Shown in pieces: positions 1 to 64,000 of a DNA stretch of 64,000 bases. A program made the position numbers and the translations under genes. Below the pieces are notes generated by a model, which made no database searches, was not told the origin of the DNA, and saw only the letters and a list, made by a program, of their open reading frames with translations. The stretch covers positions 3,348,001 through 3,412,000 of the forward strand of contig CP089274.1 of assembly GCA_023920165.1 (NCBI GenBank), written 5' to 3'. Within the stretch, counting starts at the first letter, position 1; each line of letters opens with the position of its first letter. Source of the stretch: Curvularia clavata. Lineage: Eukaryota.

Positions 1-398
1 CTAAGTGGCTTCTGGGCAACGTTCAATCGGTGGAACCCATTCTCAAGCTTCCCCAACCCGCCGACATTATCAGAGATTCAATCACGACTCGCTTACGTAT
101 CCAGTATTGATGCGCTGGAGCGAGCGAAGAACACGCCGGGATGCAGGTACATGCGGCCACCAATTGATCCGTACGGCACGCTTGACTTTGCGAAGTTTGA
201 CGAGATTTACGAAGTCGGGTATAAGTACGGTGAGTTCTCAGAAATCGGGCCGGGATAAAATTTTCGGTGCTAACAGTGTATGCAGGCAAAGAGTATTTAG
301 CGCAGCTGCGTGAGCAAGGAGTGCTTCCTGTGACTGAAGAGACGGAGAAGGAGAAGAATCTCCGTCGGACAATGGCACCACGACGGGCGAGCATTTAG
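1..398 (+). CDS. NTE1: Lysophospholipase NTE1 (patatin-like), 3' end only; intron 230-285
   Basis: Frame 1 reads [84 protein letters not shown]...GCTAAC...CAG intron follows, then [14 protein letters not shown]...[11 protein letters not shown]. This is the typical fungal NTE1 C-terminus and is absent from the ORF track. Confidence 0.9.
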
Positions 399-841
399 CG
401 GGCTTGCGCAATGCCCAGGCGCTGCGGAGTAAACGGGCGGCGGACTATGTGGATATCAAGTAATAGAAAGCACGGGACGCAGCATAGATTTGCCCAATGG
501 GTGCTAGGAATACGTGTGGATGCAAGGACAGTCGCCTTGGGGTCTAGTGGGTGCCTCCCCGCTAGCTCGACCGGGGCCAGTCGTGCGCTTATCGGGATGC
601 GACTGGGCGGATAATGACGGGTTATCTGGCGTGTGCTGATAGATAGTCGTCCATGGCGCGCTGGACCAAAGAAAAAAAAGTTTCAAGACGTTGCGAGCCC
701 TCTGTGTTTTCTTCCCTTCTGCTGCAGTAGCCTCTCCTTCTCGGCTGTGGTACGTCCAGGTCGTCCGCGTCCACCATCGACGTTGAGGGCAAATATTTCC
801 CCTCGCACCACTCACTTCTTTTATATCTACACACAGCAAAC

Positions 842-3800
842 ATGAGGACCGCATGTCTTCGGGCTGCTAGCAGTGCTAGCCGACTCACACGATCGTCGTG
901 TATAGCCCAGCTGTCTCGCCCACAACTCGCCGGCAGCTCATCACGAGTAGTCGCCTACCAAACTCACCAGTCGCTTCAGAAGCGCGCATTCCAGCATGCC
1001 ACAACCTCACAGGCAGCCGCTGCCGCTGCTGTCGAGGCCGCTGAGGATGTATTCGATACCCCGCCTCAGCAGACCGCTTCTGCTAAGCCGTTCGAGGCGC
1101 TCGATACCTTTCCCCGCCGACACATTGGCCCCTCTGCAGAGACAGCCGAAGCCATGCTCAAGGCCCTCGACCCCCCGGTGAGCAGTCTGGATGAGTTCGT
1201 CGAGCAAGTCATCCCCGCCGACATTCTGTCTGGCCGCGAGTTGAAGATTGGAAAACTTTCCCAGCATCAAGACAACCAATGGCAAAACAACGGCGTCCCC
1301 GAGTCGGTTTTCCTTAACAATGCGAAGCAAATCATGGATCAGAACAAGCCCGGCACAAGTCTTATCGGACAAGGATACTACGGCACCAAAGTGCCAGAGG
1401 TGATTAAGAGGAACGTTCTCGAGAATCCCGCATGGTACACGAGCTATACACCATACCAGCCTGAAATTAGCCAGGGACGTCTTGAGTCACTGCTGAACTT
1501 CCAGACCATGGTCTCAGATCTGACGGGCCTCAGCATTGCAAATGCGTCAGTCTTGGACGAGCCTACCGCCGCCGCCGAGGCCATGACTATGTCCATGGGT
1601 ATGATGCCGCTATCCAAGCAGAAAAACAAAAACAAGGTCTTCCTTGTTTCGGAAAAGTGCCACCCACAGACACTAGCTGTTCTGCAATCTCGTGCTGAAG
1701 GCTTTGGTATCAAGATCGAGGTTGCCGACGTGCTTAAGGACAACAGCAAGCGGGTGGAGGAGATTGGCCAAGACTTAGTGGGCGTATTGGCTCAGTACCC
1801 AGATACAGATGGAGGTGTTAACGACTTCCGCGGACTCTCGGAGAAGGTACACAAGACAGGTGCCCTCTTCAGTGTAGCCACTGATCTGCTCGCTCTTACT
1901 CTGCTCACTCCACCGGGAGAGTTCGGTGCCGACATAGCTTTCGGAAACGCACAGCGCTTTGGTGTCCCTCTGGGTTTCGGTGGACCACATGCTGCGTTTT
2001 TTGCCTGCGACGAGAAGTACAAGCGCAAGATTCCCGGCCGCTTGATCGGTCTTTCCAAGGACAGGCTCGGAAACCCGGCAGCACGTCTTGCACTGCAGAC
2101 TCGCGAGCAGCACATTCGCCGTGAGAAGGCAACTAGCAACATTTGCACGGCCCAGGCTCTTTTGGCAAACATGAGCGCTATGTACGGTGTTTACCACGGA
2201 CCTAATGGTCTGACTGCGATTGCGAAACAAGTCGTTGCCAAGGCCCGTCTTATCCAGCAAGCCATTGTAGATAACGGCTTCAAGACTGGCCAGCGCGGAA
2301 AGATGGACAACGCTCCTGTTCTGTTCGACACTTTTGTCGTAGAGACGGGAGACAAGACGGATGGAATCATCGCTGAGCTTGAGAAGAAGGAGCTTCTCGT
2401 ACGGAGGATTGATGACGCACACATTGGTATTTCGGTTGACGAGACCACCACCGCGCAGACTATTACCAACCTGCTCGGAGCATTCCGGAAATTTGGCAAA
2501 GGTGACCAGACATCATTCAGCGAGCCGGTTGACACTGAGCTTCCCGCACCCTTCAAGAGAACTAGTCCTTTCATGACTCACCCAGTTTTCAACTCGCACC
2601 ACTCCGAGACAGAGCTTCTTCGATACATCAACCACCTGGCTTCCAAGGATCTCTCATTGGTGCACTCTATGATTCCTCTTGGATCATGCACCATGAAGCT
2701 CAATGCCACCGCCGAGATGGCTCCCGTTTCATTTGACACTGTCTCCAACCTACACCCATTCCTGCCCCTGGAGCGCGCCAAAGGATACACTGAGATGATC
2801 AAGCAGTTGGAGGATGATCTGGCTGACATTACCGGTTTCCACTCTGTCTCTCTTCAACCCAATTCTGGAGCGCAGGGCGAGTTCACTGGTCTTCGCGTTA
2901 TTCGCAAGTACCTCGAGCAGCAGCCTGGCAAGAAGCGTGACATTTGTTTGATTCCCGTCTCTGCTCACGGTACTAACCCTGCCAGTGCCGCCATGTGTGG
3001 TATGCGCGTTGTGCCCGTCAAGTGCGACCAGGCGACTGGCAATCTTGACATGGCAGATCTCAAGGCCAAGTGCGAAAAGCACAGCGAAGAGCTCGGTGCC
3101 TTCATGGTTACATACCCCAGCACTTTTGGTGTATTCGAGCCCAACGTCAAGGAGGCTTGTGATCTTATCCATCAACATGGTGGTCAGGTCTACATGGACG
3201 GCGCCAACATGAACGCTCAGATTGGCCTCTGCTCGCCAGGTGAGATTGGTGCTGATGTGTGCCATCTCAATCTCCACAAGACTTTCTGTATTCCTCATGG
3301 TGGTGGCGGTCCAGGTGTTGGACCCATTGGTGTCAAGGAGCATCTTTCGCCTTTCCTTCCTGGTCACCTTCGCGGCGAGACTGGTGGTGAACAAGCTATT
3401 CACCCTGTCAGCGGTGCCCCCTGGGGTAGCGCCAGCATTCTTCCCATCAGCTGGGCCTATATCAAGATGATGGGCGCAGTCGGTTTGACCCAAGCTACTA
3501 AGATCACTCTCCTGAACGCAAACTACATCCTCTCCCGCCTCAAGCCCCACTACCCCATCCTCTACACCAACGACCAAGGCCGCTGCGCCCACGAGTTCAT
3601 CCTCGACGTACGCGGCTTCAAAGCCACCGCCGGCGTTGAAGCCATCGACATTGCCAAGCGCCTTCAAGACTATGGATTCCACGCCCCAACTATGAGCTGG
3701 CCAGTTGCTAACACGCTCATGATTGAGCCTACCGAGTCGGAAAGCAAAGCCGAGCTCGACCGCTTCTGCGACGCCCTCATCTCCATCCGCCAAGAAATCA

Positions 3801-4131
3801 AGGAGATCGAGGACGGCAAGCAGCCCCAGGAACGAAACGTGCTCAAGATGAGCCCGCACACCCAACAGGATCTTATCACCGCCGAGTGGGACAGGAGCTA
3901 TTCGCGTGAGAAGGCTGCGTACCCGCTGAGCTACCTCAAGGCGAAGAAGTTCTGGCCCTCGGTTGCTAGGTTAGACGATGGTATGTTTTTTTCCACCCAT
4001 TTCTATGAACAAGGACGTCAAGCTAACATGATCGAATAGCTTATGGTGACACGAACCTCTTCTGCACCTGTGCGCCTGTCGAGGGAGAGGAAAGCGACAT
4101 CACTGGTGCCGCTGCACCAAACCCTACCTAG
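842..4131 (+). CDS. GCV2: Glycine dehydrogenase (glycine cleavage P-protein), mitochondrial; intron 3981-4039
   Basis: Motifs YTSYTPYQPEISQGRLESLLNFQ, REQHIRREKATSNICTAQALLAN, PLGSCTMKLN and the PLP-lysine HLNLHKTF. Arg/Ser/Ala-rich presequence. The last exon YGDTNLFCTCAPVE...* follows a GTATGT...GCTAAC...TAG intron. Confidence 0.97.
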
Positions 4132-4985
4132 GCTCTCTTCCCTCTCATTCTTCCTGCAAACGCGGTGGCTCTTCCCACGGTTGCCCTTCTGAAGCCCCTT
4201 TTCGACCACGAATGACGAGTCCTTTTTCCTCCTCCGTGTACTCTTTTTTCAACAAACCACCACAGCGACTGGTGTTCTGGCGTCTTATACTCCCTCTTTT
4301 TGTCTTTTTTTTACCATAATTCCTATGACTCGGGGACTTTTCAACATGGTCCCTGGGAGGGCATAGGCTCTCAATGAGAGTAGAGGAGGGAAAGTCACAT
4401 TCCCTCTTTACTCTCATTCTGTATGCATTAGCGGCGTTATTCCTAAATTATGGTATTTCCATATACACATATGTGTCTTGAGATATGGACACAGACGAAG
4501 ACATAGTAGGCAGATTCAACGATGGAATTTGGAAGATTTTAGTTACTGAGGCTTTGATATGTGTGCATGACTGTGATGCTGAATTGGAGTGTTGGTAGCC
4601 TGGAGATACTATGAAATGTGATTTGAGCATGATACCTGATGTAAAAGGCGTACAGGTAATGAGTGCAGCAGCAAGTATGAGAGGCAGAAACATGCCAAAC
4701 CATCTTCGTCGCACTCACACGGACGGAGCAGAAATCAAAATGTTGATAAAAGTCGACGTAAGATTTCAGGTAGAGTAGAGAACAACAAGAAGGTCATGTA
4801 ACAGACATAAAAATCATACAAGAAGCCATCATCGTCAGCGTACGGGAAACTTTCCGTCCAAAGCAAACATAACAGAAGATGGAAAAAAATCCCCCATACC
4901 TCCCTACTCATACACGCAATTTTCCCAAAACGCCGCGCAAAATGCTCAACACATTGGTATCCAGATGTTTCCCTTCCCCTTCCCT

Positions 4986-6060
4986 CTAATTATACTGCCT
5001 ACTCTTCGCCGCCCACTCCTCCTCCTTTTCCTTCTTCGCCTTCTCTAGCCTCTTAATCTCCCTCGCCACGCCCCCGGAGGCCCTCCACCAAAGATCCGTT
5101 CCACTCCGAATCAGCCTCTCAGCCGCGCTCGTCGGCCCATCAACTGCGGGCCTGACATCGAGATAAAACACGGGTTCGCCCGTGGGCTCCGGCTGTCCCT
5201 CATAGTAATCAATCACGTAGCGGACCTCCTTGCACCCGCTCTCATTACACCGCTCGACGAACCAATCGTGGCGGTCAAATGGAGGCGCAGTACCGAACTT
5301 CTCTGGCATGACGTAGCCCAACCACTGCAGGATCTGTGATTTGGGCGTCGGCTCCGTCGGACGGCCTGTAAAGCGGAGGAGTTTGGGCGGAGGGATATCT
5401 TTTGCGTCCCAGGTTGTTGTGTCAAAGGGATCGTCGGCAGTACCGAGCATAAAGTTAGCGACTTCTTCGCCCTTCTTGCAGATTTGGTAGCCTTCGGCGA
5501 GGCCGCGCGAGAAACGGCGCTCCCAGCCCATGATTTCGGCCCATGCGCCTTCATTCAGAAAGTTGTGCACTCCAACCATGCTTTCGACGGCCGTGATGTC
5601 CGTGTCGGTGTAGCCTTTGCGCAGCATGGCGTTGTACATTTGCTGGGGGGAGGGGTACTCCCAGAGTGTGCCGTCGCCTTTGGGGATTGTAGAAGTTTCG
5701 CGCTCGAGAGGAAGGCTCTGTGCTTGTTTTTCGGCGCGCTCGTTGGAGAGATCCGCGAACATGTTGTTTAGAGGGTTGAGGCGGGAGAGGAGGCCGGTCT
5801 TGGGTGGTTCTGGTGCAGCACCAGTAGAGGTTTTCTCAGGTGGGACGTAAGGACAGGCGCTTTGGGAAGTCTTTTCAGCGACGACAGGTGGTGTGGCCTT
5901 CTTATGCATCGGGCATTCTGGCTGTATATATTGTTAGGGAGGCAGGCGCAGAGAGAATATTGATACATACAGGAGGCTCCATGTTGCCTCGCGGCATTGG
6001 GTGCGGAGCAACGCGCGCAGACGGCGCAGCGGGTGTAGTGTCTGCCCAAAACCAGCCCAT
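4986..6060 (-). CDS. CYC3: Cytochrome c heme lyase (holocytochrome c synthase); one intron ~5923-5970
   Basis: Starts MGWFWAD as in yeast Cyc3 and Neurospora cyt-2. Has CPM/CPY heme-regulatory motifs, [42 protein letters not shown] and LDVRPA. Confidence 0.93.
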
Positions 6061-6366
6061 TTTGATTTATGTAAAGAAGAAAAAAGTGTCTTCGAGGGGA
6101 AAACAGGGAAAAGTATACAGGGCTGAGAAGGATGGGATGAGTGGCGGAGATTATCGGGAGAAACAAATTCGTGCAGGGTTAGCAATCGTCATCGCTCTGG
6201 GTGTGTCATCCGTGCTCCGATTGGCTGCACACATGTGAATACAAACTAGTCCTATTTCCAAAAATTGATTTATTTGATGTATCTTCAGAAATGGCGTATG
6301 CGCTCGAGTGTTTGTTTCACTCTATCATGATCTAAAAATGCCTCAGCCTCCCGAGTCCTTGTTCTC

Positions 6367-7541
6367 CTATGGCGATGTCGCCTTTGCCAATTGCCCCGTG
6401 CCTCGAGAGCTGAAGATGGCCATAATACCAAAGCTACCATAGAAGAGGACCATTGGATATGCAACTAGTCCTCGCATTGAAGTCATGCGGCCTGGGAGGT
6501 CCATTAGCGTATGCTACTTGCGGACTTCAAAAGCAAACTTACCAACTACGGTGAACATTGAACTCGAACTGTAGGAGCACCATGTGATTGCCAGGCTTGT
6601 GAGAAGATATCCAAACAGTCCGTCAAGTGGGACGATGATTCCGAAGATGGCCACCAACACGAGGGGGAGCAGGCAGTAGCCTAGTACGGACGCAGATCGG
6701 GGAAATGTCAACGAGGAACCTAGGTGAGAGCCATGCGGGTGGCCGTGATCCCCAGATGTTGCCTCCACGGCGTTGATAGGCGGTGACATCAGAGAAAGAA
6801 TCTGGTGTAGTAGGATTGTGCCGACGAACGCCAATCCTGTGTACTGTCAGTTACTGTCCATTGACGAAGCATGCACACGCACCGTATATGTAACCAAAGT
6901 GGAGTTTTCCAGACAGCTGCCAGCAGTTAGTGCATAATCCCCTTATGGTTCTGTATTGCGCATACCAATAACGACGTGCCGAATATCAGGAAGAAGAGTA
7001 TAGGGCCGGCCACGTCGCTGTCATCCATAATGTGCTGATCGATGCGACCGAAGGGATTCAAGACGGCCAATGTCTATGCATTGTTAGTTGGCAATCACAT
7101 GCCACCATAACCTGCAACCCACCTTCATTTGTATGTGCTTGAAATTCACCCCCAGCTCTTCCACTAGACGTTGTTAGTTTGCGCGAATACTTAAGTGTTC
7201 GAAGTTGCGTACGTAGCGGTGGTTCTCCTTCATATCTGCTCAAGATCAGCGTTGTTCCATGCAGAAGTACGATTCACCTACCCCTCTGTGCCAAACGCAG
7301 CCAGCCAGCCTGTACGCAGGCCTGAGGTGCCCATGCCCATCTGTCCACTCACTCCTGGGGCCGAAAATCCGGCGCCATACTGGGTGGGGTATGCCTGGCT
7401 CGCCGGTGCGCCATAGTTTGCTTGGAATGGTGTAGAGTGTCCAGACACTGGTTGATTCGAGAAGGAGGACGAGTAGAATTGCAGGTTCTGTGCGTTTCCT
7501 CCGCCGTATTGGGGGGTTTGTCCATAGCCGTATTGTGCCAT
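6367..7541 (-). CDS. YIP1: Yip1-domain ER-Golgi transport protein, seven exons
   Basis: Spliced product includes [77 protein letters not shown] and MRGLVAYP. All introns are GT-AG with branch motifs. Confidence 0.93.
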
Positions 7542-8621
7542 TTCGCCAGATACCAGACACGAGTATGAGGTTGGAACGAGAAAAGGTGGTGAGAGGTGTC
7601 AATTGGTCAGGAAGACAATAAGGATGCCTGGCGGAGCTGTCGCGGATGTGTTCGTGGTTCAGGGTGTTATGTGGGGCGAGGGCCGACGTCACTGTGGACT
7701 ATGAAGCTGGAAAGACAGGGCGCATCGAAAGCAAAACTGTAGGAGGGCAACAGACTGGTTCGTCAGAAGGCTAGGAAGCAGCTGTTTTGTTCGCGATGTT
7801 GCGGCTCAGATGCGACACATGTCATCGTGTGCATCGGCACTTTCTCGTCTCGATTCGCCGACTTGGCTTAGTCACGCTTCACGGTAAGAATACGAGTCAT
7901 TACGTAGTTTCACGCTAGTTTACGCGTATAATACCCAAGATTTGAGTAAGAAATCTCGGAGGGAGATCACATGAAAAGCTTTTATGGGGGGTTCAATTGT
8001 TTTATTCTCAGGTAGTTGAGGGGGGTATGTCATATAGCTAAAGAGGAGAGTCATTATTCGTATCACACGCCAAGATTTCCACATCAACCACGAGCAGCGC
8101 CTGGCTGCAACCAGGGAGCGGAAATGGGCTCCCTTTACGTTCGGCAAAGGCTTCTTAGTACATTTCTACGGTCCTTCGCGAGGTGTAGTTACACCAGTCA
8201 CACTGGGAATGATTAGCCTATAAACAACATACTGCAGACCATTACACACCATGGTATCAGACGAGGCATCATTATCCTCTCGGCAATATTCGTTCTTACA
8301 CTTCTTACAGGTCCGAATAAACAGCTCTTTACAGCTTATGCACTGGAGGATGTTAGCTTGCAAATCAATGGGATCATAGAAATCTTACAGTATGGCCACA
8401 GCCGAAACAGTCACGTCGTACACCAATAACCTGTGATTCTTCGTGTTAGCCTGTTTCTTGCTTCGTGGTTGAGAACATACCTTGGCGCGCAAGTGGCAAT
8501 ATCCAGATGCAATTATTCAATAACCAGGCTCCACGGCCAGTCTAGAGAAGACTAGGTTCCGGAATCCAGCTACTTTGTAATGGCCTCAAGGCAATATCGC
8601 TCCTCGCGCGCCAAGGTTTTG

Positions 8622-9983
8622 TCATCCCCACATCCCGTTGCTGCCAGCGCCGGCCATCATTTCTGAAGGCAGACAATTTTCGACGCAGAGATCCATAAAT
8701 ACCTTGATCTTTTGTTTTGGGAGCATGCGAGTGGTCCCATCGGATTGCATGTTTTCTACGAGTTCAGTTTGTTGTAGCTCCGTACGTTGAACGGTACTTG
8801 GAACCACGTAACAATCCTCATCCCACCACTTGTGGCACCTCTCGCACCAGCGGCCTCGGAGGCAATCTTCGCATCGTACAATGAGAGGCGGGGGAGCGGA
8901 TCCGTCCACGGTATGCGGTAATTGAGCAGCGCGGATAGAGCTTCCGTGAAGTGGAACAGGGCTGAGCAAAGGATGATCAGATGGGCTAGAGCTTCCAAAC
9001 ACAGCTGGTCCTTCAGGAGAAGAATGGCAAGTCTCACATCCCGATGGTCCCAAAGCTACAGTAGCAATTGCAGGTCGAAGGAAGGCTGCCGGGTGCTGGG
9101 GTCCAGTGGCGGCGGGTTCCCTGATGTACGCTTTGCTTGGGTCGTGTCGTGGACCTCTGCAAAGAACAGCATCAAAAGCAATGATACCTGCGCATGCTTG
9201 AAGAATTTCTGCCCACTCTGGAGAAGGACGCTTTGATAAAATCTTTCCAGAAGATTTATACCATTTGTCCTCAGTCTGCGACAGTGCAGTGTCTAATGCA
9301 TGCTGCGATTTTTCGTTCCATTGCGCCCCAATCTGCGCTCCTCTTGACGACATGACCCCTCTGGAGACGGGGGATGGCTGTCTTTTCGTTGGAAGCGGCG
9401 CAGGACGCGGAGGAGGGTCGCGCGCTCCGAAGATGTAGATGCCCTTGACACGAGGAGTACCGGCGGGCCTCGACGGACGTACCGCATATCGGAGATATTG
9501 TTGGAGTTTGCGCTCATTTAGGTGCTTTACTTCGCGAATTGAGAGTAAGCGCACGTTGAACCGCTCTTCAGTGAGAAGATCCTTGACAAGCTCTGCTGTT
9601 ACGCTGAGTCCGTCGAGCACCAACGTATGAACATTTTGAAGGACACGGATCTTCTCGAGTCTGTTGAAGATGTTTCGTAGAGGACCACTGTAGAAGTCGT
9701 CTTCGGTGAGCGCTTCGTCCATTCGTTCAGCACGGAAGTTGACGCCGCCCACGTCAAGAGGGCCATCGAAGGGTACAATGGCGGACTTTACGGGGGAAAG
9801 ATCCAGGTAGCGGAACGCCTCGGGAGATTGAAAGATAACATGGTGGAGTGATTTGCAGGTCCGCGACAGGTTACGCAGAGCCGATACTGGAAGATATGGA
9901 GCGGTTTGGCGCAGAATTAAGGTATTAGAGAGAAGGTCCGCCAGGGAGGTAGGTAGTTGGTCACAGAAAGTAGCCGGGCCCAT
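8622..9983 (-). CDS. F-box-like protein with Cys-rich C-terminus (unspliced isoform; an alternative spliced end runs to 8155)
   Basis: Long ORF with likely ATG at 9983 (MGPATF). N-terminal LADLLSNTLILRQTAPYLPVSALRNLSRTCKSLH is F-box-like. CxxC pairs CETC, CEDC and CERC occur near the C-terminus. Confidence 0.7.
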   Translation of the reverse strand: MGPATFCDQLPTSLADLLSNTLILRQTAPYLPVSALRNLSRTCKSLHHVIFQSPEAFRYLDLSPVKSAIVPFDGPLDVGGVNFRAERMDEALTEDDFYSGPLRNIFNRLEKIRVLQNVHTLVLDGLSVTAELVKDLLTEERFNVRLLSIREVKHLNERKLQQYLRYAVRPSRPAGTPRVKGIYIFGARDPPPRPAPLPTKRQPSPVSRGVMSSRGAQIGAQWNEKSQHALDTALSQTEDKWYKSSGKILSKRPSPEWAEILQACAGIIAFDAVLCRGPRHDPSKAYIREPAATGPQHPAAFLRPAIATVALGPSGCETCHSSPEGPAVFGSSSPSDHPLLSPVPLHGSSIRAAQLPHTVDGSAPPPLIVRCEDCLRGRWCERCHKWWDEDCYVVPSTVQRTELQQTELVENMQSDGTTRMLPKQKIKVFMDLCVENCLPSEMMAGAGSNGMWG

Positions 9984-10838
9984 GACGAATGGTCGAGGGA
10001 ATCCAGAAAAGCAAGTTGGCCAAGTGGGCAGACGGGTACTCAGCGATTCTTTATTACAACGAGGGGAGAGTGCCCAGACGGGGCACGTGCCAGCGATCTG
10101 ACAATGCAGGTATGTGTTAGGTGAGCAAAAAGGACGACTAATGGATGTTGAGACAGTGCAGAGGTTGGGGTTGTGCTGGCGTGGGATGCGCGGCCCCTGC
10201 GGCGATCCCAAAGACAAGACCCTGCCAAGAGAGATAGCAGAGAGACAATTTGCCCATTTGTACAGGATGCTGCAAGATTAGGCGGTGATGGAGCAAGAGT
10301 TGGAACACAGTTTGCAGCCAAGGCCGCGGCCAAAGGCTTGGGTGTTTGATTTTGGAAACATTGGCAGGCCTCTGTTGCAACATTGCCTGGCGGGGGCGTG
10401 ATACAGCCAGGCGAAGCTATCTGCCCCGCCTTGGCCGGTTACGACAATGAATCGCCATATCGAAACATGAGCAAGTGTCCGGTGGGTACTGCGCGACCCC
10501 TCTCCGCTTATGCATGCCCAGGAGCCAGAGGCCGAAGATAGATGAAATGCTACATGAGCTCGACAGCCAGTTGAAACATGTCGCCTTGTCCTCTTCACCG
10601 GAAGCGGGCGTCGTCGCCACGCTCCACGCGTTACCCACGCGCGTGTCTTATCGATAAGCTCGCCTCGGCGGCCCGGGGCGTAGGGCAGGCAGGCAATGAC
10701 GCCACGCATTCACAGAAGCTTCGAGCAGAGCCGCATATGTCAGCCACTTTCAACTGCGACTCTGCTACCCTCCCATGTATCTAGCCCCAGGCGCAGTCTC
10801 CGCTGTTGGCAACTGCTCTTCGCGACTCTCACTCCGCC

Positions 10839-13223
10839 ATGGACCCCGAAACAGAACCACCAGCAGAGCTTAAGTGGTCTGCCCAGTACAGTCTTGCCAG
10901 TCCGACCCGTAATGCCCTCCCCGGCGACAAAGTCCTCCTGCCTCCCTCGGCACTGGAACAGCTACTCGCCGCAGCACCTGTAGTTCACGTCGACGCAAGC
11001 AGGCCGCACATAACCGCCTTTGATCCGTTCAATCCATACACCTTCAACGCTGAGCGACAAGCGAGGGCGCAGACGCAGGACCGATTCCAGCAGTTGCCAC
11101 ACCCGCTTACCTTTCGCCTCGTCAATCCAGATAATGGCAGGGCTGTTCATGCAGGAATCCGCGAGTTTTCTGCCGACGAGGGTGAGATTGTTCTGAGCGA
11201 CTTTTTGAAAGAGGCACTGGGCATCCAGGCGCGATCTGCGGAGCCGTCCAGGGATGCAAGTCCAAATGGCTTCACAGATCAAGACCAGGTCATGAAAAAC
11301 GGAGCCGAGGAGATGCCCGGCAGCAACAATATTACTACCAAAATCACGGTCCATGCTAAACAACTACCCAAGGGCACGTTTGTAAAGCTGCGGCCTCTCG
11401 AAGCCGGCTACGATCCCGAAGACTGGAAGTCGCTACTTGAAGAACACCTGCGATCAAATTTCACAACATTAACAAACGGCGAGATCTTGGTCGTATACGG
11501 CGGTCGAGGGGCTGGAGGCAAGCGTGAAGAGTTTCGCTTTTTGATTGACGGCTTTAAGCCTGAAGGAGATGGAATATGTGTTGTGGATACAGATTTGGAA
11601 GTTGATATCGAGGCTTTGAATGAAGAGCAGGCTCGTGAAACATTAAAGAGGATAGCAGCTAAAAGGCACCGTGCGCCTGGCACCGAACAGGGGAGTTCGA
11701 CCGGCGGCGCCATTGATATATTCAAACCGCAGACTGGACAGGCACTCGAGGGCGAGTATGTCGATTTTGAGCTTGCATCATGGGACAGATCCCAAGGGCT
11801 GGATATCTCGCTGGATGAAGTTGATGCCGAAGACGATATTGACCTTTTCGTCAGCCCGTACTCTTCACGCCAAAGGGTTCGCCCGCGAGAAGATGAGCAC
11901 GTTTTCGCGGATCTGTCTAGTCGATACCCGAAACACATACGTTTACAACCTACGAATGTCGAACTCGATGAGGCAGAAGCAGTGTGGATCTCAGTACGCG
12001 CGTATCCGTCGAACTCACCTTCCAGCACGCCCAAGCCTTTCCGCCTAAGAGTCTCGGTATTTGATCCAAAGAAAGAGACAGAAACCAAGAATGGAGAGTC
12101 GGCTGAAGATGCACCCACAGTAGGAGAGGGTGAGGTACAGTGTAAAAACTGCAAGCAGATTGTCCCCAAAGGCTCTTTGTTCCTCCACGAAAATTTTTGT
12201 CTCCGAAACAACGTTCTCTGCCCCCAAGGCTGTGGCCAAGTCTTCCAAAAGCGCTCGGCAGCATACCAGAACCACTGGCACTGTCCCCACGATACCTTCA
12301 GCGGCAACACTCCTCTCAGCCGCGAAAAGCACGACGCCTACTACCACACTCCTCAAATCTGTTCTTCATGCGGCCTAGAGTTTCCTTCGATTCCAACTCT
12401 CGCCCATCACAAAACCACAATCTGCCCTGGAAAACTCATCCTATGTCGCTTCTGCCACCTGCAAGTCGCGCAAGAAGGCGATCCAAACGACCAATCCCCC
12501 GAGCTCCTCCTCTCGGGCCTCACACCGCACGAGCTGGCTGACGGCAGCCGGACGACAGAATGCCACCTTTGTCAGAAAATCATCCGCTTCAGAGACATGT
12601 CTACGCACCTTCGCCACCATGACCTCGAGCGCCTTTCCCGTCCCGCTCCGCGCCTCTGCCGCAACGTAAACTGCGGGCGCACCCAAGACGGCGCCTCAAA
12701 AACCGGTGATACACGTGCTGGAACCCGCAAAGGCCAGGGCCCCGGCAACGACATTGGGCTCTGCAGTGTCTGCTTCGGTCCTCTGTACGTTTCCCTACAC
12801 GACCCAGACGGCAAGGCTCTCCGCCGCCGCATTGAGCGCCGCTATCTCAGCCAGCTCCTCACTGGGTGCGGTAAAGCATGGTGCCAGAACGCGTATTGTC
12901 GTACTGGCCGCAAGAATACGGGTCAGGGGGATCAATCGGTGCCGACTAAAGATGCTATTCCGCTTGTTAAACCCTTTTTACAGGGTATGGATGGGAAAAC
13001 GCCGGTGGAGGAGTTGACGCCTCTGCATTTTTGTGTCGATGAGAGGGCACAGAAGGCGAGGACCCTGGCGGAGATGTTGGCGGCGGAGAAGGGGATAGAG
13101 GGCAAGGGAGGTTATGGGCTTGAGTGGTGCGTTGCAGCGTTGGAGGCAGAAGGAGGGGATTTGGAGAAGGCGAGGAATTGGCTCAAGGGGTGGGCCCCGC
13201 AGAGGGCAGAGGTGGGACAATAG
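10839..13223 (+). CDS. UFD1-domain protein with TRAF-type zinc fingers and AZUL-like and UBA-like C-terminal modules
   Basis: UFD1 fold motifs GDKVLLPPSALEQL, HAGIREFSADEG, LPKGTFVKLRP, LEEHLRSNFTTLT and ICVVDTDLEVDI. Repeated CxxC...HxxxC fingers follow. ATG at 10839 is in GCCATGG context. Confidence 0.85.
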   Translation: MDPETEPPAELKWSAQYSLASPTRNALPGDKVLLPPSALEQLLAAAPVVHVDASRPHITAFDPFNPYTFNAERQARAQTQDRFQQLPHPLTFRLVNPDNGRAVHAGIREFSADEGEIVLSDFLKEALGIQARSAEPSRDASPNGFTDQDQVMKNGAEEMPGSNNITTKITVHAKQLPKGTFVKLRPLEAGYDPEDWKSLLEEHLRSNFTTLTNGEILVVYGGRGAGGKREEFRFLIDGFKPEGDGICVVDTDLEVDIEALNEEQARETLKRIAAKRHRAPGTEQGSSTGGAIDIFKPQTGQALEGEYVDFELASWDRSQGLDISLDEVDAEDDIDLFVSPYSSRQRVRPREDEHVFADLSSRYPKHIRLQPTNVELDEAEAVWISVRAYPSNSPSSTPKPFRLRVSVFDPKKETETKNGESAEDAPTVGEGEVQCKNCKQIVPKGSLFLHENFCLRNNVLCPQGCGQVFQKRSAAYQNHWHCPHDTFSGNTPLSREKHDAYYHTPQICSSCGLEFPSIPTLAHHKTTICPGKLILCRFCHLQVAQEGDPNDQSPELLLSGLTPHELADGSRTTECHLCQKIIRFRDMSTHLRHHDLERLSRPAPRLCRNVNCGRTQDGASKTGDTRAGTRKGQGPGNDIGLCSVCFGPLYVSLHDPDGKALRRRIERRYLSQLLTGCGKAWCQNAYCRTGRKNTGQGDQSVPTKDAIPLVKPFLQGMDGKTPVEELTPLHFCVDERAQKARTLAEMLAAEKGIEGKGGYGLEWCVAALEAEGGDLEKARNWLKGWAPQRAEVGQ

Positions 13224-13609
13224 AATATGCGTATGTTATGTGTACATGTAGAGAGTTGGAGATACCCCCAGGCATGATTTATAGACTTGTACTTGCATGT
13301 TTTCAAAGTATGCAGTGTAGTGTACTTGAAATGTCGCATCAGATGTCTCGCGTCATGTACCAATCCGTCTTTTTCGTTTATCAATTCCCAGTCGTATCTC
13401 CATTCATAAAGCTCTCTAGCAAGCTAACTACCCAAGCAAATGGCTCCCTTTAAAAAAAGATTTGCCTGTTTTTATCCCATATCAACTCCAGTAGTGTATC
13501 CCACACCTCGCTCGTAAGTGCCTGAATGCCAAATCTTCATTCCTCCTTTTTTCGTTCCTTCTCGCTACCTCATTCCGGGTATATTTCTGCTGAAACCCTG
13601 CAACGTCAT

Positions 13610-14615
13610 CTATGCCTTCTCCTTCTCCTCGGCCTCCCTAGAGTGGCGATCGTGCTCATCAATGTCACTATTCTCATGCGTCAGTCCCAATCCAATCTTG
13701 AAGCCCAGATACAATAAGAAATACGTACGTAGCCTCCCAGGGATAGTTAATCCAGACATCCCCCACAGTCCTCGCCGCAATATACCTTCCGTGGAGAATC
13801 TCCTGTGGGAGTTGGCCCTTCTTCGCCTTATCCTTGTTGTGCAGGACAAAGATGGAAAAGTTTGTCTTCTCGCCCTCGCGACCGAGCTTCTTGACGGCGG
13901 CCTCGACGTCCTTTTCCAACTCGCGGACCGCGTATTCGAGCGTTGTGCGTGTGTCGTCGACTTCGTCAACGATGAGGACGTTTTTGCCAATCAGATTGGC
14001 CATTTCGAGAGAGGACAGGTCGAGCCATTGTGTGCGGGTGACTTTTGTGCCGGGCGTCTCGACTTCGGCGTCGGGACCGGAGCCGAGTTGCTCATAGAGG
14101 GAGAGACCGATGGCTTGGATGGGGATGTTGGGGTTGCCGGGTTTCTTGAGGAACGAGCTGGGGTGATTGTGTTAGTGGCTTGTTTGGGGATTTTGTCATA
14201 GGCAACAGCAACGAGAATGCTGAAGCATACCGGAGAATGCGCGCAGGGACATAGCCTCCGCCGCCAATGGCGATCATGAGGTTGGGCTGGAATTCATTGA
14301 GGATCTTGTCGGCTGCCTCTTGGCACAGCTTGTGCACCTGTTCACATCCAATATTAGTTTCTGGCTAATGACTGGGGCCTACGAGTGCTGCCCCCAACTG
14401 GATATCACAGTGGCATGGTGTTGTGTGTGTGTGTGTGTATTGCGCTCACTCAAACACAGAGGCCATGCGACCCTCGGAAGCATATCCTCGTCAAGGCGCA
14501 AGGCCCGAAGAGAGCATATAGCGGGAGCGCATGAAGCGTGGGCATGCGCGGGGTGCATGGTTGTACATGAATAGCCACATACCTGGTTGTACGTAACCCA
14601 AACCTTCTCGACCAT
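13610..14615 (-). CDS. XPT1: Xanthine/hypoxanthine-guanine phosphoribosyltransferase (Xpt1/Hpt1 family), four exons
   Basis: Spliced MVEKVWVTYNQ|VHKLCQ...MIAIGGGGYVPARILR|SFLK...IQAIGLSLYE...PRPP motif VLIVDEVDDTRTTL...WINYPWEAT|DIDEHD...*. Confidence 0.9.
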
Positions 14616-14921
14616 TGTTGCGGATTGCTCAAGTTGCCTTTGCTCTAAGAACTGAAACGGGAAGCGATAAAGAAAGAAAACGTGGGCAAGCGATGGAAAC
14701 TGGATTTAAGAACAAGAAGAGAAAAAAAAAGTCAGTAGCCGCGGCAGCAGTCAGAGTGGTTACCTAGTTGGGCGGGCCAGGCTAGAGCGGCGAAGGCCGA
14801 AATTCTGTGGTGGGGGTTTCCCTGTGCCCCGCGCTGTCGGCGGGCCAATCAGGTGACGCATAGGGTTTTGTGAATGGTATGCCATCGCTGGTGGACTGCT
14901 TTCCGAGCCAAAACTGCCTCC

Positions 14922-16424
14922 ATGACCGACTTGATGCAAACCTTTAGGCAGCTCGATGCCCACCAAAGACAGCACTTCCTGGCCTGCTTGCCCGCCGAGC
15001 TGACGCCCTACGAGTGGAGGGACCTTCATGCCATCACCAGCACTCGTTTGTTCTACCTAGATATCATTGGCCGACTGCCCATTGAGCTAGTAGCCCATGT
15101 ATTCTCCTACCTGGATCCCGCTGCCCCCTACCGCTGCCAATCCGTCTCCAGACTGTGGCACCAGGTGCTCCGGAGCCTTGATGTGCTCAAGGCCCCCCTT
15201 CATTCATGGTACCAGGGCGTGCTTCCTCTCCGAGATGGCGACTATGCCTCGTGTGTGCAGACAGCTTCAAGTATCCAGAGATTCCGCGCCGGCAGACCAG
15301 TCAGCGTTTACAGAATAGCGTTAGACAACCACATGGCCGCCCCATGTCTGGTTGATGACCATCTGATATGGATGGGATGTCCTCGGCAAGGGCAATCACG
15401 TATGGCCTATGTGCTCAATCTGCAGACCTGGCAGCTTCGCTACTTGGCTGGAGAGGCACGTGAGCTTCTCTTGGGCCTGGCAGCTTCAGACCAGATTGTA
15501 ATGCTCAGCACCGCCAGCAACACTTGTTATGTCTTTGAACTAGACAAGGTCGGACCGCCCAAGAAGTTCAGTCTTCCCTCGAGACAGTTTCTGAGATATG
15601 TAGCTTGTCATGGCCGCACGGTAGCATGTGTTGCTTCGTATGAGAGGCATACGTCTGTCTTCATCTGGGATTACGATACACAACAAGGCACGTCGTTTGA
15701 CATCAGTCATGGTCCTGACTCTGTTTTTGCTGGCTACGGCTATGGCCATATAAAAATGAGGCACGTAGCCCCTATCGTACACCCTGAGACGAAGACAATT
15801 TCTCTCTTGTTCGTTTTTGGGGTCTCCAGTGCAACACAATCCCCTGACCACACGTTATTCGTGCTATCGGCCACGTACACTTTTCGGGGAGATTACATGT
15901 CTTCCTCTTGCCCAAGCCTCCCAAACGTGGATCAAATGATCTTTTGGCCCGGTAAAAGTGTTTTTGTTCCAGCAGATGATTCCAAGACGATCTTTAGCCT
16001 GCGTATGCAGGTATTGAAGGGGGGTCATGATGGCAGCGTCTCGCGCTCGGGCACCCTGGTCCTTCAGTTCAATGTGAAGACTCATGAATTGAGCGTGTCC
16101 AAAGGCTTGGGTGCAATTCGTTTCGATCACTCGGTAGCTTGGTGGAAAGACACATGCTATGGGTTCAAAGTGGATGGAGATATTGGAGACAGGGTGGCCT
16201 ACATGGGCACCTACGACACAGAAGCATATATACCAATCGTCTCAGAAGTAACGAGCTCCCAGGTGCATTACTCGGATCCTTTACTCGTCAACGAGAAGCA
16301 TGTTGTTAAAATCATGTCTGCAGGACGCGTCTACCTCGCCTGTTTCGACGAGAGCAGTGACCGACCCACTGGAGAAGGATCTTTTTTCGACATGGGAGAG
16401 GTATTGTCATACCATGTAGAGTAA
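14922..16424 (+). CDS. F-box domain protein with a divergent beta-rich C-terminal region
   Basis: F-box signature LDIIGRLPIELVAHVFSYLDP...CQSVSRLWHQVL in a ~500 aa uninterrupted ORF. Confidence 0.8.
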   Translation: MTDLMQTFRQLDAHQRQHFLACLPAELTPYEWRDLHAITSTRLFYLDIIGRLPIELVAHVFSYLDPAAPYRCQSVSRLWHQVLRSLDVLKAPLHSWYQGVLPLRDGDYASCVQTASSIQRFRAGRPVSVYRIALDNHMAAPCLVDDHLIWMGCPRQGQSRMAYVLNLQTWQLRYLAGEARELLLGLAASDQIVMLSTASNTCYVFELDKVGPPKKFSLPSRQFLRYVACHGRTVACVASYERHTSVFIWDYDTQQGTSFDISHGPDSVFAGYGYGHIKMRHVAPIVHPETKTISLLFVFGVSSATQSPDHTLFVLSATYTFRGDYMSSSCPSLPNVDQMIFWPGKSVFVPADDSKTIFSLRMQVLKGGHDGSVSRSGTLVLQFNVKTHELSVSKGLGAIRFDHSVAWWKDTCYGFKVDGDIGDRVAYMGTYDTEAYIPIVSEVTSSQVHYSDPLLVNEKHVVKIMSAGRVYLACFDESSDRPTGEGSFFDMGEVLSYHVE

Positions 16425-16682
16425 CCTTCACAAAGACGGCTGCGCCAGCTGATTGGCCACCGCACAGCGCGGGGCCGGCGATGGCATAGGGAAGGTTGGT
16501 CGAGGCTTCCAGTTCCAGTTCGGCAAGTGACGTCTGACAGGGGCGTCTGTGCGCCCACGCCCGACTCCCGTGGCAGCGAGTCAAGTAGCGAGGCGTGTGA
16601 GAGCACGGCCAAGTCAGCACTGGCATGGAAGGGAGAGACCAAAGTAAAGAGGGACATGGATGCTGTGCAGCAGTCGCAGCAT

Positions 16683-16718
<36 letters not shown>
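16683..16718. repeat. (CAG)12 microsatellite, intergenic, upstream of the HSF gene
   Basis: Perfect CAG run read directly from the sequence. Confidence 0.95.
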
Positions 16719-16721
<3 letters not shown>

Positions 16722-17576
16722 GCATAGCAGATAGCCCCGAGGGGGCGCATGGCGGCCGTGGGCGACCCCGCACCAGAAACGGCTGGTGTTTTCGCCAGAT
16801 TGTCGGCGGGCCCTGGTAGGCAGTCGCGCCGTGTTTCAGTCGCAAATGGGCCAGAGATGGTGTATGCTAGTCGTACATAGTAAAGTACAAGTATTATCAT
16901 GGGCGGAAATGGACACGACAAGCGCAGAGGCCTAGGGATCCCCCATGGTTCTGCGGCTGCGCTCCCGTTCCGCCCTCTCAGCTAAAGCCCGTGCCTCGGT
17001 GTAGTCTGCTCTGCCAGTGTAGTAGTGCATGTATCGATGGATGGATGCAGTAATTCTCTCCCACTCGCACCCATAGGCGAATCCGCCCGGACTCGGCGCT
17101 CGGCCTCTCCGCCATCTCCTATTCCATCCCAACCCAATTCCCACAGCCGCGGCCACTCCCGATCGACAAAGGAGCCGCCGTCTGCCATGCCGACAATTCT
17201 CGACCCAAAATTCTACCCTTCGCCCTCGCGCTAGCAAAGGAAACGCCTCCCACCCACACCACCACGCCTCTGCCTCCCACTGACTCCACTCCGCCCTCAC
17301 CTCCCCCCAGCCGCCTGAGCTCCCGCTCCGACTCGCCATTCTCGCCCTCGTGGCCCGAGTCGCTGTACCCCAACTCCGGGTCCCTGCGTCGAGTCTTCCT
17401 CTTGCACTGACTCTGTGCGAAACACCACTGAGCACCTCTGTCCGCCAGCTGCAATCCCACTCGTTTCACCCGCCCACTCCAGCAACCCTCAAAGACTCGC
17501 CGCCCTCTCGGGCTAAACTGCACCACCCCCCCAAGCCCTGCGCCTCGCCCTCCTCTGATCCCAACCCATCTGCGCC

Positions 17577-19755
17577 ATGGCTTCGGTCGCAGAGGCCCGC
17601 TCAAGTCCATTCGCCGCCGATCCGCATAACCCCAAACTTCACAAGTCGATTCCCATTCTGCCATCGTCCGCCTCGACTCTGGCGCCCCCAAGAGACCCCA
17701 TGGACGTCACGCCCTCGACCACGTCCTCCATGGGGCCCCCGGCCATCAACTGCCCGCCCACGACAAACGATCGCAATGCTCCAGGCTCCTTCCAGTCGCA
17801 GTCGCAGTCGCAGCCCCAGTCCCAGGCGCAAAGAGAAGGAGCCACCGACTCGGGCAACACATCTCCCAATGGCAACGCCGCCCCTGCCGTCGGCGCTGCT
17901 GCTGCCGCTCAGCAGCCAAAAGTCGTTCAAACCGCCTTCATACACAAGCTGTACAAGTGCGTGTGCCTCCAACCCCTGTGTGCGCTGCCCCTCGACCGAT
18001 GACTAACACAACAGCAGCATGCTCGAAGACCAGAGCATCCAGCATCTTATCTCCTGGGCCAGCACAAACGAAAGCTTCGTCATGTCGCCCTCGAGCGAAT
18101 TCTCAAAAGTCCTCTCGTACGTCCATCTGGAGCTATGGCCTTTTTACTCTAAAGACCCGTCCAACTCACAAGCTCTAGATCCTATTTCAAGCACACAAAC
18201 ATTTCCTCTTTTGTCCGCCAATTAAACATGTATGGCTTCCACAAAGGTCGGTGTCGGAGTATTTGTCCCTTACCGCTCATCACATGCTGACAACGTGACC
18301 CGTAGTGAGCGATGTCTTTCATACAGGATCCCCAGATACTCCACTGTGGGAATTCAAGCACGGCAATGGCAACTTCAAGCGTGGTGATCTGGTCGGCCTG
18401 CGAGAGATCAAGCGACGTGCCTCGCGACATGCGCTCATCCATCGCGACTCCTTTTCCACACCCAAACTCCCACAGGGACCCCCAGCGGGCCAGCCAGTCG
18501 AGCCAATGCCCGACCCCACCGAGTCGCGCCTGCAGAATCTTGAGCATAGTCTATATGATATGCACACACGAGTCCAGCGCTCAGAAGAAACATGCAACTA
18601 CCTGAACCAAAAGAGCTTGGTTCTCGCAGAGGGCATGATGCGATGTCATCAGGTGCGCAGTTCTGTCTTCTTCTTTCTCCCAATACCCACCTGGCTAACC
18701 ATGCTCATTAGTGGAATCACGACCTCGCAAACTATATCATGGCCATGGTGCCTGATCCGGAAAACCCTATCCACAGAGACGGTATGCACCTAGACTCGAA
18801 CCTTAATTGCGCGACACCTGTGCTGACCCTCGTAGTCGCCATGATGCAACGTGAGATTAGTCGACAGACGGACATGCTCCGCGCGCTCGAGGCGCCAGAG
18901 GAACCCCTCTCTGCACGGCAATCTTACTTTATGCAGGTGGACAGTAACAACAACGGCCCGCCGCTTTCACCTCGGCAGATGCCTCAAGACAATCTAACAG
19001 AATCAAGGCGAGGTTCTTTAGCGAGCGTTTCGCGGCAAGCGCCATACAAGCCCCCGGTTCCGGCACATCTGGCGATTTCTCCGCGACGGTACGGCTCAAT
19101 AGGCGCGGGTAATTACTCTCCATCTTCATCCAGAACCCCAGCTTCGCACCAGCCACCCCCACCACCTCCACCACCTCCACCTGCACCACCCGTTATCCAG
19201 CAGCCGGGATCTGGTGCTACTTTGGGAAGCAATCTGGCACCCAGCAGCTCTTCCCCGCCATACAACCTTTATAGGCGACATACCTCGGCAGATATTCGCA
19301 CTCATGGTTGGCAGCCACAACAGCAATCCCAACCCCAACAGCCACCGCCGCAGCAACAGCAGCCCAATGCTCCTCTCCACTCGCCCTATGCATCGGGTCA
19401 CAACTCTTCACAATGGCCGTCGTCACCGCACCGGCCCCCTATTGGAGGCGGGGACCAGCAGCTCCGTGACGCTTTAGAATCTTATCAGCTACCTCGCGGT
19501 CCACGGCAAGTACCATCGCGACACGGTACTCCGCCTGGGTCCAATGACGCTGCTCCGTCTACACTAAATTCTGATAGTGGCTGGACTATCCCAGGTGCTC
19601 GCTACCCTTTTAAGGGCATCGATACGCCAGGGCCGCCTACTAGGCGGTCCAGCATGGCGTCCAACGTGCATTCGCTGCTCAATCCTGCCGAGACGGCAGA
19701 ACGCGATGACGAAGACGATCCAGACGACGCACGCAAGCGAAAGCGTCTACAGTAA
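17577..19755 (+). CDS. SFL1: HSF-type DNA-binding transcription factor, Sfl1-like, six exons
   Basis: Spliced QTAFIHKLYNMLED...LISW...[39 protein letters not shown]...WEFKHGNGNFKRGDLVGLREIKRRASR. Followed by a coiled coil, a Pro/Gln-rich tail and C-terminal NLS RKRKR. Confidence 0.85.
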
Positions 19756-20369
19756 AGAACATATTTTTCAAGTCAGCAATAACTGCCATAAATTCTTCTC
19801 TTTTGCGTTCTTACTGTGAAAACGCGAGGCCTAGCTTCGAGCGCGTATTTTCTTCCTTTGAATATTCCTACCCTGGCCATTTCCTTCGCTACCTATTCTC
19901 ACATTTAGGAGAAAACATTTACAATCTTAGTATTTCGCTTTCTTTTCGCTTTTCCACTTAGGTCAAATCCATCATGTACGGGAAAGAAAAAGAGGAGCCA
20001 GCTACATACGGGGCATTGCAACTCGCATTTCAGGCCGCTTGAAAGAAGGTCCGTATCGTCGTCGTTGTCATGATCAATCTTTTTGTTAGTATGTGGAGTT
20101 GTGACATGTGGCAATCTTTTCAATCTTTTTTCTACCATGTTCCTCTCTCTCTCTCTTTCTCTAGTCTAGTTTCTATTCTTCCTCGGCGTTTTTGGTGTCA
20201 GCAGGTCTGCTTGTTGGAATCGAATGGAATGGAGATGGGGGTTTTTAATTCTTTGAAATCGTGTCAAAGGTATATGTATTTCAAGCAATACGACAACAAT
20301 TCACAGATCGTTAGTTCAAGTGTCACTCTTTTGTATGTCTCTTCACAATTGAGAAACGATGCAAACAGC

Positions 20370-20392
20370 TGTGTGTGTGTGTGTGTGTGTGT
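20370..20392. repeat. (TG)n microsatellite
   Basis: Perfect TG run. Shorter TG runs also occur at ~14422-14438 and ~33808-33826. Confidence 0.9.
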
Positions 20393-20637
20393 ATGTGAAA
20401 CTTCTGTTCATCCTATACCTGACCTGACCTGGCCTTGTGATTTATGCAAGAGATGGAGAAAGCGACCGACCATACTCGTAACCCCCAATGCCCAAAAAAG
20501 AAAAAAGAATATAAACAAAACAAGTAAAACGCCGCATTATCCATCGTCCTTCTAGATATATGCCCTCTCCTCGTCAAATTCCATATATACACTTCTACAT
20601 TCTTTGCCTCACCCTATGTCCCTCTTCACTCACCTTT

Positions 20638-23114
20638 CTAAAATCCATAGCTCAGATACCCAATCGTAGTCGGATACACACTCAGCGTATCCTTCCAGCT
20701 TGCCTTGTCCTGCCCAGCGGCAGTGACCATGTACTCGACGCCCACCTCGCTGAAGCCAAACGCCTGCACACTACTTGTTCCCTCGATACTGAAGATGTGA
20801 TTCTGGCAGTTTCGGAATCCATTGGCAGCAGTCGGCGACGAGCAATCGACGCTGTAGTTGTCGAAGAAGGAATACAGACCACCGCCGTAGATCATGATGT
20901 TTGTAGCATCCAGGAGGCGCATGCCCCAGGCTGAGGTCGTGGAGCTGCTGTATGTAGGGTCCGAGTAGCGAGACGAGGAAATGTAAGGCGAAGGTGCGTT
21001 GGGTGTGGGCTGGAAGTAAGGAGTTTCGGTTTGGATGTAGCCGGCGAAGATGTTCTTTGCGTTGTTGAATTGGTACTGGTACATGGTGTGGTGCTCGACG
21101 CCGTTGGCCCAGATCCAGATGTTTTGGGCTTCGATGTGGAAGCCGCGGCCGGTGAAGATGCTGATGCGGGTCGAGTTGGGGTCATCAAGATCGTGGTCCG
21201 CGGTCCAGAACCAGTTGTTCTCGAAGTAGGCACCGTTGGCACCCTTGGTGACGTGCACGTTGGTGTGTGCGGATAGGCAGTTGGTGTTTACCTGGCCGAG
21301 GATGGCGGGACATTGGGCGACTTGGAGGTTTGTGCCTTTTGCGCCGCCAATACGGGTGTGGACGTCCCAGAGACCGGAGCCAGGGGAGGTGTTGAGGTTG
21401 TATTCGATGACAATGGCTCCTGGGGTGGCACCTTGGGTCTGGACAAGCATGTCGGACCACTCGATGCTGCCGGATTCGCCGGGTGTGCCAATCTGTACAA
21501 TGGGGACGGGGTTGGCCTGGTCGCGGAATGTGGTACCTGAGCCCATGATGGCGGAGAAGGATTCACCGACCATGCGGGATCCACCTGGGACGGTAATGGT
21601 GTTGGTGACCTTGTATACACCGTGCTCGAAGAAGAGGACCTTGCCCTGGGTTGCGGCCTGTGTAATGGCAGCCTGGACGGCACGCGTGTCGTCGGTAACA
21701 CCATCACCGGTTGCACCCATGCTGCGGGCACTCAAAAAGTCGGAGGTGCTGAGCGTCTCGTACTGTGGCTTGGACTTGGAGTAGTACTTGCCGTTTGAGA
21801 GGAGACCGCTGGGGCGTGTGGCACCGCTGATGGCGCCCTGGAACTTGGTCGGGCCAGCCAGGTTGGGTGCGTACTTGATGCCCTGGCCCCAGGTCTGGAT
21901 GGTAAGCGAGCCTCCTGCAAGGACGGTGGCACCGTTGCTGACAACAGCGTTGGGGACGTTGCTAAGCTTAATGTTCTCAAGGACAAGCTGGCCAGCGCCA
22001 GTAGGGCTGGCGTTTTGTGACCATGCCGAGTCGACAAACTTCGGGCAGTTGGTGATCTCAGAGTCGATGATGACAGCAGATCCAACCTCCTGCTTGCCGG
22101 CAGAGCCACCGTTGCTCATGGAAAAGGCAGTGCCGCAGTCGCTGATCTGAAGGCCAGAGTACAGCCAGCCCCAGTCCCAGATCTGCGAGATACCGACGAC
22201 AGCCTTGGAAATCTTAATGTTACGCATGGTGAACTGCTGATTGCCAATGTTCATGCCATACAGACCACCAGTGATGTCGAGGTCGGCCATATGACCACCT
22301 GAGCCGTTTTCGACAAAGATACCAGCGTGGACAGAGTTGGATGCCTGCGTCATGCGGATCTTGACATTTTGGATCGTCGTGGCTTGCGATGCGGGCCAAT
22401 GAATGGCCTGGAAGCCTGATGTGGGTGCAACAGCAGTGCCATCAATGATCAGGTTGCGAATCTGGCGCATAAACAGGTTGGTCGAAATCCAGCCTGGCTC
22501 ACCGTTTTCATTGCTGTACGGGCTTCCGTCGATCAGAGCAAGAGCCTGGAGAGTAGATGCAGCCTTGAGGGTGGGGAGGTCACGGGGGTTACCGATGAGC
22601 TGTGTCATGTAGTAGAAGATGATAGGCTTGCCAATGATATAGGTTCCAGAGGGCACATAGACAACAGCTGGGCTGTCAGTCGACGAGTCGCACACAAAAG
22701 GCCCGCAACGGCTGCCATCTGAAATGGCACGGTTAAAGGCGTCGGAATCATCAGTGACACCGTCACCTGCAAAACCAGTCAGTTGTAGATTCAACATCAA
22801 CACAAAAGCCACCTACCCTTGGCTCCATAGTCTTTGACGTTACGGAAGACCTTGTAGTTAGGATTGCTGTTGAACGGTGCTCTGCCTTTGCCAGACAGGT
22901 CATTGAGCCAGTAGCCATCCGTTATAGCAGCAAAGCCGGAAGCTTCAGTGGCATTGACCTCTCCTGGCTGGGTAGTATTGTCATAACGGTATTGAAGCCC
23001 TCGAGCTATAAAGTATCAGTAACATGAAAGTTCAATCAGAAAAGACAAAATCGTACGTAAAGCAACAGCCTGGCTGAGTGCCCCCAGGCAGGCAAAGAGA
23101 GAAGATAAACGCAT
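20638..23114 (-). CDS. EXG1: Secreted GH55 exo-1,3-beta-glucanase, three exons
   Basis: Signal peptide MRLSSLFACLGALSQAVALP. YKVFRNVKDYGAK|GDGVTDDSDAFNRAI and a second GATGDGVTDD mark two beta-helix domains. Also NQQFTMRN, ENNWFWTADHDLD and QTETPYFQP. From memory, very similar to C. carbonum EXG1. Confidence 0.95.
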
Positions 23115-25305
23115 GCTCGCAAACTATTGTCGAGCAAGATTCCGATTGAGCAACAAAGAGGATAGAAGAAGAGGGGGGTCTTTGTACAAAAGGAATGCCC
23201 GAGCGTAATAGGGATAGGAATGTCTCAGAAGGCAGGTGATGCTCTCTATTTAAGCACTGGATTGTGCCTACCACATTCACATCCCCCGGACCACCTCTTC
23301 ATGACAAAAACCGATATGTACCATAACTGAAGTGGGTCCAGGATTTGCACGCCCCCGGAGATCACGAACAGGCAAAAACCTGGTAAGAGTTCCCTACTCG
23401 TTCCCGCTCAAAGGTCACACGGACTGAATGGTTTACTCTCTTGGTGTGCGACTACGGACGCAGCCGTCAAGAGTGACCGCATGTCTAGCTTCTCGTCATG
23501 GCGAGAGCCGTGTGGTCCAGGCGTAATCTGGGGAAGGGCGGTTACATCTCAGCTCCTCCAACCCCACTAGAGCAAAGTAGAGGAGGAAAAAAAATATTAG
23601 ACTTGTGGGGAATCATCTTGGATATCTTGGAACGCAAGGGAGGTGTGTGGTTTGCCCTGCCCTGTTTGGACAATAGCATTCTTCAGTTTGATTGCTCATG
23701 GTGAATTGCTCCGCGGTCTAATCTGCTTAGAGTAGCGGTTCCGAAATACTACGCTGCGGACAAGAAGACCGGAGAGGCGCTGGTAAGGTAGGCAAAGAGA
23801 GTCGAGGTGGTGAGGAAAAAGGTAGCATCGTAAGCTAGGCCGAGAAGAGCAGTGGTCACCGGGTCGGCCCTACACAAATTGACTCCGTGAGCGCTATCTA
23901 GTCATGAAGCAACACCAGCAAAAGCATGTGACGTACGTTAGCCGTTGCGAGACATGTCGATGTGTCGTTGCTACTGGCCGATGCGCTGTGAGGGTCTAAT
24001 TTCCCAAGGTGACCGTTTGCCTCGGCGGGCGACGCCACGACGTGGAGTAGCATTAGTGGGCGAACCATGCGCCGCGCTGCCTCTTCGCTGCCCTATGATG
24101 TCTTCCAGAAGCATAAGCCTCAACGCGCGTGGTCAAGTTAGCCTACCGGTTTCTAGTCCACCTCTTAACAGTGCCGAGTCCAACTGCACTGGGGCAGAGC
24201 CAGTGTGTGTCGTGTGAGACGTGCGCGCGACGTGAAGTTTGGAGGGCTCCGCAAGAGTGCGTTTCCTTAGACCTGCCTATTCAGAGGCATGTCTGCCGAC
24301 AACACTGGAGAGACGGGTGCTAATGCCGGCTAAACCAGGCGCGTGGACTCTTGCAGCACATTGGACGAGGCCAGGAAAAAAAATAAACAGCATCTGTCCA
24401 CCCAGCTTCCCCATCGATTCGTCTCCGAAGCATGGTGGTTAGATTAGAGGCCCGGCCCAGCTGCTGTTCTGAGGTGTAGGAGTTGCCAAAAGGCTTGTAT
24501 GCAGCGGAAATTGCAACGTTGCAAGCGCTTCGCTCCCCTCTTCCCCGGACATGTCGCAAACAACTTACACCGACGTACCCCAGATTCCTGTGGAGCAAAG
24601 AGAGTCTAGGCTGAGGGTCATGCAAGAAAAGCAGATCACACGGTCTGGGTGAGCATCACTTCACTGCTCAAGTGGATTCCTTCACGTCCAGTCATGCGGT
24701 TGCAGCCCAACCCTCCATCTCATGTGATCTGCCAGCTGCCAAAAGAGGTTGAAGAGTACCGACTGACTCGACCCCGAACCAGACTTTGAATGTCAAGTAC
24801 ATGTTGCACTAGCTTTCGATTGGAGCGGTCAAGTAAGTTGCACACTTGTGACCTCGGCCAAGTTCGGTCGGCTTGCTTGCAGCCTGAGCGAAGCGTCGCG
24901 CAGACTACACCTTGACTTAGTCTCCGCTTCGGTGTACTTTTACAATGCCATAGTATCTGTGGGGCATCTTAGTCCGCTAAGCGGGCGCGGTGTTGTTGTT
25001 GTTTCAAATTCTGGGTATAGCTTCATACCTAAACATAATTGCCAAAGTTCAAGCTGCACTCTGCCGTGTCGCACAAAGGAATCCCATCGATGAATGATAG
25101 CTTGCCACGCGAGAGGCGCTTTCCTGCAGGACGACCTAGCAGCCTAGTTACCTTGTGGAGCAGAAGACATGAGGTAACCTCGTGCATATTCGCGCATGTA
25201 GCTGGACATGGAGTCGACCCACGAACTAGATCGGTACTACTAGTAAACTCGAGTCAATACAATATGGCATTCAGAATACGTAATCGGCTCCAAATTTTGT
25301 CTTGC

Positions 25306-25937
25306 TCATAGCCTTCCTGTGACTCGGATAAACAGCGCCTCGCCGATGGTATATACCGTGCCGTTGCCGTCTCCGATGGTCGCACGAAAGAAAAGCTTGC
25401 GGCCAGACCCAGCTTCTCGCTCAATCTTCACTGTACAGAGATATGTTCCAGGCGTTGGCATCGGCTTCTTGTACGTTACGTTCAAGTCTAGGAGTGATTA
25501 GCTTATGAGCGGGACCTAGTAGGACCATATGACGAACAAGCAGTGTAATAGTGAAAACCGTCAAACTTCTGGCCCCGCTTCCGCATCTGTTCTATTATTA
25601 TGTCTCTATGCAGACAGACCGCAGTGCCGCAGGCTTCGTCTAGCAGGATAGCTGAGAACCCGCCGTGGGCGGTATCAGGATGGCCATTAACGCCCGTTCC
25701 CAGATCGACAATAGTCCTGATTTCTGGCAATGGAATCCCGCCCTCCTCCTCTTTAACCGGTCGAAAAGTCAAGTAGCTCCGTATTGTGCGGTCCGTCTTG
25801 AGCGTGTCAGCGACAAAAGAGTCCTCATTTGAATCTTTTGGTTCGCGTGAGAAAACGCTGACGCGTGTCCAATCAGGGTCGTTGATTAAAGCGGCGGCCC
25901 AAGGGATGGAGGAAATGCGGGAAGTAACAACGTCCAT
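25306..25937 (-). CDS. HotDog-fold thioesterase (PaaI/THEM4-like), one intron
   Basis: GVNGHPDTAHGGFSAILLDEACG. Spliced ...YTAYLNVTYKKPMPTPG...RKLFFRATIGDGNGTVYTIGEALFI...GRL*. Confidence 0.85.
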
Positions 25938-28177
25938 TATGAAATCTCGGTACTGTGTGCGGCTGATTGGGCTAGTAAAGCAGTGTAACCTGTGTAACTT
26001 ATAGACATGATGGCAGGTGTTCGGACCGCTACGATTGCGATAACGAAGATGCCGAGGTGTAAATGTTGGGGTTGTCAAAGCTCAACAGCAATGACATGCT
26101 GGAAATCGAGTAAGCATTAGCGACACCTCCGGACTTTCGGCACCCTCGGAAGGCTCCCCCACAACTGGTAAAGCCGGAAAACCAGAACGACCTCGTTCAC
26201 AAAGACAAGCTATTGTAAACGAGAAATAGCTTTGGCAACTACAGCTAGTTTTAAAAGTAGACTCGTAGGTGCCAGGAACATAGTTAACAGTAAGTAGCTG
26301 TGGTAACTACAGCAATTCTCAAAAGTGGTAGTTTTGTAGGCTACAACTTTCCGGTTTCAACAGCCATGGGAGAAAGAGGGAATAGCCGCAATAACAAACA
26401 TCTGCGGTGTTTGCAACGGAGTGCGCGTCGGAACTATTCTTGCCCCTGCATGAGGAGGGGTGATCGACAACTTGCTTCAGGTGTATGCATTTGCCTGCAA
26501 GTACGGTATCCCGGAGAACGCAAGACGTCGCATCCATGCGTACGGTACCTTTACTACGTGCATATGTCAAAGAGCTGCGGACTACAGACAACTAGATCGC
26601 CTTAGATTGCACGTAGAACATCAATGACGCACCCGCAGAGGTAACCAGCTGGAAGAACTAACATCTTCACTAAGCCAGATTTCCCACCTCCATGGGATCC
26701 AATCAAACCACCAAAACCCCTCCTCTAAAGCAAAACCAAAAAGCAACAAAACACTAGTTCTCCCGAAATCCACCCAAACGAACCGCTTCCAAAAGGACTC
26801 GGAACCAAAAAAAGCAAGTCCCAACCGACCCCACTCCCGTCCGCAGCACAAGTTTCCCCCTCAGCTCATACACTAGGTGTACTTTGTTCTTTTCCTTCAG
26901 CTCCTGCACAACCAAGCTCCACAATCAGCCTCTATCCAGAAGACCAGCCAGCCTCAGCCTCAGCCTCAGCATCTACACTCCGGGGCTTTATCTAGAAAAC
27001 GAGCCAGCCCCGGATTCAGCCCCGCTATCACGTTCAACATCAGCAAGCCATGGCTATAGTCCGTACCTGGCGGGCCCTTAGAACCGTAAGTAGGTAAGGA
27101 GGAGATGGTTGCAGCGGGGCAGGATCAGAAAGTAGAGTAGCTGAAGGAAGAGGAAAAAGAAAGAGATGAGGGGAGGAGGGAATCGCTCGCATTACAGTAC
27201 AGTATAGGGGATACTAGGAAGGTGAGCGGGGTAGAATAGAGAAGAGAAAAGAAGAAGAGCAAAAGAAGAGATTATTACATCGCCAAGCGGTACGGAGAGG
27301 GGCTGGTTTGTAGGTAGAAAGAATAGAGCGAAGAAAACTGAGACGGATAGTTTGGTTTGGTGAGGTTAAAGGCGGATGTGAAGGGCGTGGGAGTAGTAAA
27401 AAAGAGGTAAACAGGGAAGAGAAGGATATACAACAACTATTTGTCCTCTTTTCTTTCCATTCATTCTCACTATAGTGAAGCAGAGTAAGTAGTAGTCCAG
27501 AGCCTATGGTGGTGCTGTCGTCATTCACTTCAAAACATTTCACTCACCACCCACAATCACAACAGCCACTTCGAATACACACAAATTTCAATTGTAAAGT
27601 AAAAAAACAAGGAGGGTATGATTTTCTATTGATGAGGGTCATAACATCGTAATCATTTTACCCAAACAAACAAAAGATGCAGTAATCCCTCCCCTAAAGA
27701 ACCACCACCACCACCACTCCTCCCCCCTTATGAATCGAATTGAAAAAAAAGAAGTCTCGCTATGCCAATGCTATATGCTTGTTTATAAACACATGCTCCA
27801 GAAAGTAGGAAACAGAGAAAAGAAAGAAGAAGGAAAGAAAGACGTCTTCTATATATTTTTTCCATCGCAACTGAAAAAGAACGAGAAAAAGAGGAAGAAA
27901 ATGTGTTTGAAAAAAAGAGGCGCCCAGGCAAAGGGTATATCGTAATTATGGTACAAGGGAACGAGAAAGAGAAGAAAGAAGGAGAGAAAAAAAAGTCAGC
28001 ATCTTCTTCGCGGGGGGGCCATTACCCTCTGTGTGTGTATCCTTTTGTATGACGCCAAACGTAAGAAAACGCTGCAAAAATATGCCATGCAAGTTTCAAA
28101 AGGAAAATTCCTTCATGGGACTTGCCACGAGGAGGCGGACTTTTGTGTATGTGTGTTGTTGGACAGAAGACTCGCTT

Positions 28178-31100
28178 CTACTTCATACCCATTTTGCGGA
28201 ACTTGCGGGATGCGCGCCGGCGCAGGCCATTCATGCCCATGGCCTTCCGGAGGCTATCCCGATCTCCATCTTCGTCTTCCTCGATCTGAGTTGCGAGATG
28301 TCTGCGGCCGTGGCTGTTCTTGACAGAGTTTTGGTGGGCCATGATGTTTTGGTCGCGCCAGAACATGCGCTTCTGGTCAATCACTTGCTGCGACAGATTG
28401 CCGAAACCCTTCTTGACGAATGCCAGATCGTGCAAGATGTTTGGGTCGAGGCAGCGCCTGGGCAGTGTCTGAACGGCCATGAAAATCTCACCGTCGCCTG
28501 GACGGTACTTTCGAAGTTCTGGTTCGCCGAGCTTGAAGATGGCAAGGGCGTAGCGGTACAAGGCGCGCGGACCCTCGTACAGGAAAGCATCCCAAACGCG
28601 GAGGACGGTTTCAATTGGTAGTACACCCACGAAAATGCTCATAAACCAAGACGTACATGAAAGAGCCACAGTAGGTTGGCGTTGGAATTTGGAGTTCGGG
28701 TGGGCGAAAGAGCCAGCGCCTGTATTGATAAGGTCGGTGTCGTTGATCGAAGCCCAGACCTTGGGCAGGTAATCCTTGATCAGCATCATGAGAACATTAA
28801 CCTCAGTATTTGCAAGGCTACGAGCATGTGCGCCTGGAAGATGGTTTTGCGTGATAATAGTCAAGAGGATAAAGACCTTCTCCTTGTCCTGCTTGAGGAA
28901 GAGCAGCAAAAGACCAGCGATGAAGTTGAGCGACTGGCAGTATCCAATGTGAGGGTTGTTCAGAGCGAAGCACGACAAGACCTCACGAAGGTCGCGAATC
29001 AGCGCCGGCTCTTCGTCAGATTCCCCGTCTAGCAGATCAGTCGCTGGCTCCGGACGGAAATGGATGTTGTCGGGGAAGGTCCTGTCGAGATCGCGCTCAA
29101 TGGCATCTCTGTCATCCTTGTTGAGCTCGCCGCGTTGTAAACGGGCTACGAGCGACTTGTAGAGACCAATGTTTTCTTTTTGGGTAATCATGTGCTGGCC
29201 ACCAGAGTAGAACCACCACATAGCGCCTCGCCACTCAGGAGGATAGCCCTTGCGTGCATATCGCTTCACCTTCTCACACATGTCTGGGAATCTTGTCGGC
29301 TCGTCGGTGGGCAAGCCTTGCTTGGCCATCAGCGCAATCCATTTGCCGCGTCGACGTGAAATGTGCTCTTCGTATCTCGAAGCCCAAGCATTATACTCTT
29401 GAACATTGATCTTTTCAGAGGCCTTTTTGAAGCCGTAACGATCCCTTTCCACTGGGGTGGCGGTCTTGCGCAGGCCGGGCATAACTACGGGGATCGGGTG
29501 TCCCGACATATCGGAATCTTGTGGCGCTTCTGGCTTACTTTTTGCCGGAGCGAGTTGCGCCATCTTTCCGAGATCGAGCAGTGCGCTCTTTCGGTCGTAC
29601 ACACTGGTCGAAGCACGACGGGGAATGGCTTCATCTTCGTCAAGCTCAGGGAGTTGCTGCGATCTTTGCATAGGCGGAGATTGTGGGCCAGTGCTGCCAG
29701 AGTTGGAGGCGTACGAGAAGGTACGTGAGCGACTGGGCCTCTTGCTGTGTCTCTTCGAGTAGGCTTCAATGTTGGCCCAATCCTGACGGGAGAGTCTAGA
29801 CCTGCTAGAGGGCAATTGAGGAAGTCCAGATATTTCGCGGCGAATGCTGTCGAGCTGAGTACGACTTGGGTTTGCACTTTTCGAGTGACGATGCCCTTTG
29901 TTGCTGGCACCTGCAGGGTTCGTGGTTTCAGTGGTTCTGAGTGACAAAGCCTGTAGCGTAATAGATACTCGGCGGGGCATATCCGCGCTCGATCGTTTCA
30001 TTGCGGTTGATAATCTCTTTTTCGGGAGCTGCACTACCGCTTGGATGGTTCGTGGTGTATAAGGAACCTGTGCCTTGTGCATCGGGTCCATTTGCAACGC
30101 CTCGTGATCTGCGGCGTCTGGATCGTGCACATCGTCAGAGTCTGATTCAGTCCTAGTACGTATAGCCAGCGGCCTCTTCTTCTCTTTGGGTTTCTCTGTC
30201 GAATCATCGGCATGGAAGTCGGAGTGGTCGTCCCAGCGCTTGAGACTCTCATTAGACTGGAAGGAGTCTAGCGAATCGAAATCACGAGATGGCGTTTGCG
30301 ACAGCTCGGGTGGTTCCGAATCAAGGCCGCCGGGGGACAGGTTTCGGAATCCACTGCCCGGTTCAACAATAGGGCTACGCTCCTCGTCGTCTTCATCGTA
30401 AAAGTACGAGTCGAGTACGTCGCTAACAGCATCTAACTGTTCTTCTTCCTTGGCAATATCTGGAGTCGACATGGCTTCTGGAGATTCGTCTCGGTCACGC
30501 AGACGGTCTCTCGATTGGTCTCTAGAATAGTGACCACTTTGCAGGTCGCTAGCAATGGAGCTTCGAGAAGTGACGATGCTGCTTCGCTCTGTGCCGCTTG
30601 TTTCGATTAGACTTGAGGACGCGTGTGTCCATCCCGACCGAAAGCTAGCACGCGGCTCCTCAGCTCGGAAAGGCCGAACTGGAGGAGGGTAGTAGTCGTT
30701 ATGTGACCAGTTGGGTACGCCTCTGTTAGGCTTATAGGTTCCTGAGAGGTTGGCTCGCTCGGTAGTGCGATACTGTGCATAATCCGGTATAGATGTTGCC
30801 GATCTCAGGGCAGGTGAAAAAGATGGCTGCGGGCCAGTCATGCCACGGGCTCTGAAAGACGGAAGAGGGGGCCCTGAAAGGTCCTCGTTGGACGAGTTCC
30901 ATGTTGGACCGTCCGAGTTGACGGGATTGCTGGCCAGAGGATTGAAAATGGTGCGCAGGTCGGGCGAGCAAGGGGCACTGTCCTGTCGTGCCATTACCTG
31001 GGCGCCCGTGGGAGACATTGGGGGCTGGACCGGGGCAGCGTGGCGGGAAGAAGGTACAGCCGCATGGCGGAGCAGAGAAGGAGCTCGCTGGCGCAGGGGG

Positions 31101-31423
31101 AACTTGGGAGAAGAGAGAGTCGGGCTCTCGACAGGCGTCGGGCTGTAGGCTGGCCGATCGTGGGGCTGAGAGGCTACGACGTGCATTTGGAGCTGAGCCG
31201 GGTGCTTGGAGCGTAGTGCACCAAAGCCCTTTGTGGCCGCATAGGGGACCTGGGGAGAGGCTGGAGGGGTGTAGTCGGTAGGAGCGGCTCGGTGATGTTG
31301 GTGGTGGTGGTTGTGGTGGTGGTGGGCATGGGGTAGGGTAGCTGGGGTAGCTGTGTCGGAATCCCGGACAGGGTGAAGGGCGTGAGAGACGCCAGGAGCG
31401 ACGCGCAGGAGGGTGTCGCCCAT
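28178..31423 (-). CDS. TBC-domain Rab GTPase-activating protein (Msb3/Gyp3-like) with a long disordered N-terminus
   Basis: DRYGFKK, RKGYPPEWRGAMW, arginine finger IERDLDRTFP, glutamine finger GYCQSLNFIAG, and LPIETVLRVWD. Confidence 0.93.
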   Translation of the reverse strand: MGDTLLRVAPGVSHALHPVRDSDTATPATLPHAHHHHNHHHQHHRAAPTDYTPPASPQVPYAATKGFGALRSKHPAQLQMHVVASQPHDRPAYSPTPVESPTLSSPKFPLRQRAPSLLRHAAVPSSRHAAPVQPPMSPTGAQVMARQDSAPCSPDLRTIFNPLASNPVNSDGPTWNSSNEDLSGPPLPSFRARGMTGPQPSFSPALRSATSIPDYAQYRTTERANLSGTYKPNRGVPNWSHNDYYPPPVRPFRAEEPRASFRSGWTHASSSLIETSGTERSSIVTSRSSIASDLQSGHYSRDQSRDRLRDRDESPEAMSTPDIAKEEEQLDAVSDVLDSYFYDEDDEERSPIVEPGSGFRNLSPGGLDSEPPELSQTPSRDFDSLDSFQSNESLKRWDDHSDFHADDSTEKPKEKKRPLAIRTRTESDSDDVHDPDAADHEALQMDPMHKAQVPYTPRTIQAVVQLPKKRLSTAMKRSSADMPRRVSITLQALSLRTTETTNPAGASNKGHRHSKSANPSRTQLDSIRREISGLPQLPSSRSRLSRQDWANIEAYSKRHSKRPSRSRTFSYASNSGSTGPQSPPMQRSQQLPELDEDEAIPRRASTSVYDRKSALLDLGKMAQLAPAKSKPEAPQDSDMSGHPIPVVMPGLRKTATPVERDRYGFKKASEKINVQEYNAWASRYEEHISRRRGKWIALMAKQGLPTDEPTRFPDMCEKVKRYARKGYPPEWRGAMWWFYSGGQHMITQKENIGLYKSLVARLQRGELNKDDRDAIERDLDRTFPDNIHFRPEPATDLLDGESDEEPALIRDLREVLSCFALNNPHIGYCQSLNFIAGLLLLFLKQDKEKVFILLTIITQNHLPGAHARSLANTEVNVLMMLIKDYLPKVWASINDTDLINTGAGSFAHPNSKFQRQPTVALSCTSWFMSIFVGVLPIETVLRVWDAFLYEGPRALYRYALAIFKLGEPELRKYRPGDGEIFMAVQTLPRRCLDPNILHDLAFVKKGFGNLSQQVIDQKRMFWRDQNIMAHQNSVKNSHGRRHLATQIEEDEDGDRDSLRKAMGMNGLRRRASRKFRKMGMK

Positions 31424-31861
31424 TGCGTGGTGCAGAGGAGTAGCAGATTGTTTTGGTAGGCGTCAAGGGCGTTCATTCGGACGGGGTACAGGACGGCTCT
31501 GGGTGGGTGATTTGAGCGGACATTCTCGAGGGGGAATGCGGACGGGAGTTGTGTGGGCGGAGGCGAAGGGGGGGCCGTCGAGGTAGTAGTGGAGGCTGCG
31601 GACGTGGTTGAGGAGTACGTGTGTTTGTGTTGTTGTTGTTGGCGTGTGTAGGTGCGTGAGAGCGTGGGTGCGTGGGTTATGCGCGGATGCCAGTCGCTTG
31701 GACAGAGGGCCGGGTGTCGTCGCAGCGTCCGGCCTTGCAGCTGTCGAGCACTTTTGGGGAGGTGGGTCCTCAATGCAGGCGTGGCAGGTAGAAGAAAGGT
31801 GGGAGCAGCAGGAAAACAAAGGCGGCGAGCAAGGTGCTAAGGAGCGTGAGTGAGATGGGGC

Positions 31862-31896
31862 AAGGCACAGGCACCGACAGGCACAGGCACAGGCAC
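31862..31896. repeat. Short (CAGGCA)n hexamer repeat
   Basis: aaggcacaggcaccgacaggcacaggcacaggcac upstream of the TBC gene. Confidence 0.7.
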
Positions 31897-32808
31897 CGGG
31901 GCAGTCAGACGGTAGTGAGGACGGAAGTGCGGCCAGTGTGTAGCAGGAATGCCTCCTTCGGCCCTAGATGGACGACTGACTCTGGCGAGGGTGCCAAGGC
32001 GCGCGACGGGCATGCCTCCTTCATCCCCGATGCCTAATGGCCGACCCAGGGGGGGCGCCGGGCGGGTCGAGCGTTTCAAGGGCGGCGGCGGAAGTCGTCG
32101 GGGAGCGTTTGCCTGCCCTGCGACGGCCCAAATGGGGATGCTGGTGCATAAGCGCTCTGAAAAAAACAAACTGAGTTCCATGGTAACGTCGCGCGCGTGC
32201 GGCGAACGCGTGCCCGGCCAATGGCAGCCGGGCAAGCTTCGCACAGCCTCGCCCGGGCGCGTGTCGAGCTGAGTAGTTGAGGGCGAGGCGCAATTTCATG
32301 TCGACACAACAAACAGGACGCCCCGTCGCGTGTGCCATTGCTAGTACAGAGGATTAAGACGATGCCATCGCTCGCATTGGGACCGGCACAGGCGCCAGGC
32401 AGGTCCCAGCTAGGCAGGCACCGAACCGCGCCTGCCCTTCTAGAAGGCCGGCAGTCAGGGCATCCCTGGCCTCGCCACGCGGCTCGCTTCACTGCACCAC
32501 CATGCTGCTACGGGACATTGGTACATGACGACATGGTGCTCTGCTTTCATCTCGCCTGCCATTTGGCACACTTCACTATCCTGCCTAACCCGTCCGCCGC
32601 ACACACACCGATGCCCTGGATACATGGCGATCTGCAAAACTGCCCCCGTGCGTCTCTGCCCACTGCCCACCCCGCGACCCTTCCGCGTGCAAATTTCGCC
32701 AAACACCAACCATGCAATCAATCTGTGGCGGCTGACTGCCGTCCTGTCTGAACTATTCTCCCTGCTCTTCCCTGCCTGCTGGAGCGCGTGCCCACGTGGT
32801 CACGGCCC

Positions 32809-33390
32809 TCATTTGGCATAGCGCTTCACCCAGTCCTTTGCATTCTTCTCAAACTCTGCGCGGTTCTCGCGGTACTCGTTGGCAATCGATGGCTCGATCG
32901 CATCGTCCGGGTTGGGCTCGATCAGCAACGTCTGGATTAGTCGCAGCACAGCGACCACCTTGTTTGGCGGCTTCCACTCGTCCGGGCGCAGCAGTCCCAA
33001 GCACATGGACCCCTTGTCATCGTTGCTGACGTTGGGATGGTAGATCTTGGTCCGGAAGCTCACCACGGGCGGCTTGAAAGGGTACTCGGTTGGGAATGTA
33101 ATCTCGAGCTTGAAGTGCCCGCCCTACAAATGGCGTTAATGCGTGTGCTCCCCAAAGCTACATGGCCGCCAAAGGAACACATACCGCGTATGTAGACTGC
33201 TCGGGGCCATCCATCAACACCTCCCACTTGGTCATGTTCTGCTCGTCAAAGTTGATCTTCATGCCTGGCGGTGTGTCGGCCATGCACTCGCCATACTCCT
33301 GCTCAACCGTTAGTCAGCTGGCTCCTGCCACACTGCACACGGCCACCAGAGGCTTGCCTTCAAGATACGCTTCTTAGCACCGGTGCTCAT
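32809..33390 (-). CDS. Ubiquitin-conjugating enzyme E2 (UBE2L3/Ubc4-like), three exons, first intron GC-AG
   Basis: MSTGAKKRILK|EYGEC...WEVLMDGPEQSTYA|GGHFKLEITFPTEYPFKPPVVSFRTKIYHPNV...SMCLGLL...WKP. HPN motif and catalytic Cys are present. Confidence 0.93.
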
Positions 33391-35044
33391 GGTGGTGGTG
33401 CACTGGTTGAGACTTTTGCTGAGGCTTTTCTCGGTATAAGAGTCCGATGGCAGGCTGCTGCAGCACCACGTCTTGTTGGCCCTGTATTCGAGGCAGCAGC
33501 AAAGCGTCTTTATCGCACGGGCAGGCGGAGAAAACGGCCGATACGAATCAATCAGCACAAGCTCACGAGGTTCGTCGACGACGGCTGTGAGCGGATTGCA
33601 GTGGTTGAGGATAGATGGGTGGATGAGTGGATGGGAGAAAGGTGGATGTGGGGACGTTGGCTATGAATGACGAGGTGCTTGGGATCCCTTAGTCAAAGCT
33701 CCGCACGCGGCCCGGATGAGAACCAGCCTACACGCTGCGTGGCGGCTGCAGGTGCTCGCTAGCTAGCTAGCATTCACTCGCCTTTTGCAGTCTGCACAAC
33801 ATTCTCTCGTGTGTGTGTGTGTGTGTTTCTCTCCGTCATGGGGGGATTGCGACATGTCGCTGCGACGTCATAGGAAACATTCGGCACAGGCCCGTATCGG
33901 TAACAGTACCATTCCACATACGCGTGCCTCATTTACGGGCAAGCGAACATGCAGGCTCAACCCCGGCCTGGTAGTGACTTGACGGCAACCTTGGCCAGCA
34001 ATAACAGTCTTGTTTACGTCTCTCACAGCCGCCAGGCACATCTAGACCAGGCTAGCCATTAGTGGCGACAGCAGGGCGCCCGTTGTGACTACGGCATAAG
34101 GCTTGGGCCGTGACGGCGAGTAGCTTCCCACGGCATTGTAGTGCCTACTACGTACATTTGCAATGCAACAGTCGTCCGAATCATGCTGGCCATCTCATAC
34201 GGCGCTGGCACCACATGCGTTGCACGATGGCGTAATGACTCACGCCGCCGCATAAGCGCAAAGCGATACTCGACCATGGCCCATGTCGGTCCATTCTGCT
34301 GCACCTAGTAAACTTACTCCTCATTACTTCAGCCCGCTGTCGCCATGAGTCACCAAACGCCCTAGACCTCGCAGGTTGCTCATCCGCACGTCACGTTACA
34401 CCGCGACATGGACGCGCCGGCCATGTCCCAGAAAGTTGCCTAACAAGGCTACGTCTGTCGTGATGGCCGTAGATCCGCCAAGCCGATCCCATCTGTAGAC
34501 TCCGCCCTGTCACGTGGTCCTTGGGGGTGTGTCTCGCTTACAGTACACTACATACACTGACGGCCCTAACCAAACAAACACCATGCATGCGCCATGCTGA
34601 GATATCCCAGGACGATGCGCCGAATCGGAAGTGGAAGACACTGTCGCCTGGCTGCCTGCTTTTGCTCCTGCATCCAGCCATGCTGCCGGCTATCCCCATG
34701 GACGAGTAAAATCGCCCATTTGCGTTCAACACAGCCCAACGCTAGCCGTCGACGCGGCAGGGATGCCACTTGGCACTGCCAGTATTTAATCGTCGGCCTC
34801 CCCGCCAACCTCGCCCGTTACGCCTCACGACCAGCGAGTTCGACAACCAAAGTGTGCCTTGTCTTCACCCACCCGTGTGGATAAGCACGCTTAAGCTCTT
34901 CGAATCCTCTCTCACTTTTCACCCCCGAAAGGTCTGCGAGTTTCGAGAGTTTCCAGAGCTCCCAACTTTCCATGAACGTTGCGTCACACTAACCTGTCCA
35001 CTCTTTACGAGACCCTCGTCGCTCGCTCCGTCGCTCGCTTCAAA

Positions 35045-36002
35045 ATGTTCGGAAAACGCTCTTTCGCTAGCTCGAAGGAGAAGGACCGTTCAGGCAAGAT
35101 CACGAAGCAGCCAAAGAGATCGATGCGCGAAGCATCCAAGCAAAAGGCTATGGCCGAGAAGCTGGATGCCCGCAGGGACAGCCCCATGATGGACGGAGCA
35201 TCCCCACAGCTGACCTCCGCCATCGTCACGGTCGTCGTTGGTTCCGACCAGCGAATGTTCGCTGCCCACGAAGACGTCCTCTGCCACTCTCCGTACTTTG
35301 CTGAACTGCTGCGGAGCCAGTTCTTCGAGTCAACTAACCGCCGCATCGATCTCCCGACAGAAGAGCCTGAAATCTTCAGTTGTATCCTCGAGTATCTGTA
35401 CAAGGGAGACTACTACCCGTGCCTTGTCCACGACAAGCGCCGCCAGACCTGGATGCTCGAAGGTGCAATTGCATCACCCGACCCAAATAAACCTGGCGAC
35501 CGCGCACCCGCTGCTGTCGAGCCAACTCTTTTTCACTCTGGCGTGGGAGACGTCATTCTCCGCGACACAGCCATCTACTGCGCTGCCGATCGTTATGGCC
35601 TTGAAGAGCTCAAGAAGCTCTCCCTGCGCAAGCAGGGCCTGCAGAGCGGGATCGAGGTCGGAACCATCTTGCGCAGTGCGCGCTATGCCTACGAGAACAC
35701 GCCAGACAGCGACTCGCGTCTGCGCGCTCATTACCTCGCTCTGATTATCCGCAGTCGCAAAACCTTTAAGCGTAGTGGAACCATGCAGATGGAGATGGAG
35801 ATGGGAGGAAAGCTGTTCTTTGACTTGTTCGTGGCTATGTGCAATCACGTCGATGATCTTGTGGATGCGAGGTATGCCTTGTGCTTTTCCTCTCTGTCTT
35901 GATACCTTTTGTTTTCGTCTCCGTATGCTTGCGCTGTGATGTCACCTTGTCCACTAACGCTCTCCCAGCGCCTCTGCTCGCGGTACTCCCAGGACCATCT
36001 AA
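35045..36002 (+). CDS. BTB/POZ domain protein; intron 35872-35968
   Basis: IVTVVVGSDQRMFAAHEDVLCHSPYF...IDLPTEEPEIFSCILEYLYKGDY...IYCAADRYGLEELK. Confidence 0.9.
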
Positions 36003-36745
36003 AGGCCTGATTGCACTCTCGCTGCTTCCCGTCATCGTACACGCCCGACAAATGCCACACAACACGGAGTCCCTAATCAAGTTGAACCCCCCGTAACTCC
36101 GCCTCACCTCAAATTGCCGACAAGCGAACCCAAAACGTGAAAATACCAAAAAAAAACATGGAACCGGAGTTGAACGGGTTGATTCCCCCTCTCTTATTCC
36201 CTGCTTTTCCCCGGCGCACTAGTGTTGTTGCATCAGTCATCCTCTCTCCTCTTATGCTACTTTAGTCCCTTTCCGTGGTACTTTGGTCACTCTCATCTCA
36301 TCTCCTCACCCCCAAAAAAAGAAACGGTAATTACCCATCAGACTCCCTATTTTGTTTACGGCATTACGACAACTCAACACTCCCAACTCTCCTCTCCTGC
36401 TTGCGGGAGAGAGTACAATGACGAAACTGCGTTTCTTTCCTTTGTTCTAGGGGGCGAAGTGTCTTGTTGTCTACACGCATGGGGGTTGTAATGGAGAGGA
36501 AGGTTGAAGGAAGTCATTTTCCTTTTCTCGTTCTTTCATTCTTTTTCAAGTAATGCTTGGTACCGTCTCTGCGCTTGAATAGGTCAGACTGCGGAGGAAT
36601 ATCTTAGCGGTGGCAATAATGAGAAATTCGGCCGCCTCTATACTTGTTGTGTTGTCCTGGTTCCAAAACGGTGATGACTGGTCTATCTTTGTTTGCTCCT
36701 TCACTTCCCTGGATCTATACAGCCACAGAAAAGAAACTCCCTCCT

Positions 36746-37729
36746 CTACATTCCCACCTCAAACCTCCCCTCCACCATCCCCCAAAACTCCTCCACAACC
36801 CTCTTCTGTCCCTCTCCCCCTCTCACTGCCAGATACCTCCTCCCCTCGACCTTGGGCTCCCAATTCCCTGGATTCGCATCCACCATAATCCCCCCTGCCT
36901 CCTTGAGAATAACCCATCCGGCACAAACATCCCAAGCCCAGCACCCAGCCTCCCAATAAACATCTAGCCCTCCACTTGCCACACCACAGAGATTCAGGGC
37001 CGCAGACCCAAACGACCGAAGTCCATGCACCATACCCCCTCCTTGCTCCTTGGTCGCCGCTAGCTTCTTGAAGGTTTCGCTCTTGACCTTGAAATCATTC
37101 CCGCTCCTATCACTTCCCCACTCCACGGCTACCAGACACTTGTCCAGCCCCTCGAGCTCCAGCGGCGGACTTACCAGTGGCAGCCTTGTACTCTCGTTCA
37201 GATACGCGCCCTTTCCCTTGATCCCGCTATACAGTGTCTGTGTAAATGGGTTGTATACAACACCAATGGTAGGTTCACGGTCCACGGCCAGACCCAGAGA
37301 GATGCAAATGTATGGGTATCGATGCACAAAGTTTGTGGTCCCGTCAATCGGGTCGCAGATGAATGTGGGGGCGGCGGAGAGTGTGTCGCCGGGAGAATAG
37401 GTTTCTTCGCCCATGAAGGAGAAGGTGGGGTATGCGCTGCGTAGAGACGTGGAGATGAGAGTTTCGACGGCGCGGTCGGTTTCGGTGACGAGGTCGACAG
37501 CTGGAGGGCTGTTAGTTACGCGTTGCTGTTCTTCGGAAGTGAATTAAGATTGTAGGAACAAGTAGGATGTTTATGGAAAGGTGAAGGAGGTTTTTTTTTT
37601 CTGCTACGTACAATTCTTCTTCGAGCCTGACGAGGAAGTTGTCGGTTTTGCGGCTACGATGCGTTCGCCGGCTTGTTTGGCGATGGTGACCATGAAGTCG
37701 TGGATTTCTTGGAGGTTGAGGTCGGCCAT
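36746..37729 (-). CDS. Inositol monophosphatase; one intron ~37501-37610
   Basis: KKN|SVDLVTETD, FMGEE, DPIDGTTNFVH, RSFGSAALNLC and WAWDVCAG. Confidence 0.93.
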
Positions 37730-38393
37730 CTTGTTGGGACTTGCTCGGAGGCTTGGAGGGTAAGAAAGGACGTGTTGGAGCTTAGCAAGCTGGGTACTGT
37801 AGATATGAATCCTCAATGTGAATCGGTAGCTAGAGGGCGTAGCTATTGCCCATGCTAGCTACTTACCCCTCGGTGGGGCAGTAACGCGGGATGAGCTCAT
37901 GCAAGGATCCACATGTTGAACCACGTGGGGGAACGGCCATTGTCAAACGGTATTATGTGCAGTCGATGTTTTCTTTTTCCAGTTGAATAGAATTAATTTC
38001 AGGGGGTGGGATATTACACAACCATCTGTAGGGTGAGCCATAATTATCCTAATGTGACGTGCTACACAGTAGCACTAATCGAAAATATCAAGCAATGGGC
38101 TGCGCTAAATCATCTACCAGTCCAGTCTTTCCCAATCAAATATATCTCACCCTAAAGTATTGTACGTGTAACGGATGTATATCTAAATTATTCTAGTAAT
38201 ATCTGACTCCATATGCTATTGTCTCAAACGACTAGTCGATCATTCGAAAGAGCTACATAGGAGAAATTATCAGACAGCGAATTCGAGTAGTAACAGAGGC
38301 TTTGCAACTTTGCTCATTTACTAAACATTGTTTAATTAGAAACTAGCTTCGCAACTATTGCTTGATCAAACTATCTAGACCAGCTAACGAACT

Positions 38394-40054
38394 TCAAACC
38401 TTCGTCTCAACTGTAACATCGCCAACTTTCTTCTCTTCTCGGTCCATCTCCTCAGCTATTACATCAGCAGGGATACGGTCTGGTGTCTGGTTGACCAGGA
38501 TAAGCATTGGGCCGAATGCCAATGCCATCAAACCAAATGTAACGCAGAAGCCAATCATTGGGGATGTCTTAATTTGAGTGTTCATGCCGTACGAGATGGC
38601 CTGACCAACGGCTTCAAGGGCGCGGAATGCAGCTCCATTGCGAACGTTGGCTGTCAAAGGTTAGTTTCAAATATCACAAACACAAAGTGGGTATGACAAA
38701 CCTTGAGCATCAGTCGCAAATGAAGAGAGCAACCAGTACATGTAAGACTGCGACAACGGACCAGTCGTCTGAACGAAGAAATATGGGAGGAAAGTTCGCG
38801 CATAACTTGAATCATCCCAGTCAATCTTGCCAGGGTTGTTGCTGTTGAATTCGGCTTGAATGATGATCGACCAGATGTAAACGCCGAGGTTCAGGAGAAC
38901 AACCGTCAGGAGACCCAGTTGAGCTCGACGGCGCTGGCTGACGCCTTTCAAGTCGAGAATAAAGCCCAGACCGAAGCATCCGACGATACAGAAGAAGGGC
39001 GAGATTAACGAGGATAGAGCACGCGCACGAACACTAAAGTACGTTGCAAGGTAAGTGGACCAGGTACCACTGATCTTTCGTTAGCAAATTGTAGCTCTAA
39101 AGAGTGAGCAATCTTGACTAACCTGTAGAAGAAGGACCAGATTGCCCAAAGAGCTGAGAGAATAATGAGCTTGGAAGTCATGGTGACCTTGATTTGCTTG
39201 AGCTCCTTCAAAGTGCCAATCTTCTCAGAAACGAGAATCCGAGTTCCATCTGAACGAACTACTCTTTCAAGGGGCGAGATGAGGAAAGCGAACGGCAGTG
39301 CCATGCACTCAATGATGAGGAAGGCGATGTAGGTATCTGGTGTCACGCCCCCAACGACACCCTTCTGATGATTCTTGGAAAGGCTAAAGAAACATTAGTT
39401 TCAGTTTTGGAAGTTTGCAACTGGAATGACTTACTTGATCGCACCGCCCACCAATTGTCCCAGGTTACGGGCAACGATCCAAAGAGCCAAGTACTTGCCA
39501 CGGGACCCCGCTGGTGCAAGAGACATAATCGTACCCGACTCAGCCACGTACCACGTCGCTGACCCAATGCCCGTGAAAAAGCTGCCCAATATGAGATACC
39601 ACTGATTGCCAAACTTGGAGTTGCAGTAGTATGAGGAGCCCCGGATAGGAAACGAGCAAGCGCCGATAACGAGAGCCCATTTCGTGCCGAGCTTGTTGAC
39701 GATGATACCACCCAAGGCACAGCAGATTGCAAGCATGGTGTAGTTGATAGCCGTTGCAATGTTGGAGGTTTGAGGAGTAGCAAGACCACCTCCACCAAGG
39801 CCAGCAATGGCGTCAGCCATGGCAGGACCACAAAAGGCTTGAACACTCAGCAAAAGCATCTGCGTCAAGCTGTTTTGCCAGATCCTCTTCCACAGTGGCA
39901 CAGTCCGCTCATATTCTTCTTGATTGATCCTCTCGTCTGCGACTTGGTATGTCGAGGGTAGGGGAGCGCTCCATGGATCATTGCCTTTGGTACGCAGGGC
40001 ATCATCGTCGCCACCAGCGTGGGTATTGGGAGGAGCAGCGTCGAACTTGGACAT
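38394..40054 (-). CDS. MFS transporter, UNC-93-like, four exons
   Basis: AFCGPAMADAIAGLGGGG, WYVAESGTIMSLAPAGSRGKYLALW and multiple TM helices across spliced exons. Confidence 0.85.
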
Positions 40055-41035
40055 ATTGGGCGGTTTCCGCAACGATTACTAGAGTGAAAAGCAGTCAAAG
40101 AACAGATGGAAGATCGAGCTCTAAGCTGACTATCCTGGCGAAGTCTCACGCGACTCTTTATACACAACCTTCCTACCGCAACGTCTCCCATGCTCGCCTA
40201 TCCTACTATCTGATATCCCGGCTTATCTGTGGATCCCGGGGCTAAATTACCCCAACCCGGGGTAGAACGAGACGTTCTATCCAGCTGATAGGTATTGTGG
40301 AGTCCCTAGTTTCGGTGGCATACGAAATGCCGATGGCAACGACTGTTTTGGAGATCACATTCACTAGGCCCAATGTGGAAATGCGAACAGTCGGGAAATG
40401 TGGAGGCAAAAGCTAAGGCAGACAAGGCAAGGGGATGTCGGCGCTAGAGACCGCGGACGAGGCTTGCAAGGCTTGGTCGTCGGCCCTTTGCGGTTGAAGG
40501 ATATGCGCGAGTCAGCCATGGCATTGCTCCGCGGATGGCTTGCTGTGTCAACAGGATATCGGCATGGCTGGTATCGGATCAGATACAAGATAGACCCAGA
40601 TTTCTGTTATCAGGGCGCTCCGATATCGACAATGCAAAGACATGTTGAGTGTTCCATCTTAGGAAACACGGCAGCCCCTCTTCAATTGACGCTGTGCTGA
40701 CGTCCAATAGCCTAACTTCATTGGGGCATTATAACAGTCGGGATCACCAAGCGAGAACCAGGCGCCGTCTCGTGGCCGAGCGTCAACCCCAGTCGGCGGT
40801 ACATGGAGCGGAAGGCTTCAATTACTCAATCAAAACTTGTTGGAGTTCGCAATTCAGCGGGGAGTATGCCTCGCCATCGTACCATTAAGCTGGTGGCGTG
40901 TGCAGACTTCATTGATACTTAACCGGCGGGCATTGAGCCTGACCCGTTGTGGATTGCTTCTGATCACGACTTGCGCCTCTGTTCAGCAGAACCTCAGCCA
41001 TCCGAGAATCTGACAAGACGTCCTCGTCATTCGCC

Positions 41036-42512
41036 ATGGCGCCCTCGAGAGCAAACACGTCTGTTATCGTCGTCGGTGGCGGCGGTACTATTGGCTCCTC
41101 CACAGCTCTTCATCTAGTCCGTTCAGGCTACACACCATCCAACATCACCGTCCTTGACACATACCCTATCCCGTCAGCGCAATCAGCTGGAAATGATCTA
41201 AACAAGATCATGGGTATCCGTTTGCGGAACAAGGTTGATCTTCAATTGAGTCTAGAGGCGAGGCAAATGTGGAGAGAGGATGATCTGTTCAAAGAGTATT
41301 TCCACAATACTGGTCGGGTATGTACAGTCGGTAAGGTGGTTGTTGGAGGCTAGGACTAACGAAAGATCAGCTCGATTGCGCGCATGGAGAAGCGGGACTT
41401 GCAGATTTGAAGCAAGCATACCAGTCTCTGCTCGACGCCAATGCGGGCCTTGAAGAAACAACTGAATGGCTTGACTCGGAAGAAGAAATCTTGAAGAAAA
41501 TGCCCCTTCTGGACCGCGAGCAGATCAAAGGCTGGAAAGCAGTCTATAGTCAAGATGGCGGCTGGCTGGCTGCAGTAAAGGCCATAAACGCCATAGGCGA
41601 GTACCTGCGAGATCAAGGAGTCAAGTTTGGTTTTGGTGGTGCTGGATCGTTTAAGCAACCTCTTTTGGCCGAGGGAGTATGCGTTGGTGTAGAGACGGTC
41701 GATGGGACGAGGTACTACGCTGACAAGGTCGTGCTTGCAGCTGGTGCTTGGAGTCCTGTGTTGGTCGATCTTGAAGAGCAATGCGTTTCAAAAGTAGGTC
41801 TTTACGAAAACAATGCTTTGAGCTGAGATCTAACCTTACTAGGCCTGGGTATACGCTCACATACAGCTTACACCCGAGGAAGCAGCAGAGTACAAGAACG
41901 TACCTGTGGTGTACAATGGCGACGTCGGCTTCTTCTTCGAGCCCGATGAGCACGGCGTCATCAAGGTTTGTGACGAATTTCCAGGTTTTACACGCTTCAA
42001 GCAACATCAGCCATACGGCGCCAAAGCACCAAAACGCATCTCTGTGCCCAGATCAGCAGCGAAGCACCCTACAGACACTTACCCTGATGCATCTGAGAAG
42101 AGTATCCGTAAGGCTATTGCGACATTCCTGCCCAAGTTCACTCAGAAAGAGCTGTTCAACAGGCATCTGTGTTGGTGCACTGACACTGCAGACGCTGCAC
42201 TATTGATGTGTGAGCATCCCGAGTGGAAGAACTTTGTCCTTGCGACAGGGGATAGCGGGTATGTACCTTATCTTTCCGTTTCAGAACATATATTGACCAG
42301 AGCTGTGCAGTCACACATTCAAACTTTTGCCAAATATCGGTAAGCATGTGGTTGAGCTTCTCGAGGGTACACTGGCGGACGATCTGGCACATGCATGGAG
42401 GTGGCGGCCTGGTACTGGCGATGCACTAAAGTCGAGAAGAGCGGCGCCGGCCAAGGACCTAGCAGATATGCCTGGCTGGAAGCACGATGAGGCTGTGAAA
42501 TCCAAATTGTAA
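41036..42512 (+). CDS. Fructosyl amino acid/peptide oxidase (amadoriase, FAOX/FPOX), four exons, C-terminal SKL
   Basis: VIVVGGGGTIGSSTALHL, SAQSAGNDLNKI, GVIKVCDEFPG, FAD-linking HLCWCTDT, ATGDSGHTFKLLPNIG and WRWRPG. Introns ~41318-41370, ~41794-41841 and ~42259-42310. From memory, near-identical to the Curvularia clavata enzyme. Confidence 0.95.
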
Positions 42513-43183
42513 TGACCGACTTTCTTGTAGCGTGTTAAAAAATTAATCAAGTTTCTATCCTAATCAATAGCGACCAGAGTTTTCTAGTTTCTGGTAGTTG
42601 CTACTCGCGAATCCTAGCTGTGGTACAATTTTTCTATTTCTCGCCATAGTCATTATTTCTACTATTTGTACTTCAACATCATTAGTCAGAGATCAAGGGG
42701 CCGAGTGTCTGGTTTCTGGCTTTGCGTTTGCGACAGGTTGTTGGGAGAAGGCCATTCAATTTTGCTAAAAACACACTATCTACACAATCTATGTAGTCTT
42801 TTCGACATGTCTAGTCAAACTACTTAGAAGTACAGTAACAAGAACCACTAATGTTCAGTACTTCATGTATGTTTTGGGTAGGAAACCTAGCAACAATACC
42901 ACATTCATGAGCGATGAAACCAAACACTATCTTCACGAATATCCCCTCGGGGCCGCACACAGGAAATCAGTAATTCAAGTGTCCGGAAAAACCCTTGATT
43001 GCTGTAGCCTCTACTAGCTAGACTCCATGTTCAAAAAGACACAAAAGCGATAGAAAAAAAGACAAACTGATAAATGTCTCCTCCTCAGCCTCGAAAGGCC
43101 GCTTCATCGGATTTCGAATTCACGACAATAGAAATATACCACTCCAACACCATCGTCTCACATCTTGCTCCCTCCAACTATAC

Positions 43184-43962
43184 TTATGCATCGGGGCTTG
43201 CGCCGTCAGAAGGCGACGGCCGACGTAGGTCCTGCTCTTGCAGTTCAGAGCGCCGTTCGTTCTGTCTGTCGGTACCTTCCTGGTTCGATGCGCTTCCTCC
43301 CTCGGAGTGTTCCGAACTCACTGGACCGGTATCTGATGGCTCAGGAGGATTCGGGTCTGTCAAACCAGTCTCAGGTGCGCTTGTAGTTGCTTCGGGCTGA
43401 GTTGCTTCGGGTAGAGTCCCGTCATATGGAGGAGGTGGATCGACGCGAGGGTCTCGTATATCCGTGATATCTGTGAGGACTCGGTTGAGATGCTGTACTG
43501 CCTGCCTCCTTTGCTTATAGATACTCCACAATGCTCTCAAGGAGGCTAGTCGCCATGGAAGTCTGACGGCGTAGAGGAAGAAAGCACGAAGTCTCTCCTA
43601 GGATCCTCTGTGTTTCACCGCTTCACGCTCTGGTGAATGGGACCATAATGCCCAGATACACATGGAACGGGCTCCGGCGAGCACTAAAAAAGCCCAGAGC
43701 CCAGCGTGCACCCATGTTGATGTTGGCTCTTCTTGCCTTTGTTGGCCCGAGGGTTGCTGGTATGTGCCCTGGGTTCGTTGTAGTTGTCGTTTCCCCGTTT
43801 CGAAGCACATCTCGTCTGGTTGCAGGTGAAGTGGCTGAATCGGGAATGCCTGCATTGCTGGGAATTGGAACAGGGTTGTAGACGTAACAATGGGAGTTGT
43901 TGGGCGTGGTGATAGTGATGGGATGAATATGAGTCCAAAAGCGATGAGCGGATGAGCGGCAT
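43184..43962 (-). pseudogene. Disrupted gene for a putative membrane protein with a PPPY motif
   Basis: ORFs 43598-43855 and 43184-43540 are in the same frame, split by one TAG. An 8-nt tandem duplication directly follows ATG 43962. Hydrophobic segment, DPPPPY and acidic tail. Confidence 0.55.
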
Positions 43963-44156
43963 TTAAAGCTCAGAGGCCAGACAACTGGTTGTTCATCCTT
44001 CTTCCCGATTGGATAGAACCATGCTTTCCTTGCATTTCCTAGACGCGGGTGTGCCTTCTCTACCACCACTGGTCAGACCGGAGAATGGCGACCTACTTTG
44101 GAAGTGACGGTGGTTGTCACAGTCATTTATTGTTTACTGTGTTTAACACTTGCAAC

Positions 44157-44514
44157 ATGACTCTTAACCTAACGGTAGTTTTCACAATTATTTATTATTC
44201 TACTGTATCAACAGCTTGTCTTCGTAGACACGTGGGTAAGCTCGGTCACGATTTACTCTTTCCGTCCAGCACACCTGTTGGTGGCACTACGCCCCTGCGA
44301 CAAATACCGGGATCACTCGCCTTCGTGCTCTGAAATGTCTGATCCCTGCTGTTGTTATCGCTACTACTATCTCCTCCAGTGCTGTCGCTCTTTGCTGTTG
44401 CTGTCTCCGTTCCACTCTTCTTCTCTACGAGCATTGTGGGAGACCTACCATCAGAGGCGGGCACAACAGGACACCAACATAATACTCGAAGACGTCGCGC
44501 TTGGGGCGTCATGA
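44157..44514 (+). pseudogene. Disrupted paralog of the 43.2-43.9 kb gene
   Basis: SLRALWETYHQRRAQQDTNIILEDV matches SLRALWSIYKQRRQAVQHLNRVLTDI. Has in-frame TGAs and a frameshift. Confidence 0.5.
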
Positions 44515-45261
44515 TCACAACCCTCCAGTTCGCTTCGACCACCCCGTAGCTTAGTGGAAAGACACTTACTATGGGTTCAAAGTAGACACAAAGCCACCAC
44601 GGGAGACATACATGGGTACCTGTGAGACACATAAACCTATATCCATCATCTCAAAACGGAGGGCCCAATGCCCCTAGGCGTGGACCAGATGGCCTCTTGG
44701 TCAGGTGGAGGTCCTTTGGTTCCAGTAGATAATTCCAATACCGACTGTACTATGCGCCTGAAGATACTGGATGAGAGCTTTGACTCTGAGTTGAGTGCTC
44801 TTTCCCTTTAGTTCAATGCGAAGACTCATGACTTGAGCACATCCAAACGCCTGTGGCAGACACTCCCAGTGAGGACTCTCTCAGCGATCCACCAAGCCCG
44901 CCTTCAATTGAGGAAGAAGAGCAGGATATGCCCTCTACCACGCTCTACGAGGGTCAGACTGCACTGAAACTCCAAATAGTCAAGGAAAATCACTTCAGAT
45001 ACCATTCAAGTACTCTGACTTGCATAATCCTGCTCAGCTAGATGGTGTACCGATGTACAGGAACGAGCCGGGGACGAGTAAGTCGGAACACGCTAGTGTG
45101 GGGAACCTCGGCATGTCCCAAGTAATGATGCCGGGGCGCGGTTGAGCTACTCCGCATTTCAAGATGGCGACCATAAACTCTCACAATTCCTCTATCCCGA
45201 GGGATCCAACTTTCCAATATTATCGGCTTGTATTAAGTTGTGCTATTGTACTGTTGCAGAC

Positions 45262-46242
45262 ATGTCATCCTCCAAGCGCGTAGAGCAGATTGCTGGCCAT
45301 CTTAACTACCCCAAGGGCATGTTGGCTGGCCAGACTGCCATCATTACTGGATCTGGGCAAGGAATTGGCGCCGAGGCAGCGAAACTATTTGCAAAGGAGG
45401 GCGCAAAGGTTGTTGTCGCTGACGTAGATGCCAGTAAGTCAACCGGGCGCATATCGAACATTGCAGCATACTGACATACACGCAGAGAAGGCCGAAGCCG
45501 TAGCATCTGAGATCAACTCATTTGGCGGCAGCGCAATCGCAGTAGCAGGCGATGTGCTCGACGACGCCTACATCAAGACGCTCATCGCCAAGGCAGCCGA
45601 GTTTGGCGGCGGCAAGATTCACATCATTGTCAACAATGCCGGTTACACATGGGACGGAGTTATCCACAAGATGACGGACAAGCAATGGCACACCATTGTC
45701 GACCTGCACGGTACAGCGCCATTCAAGATTGTCCGCGCAGCAGCGCCATACTTCCGCGTCAAGGACGGCGAGCCTAGGAACATTATCAACATCTCGAGCA
45801 CAAGCGGCGTACACGGAAACGCAGGACAGATCAACTATGCTCTGGCCAAGGCAGGCGTACAGGGCATGACCAAGACCATTGCCAAAGAGTGTGTCCCTCT
45901 CCTGTCCCCTTATCTTCGCCAACAGTCTAACACATATCTAGGTGGGGTCCTCAGTTCGGCGTGCGCGCAAATACGGTCGCTTTCGGGCACATCCAGACGC
46001 GATTGACGCAAGCCAAGGAGGCAGGCGCTTTCGTTACAACTCCGGACGGAGAAAAAGTAGCGCTGGGCATACCACAGGCGCAAAAGGCTGCTGTTCCAGA
46101 GAGTCAACAGCACGCGGATATCCCGCTGCGAAGACCAGGAACGGCCAAGGAGGCGGCGAGTGCTGTGTTGGCTGTTGCTAGCCCGCTGTTCAGTTATGTC
46201 AATGGAGAGACCATCAAGGTCACGGGAGGCCGGAATATGTAG
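45262..46242 (+). CDS. Short-chain dehydrogenase/reductase (FabG/3-oxoacyl reductase-like) with PTS2, three exons
   Basis: TGSGQGIG, NNAG, NISS and catalytic YALAK. N-terminal RVEQIAGHL fits PTS2. Confidence 0.9.
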
Positions 46243-46659
46243 ATATCGTGAAATCGATCGTTGTATCTTGTGCGAACCGTGGTCGTGATGAAGATGGTGA
46301 TTCCAGTCTCAAACGCGGGTTGCGATGGAATGGAATGGGGGGTTTCGAGGACCAAGCTCTTGGGACAGGGTCTCGGCGACGGATGATGCGCAACGCCATC
46401 CCCAGACGTCTCTTCGGCAGCGTCGAGACGAAACGTAACCTCTCGCTTTCTTTCTTGCATTGTCGCGTGTGTTGCCACAGTATCTTTTGCATTCACCATT
46501 CCTTACGCCATTCCCAACATGTACATGTCGAATCGATAACCCCGTCTTACCCACTTGAACCGCTCGTACCGAACATTCGCTGCGGGCCAGCATCCCCTAC
46601 CAAGACATTGCGCAACGCCCTATTAATACCACCAGGACCGCTGTCCTCCCCAGCTCGCC

Positions 46660-49463
46660 ATGAGCGATGAAAAACACAACTACGTCCGGGAGCCCTCGCC
46701 GCCACCCATCCCCACATACGACGAAGCCACATCCTCGCGCAATGCGCCGGCACGCCTAGGACCAAACGAGATCAGCGACGACGCGGAACGACAGGGTCTT
46801 TTGACTCCAGATGTTCACACCCAGTCCGACCCGCGGAGGCGCAATGGGTACTACCAGCCGCCATCAGTACAGTCTGTGAGCGATGGCGACTCTGATCTTG
46901 GGAGCCCGGTGCGGGAGAGCCAGGATGAGGACCTACGGCAGACCATGGAGGAGATGGAGATATTAGATCCCGAAGCCGCCGAGGAAGGAGGATCGAGGCG
47001 GAACCGGGCGCGGAATCGCTTCTCCAAACGCTTCTACAGCATACGACATTCGCTGTCCAAGTGGAATTTGCCCCGGATACCTTGGCCGTCGTGGCGCCCG
47101 AATTTCAGCGCCATAACGAGTGCCATAACGGATCGCTTACCTACGATATCGGAAGAGTACAGACCGGGCTGGGCCATGTTTGCGCGGTTACTCGGCCTTT
47201 TTGTCATTGTCATACTTGTTTACTTCTTGGTGTCTAGTGAGGTGATGCCGATGGGCAATGGGTTTGGACCTCCGTTGAATCCCGAGTGGGTTCGGCAGAC
47301 AGCAGTCGAGGGTGTCGAGAGCTGGCGCATCGAGAAGAACCTCGAGTACATTACGAGCTACGATCATATTGGAGGCACCGAGGGAAGCTATGTGCTAGGA
47401 CAGTGGATCGAGGGCAAGTTCAAGGACGCCAATATGGAGACATTTACACACGATGAGTATGTCTCGTCTCGGCGCCGCTCAGGGCTATACTAACCTGACT
47501 AGATACTTTGTATACATGAACTACGCGAAGAACAACGGCCGCAAGGTAGCCATTGTTGACCCTCCCGAGAAGGCTTGGGAAGCGAAACTCGATGAGCCGT
47601 CCGTTTTCAATCCACCAAAAGCCCAGACACCTGCCTATCACGCACTATCCGCGAGTGGAAACGCCACCGGTCCTCTCATGTACGCCAACTACTGCCACAA
47701 GGACGACTTCAAGCGGTTCTGGGATAATGGAATAGACGTACGAGGTGCAATTGTACTCTGCCGTTACTACGGTACACAGCCCGACCTGGCTATGAAGTTG
47801 AAGGCTGCGCAGGCTGCAGGGGTTGCTGGTGTGCTAGTGTACTCTGATCCGGCAGACGACGGCTTCAAGAAGGGTAACCCCTGGCCAGACGGTAGGTGGC
47901 GACCTGGGGACAGTGTACAGCGAGGCTCTGTCGCGCAGACAAACATGGTCATGGGCGACGTGCTTACCCCCGGAAATCCTAGTTTGAGGAAGATGGAGCG
48001 GATATCCCGGGACAAGAGCCCTGCGCTACCAAAAATCCCAAGTCTACCGCTATCGTGGAAGGATGCCCAGAAATTACTTCAGTCGCTCAAGGGATCTGGC
48101 GAAGAACTTCAAGAAGACTGGGTCGGCGGTGTGCCAGATGTCGATAAGTGGTACTCTGGTCATCCTGACACTTCTCCCAAAGTTTACCTGCAGAATGACC
48201 AAGACGAAGTGGAGCAGCAACGTATCCTCAATGTTTTCGGATCTCTCAAGGGTACTGAGGACCCGGGGAGGAAGATCATCGTGGGAAATCACCGAGACTC
48301 ATGGTGCTTTGGCGCAGCTGATCCTGGCTCCGGCACTGCAGTCATGCTTGAAGTCGTACGCGTACTAGGCGAGCTTCGTGCTCATGGCTGGCGGCCTCTA
48401 CGTACCATTGAGTTTGCATCTTGGGACGCTGGCGAGTACAACCGGATCGGCTCTACGGAGCATGTCGAAGCGAACATTGAAGCTCTCCGCGAAGGCGCTA
48501 TTGCGTATCTCAATGTCGACGTAGGCGTCACAGGCGATAAGCTCTGGGCCAACGGCTCGCCCATCTTCCAACACGCCTGGACCCGCATTCTCGACCGACT
48601 CTCTGATCCCCACGAGAACAAGACACTACGCGAACTATGGGACAATGCAAACAGCAAGATCGGTAACCTGGGCGCTGGAAGCGACTACGTAGCCTTCCAG
48701 TCCATCGCCGGCACCTCCTCCCTCGACTTCGGTTTCGCCAGCTCTACCGAGCCTAACAAATCGCCCAATCCGCTTTCCAACAGCTGCTACGAAACCCTCT
48801 CCTGGATGCGCAAATACATCGACCCCTCCTTCTCCTACCATACGCTCCTCGCGCGCCTCTGGGTGCTCCTCATCCTCGAGCTCGCCCAGGAACCAATCAT
48901 GCCCCTTAAAATCGACGACTTTGCCCGCAGCCTGCAAGAAGAAGGCAAGAACCTGCTCGACTGGACCGAGCAAGTTAGCGGTGGTGCAGAATACGATATT
49001 GGCATCTTCCAGCCGCTCGTCGATGCGCTGAGCATGTTTAAGAAGAAGGCAGAGGGCTTCGCGATGTGGGAGCAGAGCTGGTATAATCAGGTGTATGCGA
49101 CGGGTGGGTTTGAATCGAGTGGCGTTACGATGGCGAGGGTACAGCATAACGCTAAGATTGCGCGGTTGGAGACGGATCTTCTTGATATTGCGAGAGACAA
49201 GAATGATAAGAGTGTGCATGGGGTAAGTCTTCTTCCCGCTTAAACTTTCTCGGGAGGGTTATGAGCTGACAACAACAACAAAGCTGCCGAACCGCACACA
49301 ATTCAAGCACGTTATTTTTGCGCCCGACGCAGAAAATGGGCTCGAGGCGAGCGTTTTTCCCTTTGCCAGAGAAGCCATTGCGAGAAAGGATTGGGACGCA
49401 GCAGCTAAGGCGATCAAGATGACGGCTGACACGCTGACTAGAGCGGGGGAGAGGTTAGGGTAA
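46660..49463 (+). CDS. M28B glutamate carboxypeptidase II / transferrin-receptor-like type II membrane protein (Vps70/Tre-like), three exons
   Basis: Cytosolic N-tail, TM LLGLFVIVILVYFLV, PA domain (VQRGSV, IPSLPLSW), GNHRDSW, ADPGSGTA, YLNVD and GSDY. Last exon LPNRTQFKHVIFAP follows intron 49223-49283, which has an AAG acceptor. Confidence 0.9.
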
Positions 49464-50974
49464 ACGTCCCGTCTTCTTTTTACCTTTCTCTCATTTTCGT
49501 CGTGGCCTTTTATTTGGGAGTTGGAGAAGGGTGGGGATGTGTAGAGTCAACTCCTTCTTTTTTGTAAGAGGGAAAGACGCAAGGGATGTGAGGGTGTTGT
49601 ATAAAGAGGGAGTCCCTGTTGCATAGATTGGGCGTTTTGCTTTTTTTCTCTTCTCTTCTTGTTTGATTGTGACAATCAAGGCGTATATATCGGGGCATTT
49701 CGAAGCATTTGGCCTGGATTAGCTGGGCTTCATTCGTGGGATGTAGATGGCCGTGGTCTTTAGCAGACAGACGGAGTGACCGCGAGAGATAAGCCTGTTT
49801 TTTTTTTGTTCGAATGTCGTCCTTTCCATTGTGGCATAGAACATGTCTTTGTAATGACCTAGTCTTCTTCTCTTTTCTGTCCTGGATGTATGTATGGCTC
49901 TACCTTGCTTTCAGCGCCACGCTCATTCGCAGCAGACTGTGTGTGTACCTTGAGATAGTATCCCATCTCTTTCTATACTTTCTCCAGTATATCTACCGGA
50001 ACAGTCTTTTAGGTTCCGTCTTGTTCACGTCTCCGCCGTTTGTCGAACCAAGTTGGACATGGCGGTATAAAGCGGTGGGTATCAAACACGTTGTGTGACT
50101 TGTGCGTGGAACAAACACTGGATTGTAGTGAATGTAATAGTAGTATATACCATAAAACTAGCTGCCCTTCCATCAAGCGTCGTTACTCGCCTTGCCTCAC
50201 TGGGTGGGTCCCCTAGCAATAATAGTACTGTAGTGGTTTAGCACTACAACTAGTACTGGGTTGCTCGCTAGGGGAGTGTCTGTCGGCCGTAGGACCAGAG
50301 TTCGATTCGGACCAGAACCAAGAGTTCGAGTCGAATGTGAGTCTGATCCGGAAGACAGATGTTGGGCAACGGAGGCACAGACGACTCGACGGCCTTGATA
50401 GAAATTTGGTGGCTTGGTTAATCAATAGCTGGTTAGCCAGCTTCTGGATTTTTGCCTTTTTTTTTTCACTGTCTACATGCAGTGAAAGCACACGGAACGA
50501 GTCACTGATCACTCTTAGAGTAATCTTGTTTTATTAGATTTACGGCCTACTTAGTCTAGTTTTTATTTGTTTATTTGTTAAGTTTAGAATCTATACAGCA
50601 ACCTCGTGAAAAGTATGTGAATACGCGTAGCCCAGAGTTTACAGTAGTGATACACCAAATACAAGGGTTGTACAGCTGTCTAATTGCTATCCCGTCAGTC
50701 AGATAGCTCTCACTTTTGTCAGAGGAGATCTAGTTTTAGTATACGTTAATTTGAGTCCAAAACCAGACTAGCTAAACAAGACGAAGGTCACGATATAGAA
50801 GATCACAGTTGGCACAGATAAGGCGACCTTTTTTAAAATTACTAGAGAGATGGGCCGACACGAAAGGTGAGGAATCTAACAAACTGGTGGCAGCAGACTG
50901 GACACTATATCCCGTATATGGATGTATGATTGGATATTGGGTATCATGGTATGTTGTGTTAAAATACTGAGAAC

Positions 50975-52069
50975 TCACGCAGCCGTAGCCTCAACCTCGT
51001 CCTGGTTCTCCTCTTTCTTTGCTTCCTCTCCCCTACTACCCTCTCCGTCTCCGTCTCCATCTCTCCCACCCTCCAACAACTCCTTCCCCAACTCATCCAA
51101 AAACCTCTCCGCCTTGCCCATACTCCTCTTCTCCTGCACCTCCCTCTTCCTCTTCTTTAGCATCTCCTTCCTCTTTTCCAATGCCTCTCTCCTCTCTGCC
51201 CTAACCCTCTCCGTCTCCCTCCTCTCCTCCTCCATTCTCGCCATCTCTCCCTTTCTCTCCTCTTCGTCCCTCGAAAAATTGAAAAAGCCCATACCACGCT
51301 GCCTAACCTCGGCTTTACCGTCGAAATGCAGGTCTGGTGGCGGCGTAAGTTCCTTGTCGCGCTTGGCGGCGAGCTCAGCCATTTGCTGTGCGATTGTTTC
51401 ATCAGGGTTGAAAGCTTGGGTCTGCACGGCGTCGCCGTAGATGAGGTTTGCAGGCATAGAGGGGCGCGCGGTGAAGCGGTCGGGTTCGTCAGCAGCCAGA
51501 GTGCGTTTTCGTCGTTCTTCGCGGGCGGCTTGTGCGCGGGTGCCTTTTCGCGTGCGTCCAAATTCATCCGTGTATTCGACAAGGTCTTCTTCGTCTTCGT
51601 CTTCTGAAGAGGATGAAGACGAGGAGGGGGCAGAGCCGTTGGCTTGTTTGTCAGCCCATTTCCGATCGAAATCCACGCCGTATTTTTCATCAACGTCTTC
51701 AATGTCGCCGCGCTTGAGGGCGTCATAGAGGCGCGCTTTTTCTTCCATGCGCCGCTTGGTGCGCTTCCAGGTGACTTCATCTTCGGTTTTTTCCTCGGTG
51801 GTGCGGCCGCGGTGCTTTTGGGAGAAGTCGGCGTCTTCTAGGTCTTTTAGGGCGCGCTTCTTGACGTTCTTGTTGTGTGTCTTGAAGATGTCTTCTTTTT
51901 GTGGGCGCGCGCGGCCGCCGGTGGTGGGCTTGTTCGATTCGGCAGATGCATTCTTGATGAGGTTGGAAAGCGTGGATGTGAAGGCGAGACTGCTCGAGCT
52001 AGAGATTTCTTTTGCTTTTGCGCGGCCCTTTGGGCGTGCGCCGTATAAGTGGGCGTCCTTGGATGACAT
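50975..52069 (-). CDS. CCDC174-like (DUF4078) coiled-coil nuclear protein
   Basis: MEEKARLYDALKRG, VDFDRKW, VEYTDEFGRTR and HFDGKAEVRQRGMGFFNFS. Confidence 0.8.
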   Translation of the reverse strand: MSSKDAHLYGARPKGRAKAKEISSSSSLAFTSTLSNLIKNASAESNKPTTGGRARPQKEDIFKTHNKNVKKRALKDLEDADFSQKHRGRTTEEKTEDEVTWKRTKRRMEEKARLYDALKRGDIEDVDEKYGVDFDRKWADKQANGSAPSSSSSSSEDEDEEDLVEYTDEFGRTRKGTRAQAAREERRKRTLAADEPDRFTARPSMPANLIYGDAVQTQAFNPDETIAQQMAELAAKRDKELTPPPDLHFDGKAEVRQRGMGFFNFSRDEEERKGEMARMEEERRETERVRAERREALEKRKEMLKKRKREVQEKRSMGKAERFLDELGKELLEGGRDGDGDGEGSRGEEAKKEENQDEVEATAA

Positions 52070-52362
52070 GTCTGGTGTTTGGCAAGTTCAGAGCGTCCGT
52101 CGCGTGGTGTGGAGCGCGCCGTAAGGCTGAGGCGATGTCGGAGCCGGAGCCTCTGGCCGTTGCGTCACTCCGCTGCCCCGCGTACTATTTTGCGTAACCC
52201 CACGTTCAAATGATGAATTAGCGGTTCCATAGCTGTTGAGATTGTCTCTAAAAACTCACGCTCTTCTCGTGTCATTGACAAAACTCATACATTCTCGTTG
52301 CGTTTTGTTCATTGTTGCGCGACCAATTGCTTGTTAACATAGACACAGAACCTAAACACACA

Positions 52363-53530
52363 ATGCCTCTTCCTCGACAAGTCTTCATCGCCGTTGTCGG
52401 TAAGCCGCTTCTATCTCTCATAAACAATTTTCCATTGCTAACAGTTTACAGGCGCCGGTGGAGTCGGCAAGGCCTTCCTCTCCCAACTCTCCGCCCTCTC
52501 CAAACGTCTCTCGCAGTCGCCCTCGTCACCTTACTACCTATCCCTGATCTGGCTCAGCACGTCCAAAAAGGCAATCTACCACGCCGACTACAAGTCCCTC
52601 TCAAACTGGGAGTCTGAGCTTCAAAACGCTTCCAACCCGACCCTGCCCCTCCCACAACTCTGCGAATACCTACAAAAGGCGCCTGGAAAGGTCGTCCTTG
52701 TAGACAACACTAGCAACCAAGATGTTGCGGATAGCTATCCTAATTTCCTGAAGCACGGCATCAGCATTGTGACACCAAACAAGAAGGCTTTTTCAGGAAG
52801 CTATGACTTGTGGACGCAGATTTTCGATGCGGCGAGCAACGGAAATGGCGCAGGAGGCTACGTCTTCCACGAGTCGTCTGTGGGCGCGGGACTACCTGTC
52901 ATCTCCACACTTAAGGACCTCGTCGAAACAGGCGACGAGGTGACAAAGATTGAGGGTGTCTTTAGTGGAACTATGAGCTTCCTCTTTAATTCGTTCCAGC
53001 CGCTGGGCGGCGGTGGCGGCAAGTTCTCAGCCGAAGTCAAGTCCGCAAAGGAAAAGGGCTACACAGAGCCCGATGCGCGGGACGATCTGAACGGTCTGGA
53101 CGTCGCTCGCAAGCTGACTATCCTCGCCCGCCTTGCTGGACTCAAAGTCGAGTCGCCGACTTCCTTCCCTGTGCAGTCGCTCATTCCCAAGGAGCTGGAG
53201 TCTTGCTCATCAGGTGACGAGTTCCTGGAGAAACTGCCACAGTACGACGACGAGATGGAGAAGCTCAAGGCAGAGGCAGAGAAGGAGGGCAAAGTCATTC
53301 GCTTTGTCGGAAGCGTGGACGTACCGGCTAACAAGGTCAAGGTCGGCCTTGAAAAGTTTGACAAGAGTCACCCAATTGCGGCGTTGAAGGGTAGCGACAA
53401 CATTATTGCGTTCTACACCAAGCGATATGGCGACAACCCGCTCATCATCCAAGGTGCGGGGGCGGGTGGTGATGTCACAGCCATGGGTGTCACAGCAGAC
53501 CTAGTAAAGGTCCTGAGGTTGCTGCACTAG
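52363..53530 (+). CDS. HOM6: Homoserine dehydrogenase; intron ~52400-52451
   Basis: IAVVG|AGGVG, VDNTS, VTPNKK, ESSVGAGLP, EGVFSGTMS, GYTEPDARDDLNGLDVARK and GAGAGGDVTAMGV. Confidence 0.96.
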
Positions 53531-56500
53531 GCATCAGTAGTAAGCATGAGACTTGATCAAAAGTGAAAAATGAAGCTTTGAGGAATGGCCAGAGTATGTC
53601 GACACCATTTTCGTCAACGTGTTGTCAGTATACCGAGCACAGGCTAGCGCAGTGATGTAATGTGCCAAAATGATGCAGTGCCGCGGTGACCGCGACTGTC
53701 ATCGATTTACGACATGTTCACCTGTGGTTGAGATTAACTTTGATGTGCTGTCAAGACTACCGAGGTTCTGAGCTCAGTTCGTAGCACCCTGATATGGGTA
53801 GTGCAACCCTTGGCAGCCTTGAGACGCTGTCAAATGAAGACGCACACTACCTCGGCCCGCGATGCCTAGGCAAAGCGATTTACCAGCCTTTGACTACTCT
53901 CTTACAACACTCTGGCAAAAGCAAGTCTGCAGCTCCTGTCTCGCATATGGTGCTTCGATCTTGGTTGGTAGCGCATGCAACAAGGTAGGACTGGACGATC
54001 AGGAATCAATAGTATGACGAAGAAGAAAAAAGAACTCGTAAGCTTGTCACCACGGGAATTGCAGAACCACTATCTCGAGCATGTTATCGGAGAGATGCAA
54101 CTGGCTCGCTATGTTTCAATCCACAATTGGAATGTGCCGGCGACGCAGCAGGGTTGTGCATATCCACCATAGTAACGAAGGAACACTAGAACGTGGGCTA
54201 CGCGATGTTTCGCTATTCGCGCGCTGGCATCCGGAGCTTGAAACGTCTGGGGAGCCGGAAACAACGATGCAAACATCGTTTACCTCAGTGCATGATGATG
54301 GCTCTGGTGGTGAAAAAAAAGTAGAGTGTCTACCCATGTCTCATGGGATACGTTGACCAACGCAGCAGTATGACATGAACTCGGGGGAGAGTCCAGACCC
54401 TACGAATTCCTTTTGGCAATCTACCACGGCATGTGCAGCTGAGTAGTATGCGGTCATTGATTTCGGGTGTTGTATTTCATACGTCGACCGAGTTTAGTGA
54501 GGCTACTGCATCATGGGTATGTGGAATTCCCAGCTTGAAGGCGTACGTGCTGACCCTGGGCGCGATCATGTCGTACTTGATAGCGAATCTTGGTTGTAGG
54601 AAACGCCAAGCTACCTTGGGTAAGATGGTGTCATTCTTAATCATGCTTGATGTGCATGGGGACTCGGCATCTTGCGGAAGGGATGGGCGCCCTCACATGC
54701 TAGTCTTTGTGTCGGAGGTGATGACCACCTGAGGCATTAGTCAGGCCACTGCTGTCGTGTGGCAGAGACAGAGTTTGCTGGCTCCGGTGCGTATAGTCCA
54801 GGACTGGCTGGCAGGGAATGACGAGTAGTGGGGAGCGATGTGTAAGGCTCAGAGGGTGTTGTTACCACAGCACCGGGACGATTGTTAGCCTTTTGTGGGC
54901 CTTGGTAGAGTTAGACGAGTATCCCCCCAGACGGAGCCATAGGTCAAGAAATGCCTCGCTGCGGGTGAGAAAGACAATGGCCAAGGTGATTTTCCAGACG
55001 GCGTCGAGTTAGCAGTCGACGTGTACGCTGGCGGCTTGGAAGCTTATACGCCGAGATTTTTATGATTGGGTGTTTGGGGCAGAGCGGGGTTGGTACACCG
55101 GGCGAGGGTCAAGTGTGTGCCAAGGCGGGACTAAGAGAATAGGACGGGCGCCAAGGAGCGTGAGCAGCGCGTGAGGGAGCGGAGCGAATAACGAGCGGCT
55201 GCAGAGGCCGGCCGGTGCATAGAGGCGTTGAGGCTGTGTCTTTGGGCCGAATAGGACCCTGGGAGTCATGGGGTGCTGACACACTGGCAATCGGACAGCG
55301 AAATGCGACACGGCCGTTTCTTGGGCGGCATTGCACACGACACTGTGATGAGAGGGCTGAGGGAAATTGGGCAGAGGCAATCTTGGGCTGGTCTGTGTGT
55401 GTATACGGCCTCGTGGTAAGGGGGTGTGTGCGTGTGTGTGCCTGTCCCTTCCCACAGGGCTGAAATGGAGGGGCGGTCTGTGCAACGGGTATCCTGCTGG
55501 TTTGGGGAGCTGGCTGATTGTGCACACTATCGGCAGCCCTGCTCGTCTGCAACGCGAGCATGGATGGGAGCTGTGGGTGTTGATGTGTAGCCCATGATGC
55601 GCCATGTCTTGCCGGAGAGGTGCATAGGCGGGCGGGTAGCGTAGCACACGTACGGGAGGGCAATATGGGAGAGGGGCAGCAAAGGAAGGGCCCCTGGCTA
55701 CACGGCGCCGTCGGGACGTGGGAAGGATACGCGAGGGGCCTTGATTGTTGTTTTCGCCGGCTGGCAAGTCGGATACCGAGGAGACTACTAGGCGGGTGAG
55801 ATGGGTGTGAATGACCATGGGTGTGTACATACTAGTAGTACGAGGAGAGGAGGGCGGGATGTGGAGCAGATGTGCGGCCACGAGGCATGACTTCATGTGA
55901 GGAGCTAGCAGGGTAGATCAGCAAACTCAGTCGGGCGAGGGCAGCCATGTTTGGCTCACTACCGGCGCCGATAGCTGCAGCGCTGCGGCCTGCCCGTTGG
56001 CCTTGATTGTGTAAGATGTAAGAGAGACAATTGGTATACGCGCACATGGTAGAGCTAAAGTCGACGAGTAGTAGCAGTGCAACGTACGCCAGCGAGGGCG
56101 CCCAAAGCCCAGGCGTACAGCCAACGTCTCAGACAGACTCGACCTCTCGTGTTGGTGGCCGTGATCGCCGGCAGCAGTCGCCAGAACCGTTTTGGCGTGT
56201 TCCTTGGAATAGCCCCTTGTCGTGCCCAGTCCATGTCGCTGTCACGCCGCCGTCTACTGAGCAGCGTCTGAGCGGCTACGCCAGTCGCACAGGGGCGCCC
56301 GTGTCGTGTGGAAAAAAACAAGACGACGACTCAGGTTCAGCTGGCGACCAGGGGCTTGGGTGCCAATGGCATCGCCGGCACCCACCACAGTGGCAGACGG
56401 CGAACGTGCAAAGGGCCCCCTCTCTGCTCTCGGTGCTGGACGGACGGAGCAGCGCGTTGCCTGAGAGCGGTGAGGCAATGGACTCTGATTGACGGTTCGC

Positions 56501-57380
56501 CCGCCACCAGAGAGAGCTTCCACGCTGCTGGCGCCGATCGACTGGCCTGCTGGGCCAACCTGCTGGTGCGTCGCTAGCGTCCAAACCGCGTGCGTCGTCC
56601 CGACGCCGCGACGGACATGGGAGCGTAAGGACATGTCAGCCTAGCTGCGTCGACCACCATCAGCGTATAGGCGTAGCTTGGGCGCAATCCATGGACGTCG
56701 ACGCCTACGCATACGTCCCCCCTGTCGACCTTCCGCCCAGTGGAGCGGGTGGTGTTAAATAAGGACACGCTGCCTGCGTCCGCCCAGCAGCCTCCTCTCC
56801 GTCACGCTCCCAACACACATGCGCACCGACGACTCAACACCATCACCACGACTCTCCCAGACGAGCCCTACAAAGCCGCCGACGCCCGTACCACCCGTCA
56901 TTTCCTGCCTGTCCCTCGACGCTGTCCTGCCCCGCTCATTTTACCCGTCGGAGCACACAAGGGGCGATCGTCTCCAGCAGCCTATCACAGCCTAGTCCTT
57001 GGCACACGGCATTACTACACCCTCATCCTATCCATCCTCCCATCTTACCACATATAACTTGCACCGGATCCCCCGCCCGCCCGTTTGCGCAACCAGAGAC
57101 TGCCTCACCATCTCCTGTCCCTCGCCGACCTCTCACTCGTCACCCGACCTACGCTGCACCATCACTGCCAACGCAGTAGCGCCCACTAGCGTTTACCCCA
57201 GATTGCCACCCGCCCTTGTCCCGTGGCAGCCTTCCGCACCAGGTCTTGGACTCTTATACTCCCACACCCACCACCATCACCATCACCACGACGCTGTCAT
57301 CCCCGTTACTCAAGACGTCTCAATTCAACACCGCTCACAGAACAACCTACCTCGACATTACTTGATCTAAACACACCAAC

Positions 57381-57986
57381 ATGTGCGTCGCCGAACTTTG
57401 CGTCACGGTCCTTCCGTGCAAGCACCGCTGGTACCATCTGGTCCGCCCATGCACTCCCTCTAGCAACCTCTCCACATGCGGCAAGAAGCTGGGAATCTCT
57501 GGCTGGGAAGTCAAGTGCAACCACTGCCCATACTGCCATGGCCATGTTTCCGAGTTCGAGTACAAGCTCATTGGTGACGGCCCAGCTCCTCCTGTTGGAT
57601 CCCTCTCAGGACTTGCCCGCGCACACTCGACTTCATTGAACGCAGCCCGCCGCGACATCCGCCTCGACAACATCACCCGCACCGACAGCGCTACCAGCGT
57701 AGGCAGCAAGAGCAGTCTCGTCACAGCAGCTTCAGAGAAGAACCGAGCCATGAACTCCCGTCTGGATGCCTACTTCTTCCCCTCGCCCGACTCGCCATAC
57801 CCCGCTGTCCGCGAAGACGACAACGAGAGCCACGTTGGCGGAAGCCCCAGCGACACGTCCTGCAGTGACTACGCTAGCGTGCGGCACCCGTCCATCTCCA
57901 TGCCCCCAGTCTCAGAGACACACAAGGCCAACATGCTCTCGCGTGTGAGGCAGCGCACCAAGCGCATCTCTGGAATCTTCAGATGA
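57381..57986 (+). CDS. Hypothetical protein with an N-terminal Cys/His cluster and Ser-rich tail
   Basis: ATG in CAACATG context and C-ending codon bias. MCxxxxCxxxxxCxHxWY...C...C...CxxCxxC. Confidence 0.7.
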   Translation: MCVAELCVTVLPCKHRWYHLVRPCTPSSNLSTCGKKLGISGWEVKCNHCPYCHGHVSEFEYKLIGDGPAPPVGSLSGLARAHSTSLNAARRDIRLDNITRTDSATSVGSKSSLVTAASEKNRAMNSRLDAYFFPSPDSPYPAVREDDNESHVGGSPSDTSCSDYASVRHPSISMPPVSETHKANMLSRVRQRTKRISGIFR

Positions 57987-60900
57987 GCAAATCATCTGCC
58001 CTGTGCTTCAGTGGCACAGTCTGCTTCTCTTCCCTTCTCCTCTCCTCTCTATGGATGCGCCAGTGCAGGCCAAGCCAGGAGGTCTAGAACGTGGCGAGGA
58101 GGCGGTTCTCCGCCGGATCCACACAGCCACTACCCTCGGCCCGGCAGAACATCACGATGCCACACAATCACATGCGCATTGGTTCCCGCCTACAGGAGGT
58201 GCTTAGCCACACCTGCTTCATCATCATCCTCACCACGGCTCTTACCGCGGCTTGTACCACGGTTGCTACCACCACTCCACTCTGCTTGACTTTGGCACTT
58301 TTTTTTTTAGCGTGTTCTCGTCTCATCTCTTCTATTCTGGATACCCACACTTGTTTGCGCGCTTGCGCACCAACATGGCCTGGCAACGGGCACATGGGCG
58401 TTTTCATTTCGGCCCCCGGCGTTTTACGGAAAAAGACAGGGAATGAATGGTTTTGGGAATGGGGCGCGTCTTACAGATGGCACGGGCAACCGGCAGTATG
58501 CTCCGCTCCTAGTTCTGGCATCGTTTATGAAATTTGACTTGGCGTTGGGCTGCGACGCAGCCAAAACCACGTTGGCGATGAGAACGGTGCTGTTCTCCTC
58601 AGCAACACGGCGCCGTCGCCGCACGTTGTTCGCTTACTTTATTTTTCCTTCGCTTGCCGCTCCCGGCTACGCCATTTCACGAATCGCATGAAGTGACTGT
58701 GTGGAGATTTTGTTCTAGAAGCTAGCTTTTTCTTAGGTTGAAATTACATGCTGTTCTGCCACTACACCACCTTGTTACGTGTTGAGAAATTCGGTCCTGA
58801 CTTAGCCACACCGTACATTGCGCGGAGCAACAGTGTTTGCCTGACCGCTACATGCGAAGCGAAGGCAAAAAGGTTGTCGCCTAGGAACTTGTACACCGCA
58901 AGCCAGCAGCAAAAGGCTTGGCTTCCGCCCGCTGGACCCATCACGACTCAGCAACACTTGCTTGTGTCGTCGCAGCACCGGACGCATCCCAGCAAGCAAA
59001 AGAACTCTCGAACGCCATGCAGACGCCGAGCACCCGTAATCATGCCACTGTTCCGCTCCCTGCACTGGCTGATGCAGCTGTGCCACACCTCTTGAGCCAC
59101 ACAGGTGCTGTGCCACAGCTCCACCCCTCTCTAACGTCTGTTTCGGCGCCATTCTACGCTGCACGGACGCGTCATCGGCACATTTTTTCTCTTCTGGCGC
59201 TATCGATATCCACCCGCAGTCATACCTGCATCTAACGGACCTGCAAGACGCATAGCTGCAGCTAGCCTCGCCGTGCCAAGAACCGGTACTTTGTTCGCTA
59301 CTGGTGGGGGCCGTCGAGGGGGTGTGTTACACACACACATACACCCTTCCATTCCTTCACACTTGCATACACACTGCTGGCCATGCATGGAAACCTTTAC
59401 CGGTCTCCGCTGCTGTTTTTCCGTCGTTGCGCCCGCGGTCACCGCGGTCACCGCGCACAGCGAGAGAGACATGGAATATACATCCACGCGCGCCTCGGAG
59501 CAACCGCCGACAAGGAGTCACAGAAATGCTCCACGCCTACAGCGGATGCCCTTTTTTCTCAGTCCATGTTTCCATTACGTCGCTGGATCCTACATACGTG
59601 TTACCTTCCCTGTGTTGGTGCCCTGCTACTTGCCATTTGCCGACTAAACTTTATTTTCTGCCACTCTCTTCCTCTGCAATCCGTCGGTGCTACTTGCCTC
59701 TTTTCAGACTTCCAGCACTTGCCCACCCCAGACTGCTGCTGGGAGCCCTGTTAAGGTTCTGCGCTAGAAGAGGAAAAGTCCGGATGCAGCAAGTGCGTCA
59801 TCGAGATCGTCGAGCTGTTTCTGGTACGCAGTTACTGTTGCATTTCCCTTGATGTTCCATTGGCGTTCTTGCCTTGCTGGGACGCTTTTTTCAACGGCGT
59901 GGACCGAGATGCTGCGTATGGGGTAAGCTATCTTGTGAGCTATTTTGCAAGCTAGATATGTCAAAAACAATCTCGACCAGCAGCACTCATAACCCAACCT
60001 GTCTTTTCCTGCTGCATCCGCCCGATCTTGGTGACCCTGCTGGACTTTGGATCGGCGTACAACGTCGATCACCACCCTATACAAGCCTTGAAAAGGAAAA
60101 CCCAACCCCTCCCAATAACAGGGCGGATGTGGTGTGTGCTTTTCTCCAGAAAGGAAACAGAAAGTCAAACTAAGCTTCCCAAGCCCTGTGATTGACATGC
60201 TTATCACAGGCTTGTCGCCTCGTACGTGCAATAAGAAGAACAAAGTTCGTCAGTCAGTGCACTACTAAAGTTTGATTGTCAGTATGTGCACAAAAGCAAA
60301 ACGTTTCACCCACGTAACCTGACGATCAGAGAAAGGCCCAAGGGGTAAGGAACATGCATGCTAAGAAATTGCCAGTGCAATGCTTATTTCCGGTCGTGTT
60401 GTGTTACAAAGAAGTCTTGCCTGTCCGTCCCAAGTTGTGACCACTGTACTTGAAGCAGTCGGGTACAAGACAATCTCGCACCATTGCCCCAGTACAGCTT
60501 GTTGCACCAGACTATGTGTAACGAAACAATCAAAATACGTCCCCTCGTACAGAGAGCTCATCTAAGTAGGTTACATTGCAGTAGCAAGGTGGCGAGACCA
60601 AAACTACACCCAATACACAGGCTACCTCTGCATGATCACCCTATTGCGTACCGCAGCCGTATACCAAGCAAATAAATTGGCAAAACTCAAGCTTTGACGC
60701 ACGTACCCTACCCATCCCATGCGCAGAATTTCAAGCTTTTCGGTAATACCCGGATTAAGCTTTCTTCACACCACTTTTCCAATCTAAAAACAAAATTACG
60801 TTGTGCTGGTGCACGTCCAATATGGGGAGTGTGTAACCGTGGTACATACCATGCGACTAAGAGAAAAAGAACAATGGATGGAGGAGTTGAGTGGTACTGG

Positions 60901-61540
60901 GACGCAACCCCGCAAGAGAGGAAAGCTTTTTGAAATCAAGCTTTTTTGTGCCATGTCAGGGTTTGTTGAAAAGAAATATCGTCTGCTCATCATACCATAC
61001 AATTAGAGCGTCAGGCGCTTAGCTAACCCCCCTTTCCGGGAATTTGATTTACAGGGTGGAAGTGTGGGAGGTCAGAGTTGACACCTTTTCGTCTTTCTGC
61101 TTCTTATCTTTTTCCCCCTTCACTCATTCTTGACTCTTTTCACATGCATATGTTCGGGTAGGTGTAGAGGAGAAGGTGAATCGAGTATATCTGAGTGAAG
61201 TTGTGGTACAGGTAGTTGGTAGACGCTTTATGTCTCCATATGTGCACAATACCTACTCAGAATACCACGCTCTGAGCTCATCATACGGTGCCCCGCTCTC
61301 CATCCCACAAGCTCAAAGTGAGGAGTGTGGGTGTAGCTACGCAAAAAGCAGTGTGTTGTAGGCGCTATTACTTGCTAAGCTACTTAGGTTTCTCGCCACT
61401 TACCTCACGTGTACCAGTGTAGATACTCATACTATTTCACTTACAAAGTACCAGCATAACGTCATCCACCCAACTACACCTACACACATGAGAGTACACA
61501 CAAATACCGACGAAACTTACCGGACTGTACAAATCACAAA

Positions 61541-62290
61541 CTACAAGTGAGACAAAAGCAAAGAATCAATATCGTTCCTACTCGTTCTTTATTCTTTGTT
61601 TACTTTTCTCTCGTCCAAAAAAATACTTGATAACGGTTCACAAAGGATTATCAAAAGAGGGGCACTACAAGCGAAACAGAAGTAAAAACAATACACCATG
61701 TCACGCACTTGGATTCAATAGGTTTCGTCTGGATGTTTTGCACTTGTTTCTTCCTTTTCTTTCCATTCGTCTGGAGTACCTGCCGGTGTACCATACATTA
61801 CACAAATCACTAACTGGAAGCGAGAGAGAAGAGAGCAGGACTGGTAGTGTAAGCGAGAGAAAAGTAAAGACAATACATCTTTACCCCTGGATTTGAAAGA
61901 GTTCGCGTACGTAGAAAGTTCGTCCTTACTCCTTCTATGTATGAATAAGCGAGAGAAAAGCAAAGAAGCAGTATCAATCCTCGGGCCAAAAACTTTATGT
62001 AGACCCGGAAGGTTTATGCGCATTCCTTTTTCCTATGAGTGTAGACTCAATCTACGCTTACTCGTCATCCTACTGCACGATACACAAATCATTCTCATCC
62101 TCATCATCCTCACTATAACCTACTCAAAGGGGTAGGGACCTTCATAAGCGTGACAAAGCAAAAATGATAAACCCCTCCCTTTGATCTAAGGACTTCATGT
62201 AAGAGTACAAAGTTTACAGGAATCCAAATTATCATCCACTTAATCTAGTGGAACCTTACAAGCGGAATAAAAGCAAAATCAATGCATTAC
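61541..62290. repeat. Degenerate dispersed/tandem repeat array, core AAGCGAGAGAAAAGCAAA
   Basis: Seven imperfect copies with cores at 61545, 61669, 61818, 61851, 61947, 62146 and 62260. Confidence 0.7.
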
Positions 62291-63359
62291 CCCTCTTTCC
62301 TCGCAAATACCCCATACCAAGGCTCTTTCCTTATCTTTTACACCGAGCCACCCACATCCACCACAACCCCTTGAACCTCATCTAGGAATTCACCCTCATT
62401 CTTTCCTTTCCCCAAGCCATCCGCGTCCACAGCAGCTCCCTACTGCAAAGACCCTATTCAAACTATCCCTTTCTCCTTTCTCCTTTCCCCACCCGCGTAG
62501 ACAACACCCCTAACCACTCCCACATCCACACCACCCCCTAGGACCCCGCGTTGAAACTTTGTCCAGCTTTCTTTCCACACTGGCGTGGACTAAACATACA
62601 CCTACCTCGCAACTACTCTACAACTACGACTAACTCTTCATCCTACTCCGATACGTATCTCGTGTAGGAAAAAATAACGCACACAACAGTCATTGTAAAT
62701 CACCTTGCCCGATCTATCCTGTCCATATTGCCAGATGTCCGTGTCTGTTTGCAGATCTACCAGCGATGCTGCAGTGACGACTATGGTGTGATGTCATGCG
62801 GGTCATATGACGCCAATAGCAGCCTAAATGATCACCAGTGTGGAAAAAAACATACTAGGAGCAGACTGATCTTCCTCGCCTTAGAAACCCACATGATATC
62901 CCACGTAAGCCCCCCAAAAAAAACTTCTCGTCTGCGCAGCACTGGGTCTCCTCAAAGAATGGAAAAAAAATGTAAATGACTCACGAGAGAGTAAGAGCGG
63001 CGGGAAACCCCCCTTGGAGACAGAAGGGAGTAAACTCCGTGATGCCATCACAAGGTTTAAAAAAAAAGGACAAGAATCAGGCTTGCAAAGAATAGGCTTG
63101 TCATGCAATCACTGCGGTGTTGATTTCTCTACACACTATCCACTATGTATGTAGCATTTCAGAAGAAACGAAAGACAAAAAAAAGAGGTTTCCGTATGAT
63201 ATCATACCTGACGAATGAATGCTAAACACTACCACCTTTTCCCCTCCCCTCTTCCCCGCTGGTGATAGCTGGGTGGAAGATTATACGAACGCCATTCGCC
63301 CATGAAAGAAAATAACAGCGACAAAACGATACACGGCACTCCCCCCTCTTCCACATGTC

Positions 63360-64000
63360 TTACTTCTTAGCTGCCTTCCCCTGATACTCAATGTCGTACT
63401 GAAAAAAGCTATCCCATATACTGCTCTTCCTCGCATGTGGCTCCCCCCTTCTCTGACTGCTGCCCGCACTTGGACTTGCTAGTCCTGCCTCCGATTGACT
63501 ACCACCACCTCTCTGTTGCTTAACAGGCGATGTATTCATAGACCGGAGATTAGACAGGAGAGCTGGCATGGATGATTTCCGCGGAGACTGGTATTGAGAA
63601 ACAGATACCTATGTCGTTTGGTTAGCCCACAGTGTGTCCTGATATAAAAGGGCAGAGGGGGAGCCTAGATTTACAGGAAGCGCAAAATCAAGGTCCCCAG
63701 AGTAGGTCGCGCACATTGCCTCCGTTTCCGTCGTCTGCGGTTTTGTCTACTTCTGTTCCGTTGGTGTGGGATTCGCGCAGGTGACTGGGTCCATGGGCCC
63801 CAGCTGGGCTTCCGCCTCGTGTCGCGGCGGCGGAGTTGGGATGGGAATCCGGGCGTTCGCCTGGGGAGAGTGCTTCAGCGGAGTTGTTCTTGCCGGCCAA
63901 AGGCGCACTCTTCTTACTAGTGCCACTGCTGCGACGACTGTCAAGTGATTTACCGAGTTGCGTGGCTGGATCCATTGATGCCTTCTTCTTTGACTTTTGC
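63360..64000 (-). CDS. 3' end of an unidentified gene (low-complexity tail); intron 63609-63714
   Basis: The frame is open from the window edge. A GTGCGC...GCTAAC...TAG intron joins ...DDGNGGN in phase to VSVSQYQSPRK...WDSFFQYDIEYQGKAAKK*. Confidence 0.6.

Follow-up and report, generated by a model that had tools for sequence, protein, structure and literature searches.

An F-box-like gene on the minus strand of the Curvularia clavata DNA analyzed here (the window; 64,000 nt of contig CP089274.1) can be spliced to encode two proteins with different C-termini. The most probable explanation, in our judgment, is an old splice switch kept by selection in a single-copy gene of Pezizomycotina, whose product is a probable F-box (SCF) adaptor, with an RNA hairpin setting the balance between the two forms. 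The open reading frame 8622-9983 encodes 453 aa and has one match in its own genome (single-copy by that search). Joining the shared exon to the three exons of tail B (Table 1) gives 1464 nt that stay open for 487 aa, and the three introns of 272, 46 and 47 nt all run from GT to CAG with GCTAAC or GCTAAT branch sites. Splicing from donor 1 yields the 487-aa form, and retention of the 272-nt intron or splicing from donor 2 yields the 453-aa form; with a single acceptor, the three outcomes are in competition. The donor 1 site extends into the opening codons of tail A, which carries a CxxxC (C433/C437) and terminates in G-M-W-G; use of donor 2 retains this tail and shortens the UTR. Transcript contigs extend past exon 4 to about 7985.

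A sequence-only reading of this DNA had proposed the three-exon alternative C-terminus, and recomputation from the sequence showed its coordinates, phases and peptides to be exact, with four CxxC pairs and C461 added by splicing at the end of the 487-aa protein. It had also called this tail hidden, which is true for the ORF track that missed it and only for that, since existing annotations give tail B to 28 of the 120 listed homologues, nearly all others terminating in tail A. Many of the tail-A (~450-aa) database proteins are intron-blind gene calls, which prove nothing on expression.

Table 1. Features of the F-box-like locus and neighboring genes, in window coordinates.
Feature	Position	Strand	Basis
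Shared coding exon, 427 aa	8703..9983	-	ORF, splice model, Pfam, Cys spacing
Donor 1, AAG/GTATTT, phase 0, weak (without G at +5)	8697..8705	-	Sequence, RNA contigs, donor scoring
Tail A, 26 codons + TGA within the 272-nt intron	8622..8702	-	ORF, RNA contigs, conservation
Long RNA hairpin (predicted), form A 3' UTR / form B intron	8479..8617	-	Folding, alignment
Donor 2, AAG/GTATGT, consensus, 50 nt from shared acceptor	8475..8483	-	Sequence, X9 loose end, L006
Branch site GCTAAC and shared acceptor CAG	8431..8450	-	Sequence, RNA contigs
Tail B exon 2, 14 aa, CxxC C435/C438	8389..8430	-	Splice model, RNA contigs, conservation
Tail B exon 3, 31 aa, CxxC-x7-CxxC-x4-C-x2-D	8250..8342	-	Splice model, RNA contigs
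Tail B exon 4, 15 aa + TAA, last CxxC	8155..8202	-	Splice model, RNA contigs
GGCACGTGCC (CACGTG) box, ~100 nt upstream of ATG	10084..10089		Matches NUC-1 consensus
UFD1-like multi-zinc-finger gene	10839-13223	+	Pfam UFD1_N, DUF7590, XAF1-type, AZUL hits
Second, clearer F-box gene, 5 kb off	14874-16424	+	Pfam above cut-off
Cytochrome c/c1 heme lyase	4986-5909	-	Pfam

Expression of the forms was followed in the listed pieces of Logan contigs from four runs (X1, X4, X9 and X11) out of 20 listed; three of these four are only guessed to be RNA. The 47-, 46- and 272-nt joints are present in contigs of all four runs, bearing out the predicted junctions 8249>8203, 8388>8343 and 8702>8431. At the same time, contigs span the entire 272-nt intron in X1 (depth 17.6 versus 37.8 spliced) and X4 (73.6 versus 96), depths which, coming from contigs, give no isoform ratio, and pieces run across donor 1 unspliced in X9 and X11. 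Thus, the spliced form was found in 4/4 runs and the retained form fully in two and partly in two. Both small introns have bin depths equal to the zero-cover expectation in all four runs, which argues against DNA carry-over as the source of the retained 272-nt intron. The second donor exists with exactly the position and sequence that had been read from the DNA; support for its use is weaker and consists of two X9 contigs whose loose end at 8479 is 15 nt of exon 2, and an intron-free contig of a Didymella-like relative (L006), which carries tail A joined at the equivalent of donor 2. Intron-free contigs with the B join were found in a more distant lineage (L022, L034, L050).

Conservation was analyzed in 80 metagenome loci, from which we dropped 15 without the anchor pattern (several of these do show both tails), 10 with less than 750 nt downstream and 17 near-duplicates, leaving 38 distinct contigs; the query was an A-type alignment and the sample therefore leans toward Dothideomycetes and carriers of tail A. 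Both tails lie within one locus in 35 of the 38 fungal contigs, including Helotiales-like loci (for seven loci, the best match among the F-box-like queries is a Helotiales protein), the exceptions being L015 with only A, the Aspergillus-like L078 with only B, and L055 with neither by pattern. The earlier remark that the retained intron looks like real coding sequence agrees with the substitution pattern: across 22 loci, the uncorrected pairwise pN/pS of tail A, calculated from related loci, is 0.24 in its own frame versus 1.60 and 1.27 in the other frames, and third codon positions are the most variable. By the same measure exon 2 has a value of 0.30, and within Pleosporales tail A reaches 0.28 versus 0.04 for exon 2. 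Conservation of tail A runs about 15 residues past the Cys pair to the final G-M-W-G, whose terminal W-G is retained in 31 of the 38 loci; the tail is degenerate or shortened in L023, L027, L044, Botrytis and Colletotrichum and missing in L078. In L015:2900-3340 tail A is intact, exons 2 and 3 of tail B are unrecognisable and just a remnant of the last exon is left.

Database models point in the same direction as the junction contigs, the 35 loci and the selection on tail A, which together uphold the idea of a splice switch between two conserved tails. Gene models of Botrytis cinerea BCIN_01g03410 encode 447 aa (A-like) and 474 and 480 aa (B) under the same gene id, and 453- and 487-aa forms exist for Bipolaris maydis and Alternaria alternata, from different annotations; these and NCU05581 belong to the same family and share the same junction, as database models only. 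The two tails at one locus explain why the choice between about 450 and 485 aa in database annotations of orthologues is arbitrary. Paralogues with only A or only B were considered and dropped; the members of a G-G-M-W-G group named so far are lichen fungi, and the one match in the own genome also speaks against paralogues.

A different route to the same end was found in an unplaced fungal lineage (L016, L017, L070, L072), where donor 1 is shifted upstream and the last Met codon contains donor 2. Joining from this donor 2 is predicted to restore M-W-G-stop via exon 2 read in another frame, and donor 1 still yields tail B in frame. The start of exon 2 is dual-coded in L016:2930-3170, L017, L070 and L072:3720-3920. 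Leotiomycete models P0549, P0554 and P0555 have other last-exon ends (AGRHAI.., CDCMRE..), suggesting more isoforms, and a choice of last exon is also seen at the Helotiales-like loci L040, L043, L046, L052, L053, L066 and L068.

The protein is a probable F-box (SCF) adaptor. A weak F-box-like motif lies at aa 30-53 (Pfam E 0.016, below cut-off), and of 17 homologues searched with Pfam one passes the cut-off and 10 more are sub-threshold. The shared exon has a CxxC at 316 and candidate zinc ligands, assigned by spacing, at C371/C374, C380/C383, D388 and C391; its end reads CxxC-x5-CxxC-x4-(C or D)-x2-C, where 360 distinct motifs have C 262 times and D 96 times. Right after the junction both tails carry a Cys pair (433/437 in A, 435/438 in B), the conserved CxxxC of tail A sitting at the same position as the first CxxC of tail B, and both therefore probably close one shared zinc domain. 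Thus, the earlier proposal that only tail B completes a zinc domain is not supported. Tail B continues with CxxC-x7-CxxC-x4-C-x2-(H or D), the final residue of exon 3 being H in most distant relatives, and then the last CxxC. From this spacing we infer one eight-ligand zinc unit in form A and two in form B: either tail would provide the last Cys pair of the shared unit, tail B would add a second similar one, and tail A would add a short peptide with an exposed G-M-W-G end. The forms may then differ in partner, substrate or turnover.

The type of zinc fold is less clear. The ligand count fits a cross-braced binuclear fold, and the two units showed a weak likeness by hhalign (probability 4.8%, E 0.008). 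A RING/IBR-like domain, as had been suggested, is not borne out: the RING (C3HC4/C3H2C3) and IBR (C6HC) spacings match neither isoform, and the 17 homologues gave no Pfam hit to either. Patterns for FYVE, PHD, B-box and AN1 failed as well, with no FYVE Pfam hit in the 17 homologues, and a PDB profile search gave nothing below E 0.058 (1wff; UHRF1 3t6r had E 0.4). Both isoforms were modelled with AlphaFold, as had been proposed, form A from 48 rows (mean pLDDT 44) and form B via the Bipolaris orthologue from 28 rows (mean pLDDT 35); both models are of low confidence and uninformative, and the proposed zinc wiring is therefore derived from Cys spacing. Foldseek found no match at E<=0.001, and weak LRR and F-box-LRR rows (FBXL5, SKP2, D3) were not counted; the shared exon probably holds a short LRR-like region, as suggested by these non-significant rows of a low-confidence model. 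In the Atlas, the whole protein had a feature score of 0.84 to a plant F-box cluster with PF28114 (At3g27290_F_box_C), a likeness in that score alone, without alignment, which at <0.9 is a lead only; residues 360-486 searched alone gave no usable hit.

The 272-nt intron as a whole folds better than its shuffles (z -3.5), owing to a hairpin at 8617-8479 that was previously unreported and that the sequence-only reading had missed. Its predicted basal stem (8616-8606 with 8490-8480) pairs over the AAG/GT of donor 2, and donor 1 is predicted to be mostly unpaired. The basal stem is found in 13 of 13 folded Pleosporales-like or closely related loci (z -1.8 to -8.1); it is kept in L007 and L038, where the interior of the hairpin is deleted, and has changed in L013 yet stays complementary. 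For covariation we aligned 11 loci, leaving out L007, L013 and L038 for their large indels and adding L023. In this alignment 94% of cells are paired and 7 of 31 pairs show two-sided changes versus 2.4 in shuffles (0 of 500 shuffles), counts that are inflated by relatedness, the structure having been derived from the same related sequences; the basal stem contributes a two-sided change at just one of its 12 pairs. Conserved pairing over the donor and compensatory change, with modest covariation, make this a candidate splice-site-masking hairpin. In all 12 genomic loci of the hairpin group, donor 2 has the consensus and lies 49-52 nt from the acceptor and donor 1 lacks the G at +5, donors being scored with rough home-made weights. 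Seven Helotiales-like loci gave no folding signal, and their second donor is conserved but weaker.

Taken together, we propose that in Pleosporales and close kin the hairpin pairs over the strong proximal donor 2 and, by collapsing, leaves about 133 nt, which would cut the effective intron from 272 nt and let the weak distal donor 1 be used. Folding of the hairpin would thereby set the A:B balance, biasing it toward donor 1. We regard as doubtful an alternative in which the hairpin does not control donor choice and is instead a small RNA in its own right or acts in the mature A transcript, be it in read-through, localisation, editing or stability. In favor of such a role, it usually begins 5-20 nt past the tail-A stop, the donor-2 product L006 still contains it, and its inner helices are more conserved than donor masking would require. 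However, its 3' arm always stops on donor 2, also where a long distance separates the hairpin from the stop (L008, L023) or its interior has been lost (L007, L038), and Rfam gave no match to E 5 over 7900-10400 (riboswitch, snoRNA, other RNA). Read-through of the stop into the hairpin was rejected because the stop-to-stem spacing preserves no reading frame. At L023:1045-1420 tail A is degenerate, about 130 nt extra lie between stop and hairpin, and the hairpin still reaches donor 2.

Three further explanations were weighed. An artefact, with tail A a chance read-through and the retained contigs derived from DNA or unprocessed pre-mRNA, is extremely unlikely: the runs are contigs mostly only guessed to be RNA and many 450-aa proteins stem from intron-blind calls, but zero cover of both small introns, and also of the bin 7874-7960, and the coding-type selection on tail A contradict this. 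With introns lying beyond its stop, form A may be subject to decay. Under regulated unproductive splicing, B would be the working form and A a nonsense-decay off switch tuning its level, with a tail that is weakly conserved or a safety cap. The position of the tail-A stop upstream of two to three spliced introns and a long structured UTR fits this, as do the erosion of tail A in some lineages, its absence from L078 and its looser constraint than exon 2 in Pleosporales (0.28 versus 0.04). We nevertheless consider it unlikely in view of the codon-position pattern and the pN/pS of 0.24 across classes, the W-G end, which 31 of 38 loci retain and which another splice route re-creates, the loss of B with A kept in L015, and the good cover of the retained form in X1 and X4. 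Quite improbable, too, is redundancy, in which both tails close the same zinc domain, either form works and tail A, with no distinct role, serves as insurance against inefficient splicing of the intron; the Cys pair after the junction in both tails and single-tail loci in both directions (L015, L078) would be expected, whereas conservation for about 15 residues beyond that pair to G-M-W-G, the keeping of both tails at 35 of 38 loci and a dedicated hairpin maintained over donor 2 would not.

Upstream of the gene, the CACGTG box falls in the transcribed leader by contig cover. The hexamer is present within 800 nt upstream in 16 of 36 loci, and two other hexamers score 14 and one 16, so that only its clustered position, between -84 and -189 in 14 of the 36 related loci, is suggestive. 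It is possibly a phosphate-regulon (bHLH) site, which we take as a lead only: 10.1101/2025.04.07.647663, the one paper found to mention the Neurospora orthologue NCU05581, reports it as directly activated by the phosphate regulator NUC-1, whose consensus, as quoted there, the box matches. The UFD1-like gene is divergent from the F-box-like gene, the two are neighbors in many loci, and in one Eurotiales model (P0135) they are fused, the probable reason why orthologues bear the label 'ubiquitin fusion degradation'. Elsewhere in the window, 842-4039 (+) is presumably a glycine dehydrogenase-like ORF, and we take 6500-7541 (-) to be a multi-intron Yip1-like gene. A more far-reaching and, in our estimate, unlikely extension of the switch model is that in Pleosporales a previously undescribed RNA-structure sensor (of temperature, a ligand or a protein) toggles the SCF adaptor between a double-zinc-unit and a G-M-W-G form, that the switch is older than the divergence of Dothideomycetes from Leotiomycetes, and that it may sit in the phosphate-starvation regulon; G-M-W-G would then be a C-terminal degron, a conjugation site or a docking peptide.

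No description of the isoforms or the switch was found in the literature searched, a scope outside subscription journals and supplements, which may hold isoform tables. SKI7/HBS1 (PMC3597508) is a case of old fungal alternative splicing with two proteins per gene and a mechanism that varies by lineage. It resembles our gene in being an old event through which one gene gives two proteins by splice routes that vary between lineages; it differs in that the protein is unrelated and its functions are proven, and that losses there follow duplication, unlike the single-tail loci here, which show no sign of a paralogue. Splice variants of Ste12 in Botrytis, Colletotrichum and Cytospora alter the number of C-terminal zinc fingers (PMC10789715). 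The likeness is a zinc-finger count altered by splicing at the C-terminus in filamentous ascomycetes; as described there, however, Ste12 is a transcription factor whose C2H2 fingers are truncated, whereas the shorter product of our gene acquires a conserved tail of its own, and a hairpin lies over one donor. In fungal TPP riboswitch introns, one 5' splice site out of two is hidden by pairing of the RNA. The shared principle would be a structure-controlled choice between two donors, but our hairpin matches no Rfam family, is assigned no ligand and is restricted to Pleosporales and close kin.

According to PMC3597508, fungi rarely have alternative splicing that yields two proteins under selection. 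The switch proposed here would be old and re-wired through different splice routes that keep the same last residues. To our knowledge, few such fungal cases have been traced across classes. Its candidate cis-acting hairpin is directly testable, and the two forms may offer a way into an F-box-like family that is still uncharacterised and whose member in Neurospora is reported to be a direct target of NUC-1.
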